A stretch of DNA of 64,000 bases from Promethearchaeota archaeon (GCA_019058445.1 JAHPZA010000009.1:448001-512000); one strand, 5' to 3'. Shown: positions 1 to 64,000, counted from the stretch's first letter. Translations and numbers: made by a program. The notes: a model not told the origin generated them from the letters alone.

Positions 1-3000
1 AGTATAATAGGATACAATGTTCAATGAACCAACCATTAAATTAATCCTTCCCGATTCTCCTGTATATTCGTGGGCCCCGTATATTTGCATTAGTGTTTTC
101 CGCGAAATTTCAATATCTTTAGGATATTTAACTAATACTTCTGTACCTATTCTTTCATCCCATTTCATAAGAATTAATCCAGATGGCATGAGATCAAGAT
201 TTCTCTCTAAATCTTCTTTTTTTGCTTTTATTATTGGCAATGTTTTTGATTTCATAGATTTAATTCCCATAATTTCTTCAATTGAAAGTCCAAGTTTCCG
301 CCATCTTTCACTTACCATATTTACCATATACGCTTCTTTATCCGCAATTGAGATTGAATCTGAGATTTGTGCTGACTTTTTGATTAAATCTTTAATATTT
401 CTTATTTTTTTGACAAATTTAGGAATTTTGGCTAATTGGATATATTTATATGTTGCAAGGCTCCCCACAATGGCAATGATAGCTATAAGAAGAATTAACA
501 GATAAAATGTTGGCATAGAAACTCCTTCTTGGGAGCCTAATCCAGGGATTATGACTAGTTCTTCCATTTCAATGACAATGGTTATATCAGTATCCTCAGA
601 AGTGTAGTTTGCTTTTGATATTTTGATGGTACCTGTTATCGTATTTGAAGTAAAAAAGGCCTCATACTCATCTGTTTTAAATTCTAATTCATACACCCCA
701 TCCTCCTCCTCTTCAAATTCAAAATCATCTCCTTCAATCTCTAATATTACCGTTGCTCCTTTTAACGGAATATCTCCTTGAGTTGGATCGGTTAATTCTA
801 TAGAAAGTGTGATCTTTTCTCCTTTTACTACACTAACTTGCTTATCTTCAAACATATCCCCCAATTCATAATCAATTTCTCTCATATTAACCGATAAGGT
901 AACTATTACCCGTTTATAAATGTAATTTTGTTTATCTAATTTGATCCATACCGTATAGACTCCAGGATTTAATGTTTCAGTATTAATATCTAAAATATAC
1001 TTATTATTATTGTCATCAAAATCCAGATTTCCAGCACTATAGTCAATAGATTGTTGATTTGAACCCTCAATAGTAATTCTATATTCTTGAGTATCTAAAT
1101 TTATGATATCAGTGGTTAACATCGCATCTGTATATGAAAAAGTAAAATTTACTGCATCATGGACATATATGTTTTGATATAACTGAATGTCAGTGGAGAT
1201 CCCATTAATCAACGTCAAGCGCTTCAATACATTTATATCCAATTCTTTAGTTGCGTTTTCATAGTGATCTTTTGAAACAGTAAATTCCACAGTAAATCCC
1301 CCAGCATTAATTAAAGAAGTATCAATAGATTGTGTAAAATGCATTCCTAATATATCAGAATAATAATCTTGCACGGTACCATGTATATCTGGATCTTCTC
1401 GTATTTTAAATGTCACTGTGCTAGAAATTTCATAATGCACAGTTCTTAAATAATTGATACTAAAAATAATCGTAAAATTAACCGCTTGATTGGTTTCTAT
1501 ACTCGCTAAATAGAGCATATTCTTGCTAAAACCTCCCAAGAAAAATGAACCCTCTCCCTGAAGTGTATTTGAAATGCTATAGGTTTGCCCTCCGATAGTG
1601 ATATTCATTGCTAGCTCTGATGGAAAAAAATAGTCAATGCCATCAGTAATATCTTTAATAATTAAAAAGGTACCCTGATCATCAAAATTATTGTTAAACA
1701 CAATACTGAATTCCTCTCCATTACTGAAATCATGCTCAATTATAGTCACACTAATATTTTCTAAATGGTGATGCCAATAAAATCCCTCATAATATTTCAC
1801 TGTAATATTGACATCAAATATAATATCTGAACTCTTAAAAATATGGAATAAAAATTGATTGTCAATAGGATAAATCGTTATATTGTCAATATTGACTCTT
1901 GCCATTCCATTACCAAGGTTTTCTAACGTGTAATTATACCCCTCATTTGTCATGAATTTTGAAATCACAGTATTCGGATTATCTATTAAACTCCAATCTG
2001 AAGGATTACGACAATTATAGAGGTTAAAGGTTATGTTTTTAATAACCCAGCCATTTTCATCTGATATAATGCTAATCTCATCCGTCACATTAAATTGGAT
2101 ATATTCTACATTAACTTTATCTCGTAGAAACCAGGAGTATGCAACAATATCTACCGTATCATCAAACGAGCCTCCAATCGTAAATCTAAAACTATTATCT
2201 CCCATAGGACTGCATGTATCTAAGTCGAGAGTGATCCCTTTCCACCATCCTTGAAGATAATTGTATTCACTACCCAAAACAGTCGCATTGGTTTTATGCC
2301 ACATCCAAAACTCATTATGAGGGTCTATAAATGTAATATTTATATCACTTTCAGCAACGTTCCAGGAAATATTATAGATATTGAATGTAATTCGCGATAA
2401 ATTCCAATCACTGGAGATTTCAGGCACTACGAAGCTAAATGTATGGTCAACATCTTGAAAAATAGTATCCTCGACAAGGATCTCTTCAGAAATTTCACCA
2501 TACGGTTTAACTGACAAGTCAATGCTCTCTAACCAATAATCCTCTTGAAGAGAATCATCATTTTCTGTTTGATTTAAGATCAGATCGATCTTTTGGATTT
2601 CTAAGGGAAAATATAAATCGGAAGGGATGCTAAAGCCCGATTTTTGAGCATATATTCGTATAATATAAAATTCACCCCCCGCCAATTTCGTGGTATCAAT
2701 ACTGACGTGATGTCTTCCCGAATTGCCCTCTTCAATAGAGATGGTTCCTGAGTAAAGGGGAGTAACTCCAGATAAGAGCTGATATGTCATTGAATCTGCA
2801 TAAGTGGGACCTAATAACTCAGGATGACCCTTTGCTTTACTTACATTGAATAAGAAACGCAATTTCAATTGTGCCCCCCACACAACCGCAATATTATCTG
2901 TAGGATTTAACGAAATTATCTCTGTACCGTAATCGGCTATATCAATATCATAAATCTTTAGATTAAAAGTAGCTTTAGCAGCCACTATAAAACTCATATT

Positions 3001-6000
3001 ATTGATAAATGGAGGAGGCCCGACATTTGTGCTATTGAACTCCAATATCCCTCCAAAAAAACTCAATTGTAATGAATAGTTCCCATGTATTCCAGAAGAG
3101 TTTAACCACCTTAAGGTTGCTTTCCCGGTTATATCTGTGGTTAAATTGGTGATGCTAGCTCCTAAAGTGTCGTTAATTCTTAAGAGTACTTTTACTCCAC
3201 TCATTGCTTTCCCATTTTCGTCCTCAACAAAAAAATCCACGGTCGTTAAATTTACCTTTATTTCAAGGGTAGAATTGGGGGTAAGGAGATCTCCTGATGC
3301 CAAAAGAATTTCGTGCGGATTATACATATTGTCGAAATAATGGATCGTATAGTTGTACTCATACGGGGTGACATTCACCCACCAAAATATCGCTGTACCA
3401 TCATTATCAATCGTACAATTTTGGAGACTGTGTGAACTATTACCTACTATAATCCAACCAGAATCTACAGGAATATCATCAATATCCACTATGTTAAAAA
3501 AATTAGTGCTAACGTTGCAGATTAAATCCACCGTTTGAGACAATTCATTAATTAAAATTGCTTCGGAGGTAATGTTAATGATTTCTAAATAATTCCCTAT
3601 ATCTGAGGTCATGCTTGCTGTAAAATTATACTCTCCCACATCTATATTCGTATGGAAAACACTTCCATTAATGTTAGTGAAAGCACTCCTAATTAATGCC
3701 GAATTTTGATACATAGAAATATTTACATTTGCTATTGAATTGCCATATAAATCAATTGCATTTACTTGAAGATTTTTACATAATTTTGTGCTCAATATTA
3801 CTTCCGCTCCTATAGAATAAAAACTATCTGGAGTATGTTGATTGTTATATTCCGTTAAAATCCAATTATCAGAATAGAGTCCATCTGAAATTCTAATTTC
3901 ATCTAAAATTCCATCAAAATCATTGCTAGTTAAGGAAAATTGAAGATCTTCTGTTCCGTTCAGGTCACCTAGAGTATTAATATTAGTGCCTGAGTTAATC
4001 TCATATCCATCTTTATAAATACGAATTTTATCGTTATCTCTATCAATCACTCCAACAATATACATCCAATCATCTAAAGTTATGCTAGCACTGGAACTTA
4101 CGCTATTTTCATCTCCATCTGCAGCGTGATAAGCGAGGTCATTTCCACCAGGATCAATAGAAAAACAATAACCTTTATCAGAGATACTTGATGCTCCCTT
4201 ATAGAGAGGAAGTTGTGATGTACCCGTACCGCTATCAATATTTATCCAAATACTAACAGTAAAGCTTCCCGTTCCAAAATCAAAATGTCCATCACTAGGA
4301 TCACCAACATTTACCGTGCCATCAGTACCAAACTCATACGCACCATCAATTTGCCCAGTTGAAGGGCGGGTTACTGCTCCTGAAATCACTCCGGCTTCCC
4401 CATAAGATGTAGAATCTTGTGCATTCCCACTTGGTTCAGAAAGATGCCACACTCCCATATAATTAGCATTCCATACTCCTGTGGGATTCTCCTGTGAATT
4501 CATTGTGGAATTTCCGTAATACATGCGAATAGTAGTATCAATAGAGGTTGATAATTGAGGAATGCGAACCCAAGCCGTTAGCTGCGCATGGGTACTGTTA
4601 AATGTTTGATTAAATAGTTCAATTTCGTGGTCTAACCATATAGATCCTAATGCAAAGGCAAGATCATTGCCATTAGCTTGAACTTTATTACTATCATGTA
4701 AGTCTGTATCTTCAAGATAAATTAATACGGGAAAATTAGTCAGACTACCTGATTCAGGAATTTTTGAACTGTCAATTGTTATAGATTTATAGTAGTTAAA
4801 ATATTCAGCATCAGAAGGAACATCTTCATCTACTTTTGTAGCATTACTAATAGAGTAAAAATCATTTGGATCATCTTGATTAGCAAATTCTGTTTTAATC
4901 CAATCAGCGGAACGTGCAATAGTAGATATGCGAATTTCATCTAACTGTCCTTCCCATTCACCACTCCAGGTTACATTCTTAGGCTGATCAGAATGTCCTA
5001 TCCAAAAATCTTTTTCTGATGTTGAAGCTTCTATATTATTCGTTTTAGAAAGGATATTAATATCTTGTTCCCCATCAATATAAATTCTCATCCAAGAACC
5101 ATCATAGGTTGCTACAACATGATGCCATGAATTAGTTGTAACATCTGTATCACTAATGAGGTGATGGGTCTGTCCTGGTAAGGTAAACGCTAAATTTAGA
5201 GTATAATGTTCGAATCTAAGACTATAGCCATTATACCAACCCTTATGATTCATAATTCCATAATAATGATCTGATGGAGTAATATTATGTTGTATCCATG
5301 CTTCTAAAGTTATTTGATTGCCAGTAATGTCGAACATAGGATCATCCCCACAATCAATTAAATCATAGTACCCATCCAAGTTATTGAAATCTTGTCCATA
5401 ACCTATTTTTCCTTCTACTCTGGTTGGAACAAATAAAGATTCCCCCTCGCCCCCTTGTCCATGATTTTTATATATACTACTATCACTATATTCATCAATA
5501 TTACCATTCCCGCTTTGATTTAGATGCCAAATTCCTAGAAAATCCGAATCCCATATACCATGTAGATTTTCTTGAGATTTCATTGTAGGATTACCATAAT
5601 ACATCCAAAGCTTCGTATCAATAGAGGGTGATAATGAGGGAACACGAACCCAAGCAATTAATTGAGCATGAGTGCCATTATAAGTCTGATTAAATAATTC
5701 AATTTCATGGTATAACCAGGTAGTACCATTAGTAAAAGCAATATCATCCCCATCAGGTTGAACCGCGGTATGTAAATCAGAATCAAAAAGAGAAACCAAT
5801 ACCGGAAAGTTAAGAAGATTACTTGTCCCAGAAATTTTGGTATGATCTATAGTTATCTCTTTATAATAGCTGAAATCGATGAAAGAAGGAACATATACTT
5901 GTTTTGAGCTACTAACAGAATAAAAAGAACTAGGATCATATTGGTTATTATATTCAGTAGCAATCCAATCTTCTGAACGAGCCATACTAGATATGCGAAC

Positions 6001-7095
6001 TTCATCAATCTTTCCATCCCACCATTCATCTTGATCTCCATTATTGCCGATAAATAAAGCATTATCTGACTCATCAAGTGGTCCTGTTATACTATCTTGA
6101 ATTTCATAACTATTTGTTTCAAATCCGTTATGGTATAATCTTAATTTATTATCATCAGATAATCCATCCCATGTCAAAACTACATAATGTTTATTGCCAG
6201 TAGATATAATATTATTCTGGCTTTTCGCATGATAAAGAGTACTTCCTTTCATAAGGTATCCATGAAGTTGTCCACTCCAGTCCGTTCTTAGAACGTATAT
6301 TTCACCACCCTTAGTAACGACTCTTCTCTTCTCTCCTATATCATCTTCAATCCAAGCTTCAATAGTAATGGCATCCGTAATATCTAAACTAGAGCTATCT
6401 TCTATAGTAATATTTGTATTAACTCCATTAAAATCATCAGCCCCATCAATTTTACAGCTGGTATTCTGATTTAAATTACCATTGGGAGTCCCATCATTAT
6501 TATTTCTTGTCGAATCATAATGTATACCTGATGTTTCATGTAAATGTTGAACCAGTTTATAATTATTATCCCATACACCTTGAGGATTTTCTTGAGCTCT
6601 CATATATGGATTTCCATAATACATTCGAATGATAGTATCCTCAAATGGTGAAAGAGCGGGGATACGTACCCATGCGATTAATTGAGCATGAGTATTATTA
6701 AAAGTTTGATTAAATAGTTCTATTTCGTGATCTAGCATTTGAAACTCATTAGAAAAAGCAATGTCATCTCCATCTGGTTGAACCTTATCGTTATCGCGGA
6801 GATCAGTATCAAAAAGGGAAATTAAAAGGGGAAAATCGATAAGATTCCCTATTCCTGAAACTTTTGTATGGTCAATTATAATCTCTTTATAATAGGCAAA
6901 ATCATCCGCACCTAGAGTATGATTTGAAGAGACATAGGGATTAGGAGTTGATTTATTATTATAATTATCTTCAGATTTATAATCATCAGTACTATTAAAA
7001 TTAAAATTTGAAAGATAATATACCTGTGCTATAGTTGAAAAGAGGATTAAAAAAAAAATTATTATAGATTTAGTCTCTCTATTATTGAATTTCAT
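1..7095 (-). CDS. Giant surface protein, copy 1 (DUF2341-like/LamG x3, stalk, TM, cytoplasmic longin-like domain); 3' end truncated by the window edge
   Basis: Absent from the ORF track because it has no stop in the window. The ATG at 7095 is in the same context as copies 2 and 3 (MKFNNRETKSIII). Bases 1-105 read in the same frame as SRKTLMQIYGAHEYTGESGRINLMVGSLNIVSYYT, homologous to the tails of copies 2 and 3. It is colinear with both copies at the points compared; not every codon was checked. Confidence 0.9.
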   Translation of the reverse strand, partial: MKFNNRETKSIIIFFLILFSTIAQVYYLSNFNFNSTDDYKSEDNYNNKSTPNPYVSSNHTLGADDFAYYKEIIIDHTKVSGIGNLIDFPLLISLFDTDLRDNDKVQPDGDDIAFSNEFQMLDHEIELFNQTFNNTHAQLIAWVRIPALSPFEDTIIRMYYGNPYMRAQENPQGVWDNNYKLVQHLHETSGIHYDSTRNNNDGTPNGNLNQNTSCKIDGADDFNGVNTNITIEDSSSLDITDAITIEAWIEDDIGEKRRVVTKGGEIYVLRTDWSGQLHGYLMKGSTLYHAKSQNNIISTGNKHYVVLTWDGLSDDNKLRLYHNGFETNSYEIQDSITGPLDESDNALFIGNNGDQDEWWDGKIDEVRISSMARSEDWIATEYNNQYDPSSFYSVSSSKQVYVPSFIDFSYYKEITIDHTKISGTSNLLNFPVLVSLFDSDLHTAVQPDGDDIAFTNGTTWLYHEIELFNQTYNGTHAQLIAWVRVPSLSPSIDTKLWMYYGNPTMKSQENLHGIWDSDFLGIWHLNQSGNGNIDEYSDSSIYKNHGQGGEGESLFVPTRVEGKIGYGQDFNNLDGYYDLIDCGDDPMFDITGNQITLEAWIQHNITPSDHYYGIMNHKGWYNGYSLRFEHYTLNLAFTLPGQTHHLISDTDVTTNSWHHVVATYDGSWMRIYIDGEQDINILSKTNNIEASTSEKDFWIGHSDQPKNVTWSGEWEGQLDEIRISTIARSADWIKTEFANQDDPNDFYSISNATKVDEDVPSDAEYFNYYKSITIDSSKIPESGSLTNFPVLIYLEDTDLHDSNKVQANGNDLAFALGSIWLDHEIELFNQTFNSTHAQLTAWVRIPQLSTSIDTTIRMYYGNSTMNSQENPTGVWNANYMGVWHLSEPSGNAQDSTSYGEAGVISGAVTRPSTGQIDGAYEFGTDGTVNVGDPSDGHFDFGTGSFTVSIWINIDSGTGTSQLPLYKGASSISDKGYCFSIDPGGNDLAYHAADGDENSVSSSASITLDDWMYIVGVIDRDNDKIRIYKDGYEINSGTNINTLGDLNGTEDLQFSLTSNDFDGILDEIRISDGLYSDNWILTEYNNQHTPDSFYSIGAEVILSTKLCKNLQVNAIDLYGNSIANVNISMYQNSALIRSAFTNINGSVFHTNIDVGEYNFTASMTSDIGNYLEIINITSEAILINELSQTVDLICNVSTNFFNIVDIDDIPVDSGWIIVGNSSHSLQNCTIDNDGTAIFWWVNVTPYEYNYTIHYFDNMYNPHEILLASGDLLTPNSTLEIKVNLTTVDFFVEDENGKAMSGVKVLLRINDTLGASITNLTTDITGKATLRWLNSSGIHGNYSLQLSFFGGILEFNSTNVGPPPFINNMSFIVAAKATFNLKIYDIDIADYGTEIISLNPTDNIAVVWGAQLKLRFLFNVSKAKGHPELLGPTYADSMTYQLLSGVTPLYSGTISIEEGNSGRHHVSIDTTKLAGGEFYIIRIYAQKSGFSIPSDLYFPLEIQKIDLILNQTENDDSLQEDYWLESIDLSVKPYGEISEEILVEDTIFQDVDHTFSFVVPEISSDWNLSRITFNIYNISWNVAESDINITFIDPHNEFWMWHKTNATVLGSEYNYLQGWWKGITLDLDTCSPMGDNSFRFTIGGSFDDTVDIVAYSWFLRDKVNVEYIQFNVTDEISIISDENGWVIKNITFNLYNCRNPSDWSLIDNPNTVISKFMTNEGYNYTLENLGNGMARVNIDNITIYPIDNQFLFHIFKSSDIIFDVNITVKYYEGFYWHHHLENISVTIIEHDFSNGEEFSIVFNNNFDDQGTFLIIKDITDGIDYFFPSELAMNITIGGQTYSISNTLQGEGSFFLGGFSKNMLYLASIETNQAVNFTIIFSINYLRTVHYEISSTVTFKIREDPDIHGTVQDYYSDILGMHFTQSIDTSLINAGGFTVEFTVSKDHYENATKELDINVLKRLTLINGISTDIQLYQNIYVHDAVNFTFSYTDAMLTTDIINLDTQEYRITIEGSNQQSIDYSAGNLDFDDNNNKYILDINTETLNPGVYTVWIKLDKQNYIYKRVIVTLSVNMREIDYELGDMFEDKQVSVVKGEKITLSIELTDPTQGDIPLKGATVILEIEGDDFEFEEEEDGVYELEFKTDEYEAFFTSNTITGTIKISKANYTSEDTDITIVIEMEELVIIPGLGSQEGVSMPTFYLLILLIAIIAIVGSLATYKYIQLAKIPKFVKKIRNIKDLIKKSAQISDSISIADKEAYMVNMVSERWRKLGLSIEEIMGIKSMKSKTLPIIKAKKEDLERNLDLMPSGLILMKWDERIGTEVLVKYPKDIEISRKTLMQIYGAHEYTGESGRINLMVGSLNIVSYYT

Positions 7096-7250
7096 TATAA
7101 AAATTCCTTGTTTATTTTTTTTTTAAAACCGTTATTAGATAGATATTGGAACTTAAATCAACATAAAAGAAAAAATCTTTATATTTAAATATAGTATATT
7201 TCTCTCTTCAAAAGAAGATTAACGACCAATATAGAAATAAGCTTTTTATT
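7096..7250 (-). promoter_or_regulatory. Conserved 5' leader/promoter of giant gene copy 1
   Basis: Near-identical to 15326-15480 and 23658-23810. Contains AAGGAATT just upstream of the ATG and a palindromic TATA-like ATATTTAAATAT about 90 bp upstream. Confidence 0.65.
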
Positions 7251-7372
7251 TAATAAATATAGAAAAATTAAAGATTTAGTTTCGAAATTAATAATATTTT
7301 AGCATCTTCAAATTTCATCTAATTATTCAAATAATATTAATAATAAGAAAAAAATAGATAAGATATTATTTT

Positions 7373-10300
7373 TTATTTTTCTTCTGCATTTAAATTGAGA
7401 TAAGTATTTTCAAGAACATTTAGATATTCAATCAATTCTTTGTCACTTTTAGACTTTTGCTCGTATGCTTGCTTGATAACCTCTAATATGTATTTTGGAA
7501 AAACAAGCTCTATATAAAAGTCCGATTGGAGGGCATAATACTCCGTTCCACTCTTGTCTTGAAGAACTTTAATCATATTAGCATCCCACAGTAAATTTAA
7601 CACTTTACTCACATCTTCTACTCCTTTCTTCTTAAGTTTTTCAAGATCATCTTTCGTGACAATAGCACTTCTTAATAATTGAAACGTGTGATAAACCTCT
7701 GGATCAGCTAAAATATTTAAGATTTTTAGGTTGTCTAATTCTGTGGGGGTATATTGCTCAAAGAATGTTTTGACCTCATTAAGATAAACTTTTGTAAGTT
7801 GAGAAGGTAATCCTTTTTTTTCTGGAGTTTTCACTAATTCAACCGAAGGTATACGAAGCATTATAAGATCACCTGTGAGGAAATTTAATTCTGAAGGTAA
7901 ACCCTTAACCGAGACTTGTTTGATAATTTCTCTTTTTACAAGCTCTATAAGAACCACTTCCAAATCAAAAAGCCCTTCTTTATATTGATCTTTGAGCCAA
8001 ACCATTAATTCCGATTTATCTATTATTCCTTCCTCTCTTAGACGATTTATAGTCATCTGTTTTATTTTATCATGATAGATATTCATGAGTTGCTGTTCTC
8101 TATTAAGAGTAGGATAAACAGCTAAACGTCGAAATAGAGAGGGGATCATCGATATATAAGCATCATCTTCTAAGTTTTGGAGTATAATTTGTAAAATATC
8201 GGCCATTCCCCCTTCATAAGCATCCGCATCATCTTCAAGATTTAAAATTAAAACAAGATAATACCCCTTTTCTGGTCCAGCATAATAGGAAGCTAGATTT
8301 AAGTTAGTTACAATTAAATTAACCATACCTGATTCCCCTGTATATTCATGAGCACCGTATATTTGCATTAATGTTTTACGTGAAAGTTCAATATCTTCAG
8401 GATATTTAGCTAATAGTTCTGTACCTATTCGTTCATCCCATTTCATAAGAAGTAATCCAGATGGCATAAGATCAGCACTCCTCTCAGATTTTAATGATTC
8501 TTTCTTAAAGATAGGCAAGATTTTTCCCTTTTTAACAGGAATTTCGAAAATATCTTTTATCGACAGTCCGAGCAGATCCCATTTCTCACTAACCATATTT
8601 ACCAAATATCCTTCCTTATTTGCAATTGAAAGTGTTTCTGGGATCACTTTAGATTTTTTAATTGCAGCCTTCATAGATCGAATTTTTTTGACAAATTTAG
8701 GAATTTTGGCTAATTGAATATATTTATATGTTGCAAGACTCCCTACAACGGCAGTAATAGCTATGAGAAGGATAAGTAGATAAAATATGGGAATAGAAAC
8801 TCCTTCTTGTGAATCTAAACCTGGAATTATTTCTAATTCTTCCATTTCAATGACAATGGTTATATCAGTATCCTCAGAAGTATAGTTTGCTTTTGATATT
8901 TTGATGGTACCTGTTATCGTATTTGAAGTAAAAAAGGCCTCATACTCATCTGTTTCAAATTCAAATTCATACACCCCATCTTCCACTTCCTCAAATTCAA
9001 AATCATCATCATCAATCTCTAATATTACCGTTGCTCCTTTCAACGGAATATCTCCTTGAGTTGGATCGGTTAATTCGATAGAAAGGGTGATCTTTTCTCC
9101 TTTAACTACACTAACTTGCTTATCTTCAAACATATCACCTAGATCATAATCAATTTCTCTTAGATTAACTGTTAAAGTAACTATTACAAATTTAGAAACA
9201 TAGTTTTGTTTATCAAACTCAACCCATACCGTATAGATGCCAGGTTTTAATGTCTCAGTATTGATATCTAAAATATACTCATTATTACTATCATCAAAAT
9301 CTAAATTTCCTGCTCCATAGTCTATAGATTGTTGATTTGACCCCTCAATAGTGATTCTATATTCTTGGATATCTAAATTTGTGATATCAGTGGTTAACAT
9401 CGCATCGGTATATGAAAAAGTATAATTCACTGCATCTTGCACGTAGATGCTTCGATATATCTGAATATCAGTCGAAGCTCCGTTTATCAATGTTAAACGC
9501 TTCAATACTTTAATATCCAATTTTTTAGTTGCAGATTCATAATGATCTTTTGAAACGATAAATTCCACAGTATATTCTCCGGCATTAATTAAAGAAGTAT
9601 CAATAGATTGCACAAAATATATGCCTGATTCATCAGAGTAATAATCTGGTACGATGCCATGCACATCTGGATCTTCTCGTATTTTATACGATACCGTCCC
9701 AGAAGTCTCATAACATACAGTTCTTACATAACTTACACTAAAAATAATCGTAAAATTAACAGCTTGATTGGTTTCTATACTCGCGGAATAGAGGATATCC
9801 TTGCTAAAACCTCCCAAGAAAAATGAACCCTCTCCCTGAAGTGTATTCGAAATACTATAGGTTTGCCCTCCGATGGTAATATTCATGGCTAATTCCGATG
9901 GAAAAAAATAGTCAATACCATCAGTAATATCTTTAATTATTAAAAAACTGCCCTGATCTTCAAAATTATCGGGAAAAACAAGAGAGAATTCTCCTCCATT
10001 ACTGAAATCGTCCTCTATTATTGTCATACTAATATTTTCTAAGCGTTGATGCCAATAAAATCCCTGAAAATATTCCACTGTAATATTGACATCGAACATA
10101 ATAGCTGAAGATTTAATAATATCAAATAAGAATTGATCATCTAAAGGATAAACCGTCATATTATCAATAATTACTCTTGCCATTCCATTACCAAGGTTTT
10201 CTAACGTATAATTATACCCCTCATATGTCGTAAATTTTGAAATTACAGTAGTTGGATCATCTATTAAACTCCAATCTGAAGAATTACGACAATTAGAGAG

Positions 10301-13300
10301 GATAAAGGTTATGTTTTTAATTACCCACCCATTCTCATCTGATATTATGCTAATATCATCTGTCACATTAAATTGGGTATATTGTACATTAACCTTATCT
10401 CGTAGAAACCAGGAGTACGCAACAATATCTACCGTACCATCAAACGAGCCTCCAATCGTAAACTTAAAAAGATTATCTCCCGAAGGACTGCATGTATCTA
10501 AGTTAAGAGTGATCCCTTTCCACCATCCTTGAAGATAATTATATTGACTACCCAATACAGTTGCATTAGTTTTATGCCACATCCAAAACTCATTGTTAGG
10601 ATCTATAAATGTAATATTTATATCGCTCTCAGCGACGTTCCAGGAAATATTATAAATATTGAATGTTATTCGCGATAGATTCCAATCACTTGAAATTTGG
10701 GGTACTTGGAAGCTAAATGAATGGTCAGCATCTTGAAAGATAGTATCCTCGATATCTAATTGTTCAGAAATCTCACCATACGGTTTTACTGACAGGTCAA
10801 TACTCTCTAACCAGAAATCTTCTTGGAGGGAATCATCGTTCTCTGTTTGATTTAAGATCAGATCGATCTTTTGGATTTGTAAGGGAAAATATAGATCGGA
10901 GGGGATACTAAAACCCGATTTTTGAGCATATATTCGTATAATATAAAATTCCCCACTTTCCAACTTAGTGGTATCAATACTGACGTGATATCTTCCCGGA
11001 TTGCCTTCTTCAATAGAAATGGTTCCTGAGTAAATGGGAGTAACTCCAGATAAGAGCTGATATGTCATTGAATCTGCGTAAGCGGGACCTATTAACTCAG
11101 GATGACCCTTTGCTTTACTTACATTGAATAAAAAACGCAATTTCAATAATACCCCCCACTCAACCACAATATTATCTGTAGGATTTAATGAGATCAGTTC
11201 TGTACCATAATCGTTTATATCAATATCATAAATCTTTAGATTAAAAGTAGCTTTCGCAGATACGATAAAACTAATATTATTTGTTGGAGGAGGCCCGCCA
11301 TTTGTGCTATTGAACTCCAATATCCCTCCAAAAAAACTTAATTGTAAGGAATAGTTCCCATGGAGAGCGGAAGAGTTTAACCACCTTAAGGTTGCTTTTC
11401 CGGTTATATCTGTGGTTAAATTCGTGATGCTAGCTCCTATAGTGTCGTTGATTCTTAAGAGTACTTTTACTCCACTCATTGCTTTCCCATTTTCGTCCTC
11501 AACAAAGAAATCCACGGTCGTTAAATTTACTTTTACATCGAGTGTAGAATTGGGAGTAAGGAGATCTCCAGATGCCAATATAATTTCTTGAGGGTTATAG
11601 TTAGTATCGAGATAATGAACGGTATAGTTATATTCATATGGGGTGACATTTACCCACCAAAATTTTGCTGTACCATCGCTATCAATTGTACAATTTTGCA
11701 GATTGTGTGAACTATTCCCTACTATGATCCATCCAGAATCTACAGGAATACCATCAATATCTATTATATTAAAAAAATTGGGGCTAACGTTGCAGATTAA
11801 ATCCACCGTTTGAGATGTTTCATTGATTAAAATTGCTTCAGAAGTGATGTTTATGATCTCAACAAAATTACCAATATCTGAAGTCATGCTTGCCGTAAAG
11901 TTATACTCTTCTACTTCTATGTTAGTATAGGAAACACGTCCATTAATATCAGTGAAAGCACTCCGAATTAATGCCGAATTTTGATACATAGAGATATTTA
12001 CATTAGCTATTGAATTGCCATATACATCAATCGCATTAACTTGAAGATTTTCACAAATTGTAATGTTTCTTTTTATTTCGGGTCCTACTGAATAGAAATT
12101 TTCTGGAGAATGTTGATTGTTATATTCCGTTAATATCCAATTATCAGAATAAGTTCTGTTGGAAATTCTAATTTCGTCTAACATCCCATCAAAACCATAA
12201 CTCGTCCAAGAAAATTTTAACTCTTGGTCACCACTTATACTATCGAGAGTATCAATGTTAGTTCCTGAGCCAATCTCAATTCCATCCTTATAAATTCGAA
12301 TTATATCATTTGTTCTATCAACTAAACCAACAATATACATCCATTCATCTAAAATTATGTTTGCACTAGGACTTCCGATATTTTCCACTCCATCATACAC
12401 ATGAAAAGCAATGGTATTTCCACTAGGAATGATATGATAACAATATCCAGGATCCCAGATTCGGGATGATCCACCTTTATAAACAGGAAGTTGATGATCT
12501 CCAGTGCTAGCATCAACGTTTATCCATAAACTAACTGCGAAACTTTCCAGGCCAAAATCCAGATGTCCATCAGTAGGATCACCAACATTTACCGTTCCAT
12601 CAGAACCAAATTCATACGCACCATCAATTTGACCGTTTGAAGGACGCGTCACCATACCTGAAACAATTCCATCTTCATCATAAAAAGTAGAATCTTGAGT
12701 ATTCCCACTTGGTTCTGAAAGATGCCATATACCCCTATAATTAGCATTCCATACCTCCGTAGGATTTTCCTGTGAATTCATCGTGGAATTTCCATAATAC
12801 ATGCGAATAATGGTATCTATAGAAGTTGATAATTGAGGAATACGGACCCATGCGATTAATTGCGCATGGGTACTGTTAAAAGTCTGATTAAATAGTTCAA
12901 TTTCGTGATCTAACCAGCTAGATCCTAAAGCAAATGCGATATCATCGCCATCTGGTTGAACTTTATCATGGAGGTCTGAGTCTTCAAGATACATTAATAC
13001 AGGAAAATTAGTCAGACTACCTGAACCAGGGATTTTCGAACTATCAATTGTGATCAATTTATAGTAATGAAAATATTTAGCATCAGAGGGAAAGTCGTCA
13101 TCTACTTTTGTTGCATTGCTAATAGAATAAAAATCATTTGGATTATCTTGATTAGTAAATTCCGTTTTAATCCACCCTGCTGAACGATTTGTACTGGAAA
13201 TACGTACTTCATCAATGATTCCTATGAAATCGTCATAATAGTCATTTTCAGTTCCTATATATAAGTAATCATTATTAGTAATTATATCTCCAGAATATGA

Positions 13301-15325
13301 AGACGAATATACATGAACTCCATTTTTATAAAGCCGAACAGCAGAACCATCATATGTTAAAACAATATGCATCCAGTCATTTCGAGATACAGAAATCCCA
13401 GAACTAACAGAACCCGAGGTGACTCCATCCAAGGTGAAACGTACATCATTAGAACCTGTAGAGCGATAATAAAAGAGGGAATATGATCCCGAATTTTCTC
13501 CCCCTTTTGCCATGACTGAAAGGTCCCATTCATATGGGCTAACATTTGTCCATGCTTCCAACGTAATTTGTTCTGTTATATCTAGACTTGTGTCATCAGC
13601 ACAGTATATATAAGATTCTCCATCAAAATTTATAGCATTCCCTATTTTTCCATTCTTTCCAAATTCAGGATTAAGATAATTTGTTCCATGATTTTTATAA
13701 GAAGTAGAATCCTTTATCGCATTAGTTCCACCAGTAGATTCATTAAGATGCCATACTCCTTTATAATAATTATCCCATACACCATGAGGATTTTCTTGAG
13801 AAATCATTGTAGTATTACCATAATACATCCAAATCACAGTATCAGAAATGGGAGATAAAGAAGGAATTCGAACCCATGCCATGAATTGAGCGTGAGTACT
13901 ATTAAAAGTTTGATTAAATAATTCAATTTCATGATATAACCAGGTAGTACCGTTAGTAAAGGCAATATCATCACCATCCTGTTGAACTTCGGTGCGTAGA
14001 TCGGAATCAAAAATAGAAATCAGTACAGGAAAGTCAATAAGATTATTTGTTCCAGAAACTTTGGAATGGTCAATAGTTATCACTTTATAATAATTAAAAT
14101 CGGTAAAGGAAGGAATTATCACATTATTGGGGCTACTTATAGAATAAAAAGAATTAGGATCATCTTGGTTATTATATTCTGTAGTTATCCAGTCAGCTGA
14201 ACGACCAACACTAGAGATACGGATTTCATCAATAATTCCTGTAAAATTATAGCCACCTTGCCCATTTCCATGCCTACCTATCTCTATAGTGTCTCCTAAA
14301 GAATAATCAATTGTATGTGTTGTACTACTATGTTCTTTTTCAACTCCATCAATATTTATAAACATACCAGTTGAATCCTGACCCGCAACAACATAGTGGA
14401 ATTCATTATCGCTTACATTTACACCCAAAGGAGCCATATTGTGCCAAGAAGATCCATCATAGATATAAAAGCAAATTCTATCATCTGGATAAATTCTAAT
14501 AGCATAACTATCTCCTCTACTCACAATCTCTCTATTGTAAATAGAAGGATTTACTTTTATCCAAGCAGAAACTGTCAATAGATCCGATGGATCTGTATTT
14601 GTAGGATTCGGAATAGTAACGTAATCATTTACAATAAAATTATTTGCTCCATCAATTTTTCCAGTTACATTAGTAGAACCTCCTCCACCATCCTCAAAGT
14701 TCTGAGATGTACCATCGTTATTATTTGAAGTAGAGTCTTTATGACCATCTATTGTTCCATCGTTTGGCGCCTCATTTAAATGCCAGACAGCGCCATAATC
14801 ACTGTCCCAGACAGCATTAGGATTCTCCCGAGCTTTCATAATTGGATTTCCATAATACATTCGAATAATAGTATCTTTGGATGGTGAGAGAGCTGGGATT
14901 CGTACCCATGCGATTAATTGAGCATGAGTATTATTAAAGGTCTGATTAAATAATTCAATTTCATGATCTATCCATTGAAACCCATAAGTAAAGGCGATAT
15001 CGTTTCCATTTGGTTGAACCTTATCGTTATCGCGGAGATCTGTATCAAAAATAGAAATTAAAAGAGGAAAATCGATGAGATCACTAGACCCGGAAACTTT
15101 TGTATGGTCAATTGTTATTTCTTTATAGTAGGCAAAATCATCCGCATTAGGAGTATGATTTAAAGAAGTCTGAGGAGTAGTTGAATTATCATTTTTATCT
15201 TCAAATTTATAATCATCAGTACTATTAAAATTAAAATTTGAAAGATAGTAAATTTGAACAACAGTTGAAAAGAGTATGATAAACAAGATAATTATAGATT
15301 TAGTCTCTCTATTATTGAATTTCAT
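7373..15325 (-). CDS. Giant surface protein, copy 2 (2650 aa)
   Basis: N-terminal hydrophobic segment. Three repeats of (YKxITIDHxKV..FPVLIS..DxDL..DGDDIAF..HEIE..AWVRIP..YYGN) each followed by a LamG-like domain (W/HL...IDEIRIS...RSADWI). Many NxS/T sequons. TM helix IFYLLILLIAITAVVGSLATY followed by a basic stop-transfer stretch and a ~440 aa cytoplasmic tail. Confidence 0.92.
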   Translation of the reverse strand: MKFNNRETKSIIILFIILFSTVVQIYYLSNFNFNSTDDYKFEDKNDNSTTPQTSLNHTPNADDFAYYKEITIDHTKVSGSSDLIDFPLLISIFDTDLRDNDKVQPNGNDIAFTYGFQWIDHEIELFNQTFNNTHAQLIAWVRIPALSPSKDTIIRMYYGNPIMKARENPNAVWDSDYGAVWHLNEAPNDGTIDGHKDSTSNNNDGTSQNFEDGGGGSTNVTGKIDGANNFIVNDYVTIPNPTNTDPSDLLTVSAWIKVNPSIYNREIVSRGDSYAIRIYPDDRICFYIYDGSSWHNMAPLGVNVSDNEFHYVVAGQDSTGMFINIDGVEKEHSSTTHTIDYSLGDTIEIGRHGNGQGGYNFTGIIDEIRISSVGRSADWITTEYNNQDDPNSFYSISSPNNVIIPSFTDFNYYKVITIDHSKVSGTNNLIDFPVLISIFDSDLRTEVQQDGDDIAFTNGTTWLYHEIELFNQTFNSTHAQFMAWVRIPSLSPISDTVIWMYYGNTTMISQENPHGVWDNYYKGVWHLNESTGGTNAIKDSTSYKNHGTNYLNPEFGKNGKIGNAINFDGESYIYCADDTSLDITEQITLEAWTNVSPYEWDLSVMAKGGENSGSYSLFYYRSTGSNDVRFTLDGVTSGSVSSGISVSRNDWMHIVLTYDGSAVRLYKNGVHVYSSSYSGDIITNNDYLYIGTENDYYDDFIGIIDEVRISSTNRSAGWIKTEFTNQDNPNDFYSISNATKVDDDFPSDAKYFHYYKLITIDSSKIPGSGSLTNFPVLMYLEDSDLHDKVQPDGDDIAFALGSSWLDHEIELFNQTFNSTHAQLIAWVRIPQLSTSIDTIIRMYYGNSTMNSQENPTEVWNANYRGIWHLSEPSGNTQDSTFYDEDGIVSGMVTRPSNGQIDGAYEFGSDGTVNVGDPTDGHLDFGLESFAVSLWINVDASTGDHQLPVYKGGSSRIWDPGYCYHIIPSGNTIAFHVYDGVENIGSPSANIILDEWMYIVGLVDRTNDIIRIYKDGIEIGSGTNIDTLDSISGDQELKFSWTSYGFDGMLDEIRISNRTYSDNWILTEYNNQHSPENFYSVGPEIKRNITICENLQVNAIDVYGNSIANVNISMYQNSALIRSAFTDINGRVSYTNIEVEEYNFTASMTSDIGNFVEIINITSEAILINETSQTVDLICNVSPNFFNIIDIDGIPVDSGWIIVGNSSHNLQNCTIDSDGTAKFWWVNVTPYEYNYTVHYLDTNYNPQEIILASGDLLTPNSTLDVKVNLTTVDFFVEDENGKAMSGVKVLLRINDTIGASITNLTTDITGKATLRWLNSSALHGNYSLQLSFFGGILEFNSTNGGPPPTNNISFIVSAKATFNLKIYDIDINDYGTELISLNPTDNIVVEWGVLLKLRFLFNVSKAKGHPELIGPAYADSMTYQLLSGVTPIYSGTISIEEGNPGRYHVSIDTTKLESGEFYIIRIYAQKSGFSIPSDLYFPLQIQKIDLILNQTENDDSLQEDFWLESIDLSVKPYGEISEQLDIEDTIFQDADHSFSFQVPQISSDWNLSRITFNIYNISWNVAESDINITFIDPNNEFWMWHKTNATVLGSQYNYLQGWWKGITLNLDTCSPSGDNLFKFTIGGSFDGTVDIVAYSWFLRDKVNVQYTQFNVTDDISIISDENGWVIKNITFILSNCRNSSDWSLIDDPTTVISKFTTYEGYNYTLENLGNGMARVIIDNMTVYPLDDQFLFDIIKSSAIMFDVNITVEYFQGFYWHQRLENISMTIIEDDFSNGGEFSLVFPDNFEDQGSFLIIKDITDGIDYFFPSELAMNITIGGQTYSISNTLQGEGSFFLGGFSKDILYSASIETNQAVNFTIIFSVSYVRTVCYETSGTVSYKIREDPDVHGIVPDYYSDESGIYFVQSIDTSLINAGEYTVEFIVSKDHYESATKKLDIKVLKRLTLINGASTDIQIYRSIYVQDAVNYTFSYTDAMLTTDITNLDIQEYRITIEGSNQQSIDYGAGNLDFDDSNNEYILDINTETLKPGIYTVWVEFDKQNYVSKFVIVTLTVNLREIDYDLGDMFEDKQVSVVKGEKITLSIELTDPTQGDIPLKGATVILEIDDDDFEFEEVEDGVYEFEFETDEYEAFFTSNTITGTIKISKANYTSEDTDITIVIEMEELEIIPGLDSQEGVSIPIFYLLILLIAITAVVGSLATYKYIQLAKIPKFVKKIRSMKAAIKKSKVIPETLSIANKEGYLVNMVSEKWDLLGLSIKDIFEIPVKKGKILPIFKKESLKSERSADLMPSGLLLMKWDERIGTELLAKYPEDIELSRKTLMQIYGAHEYTGESGMVNLIVTNLNLASYYAGPEKGYYLVLILNLEDDADAYEGGMADILQIILQNLEDDAYISMIPSLFRRLAVYPTLNREQQLMNIYHDKIKQMTINRLREEGIIDKSELMVWLKDQYKEGLFDLEVVLIELVKREIIKQVSVKGLPSELNFLTGDLIMLRIPSVELVKTPEKKGLPSQLTKVYLNEVKTFFEQYTPTELDNLKILNILADPEVYHTFQLLRSAIVTKDDLEKLKKKGVEDVSKVLNLLWDANMIKVLQDKSGTEYYALQSDFYIELVFPKYILEVIKQAYEQKSKSDKELIEYLNVLENTYLNLNAEEK

Positions 15326-15540
15326 TATAAAATTCCTTGTTTATTTTTTATTAAAACCGTTATTAGATAGATATTGGAACTTAAATCAACATAAAAGTAG
15401 AAGTCTTTATATTTAAATATAGTATATTTCTTCCTTCAAAAGATGATTAACGACTAATATAGACCCGAGCTTTTTATTAAATATATATAAATATTTAAAC
15501 TGTTGTTGAATTAATTGGAGCTAATTCATCACAAAAAATT
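15326..15540 (-). promoter_or_regulatory. Conserved 5' leader/promoter of giant gene copy 2
   Basis: Repeat of the upstream regions of copies 1 and 3. Similarity to copy 3 extends about 215 bp. Confidence 0.65.
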
Positions 15541-15689
15541 CAAACCTAATGGAAAATGAAAAGAATATGTATTATTATAAAGATAAATTAAATATTTATT
15601 TTCGAAATTAAAAATATTTAAGCGTCTTCAAATTTCTTCTAATTATTCAAATATTATTAATAATAAGAAAAAAATAGATATGCTACTTT

Positions 15690-18600
15690 TTATTTCTCCT
15701 CTGCTTTTAAATTGAGATAAGTATTTTCAAGAACATTCAGATATTCAATCAATTCTTTGTCACTTTTAGACTTTTGCTCGTATTCTTGCTTGATAACCTC
15801 TAGTATGTATTTTGGAAAAACAAGCTTTATATAAAAATCTGATTGGAGGGCATAATACTCCGTTCCACTCTTATCTTGAAGAACCTTAATCATATTGGCA
15901 TCCCACAGTAATTTTAAGACTTTACTCACATTTTCAACTCCTTTCTTCTTAAGTTTTTCCAGATCATCTTTCGTGACAATAGCACTTCTTAATAATTGAA
16001 ACGTCTGATAAACCTCTGGATCTGTTAAAATATTAAGAATTTTAAGATTATCGAATTCTGTGGGGGTATATTGCTCAAAGAATGTTTTGACCTCATTAAG
16101 ATAAACTTTTGTAAGTTGGGAGGGTAACCCTCTTTTTTCTGGATCCTTCAATAATTCAATTGGAGGTGTACGAAGTGTTATAAGATCACCTGTAAGAAAA
16201 TTTAATTCTGAAGGGAAGCCCTTAACCGAGACTTGTTTGATAATCTCTCTTTTTACAAGTTCTATAAGAACCACTTCCAAATCAAATAGCCCTTCTTTAT
16301 ATTGATCTTTAAGCCAAACCATTAATTCCGATTTTTCTATTATTCCTTCATCTCTTAGACGATTTATAGTCATTTGTTTTATTTTATCATGCAAGATATT
16401 CATAAGTTGCTGTTCATGATTAAAAGTGGGATACACGGCTAAACGTCGAAAAAGTGTGGGGATCATCGAGATGTAGGCATCATCTTCTAGGTTTTGGAGT
16501 ATAATTTGTAAAGTATCGGCCATTCCTCCTTCATAGGCATCCGCATCATCTTCAAGATTTAAAATTAAAACAAGATAATACGCCTTTTCTGGTCCAGCAT
16601 AATAAGAAGCTAGATTTAAATTAGTTATAATTAAATTAACCATACCTGATTCCCCTGTATATTCATGAGCTCCGTATATTTGCATTAATGTTTTACGTGT
16701 AACTTCAATATCTTCAGGATATTTAGCTAATATTTCCGTACCTATTCGTTCATCCCATTTCATAAGAAGTAATCCAGAGGGCATAAGATCAGCATTCCTC
16801 TCAGATTTCAATGATTCTTTCATAAATATAGGTAATATTTTTCTCTTTTTGACAGGAATTTCGAAAATATCTTTTATCGACAGTCCGAGCAGACCCCATT
16901 TCTCACTAACCATATTTACCAAATATCCTTCCTTATTTGTAATTGAAAGCGTTTCTGGGATCATTTTAGATTTTTTAATTGCAGCCTTCATAGATCGAAT
17001 TTTTTTGACATATTTAGGAATTTTGGCTAATTGGATATATTTATATGTTGCTAGGCTCCCTACAACGGCAATGATAGCTATAAGAAGGATTAACAAATAA
17101 AATGTTGGCATAGAGACTCCTTCTTGGGAGTCTAATCCAGGGATTATGACTAGTTCTTCCATTTCAATGACAATGGTTATATCAGTATCCTCAGAAGTGT
17201 AGTTTGCTTTTGATATTTTGATGGTACCTGTTATCGTATTTGAAGTAAAAAAGGCCTCATACTCATCTGTTTTAAATTCTAATTCATACACCCCATCCTC
17301 CTCCTCTTCAAATTCAAAATCATCTCCTTCAATCTCTAATATTACCGTTGCTCCTTTTAACGGAATATCTCCTTGAGTTGGATCGGTTAATTCAATCGAA
17401 AGAGTAATTTTTTTGCCTTTTACTACACTAACTTGCTTATCTTCAAACATATCCCCCAGTTCATAATCAATTTCTCTCATATTAACCGTTAAAGTAACTA
17501 TTACAAATTTAGAAACATAGTTCTGTTTATCGAATTCGACCCATACCGTATAGATTCCAGGTTTTAAGGTCTCAGTATTAATATCTAAAATATACTTATT
17601 ATTATTATCATCAAAATCCAGATTTCCAGCACCATAATCAATTGATTGCTGATTTGGGCCTTTAATTGTAATTCTATATTCTTGGATATCTAAGTTTAGG
17701 ATATCAGTGGTTAAAACAGCATCATTATATGAAAAAGTATAATTCACTGCATCTTGTACATAGATGCTTCGATATAACTGAATATCAGTCGAAACCCCAT
17801 TAATCAACGTCAAACGCTTCATTACTTTTATATCCAATTCTTTTGTGTCAGAATTGTAATGATCTTTTGAAACTGTAAATTCTACAGTATATTCCCCAGC
17901 ATTAATTAAAGATGTATCAATAGTTTGTACAAAATATATGCCTGATGCATCAGTATAATAATCTAGTACAGATCCAAATACATCTGGTTCTTCTCGAATT
18001 TTAAAAGATACCGTCCCAGAAGTCTCATAACATACAGTTCTTACATAACTTACACTAAAAATAATCGTAAAATTAACAGCTTGATTGGTTTCTATACTCG
18101 CTAAATAAAGCATATCCTTGGTAAATCCTCCCAAGAATAACGAACCCTCTCCCTGAAGTGTATTCGAAATACTATAGGTTTGACCTCCGATAGTAATGTT
18201 CATGGCTAACTCCGATGGATAAAAATAGTCAATGCCATCAGTAATTTCTTTAATTAATAAAAAACTGCCCTGATCTTCAAAATTATTGTTAAAAACAATA
18301 CTGAATTCTCCTCCATTACTAACGCCGCGTTCAATTACCCTTATGCTAATATTTTCTAAGCGTTGATACCAATAAAATCCCTGATAATATTCCACTGTAA
18401 TATTGACATCAAACATAATAGCTAAAGATTTAATAATATCAAAAAGGAATTGATTATCTACGGGATAAATTGTTATATTATCAATAATGATTTTTCCCGT
18501 TCCAATTCCATGGGAACTAAAAGTATAATTATAACCATCATTTGTCGAAATCTTTGATATCGCTGTGATGGGATCTATTAAACTCCAATCTGTAATATTA

Positions 18601-21600
18601 CGACAATTATAGAGGGTAAAGGTTATGTTTTTAATTACCCACCCATTCTCATCTGATATTATGCTAATATCATCTGTCACATTAAATTGACTATATTCCA
18701 CATTGACTTTATCTCGCAGAAACCAAGAATATGCGACAATATCTACAGTGCTATCAAATGAGCCTCCAATCGTAAAATTAAAAAGATTATCTCCCGTAGG
18801 ACTGCATGTATCTAAGTCAAGAGTGATCCCTTTCCACCATCCTTGAAGATAATTGTATTGACTGCCCAATACAGTCGCATTGGTTTCATGCCACATCCAA
18901 AACTCATTGTTAGGATCTACTATGGTAATATTTATATCATCCTCAGCGATGTTCCAGGATATATTATAAATATTGAATGTAATTCGCGATAGATTCCAAT
19001 CACTTGAAATTTCGGGCACTACGAAGCTAAATGAATGGTCAACATCTTGAAAAATAGTATCTTCGATAAGGATCTCTTCAGAAATTTCACCATATGGTTT
19101 TACTGACAGATCAATATTCTCTAACCAAAAATCCTCTTGAAGAGAATCATCATTTTCTGTTTGATTTAATATCAAATCGATCTTTTGGATTTGTAAGGGA
19201 AAATATAAATCCGAAGGAATACTAAAACCTGATTTTTGAGCAAAAATTCGTATAAGATAAAATTCCCCACTTTCCAACTTAGTGGTATCAATACTGACTT
19301 GGTGTCTTCCCGGATTGCCCTCTTCTATAGAGATGGTTCCTGAATAGATGGGAGTTATTCCGAATAAGAGCTGATATGTCATTGAATCTGCGTAAGCGGG
19401 ACCTAATAACTCAGGATGACCCTTTGCTTTACTTACATTAAATAAAAACCGCAATTTCAATAGTGCCTCCCATTCCACCGCAATACTATCTTTTGGATTT
19501 AACGAAATTATTTCTGTTCCGTAATCGGCTATATCAATATCATAAATCTTTAGATTAAAAGTAGCTTTCGCAGATACGATAAAACTAATATTATTTGTTG
19601 GAGGAGGCCCGCCATTTGTGCTATTGAACTCCAATATCCCTCCAAAAAAACTTAATTGTAAGGAATAGTTCCCATGGAGAGCGGAAGAGTTTAACCACCT
19701 TAAGGTTGCTTTTCCAGTTATATCAGTGGTTAAGTTGGTGATACTAGCTCCTGAAGTGTCGTTGATTCTTAAGATTACTTTTACTCCACTCATTGCTTTC
19801 CCATTTTCGTCCTCAACAAAGAAATCTACGGTCGTTAAATTTACTTTTACATCGAGTGTAGAATTGGGAGTAAGGAGATCTCCAGATGCCAATATAATTT
19901 CTTGAGGGTTATAGTTAGTATCGAGATAATGAACGGTATAGTTATATTCATATGGGGTGACATTTACCCACCAAAATTTTGCTGTACCATCGCTATCAAT
20001 TGTACAATTTTGCAGATTGTGTGAACTATTCCCTACTATGATCCATCCAGAATCTACAGGAATACCATCAATATCTATTATATTAAAAAAATTAGTGCTA
20101 ACATTGCAGATTAAATCCACCGTTTGAGACGTTTCATTAATTAAAATTGTTTCGGAGGTAGTGTTTATGATTTCTACATGATTCCCTATATCTGAAGTCA
20201 TACTTGCCGTAAAATTATACTCTCCCACATCTATTTTTGTATAGAAAACACTTCCATTAATGTCAGTGAAAGCACTCCTAATTAATTCAGAATTACGATA
20301 CATAGAAATATTTACATTAATAAGTGGATTACCATATAAATCAATCGCATTAACTTGGAGGTCATCACAAATAGTAATATTCAATGATATTTCTGATCCT
20401 ATAGAATAAAAACTACCGGGAGTATGTTGATTGAGATATTCTGTCAAAATCCAATTATCAGAATATAATCTATCTGAAATTCTAATTTCATCTAAAATTC
20501 CATCAAAGTCATTGCTAGTTAAGGAAAATTGAAGATCTTCTGTTCCATTTAGGTCTCCAAGAGTATTAATATTAGTACCTGAGTTTATCTCAGTTCCGTT
20601 TTTATAAATACGAATTTTATCGTTATTTCTATCAATCACTCCAACAATATACATCCATTCATCTAAATCTATACTAGCACTGGAACTTACACTATTTTCA
20701 TCTCCATCTGCTGCATGATATGCAAGATTATTTCCACCAGGATCAATAGAAAAACAATAACCTTTATCAGAGGTACTTGATGCTCCCTTATAGAGAGGGA
20801 GTTGGGTTATACCCGTACTGCTATCAACATTTATCCAAATACTAACAGTAAAACTTCCCGTTCCGAAATCAAAATGCCCATCATTAGGATCACCTAAATT
20901 AACCGTTCCATCAGTACCAAACTCATATGCACCATCAATTTGCCCAGTTGAAGAGCGGGTCACTGCACCTGAAATCGCTCCATCTTCCCCATAAGATGTA
21001 GAATCCAGAGCATTCCCACTTGATTCAGAAAGGTGCCATACTCCCATATAATTGGCATTCCATACTCCTGTGGGATTTTCCTGTGAATCCATCGTGGAAT
21101 TTCCATAATACATGCGAATTGTAGTATCTATAGAGGTTGATAATTGAGGAATGCGAACCCAAGCCGTTAACTGCGCATGGGTACTGTTAAATGTTTGATT
21201 AAATAGTTCAATTTCGTGGTCTAACCACGTAGATCCTAATGCAAAGGCAATATCATCGCCATTAGCTTGAACTTTATTACTATCATGTAAATCTGAATCT
21301 TCAAGATATATTAATACGGGAAAGTTTGAATGACTACCAGATCCGAAAACTCTTGTATGGTCAATATTGATGATTTTATAGTGTCTAAAATACATTGCTT
21401 CTGGTGGAGCATCTTCAATTGTTTTTGTAGCATTAGTAATAGAATAAAACGTGTTTGGATCATTTTGATTGTCATATTCTGTTTTTATCCAATCAGCTGA
21501 ACGAGCTGTATCAGAAATTCGAACTTCATCAATTAATCCATTAAAATCATTATCTCCAGGAGTATATGGTGGTTCTTCCATAGCTGAACCTAGGGAAATA

Positions 21601-29666: not shown

Positions 29667-30257
29667 ATGTGGAAAGAAAAACTGATCAATTTTGCGAAAA
29701 GATTTGAACACACTGCTTGGGGTATGTCCCACTTTACCCGTGTTTACGAGCTAACTTTAAAATTGGCTGACATGAGGAAATTGGAGATAGATCAAGAATC
29801 TTTATTCGCAGCAGCATATTTACACGATATGGGTGCCTTTGATCCTTATCGGAAAAAAGATATTGATCATGCAGAAGCATCTGCTAATTCTTGTGAAGAA
29901 GTACTTAAATCTTTAGGGTTCCCTCCAGAAAAGATTGATAAGGTAAAAGATATAATTAGAACCCATATGTATTATGCGGAACCTTCTGGTCAAATAGAAT
30001 CAGTTTTGTTTCGCGATGCAGATATTTTAGATTTCATGGGAATAATTGGGATAATACGTATACTTTCTATAGTGGGGAAAGACACATGGGCACCTAATTT
30101 AAACTCAGCAATAAATCTAATTAGAAATTTCGATAAAACGCTAATCCATAAGCTATCTAGTGATCAGGCTAAAGAAATAGGTGTAAAAAGAAGAGGTGAA
30201 ATGAAAGCGTTTTTAGAAAATTTATCCGAACAGACAAACAAATTTAAACTGCTATAA
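29667..30257 (+). CDS. HD-domain phosphohydrolase
   Basis: Motifs SHFTRV, AAYLHDMG and DADILD. Confidence 0.85.
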   Translation: MWKEKLINFAKRFEHTAWGMSHFTRVYELTLKLADMRKLEIDQESLFAAAYLHDMGAFDPYRKKDIDHAEASANSCEEVLKSLGFPPEKIDKVKDIIRTHMYYAEPSGQIESVLFRDADILDFMGIIGIIRILSIVGKDTWAPNLNSAINLIRNFDKTLIHKLSSDQAKEIGVKRRGEMKAFLENLSEQTNKFKLL

Positions 30258-30291
30258 ACTCCAACTAATTAGAAATGGGTACCCTTGTTAA

Positions 30292-32781
30292 ATGAAGATA
30301 GACAATAAAAATTTAAAGATTAGTAATAAGGAAATTTTAGCACTTGAAAGAATAATTGATCTAGTAAGCACTTTTTCAGAAAAAAATCCAATACTCCAGA
30401 TCAAATTTAATATTAATCGAATTAAGGAGAAAATCGCTAATTTAAAAAATCAAGTAACTAGCGATAGGTACAATAAATTCAAGAAGATTTTAAAAAGAAT
30501 AGAATTATTTGTCTGGAAAGAAATCAGACCTAAAATTTATCATATCTTTGGAGGCCATGGTGGAGTTATAATAAATGATATCGGGTATTGTGAATTTGAT
30601 TCTCCCAAATTTGCCTTGTATCGTATAATAGATAGAATGAAATTATCTATTGAAACAAATATGCCCTATAATATTGAAATAGCAATATGCTGTTTCGAAT
30701 GGTTAAAAAATCATTTTGCTAAAGAATTCGCAGTGTTTTTAGACTTATTTAATAGAGGGCGTTTTGAAATTATTAATCCCTCCTATTCTCAACCTTATAA
30801 TTTAATTATTGGTGAAGAGTCAAATATTAAACAATTTGAAATCGGATTAAAAGAATTAAATCATCTAGGATTAGATTGTAACATTTATTATTGTTCAGAA
30901 GTTTCCCTTCATCCTCAAATTCCTCAAATTTTAAATGGTTTTAACATCGAATTTTGCTCTCTTAGAACAAGATTATTAGGTACATGCCCGTCTACCAATT
31001 CAGGAAAAATTTCCTGGATAGGATTAGATAATTCTAGAATCATTACTATAACGGATCAATCTGGCATCTTTAATGGAGAATTTTGGCATGGCACTTTCTA
31101 TAAAGAGCTCCCTGAGCTATTATTTCAAGCGGTCTCCCGTCCCTTTATGAAACATCTTATCTTCTCATCAATAGAGGATTTTGTCAATCCACTACCATTT
31201 CAAGAAGAAGTGTGGCGAATATCCAAATATTCTGAAATATTTGGTAAATTTGTTTCTTGTTCGGAGCTACTTGATATTATCGAAACAGATGGAGAATTTA
31301 GATACAATAGAGATGATTTTGCATTAGGCGACTATATATTTATTCAGAGCGAATTATTTTTAAATAATAAAAGATGTGAAGTTACGATAATAACATCTGA
31401 GATTTTGAATTGCATTTTAGGTCAATATTATAAGGTTTCTCATGATTCACTATTAGATGAGTTATGGAAACAACTATTACTGACTCAATCTCATGATAAT
31501 TATGCTGTACCTAATGTTCAACCCGGAGATTATTCCGCTCAGCAGTTGAGTAAAGAAGAATATGAAAAATTAAATATACCTGCAGAAAAGATTTCAATCT
31601 CGAATTTAAGTATGAATATTCAAAGACAAATTATAAATAAATGCGATAGCTTTATAAATGAGAGTCTAAAAAAAATAAGTGATATTCTTATTACAACCTC
31701 AAAGACTAGTAAAAATAAATCTAAGGATATATTCGTTTTAAATCCTACCATCTATATCCGGCAAGATATAGTCTCCATCCCAATAAAGATAGAAAATGAA
31801 ACTGAATGGATATTAGTTGACGAAAAAGAGGAGCGCTTGGATTTTATATATCAAAACTCTATTATAAAGTTTATTCCAAATATGCCCTCAATGGGATATA
31901 AAATCTATTCTTTAATTGAAAGAGATCATATAGAGGTTAAATCAGATAATAATTTCCTTTATGACATAAGAATCTTAGAAGATAATCAAACAATTGAAGT
32001 AAGGTTTAAAAATATCGAGATCTATAAAGTAAAACTTGCTAAATCAGGTGATTATAGTTTATCGTTAAAGTCTCAAATACAAAATGAAATTGAGCATAAA
32101 CTTGTTATACAAGGTGAGATTCGAAATAAAATATTCACACTTGAAATTACTCAATATAATGGAGTAAATAGACTTGAGTTTGTATTGAACTCTGAGTTAA
32201 TAGAAGAAGTTATTGTTAAGCCCTCTTTCAAAATATTAAAATCTCTAATAAATTATCCATTTGGAATTGAAGAAACAAAAAGATCAAATATACAAACATT
32301 AGACTTTCTATGGTTAATAGGAGAGAAAAAAAGCATTATTTATATCCAAAAGAATAGCCAACAGTTTATCATTAATCGAAATAACTTTCAAATCCTTAAT
32401 TTATTAAAGAAAAAAGGAAGATATGAATTTTCAATATCATTACTCCATGATAAATATTTTGACTCTGCCTACCAGCAAGTAAATACATATAAATTTAGTT
32501 TATTAGGTACAGCAATTCAAGGAAATCACGAATATATTAAAAAGACTGATTCATGGTTAAAAATAAATCCCCAAATTATCCTGATTAATCTATGGAGAAG
32601 AGATAAACATTCTTTCCTAAGATTATTAAATCCTAGTAATGAAATAAAGGAATTTACGATACAAGGGTCCTTGATTGATAAGAATATAAAAGAATTAGAT
32701 CTCAACTATAAAGTGAAAAAAGAATTAAGAAAAAATACATCAGTAATAAATGCCTGGAAAATACAAAATTTACAATTTTAA
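30292..32781 (+). CDS. Divergent glycoside hydrolase family 38 (alpha-mannosidase)-like protein
   Basis: GRFEIINPSYSQP..IIGEESNIKQ, PQIPQIL, WIGLDNS, LWKQLLLTQSHD and VLNP motifs resemble GH38 N-terminal and middle domains. Confidence 0.65.
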   Translation: MKIDNKNLKISNKEILALERIIDLVSTFSEKNPILQIKFNINRIKEKIANLKNQVTSDRYNKFKKILKRIELFVWKEIRPKIYHIFGGHGGVIINDIGYCEFDSPKFALYRIIDRMKLSIETNMPYNIEIAICCFEWLKNHFAKEFAVFLDLFNRGRFEIINPSYSQPYNLIIGEESNIKQFEIGLKELNHLGLDCNIYYCSEVSLHPQIPQILNGFNIEFCSLRTRLLGTCPSTNSGKISWIGLDNSRIITITDQSGIFNGEFWHGTFYKELPELLFQAVSRPFMKHLIFSSIEDFVNPLPFQEEVWRISKYSEIFGKFVSCSELLDIIETDGEFRYNRDDFALGDYIFIQSELFLNNKRCEVTIITSEILNCILGQYYKVSHDSLLDELWKQLLLTQSHDNYAVPNVQPGDYSAQQLSKEEYEKLNIPAEKISISNLSMNIQRQIINKCDSFINESLKKISDILITTSKTSKNKSKDIFVLNPTIYIRQDIVSIPIKIENETEWILVDEKEERLDFIYQNSIIKFIPNMPSMGYKIYSLIERDHIEVKSDNNFLYDIRILEDNQTIEVRFKNIEIYKVKLAKSGDYSLSLKSQIQNEIEHKLVIQGEIRNKIFTLEITQYNGVNRLEFVLNSELIEEVIVKPSFKILKSLINYPFGIEETKRSNIQTLDFLWLIGEKKSIIYIQKNSQQFIINRNNFQILNLLKKKGRYEFSISLLHDKYFDSAYQQVNTYKFSLLGTAIQGNHEYIKKTDSWLKINPQIILINLWRRDKHSFLRLLNPSNEIKEFTIQGSLIDKNIKELDLNYKVKKELRKNTSVINAWKIQNLQF

Positions 32782-32813
32782 AGGATTTTTCATGTTAAAA
32801 ACACTCAAGAATT

Positions 32814-33494
32814 CTAAGGTAACTCTCTTTCTTTTTCAATATCGGTAGGATCGCGTCCTTTTTCAAGTTGTTCATACCACCATTTATCGGTAGAAATAAT
32901 TTCTTTTGCCTTTTCCAAAACATCTTCAATTTTAGTTGAATCCACAATGACCACGCCATTTATATCACCAAATACAAGATCTCCGGGATTTATTGTTCTT
33001 ACGCCACATTTAATTGGTTGCATTACTGAATCCATATCAATAATCATTCGACTGCGAATTGAAGAACATATAATGCCTCTCGCAAAAATCGGAAATTTTA
33101 AATCGGTTACTTGTGGAATATCTCGTACTGGACCATCTACAAGACCACCTCTAAAGCCTAATCCTTGTAGAATTCTGCTAGTGCTCTGTCCTAAACCAGC
33201 TGCAATCATTTCTCCACTCATATCTATACATATGATTGGAAACTTTGGTACTATCTTGATAAACTTAACCATACGTGCTATCACATTCCGATCAAGTGGC
33301 TCGTCAGAGGGAACCATTTTCATAGTGCCTGCAAAACCTATCATTCTTGCACCGTTCCATATTGGCCTTATATCAGCGTCAATAAAACCTGGTTCCAAAC
33401 CTAGTTCATCAGTTGCATCAGATACAGCGCAAGAATAGAGTTTTGAATACTCTTCTAAAATTAATTCCATCTTTTTCTTATCCATGTTAAACAC
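32814..33494 (-). CDS. RraA family / HMG aldolase-like protein
   Basis: Motifs AVSDA, VDGPVRD, PIFARG and PGDLVFGDINGVV. Confidence 0.85.
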   Translation of the reverse strand: MFNMDKKKMELILEEYSKLYSCAVSDATDELGLEPGFIDADIRPIWNGARMIGFAGTMKMVPSDEPLDRNVIARMVKFIKIVPKFPIICIDMSGEMIAAGLGQSTSRILQGLGFRGGLVDGPVRDIPQVTDLKFPIFARGIICSSIRSRMIIDMDSVMQPIKCGVRTINPGDLVFGDINGVVIVDSTKIEDVLEKAKEIISTDKWWYEQLEKGRDPTDIEKERELP

Positions 33495-33725
33495 AAATTA
33501 GTAAACAATTGTAATAATATATAAAAAATTATTTTTGAAATGATATGATCATGAATTTTGTTAAAACTAATATATTTTATTAAAAAATTTTGATAAAATT
33601 TGTTTATTTTCTGTATAAATTCTACTATATCTTCTTTATAGTACTTTTCGTGAAAAATGTTAATGAATTACTTTTTCTCTACGGTATACTTCTTTAAATA
33701 GAATTTTATCTATTAAAACAATCGT

Positions 33726-35003
33726 ATGAAATTAGTCTATAAGTTCAGAATATCGAAGAATAAGCATCTGGATACACTCTGTTCAATTTCTAAAAAGCTA
33801 TATAATCAAGCAAATTGGTATATACGCCAAGATTTTTTTCATTTGGGCAATTGGCTTCGATATGAAGATTTAAATTTCATTCTTAAAGGATCCTATCATT
33901 ACAAGTTATTGAAAGCTCAGACGTCACAACAAGTTCTTATTGTCTTAGATAAAAACTGGAAAAGCTTTTTTAATGCGATAAAAGTGTGGAAAAAAGATAA
34001 GAAAAAATTCAAGGGAATACCAAGACCTCCTAAATATAAAAAGGACTGTAATAACTTGTTAATCTTTACCAACCAGAATAGCCAGATTAAAGGCAATATT
34101 ATAAGACTTACTATGTCTAAAATGTTTAAAGAGAAATATCCCGAATTTAAAGACCTAATAGAAATAACAGTTCCCCCATACAAAAAGAAAAGTTTTGAAA
34201 CTTATCAACAGATTCGGATTTTACCGCGAAAACGATTTTATGAAATTGAAATCGTATATAAAAAAGAAGTGAAGAAAGCTGAGTTAAACCAAGAGTTATA
34301 CTTATCTATGGATTTTGGATTGAATAATTTAATAACTACCGTTGAAAATCGAAATGTTAAACCAATTATTATCTCGGGTAAGATATTAAAATCAATTAAT
34401 CGACAATGGAATAAGCGAAAAGCAAGACTTTATTCTATAAAAGACAAGCAAAACCTCAATTGGACGGAGCAACTTGATAAGATCACCACAACGAGAAATG
34501 CTATTATGAAAGATTATTTACACAAGACCGCTCAATTGATGGTTGGGTACTGTTTAAAAAATAACATAGGGAATATTTGTTTAGGTAAATTAAAAAATAT
34601 AAAGCAAAATATTAGATTGGGCACACGAAATAACCAAAATTTCGTAAATCTCCCCATTCAAACACTTAAACAAATGATAATGTATAAAGCTCAACTTGTA
34701 GGAATTACGGTTCATGAAGTCAATGAGTCGTACACTTCTAAATGCAGCTCATTAGATGTAGAAACTATCAAAAAACATAGTAGATATATGGGAAAACGGA
34801 TTAAACGAGGATTATTTCGAGGCTCAAATTATGTACTCAACGCAGATGTTAATGGGGCTTTAAATATCCTCAGAAAAGTAGTCGGAGATGGTTTTATCCA
34901 AAATCTATCCGATAGGGGCTGCTGGTTTCAGCCTGTGCGAATAAGGGACTTGTTCCAAACTTCACATGAACAATTTTTATTAAAAAATGAGGAAATTATC
35001 TAA
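33726..35003 (+). mobile_element. tnpB: IS200/IS605-family TnpB RNA-guided endonuclease with no adjacent TnpA (IS1341-like)
   Basis: LYNQANW N-terminus, RPPKYK, RuvC-I LSMDFGLNN, VNESYTSK and RuvC-III NADVNGALNI. Element ends were not identified. Confidence 0.9.
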
Positions 35004-35086
35004 TATTTTTAATAATTTTGATAACCTTAATTTGATTATAGCTTGAAAAATAGATAATGAGATTTTACTAAATAGAAGGCATTAAA

Positions 35087-36757
35087 ATGGATGATGAGAA
35101 AATCAATTTAAAGAGGAGAAGTAATACTATTTTTGAAGGTATTAAGAAGACACCTTTTAATTATGTTACTTTAGGTATAATTGAAAGTTTGGGTTTAGAA
35201 GATAAAGAAATTCATAGCAAACCATTTGTTGGTATAGTTAACACTTGGAATGAACTTAATCCAGGTCATAAGCACTTGAAAGATTTAGCCGAAGCTGTTA
35301 AATTAGGTGTAGCCGAAGCAGGGGGTATTCCATTCGAGTTCTGTACAGTGGGTCCATGTGATGGGTGGGCAAATGGCAATGAGGGAATGCGCCATATTTT
35401 ACCCCATAGAGAAGTGATTGCAGATTCAATTGAATTAATGGTAGAAGCGCATAGATTAGATGCTATTGTCACATTATCAGGTTGCGATAAGATCAACCCC
35501 GCGATTTTAATGGCTGCTGTAAGGTTAGACATTCCCACTATATGTGTGCCAGGAGGGCCTAGTTTTTATGAAATACGATTTACATCGGATTATGTCGGGA
35601 TTGAACAAAGCAATTATAGCGATTTTGATCATAAATTGAAATGTATAAGCTGTGCTACCTACGGAGCATGTGAGATTATGGGAACAGCAAATACCATTCA
35701 ATGTCTAATGGAAGCATTCGGAATGACATTACCTAACGCAGCTACAACTCCAGCAATGACAAGAATGAAATATTTAATCGCTAAAAATTCTGGAAAGCAA
35801 ATTATTGAGCTATTAAAGCAGGATCTAAGGCCATCTAAGATAATGACACAGAAGTCTTTCGAAAACGCTTTGATGGTTGATGTAGCAATTGGAGGATCTA
35901 CAAATTCCGCGCTTCATCTTCCAGCTATTGCGCATGAAATGGGCATAGAATTTGATTTAGAAATGTTCAATGAGTATAGCAAGAAGATTCCAACAATAGT
36001 GAATGTTGCTCCATCGGGAGATTATGGGATAGTAGATTTGTATAAAGCAGGGGGAATTCCTGCAGTACTTAACAGATTAAAGGAATATTTAAATTTGGAT
36101 TGTCTAACTGTGACTGGAAAACCTATTGGAAAGGTAATAAGAAAAATGAGTGTGTTAGATGAAAAAATAATTCGACCTTTAGAGGATCCTGTATATCCAG
36201 AAGGAGGAACAGTAGTATTAAAAGGTAATTTAGCACCTGAGGGTGCTGTGGTAAAACAATCCGCTATTAAAGATAAAAAAATGTTAGAATTTGAAGGACC
36301 TGCCTTATGTTTCAATTCTGAACAAGAAGTAATTGATGCGATATTTCAAAATAAGGTAGAGAATGGTTCAGTGTTAGTTATTAGATATGAAGGACCAAAG
36401 GGAGGTCCTGGAATGCCAGAATTATTGGCAGTAACCGCTACGCTTATGTTAAAACGTGATTTAGACCAAGTTGCATTAGTTACAGACGGACGATTTTCAG
36501 GTGCTACATCAGGACCATGTATTGGTCATGTGAGTCCCGAAGCGTATGTAGGTGGTCCTATAGCTATAATAGAAAATGGTGATCGAGTAATTATTGATAT
36601 AGCTCAGAAAAAACTTGAAGTTGATCTTTCAGATAATGAAATCTCAGGTCGCTTCAAAAATTGGACGCCAGTCGAAAAGGTTATCAAAAGCAGAGCTCTT
36701 TTAAAATATAGGAATCTTGTCTCCTCTGCAGCGGAAGGAGCAATATTTAAATTTTAA
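35087..36757 (+). CDS. ilvD: IlvD/Edd family dehydratase (dihydroxy-acid or sugar-acid dehydratase)
   Basis: Motifs NPGHKHL, CDG, CDKINP, GTANT, GGSTN, YEGPKGGPGMPE, TDGRFSG and GHVSPEA. Confidence 0.88.
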   Translation: MDDEKINLKRRSNTIFEGIKKTPFNYVTLGIIESLGLEDKEIHSKPFVGIVNTWNELNPGHKHLKDLAEAVKLGVAEAGGIPFEFCTVGPCDGWANGNEGMRHILPHREVIADSIELMVEAHRLDAIVTLSGCDKINPAILMAAVRLDIPTICVPGGPSFYEIRFTSDYVGIEQSNYSDFDHKLKCISCATYGACEIMGTANTIQCLMEAFGMTLPNAATTPAMTRMKYLIAKNSGKQIIELLKQDLRPSKIMTQKSFENALMVDVAIGGSTNSALHLPAIAHEMGIEFDLEMFNEYSKKIPTIVNVAPSGDYGIVDLYKAGGIPAVLNRLKEYLNLDCLTVTGKPIGKVIRKMSVLDEKIIRPLEDPVYPEGGTVVLKGNLAPEGAVVKQSAIKDKKMLEFEGPALCFNSEQEVIDAIFQNKVENGSVLVIRYEGPKGGPGMPELLAVTATLMLKRDLDQVALVTDGRFSGATSGPCIGHVSPEAYVGGPIAIIENGDRVIIDIAQKKLEVDLSDNEISGRFKNWTPVEKVIKSRALLKYRNLVSSAAEGAIFKF

Positions 36758-36799
36758 ATTGTTTTTAAGATAATTTATAAAGAAAAGAATGTATGTATC

Positions 36800-37696
36800 A
36801 TGAAATCGTTTAAAACTAAGCCAAGTAAATTAAAATTCTATGCAGATGTTTATGTCTGGTTCCCCAATGGTCGAATCCAAAAGGTTTCACCTGGAGATGG
36901 AATCTATTACCAGCCTTGTATTCATCCAGAAGGAACTCATGTAGTATTCAGCGGAAATTCTTTGGGTGCTCCTCGCGTATGGAAAGTAGACTTTAAGACC
37001 TATAAACTTTTACCTCTTACACCCCTAAATTCAGGAGCTCGCCACCCTGTTTTTTCATGGGATGGTAAAAGAATAATTTTTTCCTCAGATCGCAGTTATG
37101 ATCAGGATGCAGAATGCGTAGAGGATATGGATGATAATGGTCTTCCACCAAGTGATCATATACTTAATCTTTTTACAATGGATCCAGATGGTAACAATGT
37201 TAAACAGATAACTACAGGTTCGTTCCAAGACCAACGGCCATGTATTAGTCCAGATGGTAAAAATGTAGCATTTGTTTCTAATCGAGGTAATTTTTTTCCT
37301 AGTTTGTGGGTCGTTCCAATTGATGGCAGCACTAAACCACGTCCACTGTTAAAGAAAGGAGGTGGATACAGACCATGGTATTCTGTGGATGGTAAATCAA
37401 TATTTTTCTTTACAATAATTGGAAAACGTCATCAAATATGCAGAATTCCTGCCAATGGTGGAGAATTAGTTCCATTAGCAAATGATGATGTCGGGCGAAG
37501 TCATGGGCCTTTTGCTGATCCGAGTGGTGAGTGCCTATTAATGCATTCTACGCGAGGAGGTAAATATGGGATATGGGAGCTTCCTTTGAATGGAGATCCC
37601 CCACATGTTCTACATCCACCTGGAATTGAAAGCGCAACTCATCCAACACGTTCAAAAAATGGTATTATAACATTTGATGTAGTGAGATCTGTCTAA
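36800..37696 (+). CDS. TolB-like (PD40/WD40) beta-propeller protein
   Basis: Repeats of P.FSWDGK.I.FSSDR, PCISPDGK.VAFVSNR and PWYSVDGK. Confidence 0.8.
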   Translation: MKSFKTKPSKLKFYADVYVWFPNGRIQKVSPGDGIYYQPCIHPEGTHVVFSGNSLGAPRVWKVDFKTYKLLPLTPLNSGARHPVFSWDGKRIIFSSDRSYDQDAECVEDMDDNGLPPSDHILNLFTMDPDGNNVKQITTGSFQDQRPCISPDGKNVAFVSNRGNFFPSLWVVPIDGSTKPRPLLKKGGGYRPWYSVDGKSIFFFTIIGKRHQICRIPANGGELVPLANDDVGRSHGPFADPSGECLLMHSTRGGKYGIWELPLNGDPPHVLHPPGIESATHPTRSKNGIITFDVVRSV

Positions 37697-37716
37697 AATA
37701 AGATCAATCAAATAAG

Positions 37717-37781
37717 AAAAGAAGATATAAATTAAGATCTCCTTTTACTTTAATAATTCTATTGTATCTAATTAATAATGA
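37717..37781. repeat. 65-bp direct repeat, copy 1 (degenerate hairpin)
   Basis: 59/65 identical to 42143-42207 by manual alignment. Confidence 0.85.
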
Positions 37782-37899
37782 TATAATGGCTCGATTAAAT
37801 AAATGGACAGGTTTTGAAAAGATAACAAAAAATAAGACTCTCTTAAAGTTCAGAGCATTAGTGACTTCAGCTGCCAAAGGTATTATATTAAAATTCTAA
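37762..37899 (+). pseudogene. 3' fragment of an ilvD paralog
   Basis: Reads LYLINNDIMARLNKWTGFEKITKNKTLLKFRALVTSAAKGIILKF*, colinear with the IlvD C-terminus VDLSDNEISGRFKNWTPVEKVIKSRALLKYRNLVSSAAEGAIFKF*. Confidence 0.8.
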
Positions 37900-37910
37900 T
37901 ATTTTTTTCA

Positions 37911-40343
37911 CTATGTTGTCAATATAAGTTCCTTTTGTTCTGATTTTTTAATTATTACTTCAAAATTTTTATTTTCCCAATTTTCTGAATTTATCCAATA
38001 AAATGTAAAGATTATTTTAGTGCCCTCAGCAAGTTTACCAGTAGGTAGATCACCATAATGAATTCCTAATTCTGAATCAATTGTTTTTAGCTCATGACTT
38101 GAAACCCAATCATCTATTGTCCAGTGAATTATTGCTGGTGATAATAATTCAATTCTTAACTGTTTACCAAACGCAATCTGGTGGCTTTTATGATTATAAC
38201 TCCATTTTGAAATATTTGATGAGATATCACCTATAACATAACGTTTAAATGTTTGATTAGGCATGTCAAAAACACTTCCTTTATGGATTGAATGTAATAA
38301 TTTTATATATTCAGCATGGGCCCATACCAAGGGCATAGCAGATCCTGTTGGATGCCCATTTAAGAGATCTTTTTCAGGTATATCTTCTGAATCCCAGATT
38401 TGCTCTGGAATTAAACCTCCAGGACCCGTTTGCCTTTCCATTACTTTACATAGGAATTTTGCTTCTGATATATTTCCTCTTGCTAATTCATAATGTGCAC
38501 GTTCTCCTACTAATAAAGGCCAACCTCGACCAATCCCCGTACCATCAAAAGGATCACCATTTTCATGCTCACCATACCCATCTTGATTATAACGATACCA
38601 AACAGGACCAGTTTTTGTTTCTGTTTTTAATAAAGAATCAATGACTTTAACGGTATTAATAATGCGTGGATCATCAGCACTTCGTAATCCAAATCTTACT
38701 AACGCTAATGCATCAGGGCTAACGATATATTCAAACAAAGCTTTATTTTGGCTGGGTGGTTTATTTTTAATTGGAACATAACCATTTATTGGTGATGCAG
38801 CATCTGCTACATTTTTAGGGCCGATTCTGACATAGTAACCCTCGATATTTAATTTTTTTGAAATTTTAGTATTTTTGATATAAGTCCATTGATCAATTTT
38901 AGAATTCCACATATCTGCAGTTTCGGTTAAGAATTTTGCAATTTTATGTTCCCCAGCTTCTTCAGCAAATTCAGCAGCAGCTAAAAGGGCTGCTATTTCA
39001 ACAGCAAGAGTGAAAGGGGAATATCCTGCATCCTCCTCCCAACGGTCTTCCTGAGACACAGGACCATTACATACCAAGAAGCTTGCTGCTTGTTTCACCA
39101 TGGGCCATATGTCTAAATCATATAATTCATTATTTTGCTTAAGAACATTAGCAAGCAATATAGGAAAAGCCGTCTCATCCATTTGTATTCCTTGCCAATA
39201 ACTTGTTCCATCAAGCCACATATTTTGAGGCCAATGTCCATCTACTTCTTGAGTACTCATAAGATAGAGGAGAACCTGGCGTGCAGAAGAAAAATCTCCA
39301 GCGGCTAATAAACCCCCAGCAGTCTCAACCAAGTCTCGTGGCCATATTAAGTGATAACCTCCCAAATCATTATCTCCTTTTGAAAAACCCCATGGTATTG
39401 AAAGACTCGCAATTATACCATCACTAAAACGCTTATCCATATGCGTTTTAAGAACTGAAGTGCTAATCCGATATATATCAATTTCTTTTTCACTTAAACT
39501 TCTTAAATTTAAACACTTCTTTTGGAATTTTTCCCAAGAATTTTTAAATTCAGATAACTGTTGGTCAAAGTTTTTGATTAATGCTGTGCGTGCTAATTGT
39601 CCTGCTTCTGCAGCATTATTTCCAAAAGCTAAAACTATAATAAATTCGCCCTTTGAAATTGAAAGATCAATTTCACCAGTTAGAGCAATATTTCCATCAA
39701 TAGCCTTGGAATAACATTTAGTTAATTTTTTATTTTTACTGATATCTTGCCATCCATCACTAAAACCAACATAACCACAACTCATATTAATAAAAGGTAT
39801 TGAACAAGCAAGCGCAAGAGATATATCATCGCGTTGAGCAAACAACATTGGGATCCCCTTATAATCACCTATCCAGCCATTATTACCAAAACCACAATTT
39901 TTAATATGAGGTGTTAAAATTACATATAAATGATAATTACTTAATATCCCTTTAAGAGGCTTAAATTGGGCTTTTTGGATTAATACTTCCCTCCTTGGAT
40001 CAGTCAAGATAGTTTTTCTAATTTCATATATACCATTTTTTGATTTATTAGTAATATTAAATGCTGGAACACCTTGTTTTACTGGTAAAATTTGATGTGT
40101 GCAGTGTTTTTTCTCCTCTTCAAAAATTTCTGTTTCACTTGAGATGAGAAACTGCATATCTTTAATATTTGCTTGATCTATTCTTGGATAATAAATTTCA
40201 TTGATAATTCCTTTTGAAATTGTAAACCAGAGTCTATTACCTATTGAATTGGCAGTGCCTACTCCATCTTTAGCGCTTATACTCCAATTAGGATTTACTC
40301 CTGGATTACCTGGGGGATTATTATCAATTTTTAATTTTTCCAT
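37911..40343 (-). CDS. Glucoamylase / glucan 1,4-alpha-glucosidase (GH15)
   Basis: Glucodextranase-like N-terminus (KDGVGTA..LWFT..G.INEIYYP), ASLSIPWG, YHLIWPRD, DRWEE, GLIPEQIWD and SAMPLVWAHAEY. Confidence 0.92.
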   Translation of the reverse strand: MEKLKIDNNPPGNPGVNPNWSISAKDGVGTANSIGNRLWFTISKGIINEIYYPRIDQANIKDMQFLISSETEIFEEEKKHCTHQILPVKQGVPAFNITNKSKNGIYEIRKTILTDPRREVLIQKAQFKPLKGILSNYHLYVILTPHIKNCGFGNNGWIGDYKGIPMLFAQRDDISLALACSIPFINMSCGYVGFSDGWQDISKNKKLTKCYSKAIDGNIALTGEIDLSISKGEFIIVLAFGNNAAEAGQLARTALIKNFDQQLSEFKNSWEKFQKKCLNLRSLSEKEIDIYRISTSVLKTHMDKRFSDGIIASLSIPWGFSKGDNDLGGYHLIWPRDLVETAGGLLAAGDFSSARQVLLYLMSTQEVDGHWPQNMWLDGTSYWQGIQMDETAFPILLANVLKQNNELYDLDIWPMVKQAASFLVCNGPVSQEDRWEEDAGYSPFTLAVEIAALLAAAEFAEEAGEHKIAKFLTETADMWNSKIDQWTYIKNTKISKKLNIEGYYVRIGPKNVADAASPINGYVPIKNKPPSQNKALFEYIVSPDALALVRFGLRSADDPRIINTVKVIDSLLKTETKTGPVWYRYNQDGYGEHENGDPFDGTGIGRGWPLLVGERAHYELARGNISEAKFLCKVMERQTGPGGLIPEQIWDSEDIPEKDLLNGHPTGSAMPLVWAHAEYIKLLHSIHKGSVFDMPNQTFKRYVIGDISSNISKWSYNHKSHQIAFGKQLRIELLSPAIIHWTIDDWVSSHELKTIDSELGIHYGDLPTGKLAEGTKIIFTFYWINSENWENKNFEVIIKKSEQKELILTT

Positions 40344-40354
40344 TTTTTATCACT

Positions 40355-41740
40355 TTATTTTCCTAATTCTAGTGGATGTTTTCCTTTCCGCCAATGTTCT
40401 TCAATTTCTTCTAAAGTTTGATTTTTAGTTTCTGGTACATAATAAAATGTAAAAAGAAATGCCAATATTCCCACTCCTCCATACAACCAAAATGTACCAG
40501 ACGCCCCTATGGATTGAATCAATAAAAGAAAAGTTAATGCAATTACCAAATTTGATCCCCAATTTACTTCAGTTACAATGCTCATTGCAGTTCCTCGTAT
40601 TTTTAATGGATATATCTCTGAGATTAATAACCAAAATACAGGCCCTAACCCAATAGCAAAGAACGCTACATAGAGCATGAGACTAATGGCAGCTAATGGT
40701 CCTATAAGAGATATAAGACTCGGTAAAAAGAAAATAATCCCAAGCAATATCAATGTCGCAGACATTCCAGCTAAACCAACCAAAAGTAAAGGTCGGCGTC
40801 CAACTCGGTCTAGTAATTTAATAGATACAATAGTCATTCCAACATTTACAAGTCCAACACCTATAGTCGCAATAATTGCTGCTGATGATGATTTGAATCC
40901 TGCATATTGAAAGATTATAGGAGCATAATATATTACAGTGTTAATACCTGTGACTTGTTGAAATATCGCTAAAGCTATACCAATTAGTAATGCAGGTTTA
41001 TTTTTTGGATTCAATAATTCAGATCTACCTCCTTTCTCTTGTTTTAAACTAGTTTGAATTTGACTTAATTCTACTTCAATATTTGAATTATTTCTTATAC
41101 GCTGCAATACTTTACGTCCGTCTGTTAAATCTCCATGATGGACTAACCATCTGGGACTTTCGGGGAGAAAAAACATACCTATTAGTAATATAGCAGCGGG
41201 AATCACAGCTAAACCAAACATATAACGCCATCCTTGAATTGGAGCTAGAGAATAATCAACTAAATAAGAAATTACGATTCCAATGGTTATAGCTAATTGA
41301 TTAAATGAGACTAATGCACCTCTAATATATGGGGGAGATGCTTCTGAGATATATAAAGGTGCTGTAAAAGACGCAATACCAATTGCAATACCAACAATAA
41401 TCCTCCCAAAAATTAAAAAGATTATATCTGGTGTTATGGCTGTAAAAATAGCACCAAAGATGAAAATAATGGCAGCAAAAATAATTACTTTCTTTCTACC
41501 GTAATTTTCTGCCATATAACCCCCTAAAAGTGCTCCTATAACAGCACCTATCAATACAGCACTAACTACTAATCCAGTTAAAAAGGGAGATAAATTAAAT
41601 TCTGATCTGATAAAAAGAATTGCCCCTGATATGACTCCTGTATCATATCCAAATAGCATACCACTTATTCCAGATATTGCTGCAATAAAATAAAGATATA
41701 TAGTAGTACTTTTTTCATTGGGAAGTGTATTACTTAGCAT
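40355..41740 (-). CDS. Sugar porter family MFS transporter
   Basis: Motifs GMLFGYDTGVISGA, GRK, PESPRWL, QQVTGINTVIYYAP, DRVGRRPLL and PETK. Confidence 0.93.
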   Translation of the reverse strand: MLSNTLPNEKSTTIYLYFIAAISGISGMLFGYDTGVISGAILFIRSEFNLSPFLTGLVVSAVLIGAVIGALLGGYMAENYGRKKVIIFAAIIFIFGAIFTAITPDIIFLIFGRIIVGIAIGIASFTAPLYISEASPPYIRGALVSFNQLAITIGIVISYLVDYSLAPIQGWRYMFGLAVIPAAILLIGMFFLPESPRWLVHHGDLTDGRKVLQRIRNNSNIEVELSQIQTSLKQEKGGRSELLNPKNKPALLIGIALAIFQQVTGINTVIYYAPIIFQYAGFKSSSAAIIATIGVGLVNVGMTIVSIKLLDRVGRRPLLLVGLAGMSATLILLGIIFFLPSLISLIGPLAAISLMLYVAFFAIGLGPVFWLLISEIYPLKIRGTAMSIVTEVNWGSNLVIALTFLLLIQSIGASGTFWLYGGVGILAFLFTFYYVPETKNQTLEEIEEHWRKGKHPLELGK

Positions 41741-41960
41741 TAAACACCACTTTTAATAATTTAATAACTTGATCTAAAATGAAATATACCAATTGGCATT
41801 AAAAAATGGTGGTTATAATTTATTAAAAAGTAATAATTAATTTTAAGATATTTTAGACTAAAACAAAATTTTAAAATTTAAATTGGAACATTTTTATTTT
41901 TCAAGTTAAGCTTTTCTGATTTCAATTAATTTCCTTAAATTCCTCCCAAATTTATGTTAG

Positions 41961-42128
41961 GTTTTAATAAATTCAACAAAAGTAAGAAGATATGGTATTT
42001 GGGAGTCTCAATTAAACGATAATCCACCATCTACATTAAAATCTCCTAAAATTAAAGTTGCAACTCATCCTACCTATTCGAAATCTGGTGATATCACATA
42101 TTATGTAAGGAATTCTATCTATTATTAA
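41961..42128 (+). pseudogene. 3' fragment of the TolB-like gene
   Basis: Reads INSTKVRRYGIWESQLNDNPPSTLKSPKIKVATHPTYSKSGDITYYVRNSIYY*, versus MHSTRGGKYGIWELPLNGDPPHVLHPPGIESATHPTRSKNGIITFDVVRSV* at the end of 36800-37696. No upstream coding part. Confidence 0.8.
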
Positions 42129-42142
42129 GAAAAACGATTTTT

Positions 42143-42207
42143 AAAAGAAGATATAAATTTTTATCTTCTTTTACTTTAATAATACTATTGGATCTAATTA
42201 ATAATGA
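42143..42207. repeat. 65-bp direct repeat, copy 2, containing a perfect 11-bp inverted repeat (terminator- or operator-like)
   Basis: AAAAGAAGATA-TAAATTTT-TATCTTCTTTT at 42143-42172. Confidence 0.85.
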
Positions 42208-42240
42208 AATTAATAAGATAATAAAAGGATATAATTTAAC

Positions 42241-43134
42241 ATGACAAATCAATCAATTATAGAAAAGCTTGGTTTTGATGCGTCTGATAAAGTTGTTATT
42301 TTCCATATTGATGATATGGGTTTTTCTCATACATCGAATATAGCTTCTTTTGAATGTTTAGATTTTGGAATCGCAAGTTGTGGATCCATTCTTGTGCCTG
42401 CCCCCTGGTTTTTAGAAGTGGCGTCTATTTGCAGAAAGAATCCCAAGTATGATGTGGGAATTCATTTAACCTTCACGTGTGAATATGATTTATACCGATG
42501 GCGCGCTTTAAGTAGTGTTGATCCCACATCAGGATTATTAGATTCGGAGAAATCCCTTTGGCGTACATCTGAGGAAGCTATTTCAAATGTGACTATAACA
42601 GCCGCAGAACTTGAAATGCGAGCTCAAATTCAAATGGCTTTAGATAATGGTATTGATGTTACTCACATCGACACGCACATGGGAACAGTCATTAATCCAA
42701 AGTTTCTTCCAATATATTTAAAAATGGCTCGAGAATTCAAGGTTCCTGCGTTTTTACCAAGGGTTAATAGAGAAATATTAATTAATGAAGGATTAGGGGA
42801 CAGCGCTGATGCTATTTTAAAAATGTTCTCAAAAATAGAAGAGAGTGGAGCTCCCTTACTCGATTATATGGTTATAGATACAACTGGAGATTATCCCGAT
42901 AAAGTAGAATATTATTGCAAGCGCATGGCAGAAATAAAGCCTGGCTTAACACATTTTTTATTTCATCCTGCCAAAATGAGTTCTGAATTAGAAGGAATAA
43001 CACCTGACTCTGCAAGTTGGCGAGATCAAGATTATAAGGCATTTACAGACCCACGTATAAAAGAATGTGTAGAAAAATACGATTTACATATAATTGGGTA
43101 CAGAAAAATTCGTGAATATATCAGAAATCAATAG
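42241..43134 (+). CDS. ChbG/YdjC family carbohydrate deacetylase
   Basis: Motifs HIDDMG, DVGIHLT, THIDTHMG and FHP. Confidence 0.88.
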   Translation: MTNQSIIEKLGFDASDKVVIFHIDDMGFSHTSNIASFECLDFGIASCGSILVPAPWFLEVASICRKNPKYDVGIHLTFTCEYDLYRWRALSSVDPTSGLLDSEKSLWRTSEEAISNVTITAAELEMRAQIQMALDNGIDVTHIDTHMGTVINPKFLPIYLKMAREFKVPAFLPRVNREILINEGLGDSADAILKMFSKIEESGAPLLDYMVIDTTGDYPDKVEYYCKRMAEIKPGLTHFLFHPAKMSSELEGITPDSASWRDQDYKAFTDPRIKECVEKYDLHIIGYRKIREYIRNQ

Positions 43135-43259
43135 TAAAATAGATCATTAACGAAATTATGGTTCAATTAATCAATCCCTTTAATATATATCACTTCCCTG
43201 AATATACAAATTTTAAAGCTATTTATCAATTTACATCATATTAGTTTTACAATTTTTAA

Positions 43260-44645
43260 ATGATAATTATGAACGAAGATCATGTACCAACTGGTAAAAA
43301 AATATCATGGGCAGTCGCAAATGTAGGGAGTTTAGCAATTGGCCAAGCATCGATACTTCTCCTCTATGCGTACTATTTCTTGTATTTGGGAGTACCACTT
43401 TCTCCGCTTGGAATTAGTTTAGTTTTAATGATTTATGGGATATGGGATGCAGTCAATGAACCTTTGATTGGTCATATTTCTGATATTTCAAGGAGTAAAT
43501 GGGGTCGTAGAAAACCGTATATTGCAATTGGATTAGTTCCGCTATTAATATGTTCATATTTAATTTATACTCCTCCTGTAAATGATCCTATAACAACCAC
43601 AATCTATTTGATCGTGATTTTGATTTTATACGAGACGTCCGTTACTATGGTATTTACTTTATGGTTTGCGCTATACCCAGAGTTAACTCTAGATCAAAAT
43701 GAAAGACTAGCTATCTCAAGATTTAAAGAGATATTCGGAGTGTTAGGCTTGATTTTAGGACTCGCTATTGCTCCTTTAATTGCTGGCTCGTTTAAAGATC
43801 CTATGCTAGGTTTCTCGTTAATGGGGCTAACGTTAGGTATTATTGCTGTCGTATTCATGCTTCCCACCTTATTCTTTATTAAGGAACGGAAAGAATCTCA
43901 GATTATTAAGGAAAACAGAATTGGATTTATTAAATCAATGAAGATTTCATTAAAGAGTAGAAGCTTTGTGTGCTTTATTCTAGTTCAATTTTTGCTTCAG
44001 CTTTCTTATTCAGTTGTGCTCTCTGGGTTACCACTGTTTTTTGAAGGAGTATTAGGCATGGGCGCAAGTGAATGGGCTATTCAAATGCTACTAATATTTT
44101 GTGTTGTTATTCCAGGATTATATGTATGGATAAAAATCGCGGAAAAAAAAGGGACTAAATATGCGTTATTTATTTCCATGCTCTGTTTTAGCATAACATT
44201 CCCATTAATTTTTCTCGTATATAACCCCACATCGATGTTAATTGTTCTTTTAATTGCTGGTTTTGGACTTGGAGGGTTAATGATTTTTCCAACAGTCCTA
44301 CTTAGTGACGTAATAGATGAGGATCATACGAAAACCAATGAACGAAGGGAAGGAATTTTTAACGGAGTTTCAGGTGTTATCGTAAAATCCTCAAATGCCA
44401 TCAGTTGGTTGGTTTTAGGTATTGTGCTTACGATTTTTCAAATTAATCGAGAAAATGTAAGTCCATCTACTCTGACACCTTCTGGTGAATTAGGACTTAG
44501 AATATTATTGGGGGTGATTCCAGTAATTTTTATTTTATTGGGTATGCTCTTCTTATATCTTTATCCTTTAACTGGCGAAAGATTAGATGAAGTAAAAAGC
44601 AAAGTGAGAGAACTGAAAGAGGAAAAGGCTAAAAATTCTAGCTAA
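43260..44645 (+). CDS. GPH (MelB-like) family MFS glycoside transporter
   Basis: Motifs WDAVNEPLIGHISD..RSKWGRRKPY and DVIDED...RREGIF. Confidence 0.9.
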   Translation: MIIMNEDHVPTGKKISWAVANVGSLAIGQASILLLYAYYFLYLGVPLSPLGISLVLMIYGIWDAVNEPLIGHISDISRSKWGRRKPYIAIGLVPLLICSYLIYTPPVNDPITTTIYLIVILILYETSVTMVFTLWFALYPELTLDQNERLAISRFKEIFGVLGLILGLAIAPLIAGSFKDPMLGFSLMGLTLGIIAVVFMLPTLFFIKERKESQIIKENRIGFIKSMKISLKSRSFVCFILVQFLLQLSYSVVLSGLPLFFEGVLGMGASEWAIQMLLIFCVVIPGLYVWIKIAEKKGTKYALFISMLCFSITFPLIFLVYNPTSMLIVLLIAGFGLGGLMIFPTVLLSDVIDEDHTKTNERREGIFNGVSGVIVKSSNAISWLVLGIVLTIFQINRENVSPSTLTPSGELGLRILLGVIPVIFILLGMLFLYLYPLTGERLDEVKSKVRELKEEKAKNSS

Positions 44646-44672
44646 CATTATTTTTCTTTTTTAATTTTTTTT

Positions 44673-46535
44673 TTAGTAATTCTCTATTTTTAATTCAAAT
44701 AGTTTATTCTTTGTAGGTATGCCGTTTACATCCCATCCTCTAAATTTATAGTATTCTTCTAACATGAGATCTATTGTGAGAACCTTGTCCTTTACTCTAC
44801 CTTTCTCTAAAGGAAATTTTAATCGAGGAGGAATTCTATCGTCTTTCTTCGTAATTCCACATTTATTATTAAAAACTCGTTTTAAATTAAAAATTCTTTC
44901 TCCAATCTCCATTAGCTCAGATAAAGCTAATTTTATTTCTATTAAATAATAAATTTCATCAAGTATTAAATCTAATAAGTTTTCTACGATTTGAGAGCCT
45001 GATGATATCGATTGACGGCAAATCCCTAATGCATTATTAATTTCTGATAAATTTTGAGAGATAGCAACATCTCTTGCAAATTCTGGATTATCAATTGTTC
45101 TTTCCTTGATAGGTTTTTCTTTAGAAATTTTTAAGGCTTCATTAAAACCAGTAAATCCAGAATATAAATCATTCGCAAAACCTCTTAGATGACACGCACC
45201 ACGATTCGAAGTAGCATATTGTAATCCCAATGGAAATATCGCACGAGGATCATGCATTGGAGCTTCTAATCCTTTAATCTCAGCTAGGAATTCCTCAGAA
45301 CCGTTTCCTATAATTTCAGAAGCTTTCCGAGATCCATTACTTAAAATTTTTCCAATTCCCTCTTTTTTACACATTAGATTTAAAAGCTTAATAGCTGCAT
45401 CAGCATCACCCCATTCTAAGGGAAATCCTATATCGTCTTGAGTTAAAATACTCTTCTCATAACAATCCATCGCAAAAGCTATTGTGCATCCCGCGGATAT
45501 AGTATCGACTCCCATAGTGTTACACAGATGATTCATATAAGCTATTGCCTCCACGTTTGAGATTAAACACATGGCACCAAAAGCCGCTGTAGTTTCATAT
45601 TCTGAACAAGCAGCATTTGATATTTTATAAGGACCTTCCTTTATTTCAATTTCTCTACCACAACTGAAGGGACATAAATAACAGGGTCTACTTTTTACGT
45701 GTAATCTTTCCAATACAACGGAACCAGATATCTCGTTGACTCCTTTCCATTTATGCAAAGTCCAATTTTTATGGGGTACATCAGCCAGTCTTTCAAAATA
45801 ATCAATATTATTGGTACCAAAATTCTTCAAGACATCTCCCATTGCAGATTTTTTAAATGATAAAAAGATTGACTTCGAAATGTTATTGAACTTTTCTTCA
45901 TTGAAATAATCAATTTTTTTAGAACTCTTTACTGCTATCGCTTTAAGGTTTTTTGAGCCCATAACCGCACCCATTCCTCCTCTACCAACGGCTCTAAAAT
46001 GATCATTTATAATAGAGGCCAAAGGAACATTTATTTCACCAGAAGTACCGATACACGTGACTTTATAATTTTTTCCTAATTCAGATCGTAAGTTTTGTAT
46101 GGTTTTATCCGTAGTTAAACCCCATAAATCTGAAGCATCTTTTAGTTCATAATGATCATCTTCAATTTTTAAATATACGGGAGAATCTGCTTTATTTTCA
46201 ATAATAATTCCATTTAACACCTTTCTTAATTCTGCTCCAAAAAACCCTCCGGATAAACCCTCTCCATAAATTGTAGTCAATGGTGATCTCGCAGATACGG
46301 AGTAAAATCCAGAACAAGGAAATGAAGTACTTGTTAATAATCCCGTCATTACCACTAAAGGATTCTTCTCGCTTAAAGGGTCATATTCAAACACTTTTTG
46401 TTTCATCAAATAATCAATTGCAAATCCAGGACCCCCCAAAAATGTCATTACATCATTCTTATTTATATATCTCTCATTAAAAGATTTGTTTTTAAGATTA
46501 ACCTTTAAAATTTTCCCAAATTTTTCATTTCCCAT
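44673..46535 (-). CDS. Tungsten-dependent aldehyde:ferredoxin oxidoreductase family protein
   Basis: Motifs KILKVNL, SPLT, GRGGMGAVMGSKNLKAI, CYLCPFSC, EYET, DTIS, HDPR and RGACH. The start at MGNEKF (46535) is preferred over 46646. Confidence 0.9.
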   Translation of the reverse strand: MGNEKFGKILKVNLKNKSFNERYINKNDVMTFLGGPGFAIDYLMKQKVFEYDPLSEKNPLVVMTGLLTSTSFPCSGFYSVSARSPLTTIYGEGLSGGFFGAELRKVLNGIIIENKADSPVYLKIEDDHYELKDASDLWGLTTDKTIQNLRSELGKNYKVTCIGTSGEINVPLASIINDHFRAVGRGGMGAVMGSKNLKAIAVKSSKKIDYFNEEKFNNISKSIFLSFKKSAMGDVLKNFGTNNIDYFERLADVPHKNWTLHKWKGVNEISGSVVLERLHVKSRPCYLCPFSCGREIEIKEGPYKISNAACSEYETTAAFGAMCLISNVEAIAYMNHLCNTMGVDTISAGCTIAFAMDCYEKSILTQDDIGFPLEWGDADAAIKLLNLMCKKEGIGKILSNGSRKASEIIGNGSEEFLAEIKGLEAPMHDPRAIFPLGLQYATSNRGACHLRGFANDLYSGFTGFNEALKISKEKPIKERTIDNPEFARDVAISQNLSEINNALGICRQSISSGSQIVENLLDLILDEIYYLIEIKLALSELMEIGERIFNLKRVFNNKCGITKKDDRIPPRLKFPLEKGRVKDKVLTIDLMLEEYYKFRGWDVNGIPTKNKLFELKIENY

Positions 46536-46706
46536 TTTATCTTCAATCGCTTTTATTATGCTTCTTAGAGTGAATATTATTAATAAATTCGATAGATTCG
46601 GATTTAATTTTAATATTATTAAATATAAGCTTAATGAAAAAACCAATCTTTTTTTAAAAGGCAGAATTTAAATAAGGAATAATAAATCAACTTTCAGTGA
46701 TTAGCA

Positions 46707-47774
46707 ATGATTTTTACTGAATATGCTAAAATTTATACAAAAAAGATTAATGAGGCAATAAGCGCTATTTATGACAAGAAACTGGGAAAAGTGAAAAATA
46801 AATTTTTAAACACATACTATTCGGAATTGAAAGATTATTTCTTATCAGGAGGAAAAAGAATACGTCCTTTACTATGTATCGCGACTTATAACGCTTTTAA
46901 GAAAGGAGAAGGTGATGAAATTATTATTCCAAGCGTAGGAGTGGAATTCCTCCATAATGCTTCACTAGTTCATGATGATATAATAGATAAAGATGATTTT
47001 AGGCGTGGAAAACCAGCTTTTCATTATAGATTCAAAAAATTGCATTCGAAATATAGCCTAAAAAAAATGTTAGCAGACGATTTTGGAACCAGCATTGGTA
47101 TAATTGGAGGGGATTCTGCGTTCTTTATTGGATTAGAAGCATTTCTTTTCAATACATTTGATAAACTCTTGAATATTAAAGCAGTTGAATATTATGAGCA
47201 AGCCTTTATTGAAATAAGCGATGGAGTGCTTATTGAAATTGATATGGTAAACCAAAAGGATTTACAGATACAGGATTATATCGAAATGATCTCTTTAAAA
47301 ACAGGTGCTTTAATTGAAAAATCAATAATGATTGGAGCGACATATGCTGAAGTAGAGGAAAAATATAGAAAATTACTTTCTACATACGGCATGAATTTAG
47401 GAATTATATTCCAAATAATTGATGATATATTAGGTACCTTCGGAGATGAAAAAGTCACTGGGAAACCAACAGATGGAGATATTCGGGAAGGCAAAAAAAC
47501 ATGTTTACTGATTGAATCATTAAGTAAATTAGAAAAAAATAAAAGAAAACAGCTTGAAAAGTTAATTGAAAAACCAGAGATGACGGAAAATGATGTTCAA
47601 CAAGTAAAAGAACTATTCCAAGACGCAGATGCAATTAATTCATGTAAAGAATTAGCGAATAGCTATTATTCAGAAGCAAAATCTGCATTGGAAGAGTTAA
47701 AGGCTGCTATGAATCAATCAGAAGCGGAGTTTTTTGAGAGTTTATTAAAATTCGTGGCAGAAAGAAAATTTTAA
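46707..47774 (+). CDS. Polyprenyl (geranylgeranyl) diphosphate synthase
   Basis: Motifs GGKRIRP, VHDDIIDKDDFRRG, KTG, FQIIDDILG and DIREGKKT. Confidence 0.92.
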   Translation: MIFTEYAKIYTKKINEAISAIYDKKLGKVKNKFLNTYYSELKDYFLSGGKRIRPLLCIATYNAFKKGEGDEIIIPSVGVEFLHNASLVHDDIIDKDDFRRGKPAFHYRFKKLHSKYSLKKMLADDFGTSIGIIGGDSAFFIGLEAFLFNTFDKLLNIKAVEYYEQAFIEISDGVLIEIDMVNQKDLQIQDYIEMISLKTGALIEKSIMIGATYAEVEEKYRKLLSTYGMNLGIIFQIIDDILGTFGDEKVTGKPTDGDIREGKKTCLLIESLSKLEKNKRKQLEKLIEKPEMTENDVQQVKELFQDADAINSCKELANSYYSEAKSALEELKAAMNQSEAEFFESLLKFVAERKF

Positions 47775-47906
47775 ATAATTTTATTAGTCTCTGTACTTTT
47801 TTGTGAGGCTATTTTTAGTTTCTAAATAGCTTTTTTGAAAAACTCATATTTAAATATTATCTACAGTGCTAGAAATGTGTAAATAATAAATAGTCTTATA
47901 GGAAAA

Positions 47907-48314
47907 TTGACACCCAAAAATAATCTTAATAAAATCTCTTATGATATTTTAATAGTAGATGATAGTAGATACATTATTTAGTTATTAACTAAAATATTTA
48001 CGTTGAAAGGGTATACTTGTAAGTCTGTGAAAGATTTTGCTGGAACAATGGACGAAATAAATGATAACAAACCAAGGTTAATATTCTTAGATGTAAATAT
48101 GCCTGATATTAATGGATATCAATTATCTGAAATGATTAAATCAAATGAAAGGTACAAAAATATTCTCGTCTATTATCTAACCGGAATAGCTAAATCTGAA
48201 ATCTCTGTGAAAACATTAGAAACAAAAGCAGATGGATTTATAACAAAACCCTTTGATCTCTCAGACTTTAATGATGTATTTGATTATCTCAATCTTAAAA
48301 AAATGGATAATTAA
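47907..48314 (+). pseudogene. Single-domain response regulator (receiver) interrupted by an in-frame TAG
   Basis: From TTG 47907 it reads MTPKNNLNKISYDILIVDDSRYII*LLTKIFTLKGY...IFLDVNMPDING...LTG...FITKPF, with TAG at 47979-47981. The track's 103 aa ORF lacks the acidic DD pocket. Confidence 0.75.
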
Positions 48315-48345
48315 AGAATACTAATTTTAACATTTCTAATAAGCA

Positions 48346-49845
48346 CTAAATTTTCCTTAGTAAACGGATGAATATTTTCCAAAAGTTCTCAACGCTCTGA
48401 ATATCCAATCGTTCATCTGGAGAGTGTAAAGCATCAAGAGTAGGGCCTATTGTGATCATATCAAGATCTGGAAAATTCAATCTAAATACTCCTGGTTCTA
48501 AGCCTCCGTGAACTGCTGTGATGATAATATTTTCCATCGATAATTCTTCATAAGTTTCTTTAGTAAGATGTAGTAATGGTGAATCAAAATTCGGATTCCA
48601 TTCACCAAAGCCTCCCATTTGCCTGAATTTTATTTTTAAATCAGCATTTTTAAATAGATCTATTATCTTATCAGATATTTCTTTATAGGATGTCTTTTCA
48701 AAACTTCTTTGCATTGTATCAATTTTAATTCGGTTTGTTTTTGAAATAATAGAAGCTAGATTTGTTGATGAGTGTACTAAATTTTCGAATTTGGGATGCA
48801 TTGAAATAGGACCATGAGGAAATGAATTTAAAACGTCTAAAAATTTATCTTGGAACTCCTTTGAATATAGAAAATCTTCCGGATTACTTTCCAATTTCAC
48901 GAGTGCTATCTCAATATTAGGATCAATTTTGGAATACTCTTTTTTTATTTCTGAGACTAGACCATCAAAAAATTCCTTAAGTTGTTTTATATCTTCGTTT
49001 TTTACATAAAAAATTGCCCTAGCTTCTCTTGGCAAGGCATTACGATGTGTGCTACCACCATCAATTGATTTAACGTAAATTGAATTGTTTTGATTAAGTC
49101 TTTTTAATATTTTCGCTATCAATTTAATAGGATTTGGCCGACCTTTATCTATATCACCACCAGAATGCCCCCCAAGTAATCCAGTTATCTGTATTTCTAA
49201 AGGCTGTAATTTACCTTCTATTTGATTTACATTAATTAAGTCAATTTTCACTTCTACATATGTAAGTAATGCCCCTACACATCCTATTGTTATTACATTT
49301 TCCCTCGCCGAATCGAGATTTATTAAGGTTTTACTTCTTAAAAGGTCTTTATCAATTTGCAGTGCCCCTGACATACTAGATTCTTCTGAAACAGTAAATA
49401 CTAAGTCTATTTCTAAATTTTCAAAAATTAAATCTCCCTTGTGAATTTTCTTCATTATTGCTAAAGAGTATGCCATGCCAGTTGCGTTGTCAGCCCCTAG
49501 AGTAGTACCCTCAGCAGTAAGCCATTTTTTACCATCGAAAGTAATAACTTTCAGTTTTAGAGGATCTTTAGAGAAATCATGCTCAACTTCTTTATTCTTT
49601 TCGCAGACCATATCCATGTGACTTTGTATAATTATGATGGATTTTTTTTCTTTTTTTGGAGGTATTATTACTAAGATGTTCCCGGCGTTATCACTTTTTG
49701 TCTCAAAATTGAATTTTTCTGCTTCTTCTTTTATATATTCTCTGACTTTACCCTCATTACCAGAACAATGCGGAATTTTTGAAATATCTTCAAAATATTC
49801 CCAAAATTCTAAAGGAGAACTCAAATCATGAAGATTAACTGACAT
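48346..49845 (-). CDS. pepD: Aminoacyl-histidine dipeptidase (M20C, PepD-like)
   Basis: Motifs QSHMDMVCEK, GTTLGADN, GGHSG, HGGLE and HSPDE. Confidence 0.88.
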   Translation of the reverse strand: MSVNLHDLSSPLEFWEYFEDISKIPHCSGNEGKVREYIKEEAEKFNFETKSDNAGNILVIIPPKKEKKSIIIIQSHMDMVCEKNKEVEHDFSKDPLKLKVITFDGKKWLTAEGTTLGADNATGMAYSLAIMKKIHKGDLIFENLEIDLVFTVSEESSMSGALQIDKDLLRSKTLINLDSARENVITIGCVGALLTYVEVKIDLINVNQIEGKLQPLEIQITGLLGGHSGGDIDKGRPNPIKLIAKILKRLNQNNSIYVKSIDGGSTHRNALPREARAIFYVKNEDIKQLKEFFDGLVSEIKKEYSKIDPNIEIALVKLESNPEDFLYSKEFQDKFLDVLNSFPHGPISMHPKFENLVHSSTNLASIISKTNRIKIDTMQRSFEKTSYKEISDKIIDLFKNADLKIKFRQMGGFGEWNPNFDSPLLHLTKETYEELSMENIIITAVHGGLEPGVFRLNFPDLDMITIGPTLDALHSPDERLDIQSVENFWKIFIRLLRKI

Positions 49846-50234
49846 ATCTCATATTTACCTTAAATATTTAAAAACATCGTGTTTTATAATTAATAGAAAA
49901 AGTCTATTACTTTAAAAGATTAAGGAGATATTAAAGCAAATTAACGCTTATCTAAAAATTATTAAATTCAATAATTTATAAACAATTTTATTTGATCACT
50001 TAAAATTAAACCTAAATCTTTTAGCGTAATAACTAATAACCTAATGAAACGTAATATGTAGATGAAATAAATGATGACAAAACAGAAGGAAGGATTGGCT
50101 TTGTCTATGAGGAGGGAGACAAAGATTTTAAGGGACTTAAAGGAAATCTTATTCATATTCTTGCGGATATCAGAGTAATAAATTCTCCCGAATACGTGAA
50201 ATGGTTCTGGATATGTATATATTTAGTAAAATTT

Positions 50235-51335
50235 TTAATCCAATACTTGAATAAAATATCCGAGAATCCTTAATTTATTTTCAAAACGATTTAAATCCGC
50301 GATAATTCCTTTTAAACCAGTTCCGTCATGAACTAATGATTTTTCAAAATTAAGTGTAACTACTCCCATTTTTCCGGGAATTAATTCCTCTCCTTGGCTA
50401 AATTTAAACGGAGATCCCTTCAATTCAACAAAACTATGATATTGGATTCCATCTCCAGGTTTTATTTTTCCTCCTTTAGGTTTATAAAATTTATTAAGAT
50501 AAACTTTCGCCTTAATCTCATGTTCTCTTACAAATTTTCCTTGAGAAACGATAATATTATCACGGCTGATATCCTCAGGGGAAATATTACCCTTTAAGGC
50601 TAAGCCTACTCGGTCTCCTTCATAAGCCATTTTAAAATCTCTATCATGCTTTTGAATACTTCTTATTATTATTTTTTTACCCTGACCCTCGTATCCTATA
50701 AGCTCAACCATTTGACGGGTATTAATTAATCCTCTTTTTACAATTCCAAGAATTACAGTTCCAATTCCTTTTACTGGAAAGACATGATCGATCAAAATTT
50801 TAGAGTATGGGGCTATTTCTAACTCTGGTTCTGGTAAATTTAATCCTAATTCAACAATTTTTTGTTTTAAATTTTCATAATCTTCTTTACAAATAAGTTT
50901 AAAGATTTCTGTTCCTTTTAGACTTGTTGAGTTTAAAATCTTCTCAATTTCACTCTCAATCTGAATTAATTTCCATTTAGTTTTTGAATTTATTCCCGTA
51001 ATTATCACAAGACATTCTGTTTTAAATAATTGATGATATAAATCCATACCCACGAGTATTTCGCCTACTGTCGCATTTAGACCTAATTCTAAATCAATAA
51101 CTAATAAATGGATATTAGACATTTTTAATACTTGTAAGAAAGGCTTTATTTTATCGGGATAATCAATGGGAGTCATAGCACAAAAAACATGACCTGCCTC
51201 TACATTTAATCGATTAAAAAAAAGTATATCAGACTTAGTTCCTGGAGCCCCTAACGCCTGTCCAATTAACTGTTGATGGTCAAAATTTTCCCCGAAAATT
51301 CCAATGAGAAAATTTCTCTCTTTAGCTTCACTCAT
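50235..51335 (-). CDS. Archaeal SelB-like (aSelBL) elongation factor homolog with a degenerate G domain
   Basis: EF-Tu/SelB domain II (IDHVFPVKGIGTVILG, IRSIQKHD, GDRVGLALKG). The N-terminal region has LGxxGTxSDI and no P-loop. Confidence 0.8.
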   Translation of the reverse strand: MSEAKERNFLIGIFGENFDHQQLIGQALGAPGTKSDILFFNRLNVEAGHVFCAMTPIDYPDKIKPFLQVLKMSNIHLLVIDLELGLNATVGEILVGMDLYHQLFKTECLVIITGINSKTKWKLIQIESEIEKILNSTSLKGTEIFKLICKEDYENLKQKIVELGLNLPEPELEIAPYSKILIDHVFPVKGIGTVILGIVKRGLINTRQMVELIGYEGQGKKIIIRSIQKHDRDFKMAYEGDRVGLALKGNISPEDISRDNIIVSQGKFVREHEIKAKVYLNKFYKPKGGKIKPGDGIQYHSFVELKGSPFKFSQGEELIPGKMGVVTLNFEKSLVHDGTGLKGIIADLNRFENKLRILGYFIQVLD

Positions 51336-51513
51336 TTAGTTTTTAAAAAGTAGAATAAAACAAAAATTTTTCGATATTGATTTTGTAATTAATTTTTATT
51401 AGAAGAAATAATTAAAATTAGACTCCTTTTTATTTAAATAGAGTTAAATACTTGATATCTTAAATGAGTAGCACTGTCATTTACTTTTAAAAAGTATTCA
51501 TAAGGAAATTATT

Positions 51514-52755
51514 ATGACTCAAAAAAATAACAGTATGCTATTGGAAAATAATACAAATATTCAAGAAAGACGATATGATATCGATGCATTGAGAGTAATA
51601 GCAACAATTTTATTAATTTATTTTCATACTGCAATGATATTTAATATTTGGTCTGTATATCACCTCAAGGACAATGAATTAAGTTTAGAAGCTGCATTAT
51701 TTGTATCTTTTCTTAACATTTGGCATATGCCTCTCTTTTTTCTTTTAGCTGGAATTAGTACATATTATGCTTTAAATTTTCGAACTAAAGATGAATATGC
51801 TAAAGAACGTGTTAAAAGATTGCTCATACCGCTTATATTTGGAATTTTAATAGTTGTTCCACCTCAAGTGTATTATGAGCGATTGGCGTGGTGGAGTGAA
51901 ACTAGACATAGTCCAATTAATTTTAACGGTTCTTATCTTGAGTTTTATCCCCAATTTTTTATTGGAATTTATCCGAATGGTAATTTTAGCTGGCATCATC
52001 TTTGGTTTATGTGGTATTTATTCTTTATTTCTTTAATCGCATTACCATTATTCATAAAGCTAAAAAGTGACAATGGAAAACAACGAATCTCACGTATAGC
52101 ATCATCAGTTGAGAATGGTCGAAAGGTTTTCTTTCTTGCTATTCCATTAATAATTGTAAATATTTGCCTTCGCTGGATATTTCCGGACTCTCATAATTTT
52201 ATTTTTGATTGGGCGGCAATTCTTCATTTTCTTTTAATTTTCATATTTGGGTTTTTAATGGTTGCGGATTCTCGATTTGAGGATTCAGTAGCCCGAAATA
52301 AAAGATTAGCGTTATTTTTTGGTATTATTATAGCGATTTTCACTTTAACATTTGATGCGTTAATATATCTGAATTCGAATTCTGCATTAATTGTCAACAT
52401 AGGCAACAATTTTGCTGTTTTAATCACAATATATATAATTGGGACAGGACTTTGGTCTTTTTGTGTATGGTGTTGGTTAATTGCTTTTTTAGGGTATGGG
52501 CGGAAGTATTTAAATAAACAAAATTCTTTTATTAAACATTTTAGTGAAATAGCTCTTCCTTTCTATATATTGCATCAAACAATAATAATAATTGTAGGTT
52601 TCTACGTAGTCCAATGGGAAATAAATATTTTAGTGAAATATTTAGTAATTACTACAGCTGCTTTATTTATAACGCTTATAATCTGTGAAGTAATAAAAAC
52701 AAACAAGATTACTCGGTTTATGTTCGGAATGAAAGTAATCAAAAAAAAGATGTAG
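51514..52755 (+). CDS. Acyltransferase-3 family membrane protein (MdoC/OpgC-like)
   Basis: Motifs RRYDIDALR, MPLFFLLAG, RLLIPL, HLWF and FYILHQ. Confidence 0.88.
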   Translation: MTQKNNSMLLENNTNIQERRYDIDALRVIATILLIYFHTAMIFNIWSVYHLKDNELSLEAALFVSFLNIWHMPLFFLLAGISTYYALNFRTKDEYAKERVKRLLIPLIFGILIVVPPQVYYERLAWWSETRHSPINFNGSYLEFYPQFFIGIYPNGNFSWHHLWFMWYLFFISLIALPLFIKLKSDNGKQRISRIASSVENGRKVFFLAIPLIIVNICLRWIFPDSHNFIFDWAAILHFLLIFIFGFLMVADSRFEDSVARNKRLALFFGIIIAIFTLTFDALIYLNSNSALIVNIGNNFAVLITIYIIGTGLWSFCVWCWLIAFLGYGRKYLNKQNSFIKHFSEIALPFYILHQTIIIIVGFYVVQWEINILVKYLVITTAALFITLIICEVIKTNKITRFMFGMKVIKKKM

Positions 52756-52766
52756 AAGTTATACCA

Positions 52767-53507
52767 TCATATAAAATAAGGAATTGCCATCCGCATTGGT
52801 AAGTCTTCAGAATCATATTCAAAAATTTCGGGAAGAAATCGCAGATTTGCCCTTCCTTTAGAACCAGATATTGCTAAAATCCAAGCGTCTAATATATCAT
52901 CAAGAGAAACATTCTCATTTGAAAGTTGATGGGAAACATTATTTAGAATCTCTTTAGAATTTGTAGAATAAGATTCAATGATTGATAATCTTTCATTGAC
53001 TCCTTCTTTAGTTTTCTTATAATGTTTCATTGGAACTCTATTCGACAGAGCAGCGAAACATAGCTCCGGATGAGATTCTATGAAAACTTTAGAGGCTTTA
53101 GGATCCCTTCGCAATAAGCTATCAACTTCTTTAATCTTTGCTGTAATATTCCAGGTTTGTTTAGATAATCCCTTTCCTGTCATGTTTCTGTGAATTTGGT
53201 TTGCATCAACATAAGATTTTGCAGATAGAGAAGCGCGACATGGTGTTGGAAATATACTAGATGATCGAGATCTTGTGAGATATCTACGAGCAGCTTTGTC
53301 ACATAATCGGGGTTCGCTTCCATTATCCCTTAATCCAATTGGTATATCAATTAAAATCAAATTAATTGATTTCAATGCATTAGATAATATATCCCATAAA
53401 TCTTGAATTGTTGGAAATATTTCAAATCTGTATTCTATTTGATCTTTTGTGTAAGAACAAATCCATCCTGATCGGCACCCATCAATACCTATCGATAAAA
53501 TTGGCAT
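52767..53507 (-). CDS. DUF429 family (RNase H-like) protein
   Basis: Motifs IGIDGCRSGW, IDIPIGL, ESHPE and DDILDA. Confidence 0.82.
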   Translation of the reverse strand: MPILSIGIDGCRSGWICSYTKDQIEYRFEIFPTIQDLWDILSNALKSINLILIDIPIGLRDNGSEPRLCDKAARRYLTRSRSSSIFPTPCRASLSAKSYVDANQIHRNMTGKGLSKQTWNITAKIKEVDSLLRRDPKASKVFIESHPELCFAALSNRVPMKHYKKTKEGVNERLSIIESYSTNSKEILNNVSHQLSNENVSLDDILDAWILAISGSKGRANLRFLPEIFEYDSEDLPMRMAIPYFI

Positions 53508-53527
53508 TTTATACTAGTTCAAGAATT

Positions 53528-54475
53528 TTAGAGTCCATTCCAGTATGCACGGAGTTCAACAACATTACTAAATAGATCCAATGGGTTAATGGGAGCATTC
53601 CAAGGTTCCTTACGGAATTCTCTGTATGCTCTGTAAACATTAAAATATAAACGCTCGGGCTCTGTCCATTCTGCAAAAGTTCCAAGATTTATTTTCTTCG
53701 ATGCCTCAAGAGGGTCAAGTCCTTCATCAAAAAAAAGTTTGGCCTCAGAATATACAAATTCGAAGTATGTTCGTAGTTCTTTAGCCCCATCGACTCCACA
53801 GAGGGGTCCATGCCCTGGTACAATAATCTCGGGTTTATAAGAAATTATGAGATCTAACGCTTCAATCCATTTAGCATGCGTACCTTCCCATCCTACAGGC
53901 GTACAATGCCTGAAGACTATATCACCGGCAAATATTACACTATGTTGAGGGAGATACACAATTATATCTCCTGAGGTGTGTGCCGGTCCAACATAAATAA
54001 GCTGGCAAGGATATCCATCTAGATCAAGATCAAGTTTATCTTCGAATAGGCGATTTGGAAGTGTAAGTTCAATCCCAGAATAATCAAAATTATTTAAAGC
54101 ATCTAACAATGGTTTCATCTCTGCTGGAAAAGCTTTTGGTCTTTTTTGACCTGCTTGGAATAATGCTGGTAGATTGCGTTTCTTTTCTTTTTCCATTTCT
54201 TCAGCGCAGTGACGATGTGCGATAATCTCAGCGTCTTTAAAAAGCTGATTGCCCCAGGTATGATCTCCATTGTGATGAGTGTTAACGAGTCGCTTTATTG
54301 GTTCAGGTGATATCGTTTTATATAGCTCTCTCATCTGCTTAGTAAGATTCAAGTCGTAGAATGTATCAATAGCGAGCCCTCCGCCCAAATTCACAAAACC
54401 TGCATTGCTCCATCCAAGTCCTCTGTCTTCCTGCAAGCAAGCATAAATATTCTTGGCAATTTCTTTAAGTTCCAT
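53528..54475 (-). CDS. Metallo-beta-lactamase fold hydrolase (cyclase-like)
   Basis: Motifs NTHHNGDHTWGN, AHTSGD, FAGD and VPGHG. Confidence 0.9.
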   Translation of the reverse strand: MELKEIAKNIYACLQEDRGLGWSNAGFVNLGGGLAIDTFYDLNLTKQMRELYKTISPEPIKRLVNTHHNGDHTWGNQLFKDAEIIAHRHCAEEMEKEKKRNLPALFQAGQKRPKAFPAEMKPLLDALNNFDYSGIELTLPNRLFEDKLDLDLDGYPCQLIYVGPAHTSGDIIVYLPQHSVIFAGDIVFRHCTPVGWEGTHAKWIEALDLIISYKPEIIVPGHGPLCGVDGAKELRTYFEFVYSEAKLFFDEGLDPLEASKKINLGTFAEWTEPERLYFNVYRAYREFRKEPWNAPINPLDLFSNVVELRAYWNGL

Positions 54476-54782
54476 ACTTACTCTCTCACTCTTTATCTAT
54501 TTCTCAGTTAATGACTTTAATTATGTTTATAATTTTATAAAGAAATTTCGTTAAGAAAAGTATACTTCTTCTATTTATAAATCTTACTTAGTCGTTAAAT
54601 TGTAGGAAATAAATGCATTCCCACTTAGGGAAAAATTCGTTGAACAAAATGTGATGAAATCTTTTAAATTGTTCCACAACAATAAAGAAAGCATAGAAGT
54701 TCATTATTTAAAATTTAATATCGGAAAAAATAAAAATAATGATATAAATACCAAATTATTGAAAATATGGCAGAAAAAAAAA

Positions 54783-55505
54783 ATGTCAGATAAGGAAGAA
54801 CGTGAGATTGGCAGGATTCAAGAACTTGAAAGCACTAATTTAGCAAGAGAGGAGATTAGAGACTTAGTTATTGAAACTAAAAAGAAAGTAGAAAGAGATA
54901 ATGATTTATTAGCTGAACGGATAAATAAAAATTTTCAAAAACATAACATTAAATCCTTCGATATAGTAGGAGCAATTGGAGCTGGTAAGACAGCCATATT
55001 AGAAAAAATTAGTGAAAAAATTTCGTCTAAATATAAAACCTTAGTGATATGTGGGGATATTACAACGAGAGTTGATGCTGATAGAATTGAAGAACATAAT
55101 GTTGAAACCGTACAGATTAATACTGGCCGTGAATGTGCTTTAAATGCATATCATATCAATCAAATCATAAAAAATAAAGAATTATCTGAGTATGATGTTA
55201 TTTTTGTTGAAAATGTCGGAAATTTAATATGTCCATCTGAATTTATTCTCGGTACAGACAAAAGAATCACAGTTGTATCAATTACTGAAGGGGAGTGGGT
55301 TATAGAAAAACATCCAATGCTCTTTAAAATGTCAGATATCGCAATCATTAATAAAATTGATCTTTTAGAAAGATTAGGAACCAATATTGATAAGATGATA
55401 AGCGATGCTAAAAAATTCAATCCAGATATAGAAGTCATAACCACCAGTGCCAAAACTGGGGAAAATATCAATAAATTATTAGAAATCATGGGGTTAGCAG
55501 AATGA
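54783..55505 (+). CDS. hypB: Hydrogenase/urease nickel-incorporation GTPase HypB
   Basis: Motifs GAIGAGKT, QINTGREC, ENVGNLICP, SITEG, KHP, NKID and SAKTG. ATG 54783 is preferred; the start is uncertain. Confidence 0.85.
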   Translation: MSDKEEREIGRIQELESTNLAREEIRDLVIETKKKVERDNDLLAERINKNFQKHNIKSFDIVGAIGAGKTAILEKISEKISSKYKTLVICGDITTRVDADRIEEHNVETVQINTGRECALNAYHINQIIKNKELSEYDVIFVENVGNLICPSEFILGTDKRITVVSITEGEWVIEKHPMLFKMSDIAIINKIDLLERLGTNIDKMISDAKKFNPDIEVITTSAKTGENINKLLEIMGLAE

Positions 55506-55927
55506 AAGAATTAATAGAAAAAGTTAAAAGTTCAATAAAAGATATTGAGAGTGTTGATAAGTCTACTCTACGAGTCTTATTTCATGATACTCTAAAAGAG
55601 TTAAAAAACCATCATAAAATCGATGCATATATAGGGGATTTTCCAACTTTCATAGAACCTGTGCATCTTGGAAATAATGTTCGAATAGGTGATGATGTTC
55701 TTTTAGGACCTAATGTCTATATCGGAAATAATTGCGAACTCGGAGATTATGTAGAACTCTCAAATACGATTGTATTAGATAATGTTAAACTTGGCAATAA
55801 TTTTACCTTAGAAAATTGCATTATCGCAAATGATAGTAAATTAAATTTTGATATTCTAAAAGAAAAAAATTGTATCTTGAAGGGTATTACAGATATAAAA
55901 GAAAATATTGAAAAATTAGATTTTTAA
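55502..55927 (+). CDS. Left-handed beta-helix (hexapeptide repeat) protein
   Basis: IEPVHLGNNVRIGDDVLLGPNVYIGNNC resembles the C-terminal domain of NDP-sugar pyrophosphorylases. ATGA overlap with hypB. Confidence 0.75.
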   Translation: MKELIEKVKSSIKDIESVDKSTLRVLFHDTLKELKNHHKIDAYIGDFPTFIEPVHLGNNVRIGDDVLLGPNVYIGNNCELGDYVELSNTIVLDNVKLGNNFTLENCIIANDSKLNFDILKEKNCILKGITDIKENIEKLDF

Positions 55928-55964
55928 TTCAGATTAATTTAACAAATCTCTGTTAATAATCAAT

Positions 55965-56654
55965 ATGTTTGAAGTAAACAACTCAAAACAAGTGTATCTT
56001 ATTTTAGGAATAATTGTTGTTATATGTCAAATAATTATATCATATTTTTTTCTAGATCCTGTACAAATAATTAGTAATTGGTTATTAACAATTATTTATT
56101 TAGCCTTAGGGTTTATAGCTCTCAAATATTTCGAAAAGGATGCAGGGTTTCCTGATATGCTTGATAACGAGATTAAAGTTAATCATTTATTATTAATTCC
56201 ATTCATTTTTGGATTGATTTTTGGAATAGGAGCAATTTTATTTGATTTGATTAATCCTATTAAAGTCCCCCAACTTCCTTTTCCTATATCGATTCCATAT
56301 TGGATTTTTGTTGGTATAACTGATGAGATTTTTTGGCGTTTATTCTTATTGACATTTCTAATCTGGCTGATTTCCTATAAAATATTAAAAAATGAAAGGC
56401 AGGAACAGGTATTCTGGGGAGTAGCTATACTTGAAAGTGTAATTTACATTATAATTCAACTAATCCTATTCGAATCCTTTGTGGGTCCAATTACTTCTTT
56501 GGTTTTAATTCAAATATTGATTATTTCTGGAGGATATATCATAGTAGCATGTTATTGTTATAGAAAAGGAGGATTTCTCGCTGTAATTGTTGTTCGTTTG
56601 ACCCAATACACTGTCTACCATATAATCTATGGCGGACTGACCCTTGTAATATAG
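55965..56654 (+). CDS. Membrane protein, degenerate CPBP/Abi protease-like
   Basis: Multiple TM segments. GITDEIFWR resembles the EExxxR motif, but the downstream His motifs are not evident. Confidence 0.55.
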   Translation: MFEVNNSKQVYLILGIIVVICQIIISYFFLDPVQIISNWLLTIIYLALGFIALKYFEKDAGFPDMLDNEIKVNHLLLIPFIFGLIFGIGAILFDLINPIKVPQLPFPISIPYWIFVGITDEIFWRLFLLTFLIWLISYKILKNERQEQVFWGVAILESVIYIIIQLILFESFVGPITSLVLIQILIISGGYIIVACYCYRKGGFLAVIVVRLTQYTVYHIIYGGLTLVI

Positions 56655-56683
56655 GTTAAGAGTAATACTTTTGGTAATAGTCG

Positions 56684-57790
56684 TTAAATACAACTATTTT
56701 TAAGCTTAGAAAGGGAGTGTTCAAAAACCCAATGTAGTTTTTTTGGTAATCTCTGATAATCCATTTTCGAAATTATCTCAGAATAATCAACACTATTGAA
56801 AGTGTTCCAGAATAAAACCGTTTTGTCTTTAATTTTAATTTTTTTGGTTCTTACATAATCAATAAGACCCGCAAAAGTCTTTCCTGTATAAGTTGGATCA
56901 AGTGTAATATCTTCGTATTCTTTTATTAAATTAATAGCCTTAAGACCTTCTGGGGTTGGTTTTCCATATGCTTCTCCAAAATAGGCGTCATCTAGTATTA
57001 AATGCTCAAAAGAAAGTTTTGGTATTGATTTGTCATACTTAGCTAGAAGCGCCCTTGATTTAATAGCTAGCTTCTGAGTATTTTTAACACTGGAAAATGT
57101 CGGTGGTGTAACCTGAATACCATAGATGATTGTTTTTAATCTAGCAAGTTCAATACCTATTATTAAACCCGCCGTCGTTCCCATTGATCCATTAGCTACA
57201 AAAATATAATCCGGTTCCGGTAATTCTCCATTGTTTATTTGATTTTTCAATTCAAGAGCAGCATCTATAAATCCTAAAGTACCAAGAGGAGAGCTCCCTC
57301 CTTGTCCTATATAATATATTCTATCATCTTCATTCAGCTTCCAGCGTATTCTTAATCTCCACCCTCTCGCTGTGTGAGAATATATTAAGTTATTTTTAAA
57401 ATATAATTCAAGTAAAAGATTATTTCTCACATGAGTAGTTATGGGTTGATAAAGCAATGCAGCATATGGGGTCAGATTAAGTTCATTGCAAAATGCAGCA
57501 GTCGCTATACAATGATTGGATCCAATCCCTCCAACTGTTAATACTTTATTGCAATCTTTATATTTCGCATCAGCCAGCAGATACTCTAGTTTTCGAGGTT
57601 TATTACCACCATATATCGGTGACGTAAGATTATCTTGCTTAATCCAGAGGGAGCTTATTCCTAACTTATCTTGAAGGTTAAATAATTGCTTTACAGGAGT
57701 CCTCATAGGAGCCAGTTTAATCCAAGGAATACCAGATTCTAAATCTGGATAATATTCAAATAGAAATGGTTTTTTTCTGGACTCAGACAT
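56684..57790 (-). CDS. D-cysteine desulfhydrase / ACC deaminase family PLP enzyme
   Basis: Motifs YGGNKPRKLEY, SNH, GSMGTTAG and LDPTYTGK. Confidence 0.88.
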   Translation of the reverse strand: MSESRKKPFLFEYYPDLESGIPWIKLAPMRTPVKQLFNLQDKLGISSLWIKQDNLTSPIYGGNKPRKLEYLLADAKYKDCNKVLTVGGIGSNHCIATAAFCNELNLTPYAALLYQPITTHVRNNLLLELYFKNNLIYSHTARGWRLRIRWKLNEDDRIYYIGQGGSSPLGTLGFIDAALELKNQINNGELPEPDYIFVANGSMGTTAGLIIGIELARLKTIIYGIQVTPPTFSSVKNTQKLAIKSRALLAKYDKSIPKLSFEHLILDDAYFGEAYGKPTPEGLKAINLIKEYEDITLDPTYTGKTFAGLIDYVRTKKIKIKDKTVLFWNTFNSVDYSEIISKMDYQRLPKKLHWVFEHSLSKLKNSCI

Positions 57791-57901
57791 AGTAGATTCT
57801 AGGATATTATTGTGAATAGTAATCTAAATTTACTTATAATCCTTATTTAAATAGTTTTCTAAAAGAAAACTCTTTTAAAAACACCCACTATATTAAAATC
57901 T

Positions 57902-58822
57902 ATGGAAAGAATACCACAAATTAAACTGGAAATAACTGAGAAAAAAGGAAAAGAATGGCTAGGTCTTCAGATGACTACAGAAAAACAACTTGAGTCCCTT
58001 CTATGGTACTTAGAACATCCAAAATTGCAAGAAAATCCAAAACTGCTCGAAGAAATAACTGAACTTTATTTTATTGCAAAAGCAAGCGGATTTATGAAAA
58101 TGGAAAGTATTATTCGTAAATTAGATCAACTAAGTATTACATTAGGAAAATTTGATTATACTGAAAAAGAAGAAGAATTAGATAAAAAGCCAAAGTTTCT
58201 AAATTATCCTCAAGAAATTAAAGAATTAAGAAAAAAAATTGAGGTTTTAATACAATCACCATATGGTACAAGCCTCCCTGAAACTACTCAACAATTAATT
58301 ATTAATTTTATTAATTACTTGAATCATCCGGATTTACATAAAAGACCTAAATTATTCGATGATATATTTGAAAAATACGAGGAAGCTAAAGCCACGGATT
58401 TTATGAAGATGCAATCTTTCAATGATATGTTGAACATGCTTGAAATCAAACTTGGAGCAATTAACGAAGATATGAAACAGTATAAAACACTCGAGGAAAA
58501 AATAGAAGACTTAGAAGATGAAAAGAAAAGAATATCCGAAGAATGGAATAAATTAGATTTGGAACGAGAAGCTTTAATTACTGAAAAAGAAAAAATAGCT
58601 AAAGAACGGGATGTACTGAAAGATGAAAATAAAAAATTAAAGGATGATTTAGAAGCTATAAAAAAAGAATGGGTCAAAATTGAAAACGAAAACAAAAAGT
58701 TAGAAGAGGAAACAAATAGTTTAATCAAAGAACGGCAAACATTAAATGAAGAGCAAAAAAGACTTGAATATGAAAGACAGAGATTAGAAAATTCCCATAA
58801 TACTGATATTAATCTGATCTAA
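57902..58822 (+). CDS. Hypothetical protein with a duplicated helical domain and a C-terminal coiled coil
   Basis: Internal repeat YLEHPKL..NPKLLEEI...AKASGFMKM / YLNHPDL..RPKLFDDI...AKATDFMKM, followed by E/K-rich heptads. Confidence 0.8.
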   Translation: MERIPQIKLEITEKKGKEWLGLQMTTEKQLESLLWYLEHPKLQENPKLLEEITELYFIAKASGFMKMESIIRKLDQLSITLGKFDYTEKEEELDKKPKFLNYPQEIKELRKKIEVLIQSPYGTSLPETTQQLIINFINYLNHPDLHKRPKLFDDIFEKYEEAKATDFMKMQSFNDMLNMLEIKLGAINEDMKQYKTLEEKIEDLEDEKKRISEEWNKLDLEREALITEKEKIAKERDVLKDENKKLKDDLEAIKKEWVKIENENKKLEEETNSLIKERQTLNEEQKRLEYERQRLENSHNTDINLI

Positions 58823-58934
58823 ACACTTTACTAAAATTATTGTTTTCTTAATCTATCTTAAAAAAAATTCTTTTTAGAATTTTCAATATTAAAAATTTGA
58901 AATAGCTTAAATTCTATAATTATTTTTAAAGTAT

Positions 58935-60053
58935 ATGGCTAATTCGACTAATAATTTTGATATTGCTGTTATTGGTGCTGGCCCAGGTGGTTCTTTTGCA
59001 GCAAAAGCCAGTGCTGAAATGGGATACAAAACTTTATTAATTGATAAGGAACAAATCAGAGAAAGTGGTCGGTATAAAGCATGTGGCGGAGCTATTGCTT
59101 GGGAACTAGTTGAAGAAATTAATTATCCTGAAGATAAAATAGCAAGAGTAATAGAATCATTAGAATTACATCATGTTGATGGAGAGGATTTTTCCAAAAA
59201 GGGAAAGGGGGCTGTTATTTGGCGTAGTACGTTCGATAAGTTTTTAACAGATATAGCAATTGAAAGTGGAGCAATCTTAAAAGAGAAAGAAATGCTTATT
59301 TATATAGAAAAAAATAATGATATTTATCGTATTAGAACAAAAAACGAAAATTATAATGCAAAGTATGTCATTGCTGCTGATGGGGTTACTTCTCCCACAT
59401 TAAAATTATTGAAGTGGCCTTATTTTGAAAAGGAAAACCTAATTCTAACAATTACAAAAGAAATGAAAACTACGAATTCTTATATTAATAAAATCTTAGG
59501 CTCTGATACAGTTCATTTATTTTTTGGGATTAAAAACCTTATTCAAATTGGGTATGCCTGGTTGTTTCCAAAAGCTGAAACTATCACTGTTGGATGGGGC
59601 AACCAAATAAACCTAGTTAAGAATTCTCGAATAGAGTTTGATAAATTTGTATCATTACCATTTGTTAAAACTGCCTTAAAAGACTCAAATTTAGAAATAT
59701 TTAAGCCCCATCTAATTCCTGTCGGTTTAAGACCAAAACTTTATGAAGATAACGTGTTTGCAGTTGGTGATGCAGGAGGAATAGTTGATCCTATAAGTGG
59801 GAAAGGCATTCCGTATGCGATGATGTCTGGACAATTTGCGATTGAAGCAATCAATACTGGGGAAAAGAGAGATAAACCAGATAAATTAGGTACATTTTAC
59901 GAAAAAAGTTTAGATAGAAAGTTTCTTAAAATCTTAAAAGCGAAACGAGTAGCACGTGATAGAATCTTTCAGAATGATGAAAGTTTGAAGAAATTTTTAT
60001 CTTTATGGGAGAAATATAGATCCTCTCAGATTGTAATGGGAAAAATGATCTAA
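58935..60053 (+). CDS. Geranylgeranyl reductase family FAD-dependent oxidoreductase
   Basis: Motifs IGAGPGG, KACGG, RSTFDKFL, AADG, GYAWLFP and VGDAGG..DPISGKGI. Confidence 0.88.
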   Translation: MANSTNNFDIAVIGAGPGGSFAAKASAEMGYKTLLIDKEQIRESGRYKACGGAIAWELVEEINYPEDKIARVIESLELHHVDGEDFSKKGKGAVIWRSTFDKFLTDIAIESGAILKEKEMLIYIEKNNDIYRIRTKNENYNAKYVIAADGVTSPTLKLLKWPYFEKENLILTITKEMKTTNSYINKILGSDTVHLFFGIKNLIQIGYAWLFPKAETITVGWGNQINLVKNSRIEFDKFVSLPFVKTALKDSNLEIFKPHLIPVGLRPKLYEDNVFAVGDAGGIVDPISGKGIPYAMMSGQFAIEAINTGEKRDKPDKLGTFYEKSLDRKFLKILKAKRVARDRIFQNDESLKKFLSLWEKYRSSQIVMGKMI

Positions 60054-60092
60054 TTCAATTTTAAAATAAAATATAAATGGTGATTATTTTAT

Positions 60093-60641
60093 ATGCTAGT
60101 AGCAATTACAGGCGCTTCTGGAGCTCAAATAGCGATTAAATTATTAGAGATTTTAAAAGAAAAGGGAATTAAAGTTGAGTTAATAATATCAAAAATAGCA
60201 GAAGTAATTATAAATACTGAAACTGAATATAAAGTTTCGGATATTCGAAAAATAGCTACGAAAAATTATGATTTTGATGATTTAGCAGCAGCCCCTGCTA
60301 GTGGATCTTACAAATTTGATGCGATGGTTATAGTTCCATGTACTATGAAAACGTTAGCTGCAATAGCAAATGGGATCGCAGATAATTTGATTACTAGAGC
60401 GGCTGACGTAGCAATAAAAGAAAAAAGGAAACTTATACTTGTGGTCAGAGAAAGCCCATTTAGCGCTATCCATCTAGAAAATATGCTGAAATTGGCAAGA
60501 TTAGGAGTTGTGATTGCTCCTCCAATACCTTCTTATTATATAAAGCCTGAGTCTGTTGAGGAGTTGATTGAACATTCGGTAGGGAGAATTCTTGACCAAT
60601 TAGGTATTGAAAGCAATATAAAAAGATGGGGAGATAATTAA
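60093..60641 (+). CDS. ubiX: Flavin prenyltransferase UbiX
   Basis: Motifs AITGASG, ASGS, VPCTMKTLAAIANG, RAADVAIKE, RESP and HLENML. Confidence 0.93.
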   Translation: MLVAITGASGAQIAIKLLEILKEKGIKVELIISKIAEVIINTETEYKVSDIRKIATKNYDFDDLAAAPASGSYKFDAMVIVPCTMKTLAAIANGIADNLITRAADVAIKEKRKLILVVRESPFSAIHLENMLKLARLGVVIAPPIPSYYIKPESVEELIEHSVGRILDQLGIESNIKRWGDN

Positions 60642-60658
60642 TTATTTTATAAAATATA

Positions 60659-61783
60659 TTATTGGTTTAACCATTTATATAACTCACCAAGAATAATACA
60701 TTTATTTCTTTGACCTTTTAGTTTTTCTATATTTTCCACATTCATCAACCATAAGCAGGAACGTAATTCATTTTTAAGTGTTCTTATCTCTTTAAGGGTA
60801 TTTGAAATAGAATTACTTTTTCTATCTTTCCAGGCGGATTTTAAAAATTTATAGGCAAATCCCCCGATATCAGCACCTAAGGCGATGGACTTTGCTATAT
60901 CAATCCCTGTTTTTAAACCTCCAGTGCCAATTAGTAATTTTTGAGTCGCACTTCTAACATAAATGATGCTAACTGGTGTAGGTATACCCCATTCTCTAAA
61001 TATTTCGGCAGGATCTCGAGTGTATTTTTGATTGTCAAAATTGTTGCGCTTGGATTCAATTGCTGCAAAACTTGTACCTCCTGTTCCTCCAACATCAAAA
61101 CCATCAAAACCAAGCTTATCAAGTTCCATCGCCAAATCTCGGTTGAAACCCGTTCCAACTTCTTTTGCAATTATTGGTATCTTATGCTTTTTTCGTATTT
61201 TTTGAAAATTTTCGCGAAAAAGTTTATAGGAAATATCTCCTTTATCCTGAACTAATTCATGTAAGGCATTCAAATGAATTGCCATCACATCAGCATGTAT
61301 CATCTCGATACATTTACTAAAACTTTCCACATTAAATTTTTCTTCACTTACTTGACCAATACCAATATTACCAATTATTGGGATATTTGGAGCAACTTCG
61401 CGTGTAACTTCAAATGAACTTAATAGAGCAGGGTCTTCAATTCCAGCACGTTGACTTCCTACGCTCATTATAATATTTTCTTCTTCTGCAGACCTTGCCA
61501 AAATTTCATTAATTTCTTTTGAAACCGGGTGACCCCCTGTAATTGCAGAAATACAAATTGGAGCTGAAATCTTTTTATTAAAAAATTTGATCGAAAGATC
61601 AATATCTTCAAAATCCACTTCTGGGAGAGGATGGTGAATCAATTTAATATCATCAAAATAATTTTCTAAATGTTGTACATTGTATTCTAAGGGAATTTTA
61701 AGATGTTCTATTTTTCGATCCATTATTTCCTTAGATTGATTTGGTTCAGGCATATCTTCTTTTCTAAATCTACTACTTGTCAT
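60659..61783 (-). CDS. fni: Type 2 isopentenyl-diphosphate isomerase
   Basis: Motifs RKIEH, AITGG, VGSQR, IHLNALHE, KEVGTG, GGTSF and TGG. Confidence 0.93.
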   Translation of the reverse strand: MTSSRFRKEDMPEPNQSKEIMDRKIEHLKIPLEYNVQHLENYFDDIKLIHHPLPEVDFEDIDLSIKFFNKKISAPICISAITGGHPVSKEINEILARSAEEENIIMSVGSQRAGIEDPALLSSFEVTREVAPNIPIIGNIGIGQVSEEKFNVESFSKCIEMIHADVMAIHLNALHELVQDKGDISYKLFRENFQKIRKKHKIPIIAKEVGTGFNRDLAMELDKLGFDGFDVGGTGGTSFAAIESKRNNFDNQKYTRDPAEIFREWGIPTPVSIIYVRSATQKLLIGTGGLKTGIDIAKSIALGADIGGFAYKFLKSAWKDRKSNSISNTLKEIRTLKNELRSCLWLMNVENIEKLKGQRNKCIILGELYKWLNQ

Positions 61784-61792
61784 AATTTAAAC

Positions 61793-62608
61793 TTATTTAT
61801 TAATTAATATGTTTGTACAATTAATATTTTGATTTTTCAATGACTTGTATATATATCCTTCCTTAAGTCCATTTATTAATTGCACTGGAATATTATAAGT
61901 ACAAATTTGCTTAATAAAGTTAAGTTTGCCTTTAATTCCACCAGTAACATCTATTTTTTGACCTAGATTTGCTAAATTAAGACTATCTAATTCGTCAGAA
62001 TTACATTCTGTAGCCAGTGTGCATTCCCCATTAGTATCTTTGTCATTGATATATATACCATCCGTTTCCATTGTGAAAATTACTTTTGATACCGAATATT
62101 TTTTCAAATTTTCACATAATTCAAGAATAATCTGATCTCCTGAGATAATTGAAAACGAGCCTTGTTTATCAAGAATAATATCACCATATAAAATAGGCAA
62201 GATATTGAGGTCTAAGGCCGCCTTGATAATTTCGATAGAGTAAGTTGAAATTTTATGAGAATCTTTAATAAAAATGCTGGAAGCTTGAATTGATAAGGCC
62301 GGATATTTTTTTTCTAAAAATAAATTAATTAAATAGGAATTGAACTTATTCATTGATTGGTGAGTTTGAGTAAGTCCAAATATTTGATTTTCAATAGATG
62401 GATTAAGACCTTTCGAAATACTGTACTGCTTTGCAAGAGGATGACCAAATGAACCCCCACCATGAATTAAAATTACTTTTTCATCAGCATCGATTATCTG
62501 CTGTACTGCGCTTTTTGCAACTTCTTCTCGTATAGAAAATGGTTTATTTTTATCAGTTAATAAACCTCCACCTAACTTTAACAGTATAATTTTATTTTTG
62601 TCCTTCAA
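61793..62608 (-). CDS. ipk: Isopentenyl phosphate kinase
   Basis: Motifs LKLGG..TDK, HGGGSFGH, SGDQI and DVTGGI..K; located between mvk and fni. Confidence 0.92.
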   Translation of the reverse strand: MKDKNKIILLKLGGGLLTDKNKPFSIREEVAKSAVQQIIDADEKVILIHGGGSFGHPLAKQYSISKGLNPSIENQIFGLTQTHQSMNKFNSYLINLFLEKKYPALSIQASSIFIKDSHKISTYSIEIIKAALDLNILPILYGDIILDKQGSFSIISGDQIILELCENLKKYSVSKVIFTMETDGIYINDKDTNGECTLATECNSDELDSLNLANLGQKIDVTGGIKGKLNFIKQICTYNIPVQLINGLKEGYIYKSLKNQNINCTNILINK

Positions 62609-62621
62609 TTTAAATTAACAC

Positions 62622-63588
62622 TCAACCTATCATTGTTCTCCAGGCATCAAATCCTTCTTGTTCGATGGCCTTAGCAATTTTCTCTTGTAATTCTTCGCTT
62701 TCAGCTAAAGCTATTACCAATCCTCCGCGTCCTGTTCCCGTCATTTTAGCGCCTAATGCACCATTATTTAGTGCAATTTCTACTAATCTATCATTTAATT
62801 CTCCAGAAACCGTGATTTGTTGAAGTAATTTATGATTTTGATTCATTAAATCACCTAAAGTGTTGGAATCTCCTTCAAGGAGAGCTTTTTTTGCTTTTTC
62901 TGCTAGAATTTTATAATCACCGAATATTTTCTCAAATTTTTCTGGAGATTCTTCCTTTAAACTCCGAACATCAGCAACTACCTCCGTTGTTGAAGCAGTT
63001 ATTCCTGAATTTGCGATTACTAATGGCATCTTTTTTGGTGTTTTTAAAAGGTCCATAGTATTCTTTCCACCACTTAAGTTCTTTACAAACCATATCAATC
63101 CTCCATATGTTGAGGCTGTATTATCTATTCCTGAGGGAGTTCCGTGATATGCTTTTTCACCTTCATAAGCCGCTGCATTTATCTTTTCATCATCTAATCC
63201 AAGATTAAACCTTTCGTTTAAAGCGCGAGCTAAAGATGTACATTGAGCAGCAGAAGCTCCAACTCCACTCGCAGCAATCAAATCTCCTGCAAATGTTATT
63301 TCAAGTTTCTGACTCTGGATATCTATTTTTAAATGTTCAAGTACATTTTTAATAGATTGCATAGCATCATCATATTTCATTTGTTTATAACCTGGTGTAG
63401 CAGGCCTCTGATCATCTACAGTCCAACCTTGACCATTAACAATTTTAACTTCAGCTGTTGTATAGGAACTTAAAGCTGATGCGATTGCAGGAAGACCATA
63501 CACTACAAAATGATTGCGTTTAATCCTGAATTGGGAATTAAATTTCGCCAAAAAGTATAGTCTTTCCATATCCTTTTCCAGTACCCAA
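62622..63588 (-). CDS. mvk: Mevalonate kinase, split: exon 1 63588-63544, exon 2 63512-62622 (311 aa when joined)
   Basis: Exon 1 starts at TTG with GGTGA 5 nt upstream (an in-frame ATG at 63600 is an alternative) and encodes MGTGKGYGKTILFGE. Exon 2 encodes HFVVYGLPAIA..., the GHMP motif ASGVGASAA, HGTPSGIDN and GAKMTGTGRGG. The track's N-terminus MERLYFLAKF... is an off-frame reading through the insert. Confidence 0.9.
63513..63543 (-). other. 31-nt insert in mvk, candidate BHB/BHL-type mRNA intron
   Basis: Sense sequence ATTTAATTCCCAATTCAGGATTAAACGCAAT. Removing it restores the GE|HFVVYG motif and the frame. It folds into an 8-bp intron stem with a 3-nt bulge at the 5' junction and a 4-position central helix. 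Confidence 0.7.
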
Positions 63589-63698
63589 ATTATTCACCAT
63601 TTATTCTCGTATTTTATGACAAAATCTATGAAATAAATAATTCTTACCTATATTTAAAAAGTTGGATATAATAATTTATCCAGAAATTATTAATTTAT

Positions 63699-63824
63699 CT
63701 ACTTATTCTGCCTATTCAAATATCCTACCATACTTATAATATCCAATTCCAAGCTTCTATACGTTTGATTATAAAATTGTTTTAATTCTTCAACCTTTTT
63801 TTTCCCTAGTTAGGTTAGATTATA
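63699..63824 (-). pseudogene. Possible decayed winged-helix (PadR/MarR-like) gene end
   Basis: Reads YNLT*LGKKKVEELKQFYNQTYRSLELDIISMVGYLNRQNK*. YxLTxxG is typical of wHTH wings; in-frame TAA at 63810-63812. Confidence 0.3.
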
Positions 63825-64000
63825 GGAATTATCAAATGGGAAGGTAGAATCTTAATAATCAAGTTATTATTACATAATTGAAATTAGTTTGTGAAGATTA
63901 CAAAGATAGGTTTTTTAGTCACTAAACATACTCATAAATGCTTAAGACAAGATACCAAAGTTTATTATTAATTTCTTTATAAATTAAAAATTAACTGAAT

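What the first reader, a model, noticed from the sequence alone, without database searches (positions are those of the whole stretch)
63513..63543. Candidate tRNA-type (bulge-helix-bulge/loop) intron inside the mevalonate kinase mRNA of a probable Asgard archaeon
Seen: the sense strand reads ...GGA AAG ACT ATA CTT TTT GGC GAA | ATTTAATTCCCAATTCAGGATTAAACGCAAT | CAT TTT GTA GTG TAT GGT CTT.... The 31-nt insert puts TAA in frame and shifts the frame. Removing it gives the canonical GKTILFGEHFVVYG motif and a 311-aa enzyme with no other lesion. Manual fold: central helix GGCG (exon 1) with CGCA (insert; 3 Watson-Crick pairs plus G.A); 3-nt bulge AA|A; stem UUUAAUUC/GGAUUAAA (8 bp with one G-U) closing an 8-nt loop; then AU|C at the 3' junction, in a loop closed by a 10-bp exon-exon helix AAGACUAUAC/GUAUGGUCUU. 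The insert partitions as 1+8+8+8+4+2=31, so both junctions fall after the second nucleotide of each bulge position. Established: that is where archaeal tRNA splicing endonuclease (EndA) cuts BHB motifs; relaxed BHL forms are cut by some EndA types; the classic mRNA precedent is the cbf5 intron of crenarchaeotes. Inference: this organism splices a metabolic mRNA with EndA plus RtcB. I am not aware of an mvk intron, and mRNA splicing in the lineage closest to eukaryotes would be notable.
Basis: partly seen in the sequence, partly recalled or inferred. Interest (0 to 1): 0.93.

Follow-up and report, generated by a model that had tools for sequence, protein, structure and literature searches.

The report
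Spliced mini-intron in Asgard mevalonate kinase
The only mevalonate kinase gene of this Loki-type (Asgard) archaeon is broken by a 31-base hairpin insert that is kept, with compensating base changes, in about 40 related genomes. It is almost certainly a tRNA-type intron that must be cut out of the mRNA before the enzyme can be made, a kind of splicing published for only one other archaeal protein gene.

Summary
Observation confirmed. On the minus strand, 31 nt (63513-63543) split the GE|H motif of mevalonate kinase. Removing them gives a 311-aa enzyme, the only mvk found in this 4.6-Mb genome.

It is not an artefact or a dead gene:
- An independent Logan contig carries the insert unchanged.
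- 40 distinct relatives (Promethearchaeota, one GTDB family) carry a 28-31-nt insert at exactly the same site.
- Intron-bearing genes have dN/dS 0.11, against 0.10 for intronless ones.
- The intron hairpin and the exon/intron central helix show compensatory changes.
- Synonymous exon sites (GGC, ACY, GGT CTT) that build the helices are fixed only where the intron is present.
- The state flips at least 7 times on the gene tree, always precisely.

The geometry fits a relaxed BHB (HBh') substrate of EndA: a 3-4-bp central helix, an AA|A bulge, an 8-bp h' stem, and a 3' site in a loop clamped by an exon-exon helix. EndA and RtcB genes are present. My scan found at least 8 more ~30-nt inserts of this shape in other genes of this genome.

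No RNA data exist, so splicing is inferred. Published precedent is cbf5 plus a Haloferax 5' UTR. This scan had already followed up the same mvk intron in at least four other genomes.

The parts
63586..63588 (-). Probable TTG start codon of mvk, 5 nt downstream of a GGTGA Shine-Dalgarno-like motif (63594-63598). An in-frame ATG at 63598-63600 is the alternative start.
   Evidence: relatives have GGTGA, a 5-nt spacer, then ATG GGA ACT GGA at the aligned position. This start gives 15 + 296 = 311 aa.
63544..63588 (-). Exon 1 (15 codons, MGTGKGYGKTILFGE). It ends after the Glu of the GE|H motif.
   Evidence: Intronless homologues read ...FGE HFVVYG without interruption.
63546..63549 (-). Central helix H, exon strand (GGCG).
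   Evidence: columns 23-25 are paired with 53-55 in 40/40 sequences, with two C-G to U-A double changes; the Gly codon is GGC in 34/36 intron genes against 6/44 intronless genes.
63543..63545 (-). 5' bulge AA|A. The inferred cut lies between 63544 and 63543.
   Evidence: Read from the sequence. The position is fixed by the exact GAA|CAT junction of intronless relatives.
63513..63543 (-). 31-nt intron.
   Evidence: The same site is occupied in 40 distinct relatives with lengths of 31, 30 or 28 nt.
63519..63542 (-). Intron hairpin h': arms 63535-63542 and 63519-63526 (8 bp including one G-U), loop 63527-63534.
   Evidence: 87% of cells are paired and 4 of 8 pairs show changes on both sides; the hairpin is recovered by constrained folding in the relatives.
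63515..63518 (-). Central helix H, intron strand (CGCA).
   Evidence: In 12/40 relatives the outermost position is G-U or G-C; here it is G.A.
63512..63514 (-). 3' splice-site triplet AU|C. The inferred cut lies between 63513 and 63512. It sits in an internal loop, not in a closed 3-nt bulge.
   Evidence: the A at the first position is invariant in 40/40. Only one exon-exon pair (U-A) can form directly next to it.
63492..63564 (-). Exon-exon clamp helix (63555-63564 with 63492-63501, extendable by GG/CC). It closes the loop that holds the 3' site.
   Evidence: 10.5 of 12 positions are paired in intron genes against 7.7 of 12 in intronless genes; this goes with the intron in about 6.5 of 7 independent contrasts and never the other way.
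62622..63512 (-). Exon 2 (296 codons plus stop), the mevalonate kinase body.
   Evidence: TIGR00549 scores 211.8 bits (cut-off 163), matching profile positions 11-276. The missing first ten positions are encoded by exon 1.
60659..62608 (-). Downstream genes on the same strand: isopentenyl phosphate kinase (61793-62608) and type 2 IPP isomerase (60659-61783).
   Evidence: NF040647 scores 212.9 bits and TIGR02151 scores 349.8 bits.

Best explanation
The 31 nt are an archaeal endonuclease-type (bulge-helix-bulge family) intron in the mvk pre-mRNA.

Proposed fold of the transcript:
- Exon GGCG pairs with intron CGC(A).
- The last two exon bases and the first intron base (AA|A) bulge out.
- An 8-bp intron hairpin stacks on the other side of the bulge.
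- A 10-12-bp helix between the two exons clamps the loop that holds the 3' site (AU|C).

Proposed steps (inferred):
- The splicing endonuclease EndA cuts after the second base of each triplet.
- RtcB joins GGCGAA to CATTTT.
- The spliced mRNA encodes a 311-aa mevalonate kinase, the first gene of an mvk-ipk-fni run.

Shown: the structure, its conservation and covariation, purifying selection on the split gene, and the presence of the enzyme genes. Inferred: the cleavage and ligation themselves and which enzymes do them.
For: 1. The insert is real DNA. An independent Logan contig is identical across it.
2. An insert sits at the identical site in 9 of 14 family genomes that have this mvk type and in 36 of 79 named Promethearchaeota loci. 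Lengths are 31, 30 and 28 nt, so length is not tied to the reading frame. All 40 distinct sequences reach a stop within 1-7 codons if unspliced.
3. The split genes are under the same constraint as intact ones: median dN/dS 0.107 against 0.100. All 296 downstream codons are open in all 41.
4. Covariation. In h', 4 of 8 pairs change on both sides. In H, 40/40 are paired, with C-G to U-A double changes. The structure gives 86% paired cells against 40-48% when the partners are slid.
5. Exon synonymous sites that build H and the clamp helix are fixed only when the intron is present. This holds in phylogenetically independent contrasts: about 6 of 7 go the same way, none the other way, p about 0.03.
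6. The state changes at least 7 times on well-supported branches, always restoring exactly GAA|CAT. The basal rows carry the intron.
7. EndA (C9:770313-770918) and RtcB (C1:114713-116020) genes are present. Asgard EndA is reported as a broad-specificity type with the L1 loop (PMC5829648).
8. The splicing-competent fold lies 0.8 kcal/mol above the MFE here, with a median of 1.75 across the 40 sequences.
9. The same architecture recurs in other genes of this genome: 8 hits of 29-31 nt against 1 in a mirror-topology control.
10. This is the only mvk in the genome.
Against: - No RNA evidence of any kind: no spliced read and no excised circle.
- The motif is not canonical. In this genome the central helix has 3 standard pairs plus a G.A. 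The 3' cut site is not in a closed 3-nt bulge, because no adjacent h helix can form.
- RNAalifold did not recover the named structure. It preferred a weak exon 1/exon 2 pairing that shows no covariation. The single-sequence MFE also uses that alternative pairing in place of H.
- Only one EndA gene was found, and by sequence it is closest to the homotetrameric M. jannaschii enzyme. The second subunit expected for a broad-specificity heterotetramer was not found. The genome is 92.6% complete.
Confidence: 0.85

Rival explanations
1. The insert is removed from the RNA, or otherwise neutralised, by a mechanism other than EndA plus RtcB. Candidates are another endonuclease/ligase pair or an unknown RNA-processing activity that recognises the conserved hairpin and the AUUU...UAAACGC ends.
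For: Cleavage was not observed. The 3' site is not in a canonical bulge. The intron ends are more conserved in sequence than a purely structural BHB would need. A second EndA subunit was not found.
Against: The positions of both junctions relative to the covarying 4-nt helix and hairpin are exactly those of EndA substrates: a cut after base 2 of a 3-nt bulge, 3' of each helix strand (rule as stated in PMC2738675). Other inserts in this genome are unrelated in sequence but share the same geometry.
Confidence: 0.06
2. This is translational recoding. Ribosomes bypass (hop over) the 31 nt, as in phage T4 gene 60, so no RNA splicing occurs.
For: In this genome a stop codon follows one codon after the break. 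A hairpin starts at the beginning of the gap, which superficially resembles gene 60.
Against: There is no matched take-off and landing codon. Exon 1 ends in GAA or GAG. The last three insert bases are AAT, TAT, AAA, TAA, TAC, CAA or TAG. The position of the first stop varies from 1 to 7 codons. The covarying exon/intron helix and the clamp helix have no role in hopping.
Confidence: 0.04
3. The gene is a pseudogene or decaying copy, and another kinase does the job.
For: The frame is broken. The genome holds 8 other GHMP-kinase-like genes.
Against: dN/dS is 0.107 across 41 split genes, the same as for intact ones. There is no other lesion in 296 codons in any of them. The insert itself is conserved and covaries. 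No other gene reaches the mevalonate kinase cut-off; the next best carries the galactokinase-type GEHQDY motif.
Confidence: 0.03
4. The insert is an assembly or sequencing artefact.
For: None beyond the fact that the genome is a metagenome assembly.
Against: An independent contig is identical across the insert. The same insert is present in dozens of assemblies from different studies.
Confidence: 0.01

Closest known systems
cbf5 (pseudouridine synthase) pre-mRNA intron of Crenarchaeota (Watanabe 2002; Yoshinari 2006; Yokobori 2009, PMC2738675)
   Same: A short intron inside a protein-coding sequence. It has an unconventional (relaxed) BHB at the exon-intron borders, with cuts between the 2nd and 3rd residues of the bulges. 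It splits a catalytic motif. Its distribution is patchy, with gain or loss among close relatives. The lineage's endonuclease tolerates relaxed motifs.
   Different: The gene is different (mevalonate kinase, lipid precursor pathway) and so is the phylum (Promethearchaeota/Asgard, mesophilic sediment). A distal exon-exon clamp helix stands in for an adjacent h helix. Splicing has been shown by cDNA and in vitro cleavage for cbf5 but not here.
BHB intron in the 5' UTR of Haloferax volcanii HVO_1309 (Schwarz 2020, PMC7714728)
   Same: An mRNA is a substrate of the tRNA splicing endonuclease.
   Different: That intron lies in a UTR, is 46 nt long with a canonical BHB, and does not interrupt the reading frame. 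It was verified by circRNA-seq and in vitro cleavage.
Non-canonical tRNA introns of Asgard archaea (bioRxiv 10.64898/2026.10.13.758758; Kaneta 2018, PMC5829648)
   Same: The same presumed enzyme and the same motif grammar (H, bulges, h'). The same lineages carry unusually many introns. In this genome ARAGORN finds only 23 tRNA genes, 19 of them called with an intron.
   Different: The host RNA here is an mRNA. Neither paper reports mRNA introns; the word 'mRNA' occurs 0 times in the preprint.
HAC1/XBP1 unconventional mRNA splicing in eukaryotes (from my own knowledge; PMC5829648 only lists a paper on RtcB and HAC1 splicing in its references)
   Same: Non-spliceosomal excision of a short mRNA segment at stem-loop sites, with RtcB-type ligation in metazoa. 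The excision changes the reading frame.
   Different: The endonuclease is IRE1, not EndA/TSEN. That splicing is regulatory and stress-induced. No homology is implied.

Membership tests
Archaeal endonuclease-type (BHB/HBh') intron | [quoted passage not shown] | tested here: met
   The three inner pairs are standard in 40/40 sequences, with two double (C-G to U-A) changes. The outermost pair is G.A here and G-U or G-C in 12/40. By the classifier of the 2026 preprint, this genome's copy is 'relaxed' (3 of 4 pairs) and 12 relatives are canonical HBh'.
Archaeal endonuclease-type (BHB/HBh') intron | A 3-nt bulge at the 5' site, cut after its second base and flanked by H and h'. | tested here: met
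   AA|A lies between GGCG and the 8-bp hairpin. The junction is fixed by intronless relatives.
Archaeal endonuclease-type (BHB/HBh') intron | A 3-nt bulge at the 3' site closed by an exon-exon helix h directly next to it (strict hBHBh'). | tested here: not met
   Only one U-A pair can form next to AU|C. The site lies in an internal loop of 5 by 13 nt closed by a distal 10-12-bp exon-exon helix. It therefore fits the relaxed HBh'/BHL class, not the strict motif.
Archaeal endonuclease-type (BHB/HBh') intron | An intron-side helix h' supported by covariation. | tested here: met
   87% of cells are paired and 4 of 8 pairs have changes on both sides. Slid controls give 40-48% paired.
Archaeal endonuclease-type (BHB/HBh') intron | EndA and an RtcB-type ligase encoded by the genome. 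| tested here: met
   PF01974 and PF02778 match at C9:770346-770843, and PF01139 matches at C1:114713-116020. The closest solved structure is 1a79. A second EndA subunit was not found.
Archaeal endonuclease-type (BHB/HBh') intron | Spliced RNA and/or an excised (circular) intron observed; cleavage by EndA in vitro. | not testable with these tools
   No run listed as holding the stretch is on record as RNA.
Translational bypass (T4 gene 60 type) | Matching take-off and landing codons flanking the gap. | tested here: not met
   The take-off codon would be GAA or GAG. The last three insert bases are AAT, TAT, AAA, TAA, TAC, CAA or TAG.
Group I / group II self-splicing introns and other curated RNA families | A match to a curated covariance model. 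| tested here: not met
   An Rfam scan of 63300-63800 at E <= 1 gave nothing at the insert. The size (31 nt) is also far too small, from general knowledge.
Mevalonate kinase (TIGR00549) | A score above the curated cut-off, and the GE-H motif restored by removing the insert. | tested here: met
   Exon 2 alone scores 211.8 bits against a cut-off of 163.05. Joining the exons gives GKTILFGE-HFVVYG, as in 45 intronless homologues.

The most novel reading that the evidence does not exclude
In this Loki-type Asgard archaeon, endonuclease-type mRNA splicing is routine rather than a one-gene curiosity. A class of about 30-nt mini-introns interrupts the coding sequence of at least nine genes. These include the sole mevalonate kinase, gyrB, a ChlD-type chelatase, a Sir2-like deacetylase and a thiolase-like gene. 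The introns are unrelated in sequence and are lost precisely and repeatedly. Production of membrane-lipid precursors therefore depends on the tRNA-splicing machinery, which could couple lipid synthesis to RNA-processing capacity.
Probability: 0.6. Interest if true: 0.9.

Novelty: new member of a known kind. Interest (0 to 1): 0.8.

Why it matters
Published work documents endonuclease-type splicing of an archaeal coding sequence for one gene only (cbf5, in Crenarchaeota). PMC7714728 still said so in 2020.

This case adds several things:
- It is a second, unrelated gene, and an essential metabolic one.
- It lies in the archaeal lineage closest to eukaryotes.
- About 40 natural variants carry covariation, which amounts to a ready-made mutational analysis of the substrate.

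It has practical consequences. Gene callers truncate or mis-start such genes, so pathway reconstructions of Asgard MAGs can wrongly report mevalonate kinase as missing or aberrant.

It also gives a concrete, testable substrate for asking how relaxed Asgard EndA specificity is, and whether intron loss in archaea goes through spliced RNA.

Tried and rejected
- RNA evidence: none of the runs listed as holding the stretch is on record as RNA.
- Spliced junction: a degenerate pattern carrying the intron-type synonymous signature found 0 matches in JGI metagenome contigs.
- Loose genome-wide scans (motif plus open-frame test) did not discriminate. Real and mirror-topology counts were 1524 vs 1587, 254 vs 247 and 481 vs 464, because adjacent genes merge by chance. 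Only a strict version gave a signal: GC-rich H, A in both bulges, h' at least 6 of 8. That gave 8 vs 1 at 29-31 nt. It misses mvk itself, so it gives a lower bound, not a census.
- Covariance model R1 of the intron core finds only mvk in this genome. The next hits (E = 1-8) are noise. The introns of different genes are therefore not one sequence family.
- RNAalifold on the 40 sequences did not return the hairpin, because of register shifts. It proposed an exon 1/exon 2 pairing with no covariation, which I set aside.
- Second EndA subunit: not found with PF01974, PF02778 or the EndA protein itself. The one weak hit (C3:126738-126947) is an unrelated gene.
- Second mvk: the C4 paralogue (121.7 bits, below cut-off) has GEHQDY and is galactokinase-like.
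- Alternative unspliced 315-aa isoform starting at ATG 63569: the frame is open with an ATG in only 19/40 relatives, so it is not conserved.
- Check of tRNA intron geometry in this genome: the genes are too heavily interrupted for a clean read. Only single clear examples emerged, for example a 21-nt hBHBh' in tRNA-Tyr.
- Rfam: no family at the insert.

Full report
**What is there.**
The gene lies on the minus strand. From a probable TTG start (63588-63586), preceded by GGTGA as in relatives, it reads MGTGKGYGKTILFGE. After GAA (63546-63544) come 31 nt (63543-63513). Then CAT TTT GTA GTG... opens a 296-codon frame that ends at 62622.

In the exon-1 frame the insert gives ATT TAA. Exon 2 alone scores 211.8 bits on the mevalonate kinase model TIGR00549 (cut-off 163), over profile positions 11-276. 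The missing first ten positions are what exon 1 encodes.

Downstream on the same strand lie isopentenyl phosphate kinase and type 2 IPP isomerase. Upstream and divergent lie a UbiX prenyltransferase and a geranylgeranyl reductase. This is an isoprenoid-lipid gene cluster.

**Not an artefact.**
The window is G000:C9:448001-512000 of a 4.6-Mb assembly in 10 contigs, 92.6% complete. A 5151-nt Logan contig from the probable source run covers 63228-63700 with no difference. Diverged contigs in three other sediment runs cross the insert without a gap.

**Not a dead gene.**
This is the only gene in the genome above the mevalonate kinase cut-off. The next best has the galactokinase-type GEHQDY motif and is about 25% identical to mvk homologues.

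I collected 91 homologues from whole-genome searches of relatives and from named genome contigs. Nearly all are labelled Promethearchaeota.
- 41 carry an insert at exactly this site. In the named set these are 33 of 31 nt, 2 of 30 nt and 1 of 28 nt.
- The others read GAA|CAT without interruption.
- Within the window's GTDB family, 9 of the 14 genomes with this mvk type have the insert and 5 lack it. The window's closest relative (86% identity) is one of those that lack it.
- In all 41 the 296 downstream codons are intact.
- Median pairwise dN/dS is 0.107 for insert-bearing genes and 0.100 for intronless ones.
- In all 40 distinct sequences, unspliced reading stops within 1-7 codons.

The insert must therefore be removed or skipped for these genes to be under the selection they visibly are under.

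**Structure and covariation.**
- Intron hairpin (8 pairs): 87% paired, and four pairs change on both sides (for example U-A, C-G, A-U at one position).
- The three inner pairs of the exon/intron central helix are standard in 40/40. Two sequences carry GGUG/CAC in place of GGCG/CGC, a double change.
- The outermost pair is G.A in 28 sequences (including this genome) and G-U or G-C in 12.
- Overall 86% of cells pair, against 40-48% when the partners are slid by 1-3 columns.
- Length variation (28-31 nt) is confined to the hairpin.

The fold constrained to this geometry costs 0.8 kcal/mol more than the MFE here, with a median of 1.75 across the set.

**Exon sites co-vary with intron presence.**
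Several synonymous choices are close to fixed in intron-bearing genes and not in intronless ones.

| Codon | Intron genes | Intronless genes |
|---|---|---|
| Gly before GAA is GGC | 34/36 | 6/44 |
| Thr is ACC or ACT | 36/36 | 12/44 |
| Gly in exon 2 is GGT | 30/36 | 6/44 |
| Leu in exon 2 is CTT | 34/36 | 7/44 |
| Phe in exon 1 is TTT | 36/36 | 16/44 |

These are the bases that form the central helix and a 10-12-bp exon-exon helix. That helix has 10.5 of 12 positions paired with the intron and 7.7 of 12 without it.

On the gene tree the intron state needs 17 changes by parsimony, at least 7 of them forced by well-supported branches. The basal ingroup rows carry the intron. In phylogenetically independent contrasts, the strong exon helix and the GGC codon go with the intron in about 6 of 7 pairs and never against it, with a median p of 0.03. 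Repeated and exact restoration of GAA|CAT is what loss of a precisely defined intron would look like.

**Mechanism.**
The cut positions are fixed independently by the intronless genes. They fall after the second base of AA|A and of AU|C, each triplet lying 3' of one strand of the 4-nt central helix. This is the rule for the archaeal splicing endonuclease as stated for cbf5 (PMC2738675) and for Asgard tRNA introns (bioRxiv 10.64898/2026.10.13.758758).

The 5' site is a proper bulge between H and h'. The 3' site is not closed by an adjacent helix, so the motif belongs to the relaxed HBh'/BHL class. That class is cut only by broad-specificity enzymes, and Asgard EndA is reported to be of that kind, (alpha-beta)2 with the L1 loop (PMC5829648).

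The genome encodes one EndA, with N- and C-terminal domains in a 202-aa ORF, closest to PDB entry 1a79. It also encodes RtcB. I did not find a second EndA subunit.

**Rivals.**
- Translational bypass is not supported. There is no matching landing codon, and the stop position varies.
- Rfam has nothing at the insert.
- An alternative unspliced 315-aa isoform from ATG 63569 is not conserved: the frame is open with an ATG in 19/40.

**Context in this genome.**
Earlier notes of this scan listed other inserts of this kind here.
- I re-read three of them: GH38 at C9:6926-6955, gyrB at C9:608302-608331 and chlD at C9:269043-269072. Each shows a 4-bp exon/intron helix, two 3-nt triplets and an intron hairpin, and removal restores a conserved motif.
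- My loose genome-wide scans were swamped by chance fusions of neighbouring genes.
- A strict scan returned 8 hits of 29-31 nt, against 1 in a mirror-topology control. They include genes with junctions GGG^NGG (Rossmann loop), LHG^N (Sir2-like) and a thiolase-like gene.
- A covariance model of the mvk intron finds none of them. The introns share architecture and size, not sequence.
- ARAGORN finds only 23 tRNA genes, 19 of them called with an intron. This fits a lineage with heavy dependence on EndA.

**What is known.**
In the searched library, endonuclease-type introns in archaeal mRNAs are reported for cbf5 (coding sequence) and for the HVO_1309 5' UTR. A 2020 paper states that cbf5 was the only earlier example (PMC7714728). 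The 2026 preprint on Asgard tRNA introns does not mention mRNA. I found no paper on an mvk intron.

Within this scan, the same mvk intron had already been followed up in at least four other genomes, with the same conclusion.

**Verdict.**
The one missing piece is direct RNA or enzymatic evidence. The feature is a new member (new gene, new phylum, relaxed motif with a distal exon clamp) of a known kind.

Noticed in passing
G000:C4:159314-159342(+), C6:188666-188695(-), C6:752445-752475(+), C9:6926-6955(+), C9:219418-219447(+), C9:269043-269072(-), C9:608302-608331(-), C9:775863-775892(-): Eight further 29-31-nt inserts in protein-coding genes of the same genome, outside the window. Each has a 4-bp exon/intron helix, A-containing 3-nt triplets and a near-perfect hairpin, and removal restores conserved motifs. 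The genes are a GGG^NGG Rossmann-loop gene, a thiolase-like gene, a CxxC Fe-S gene, GH38, a small protein (junction ...APGGV^LCYSKNF...) that I did not identify, chlD, gyrB and a Sir2-like gene. The mirror-topology control gave 1 hit in that length range.
   Followed up: partly
Loci L034-L047 (genomes G011, G013, G015, G017, G018, G020, G021, G023 of the same family; G025, G028, G032, G034, G038, G039 of another family of the same order): About half of the genera in the window's own family lack the 'GKGYGKTILFGEHFVVYG' type of mvk. Their best match is a gene only 32-37% identical, with PGK..LFGEH(A/S)VVYG. Two mevalonate kinase types therefore alternate within one family. No insert was seen at the GE|H site in any of them.
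   Followed up: no
L070, L071, L076, L084, L085, L096, L100, L104, L115, L119: A well-supported clade of ten intronless Loki-type mvk genes sits on contigs labelled Bathyarchaeota or Nitrosopumilales. This could be mislabelled bins or a transfer of the gene out of Promethearchaeota. I did not examine which.
   Followed up: no
G000 whole genome: ARAGORN finds only 23 tRNA genes in 4.6 Mb, 19 of them called with an intron, some with several candidate BHB sites. The tRNA genes seem too interrupted for standard detection.
   Followed up: partly
window 63569 (minus-strand ATG) to 62622: An ORF in the exon-2 frame runs through the insert from an ATG created by the TAT GGA codons (315 aa, lacking the GK/GE motif). 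This is what a gene caller would report. The open frame plus ATG is present in only 19 of 40 relatives, so it looks incidental.
   Followed up: yes
window 63514 and 63529 (alignment A2 columns 57 and 42): The first base of the 3' triplet (A) and one U in the hairpin loop are invariant in all 40 introns although both are unpaired. They may be contacts for the enzyme or another factor.
   Followed up: no
G000:C9:770313-770918 (L128:1219-1827): This is the only EndA-like gene detected. By sequence it is closest to the homotetrameric M. jannaschii enzyme (1a79, E = 2.6e-24). No second paralogue was found, although Asgard EndA is described as heterotetrameric.
   Followed up: partly
window 57902-60641 (+): A geranylgeranyl reductase family gene (58935-60053) and a UbiX flavin prenyltransferase (60093-60641) lie divergent from the mvk-ipk-fni run. 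Together they form an isoprenoid-lipid cluster.
   Followed up: partly
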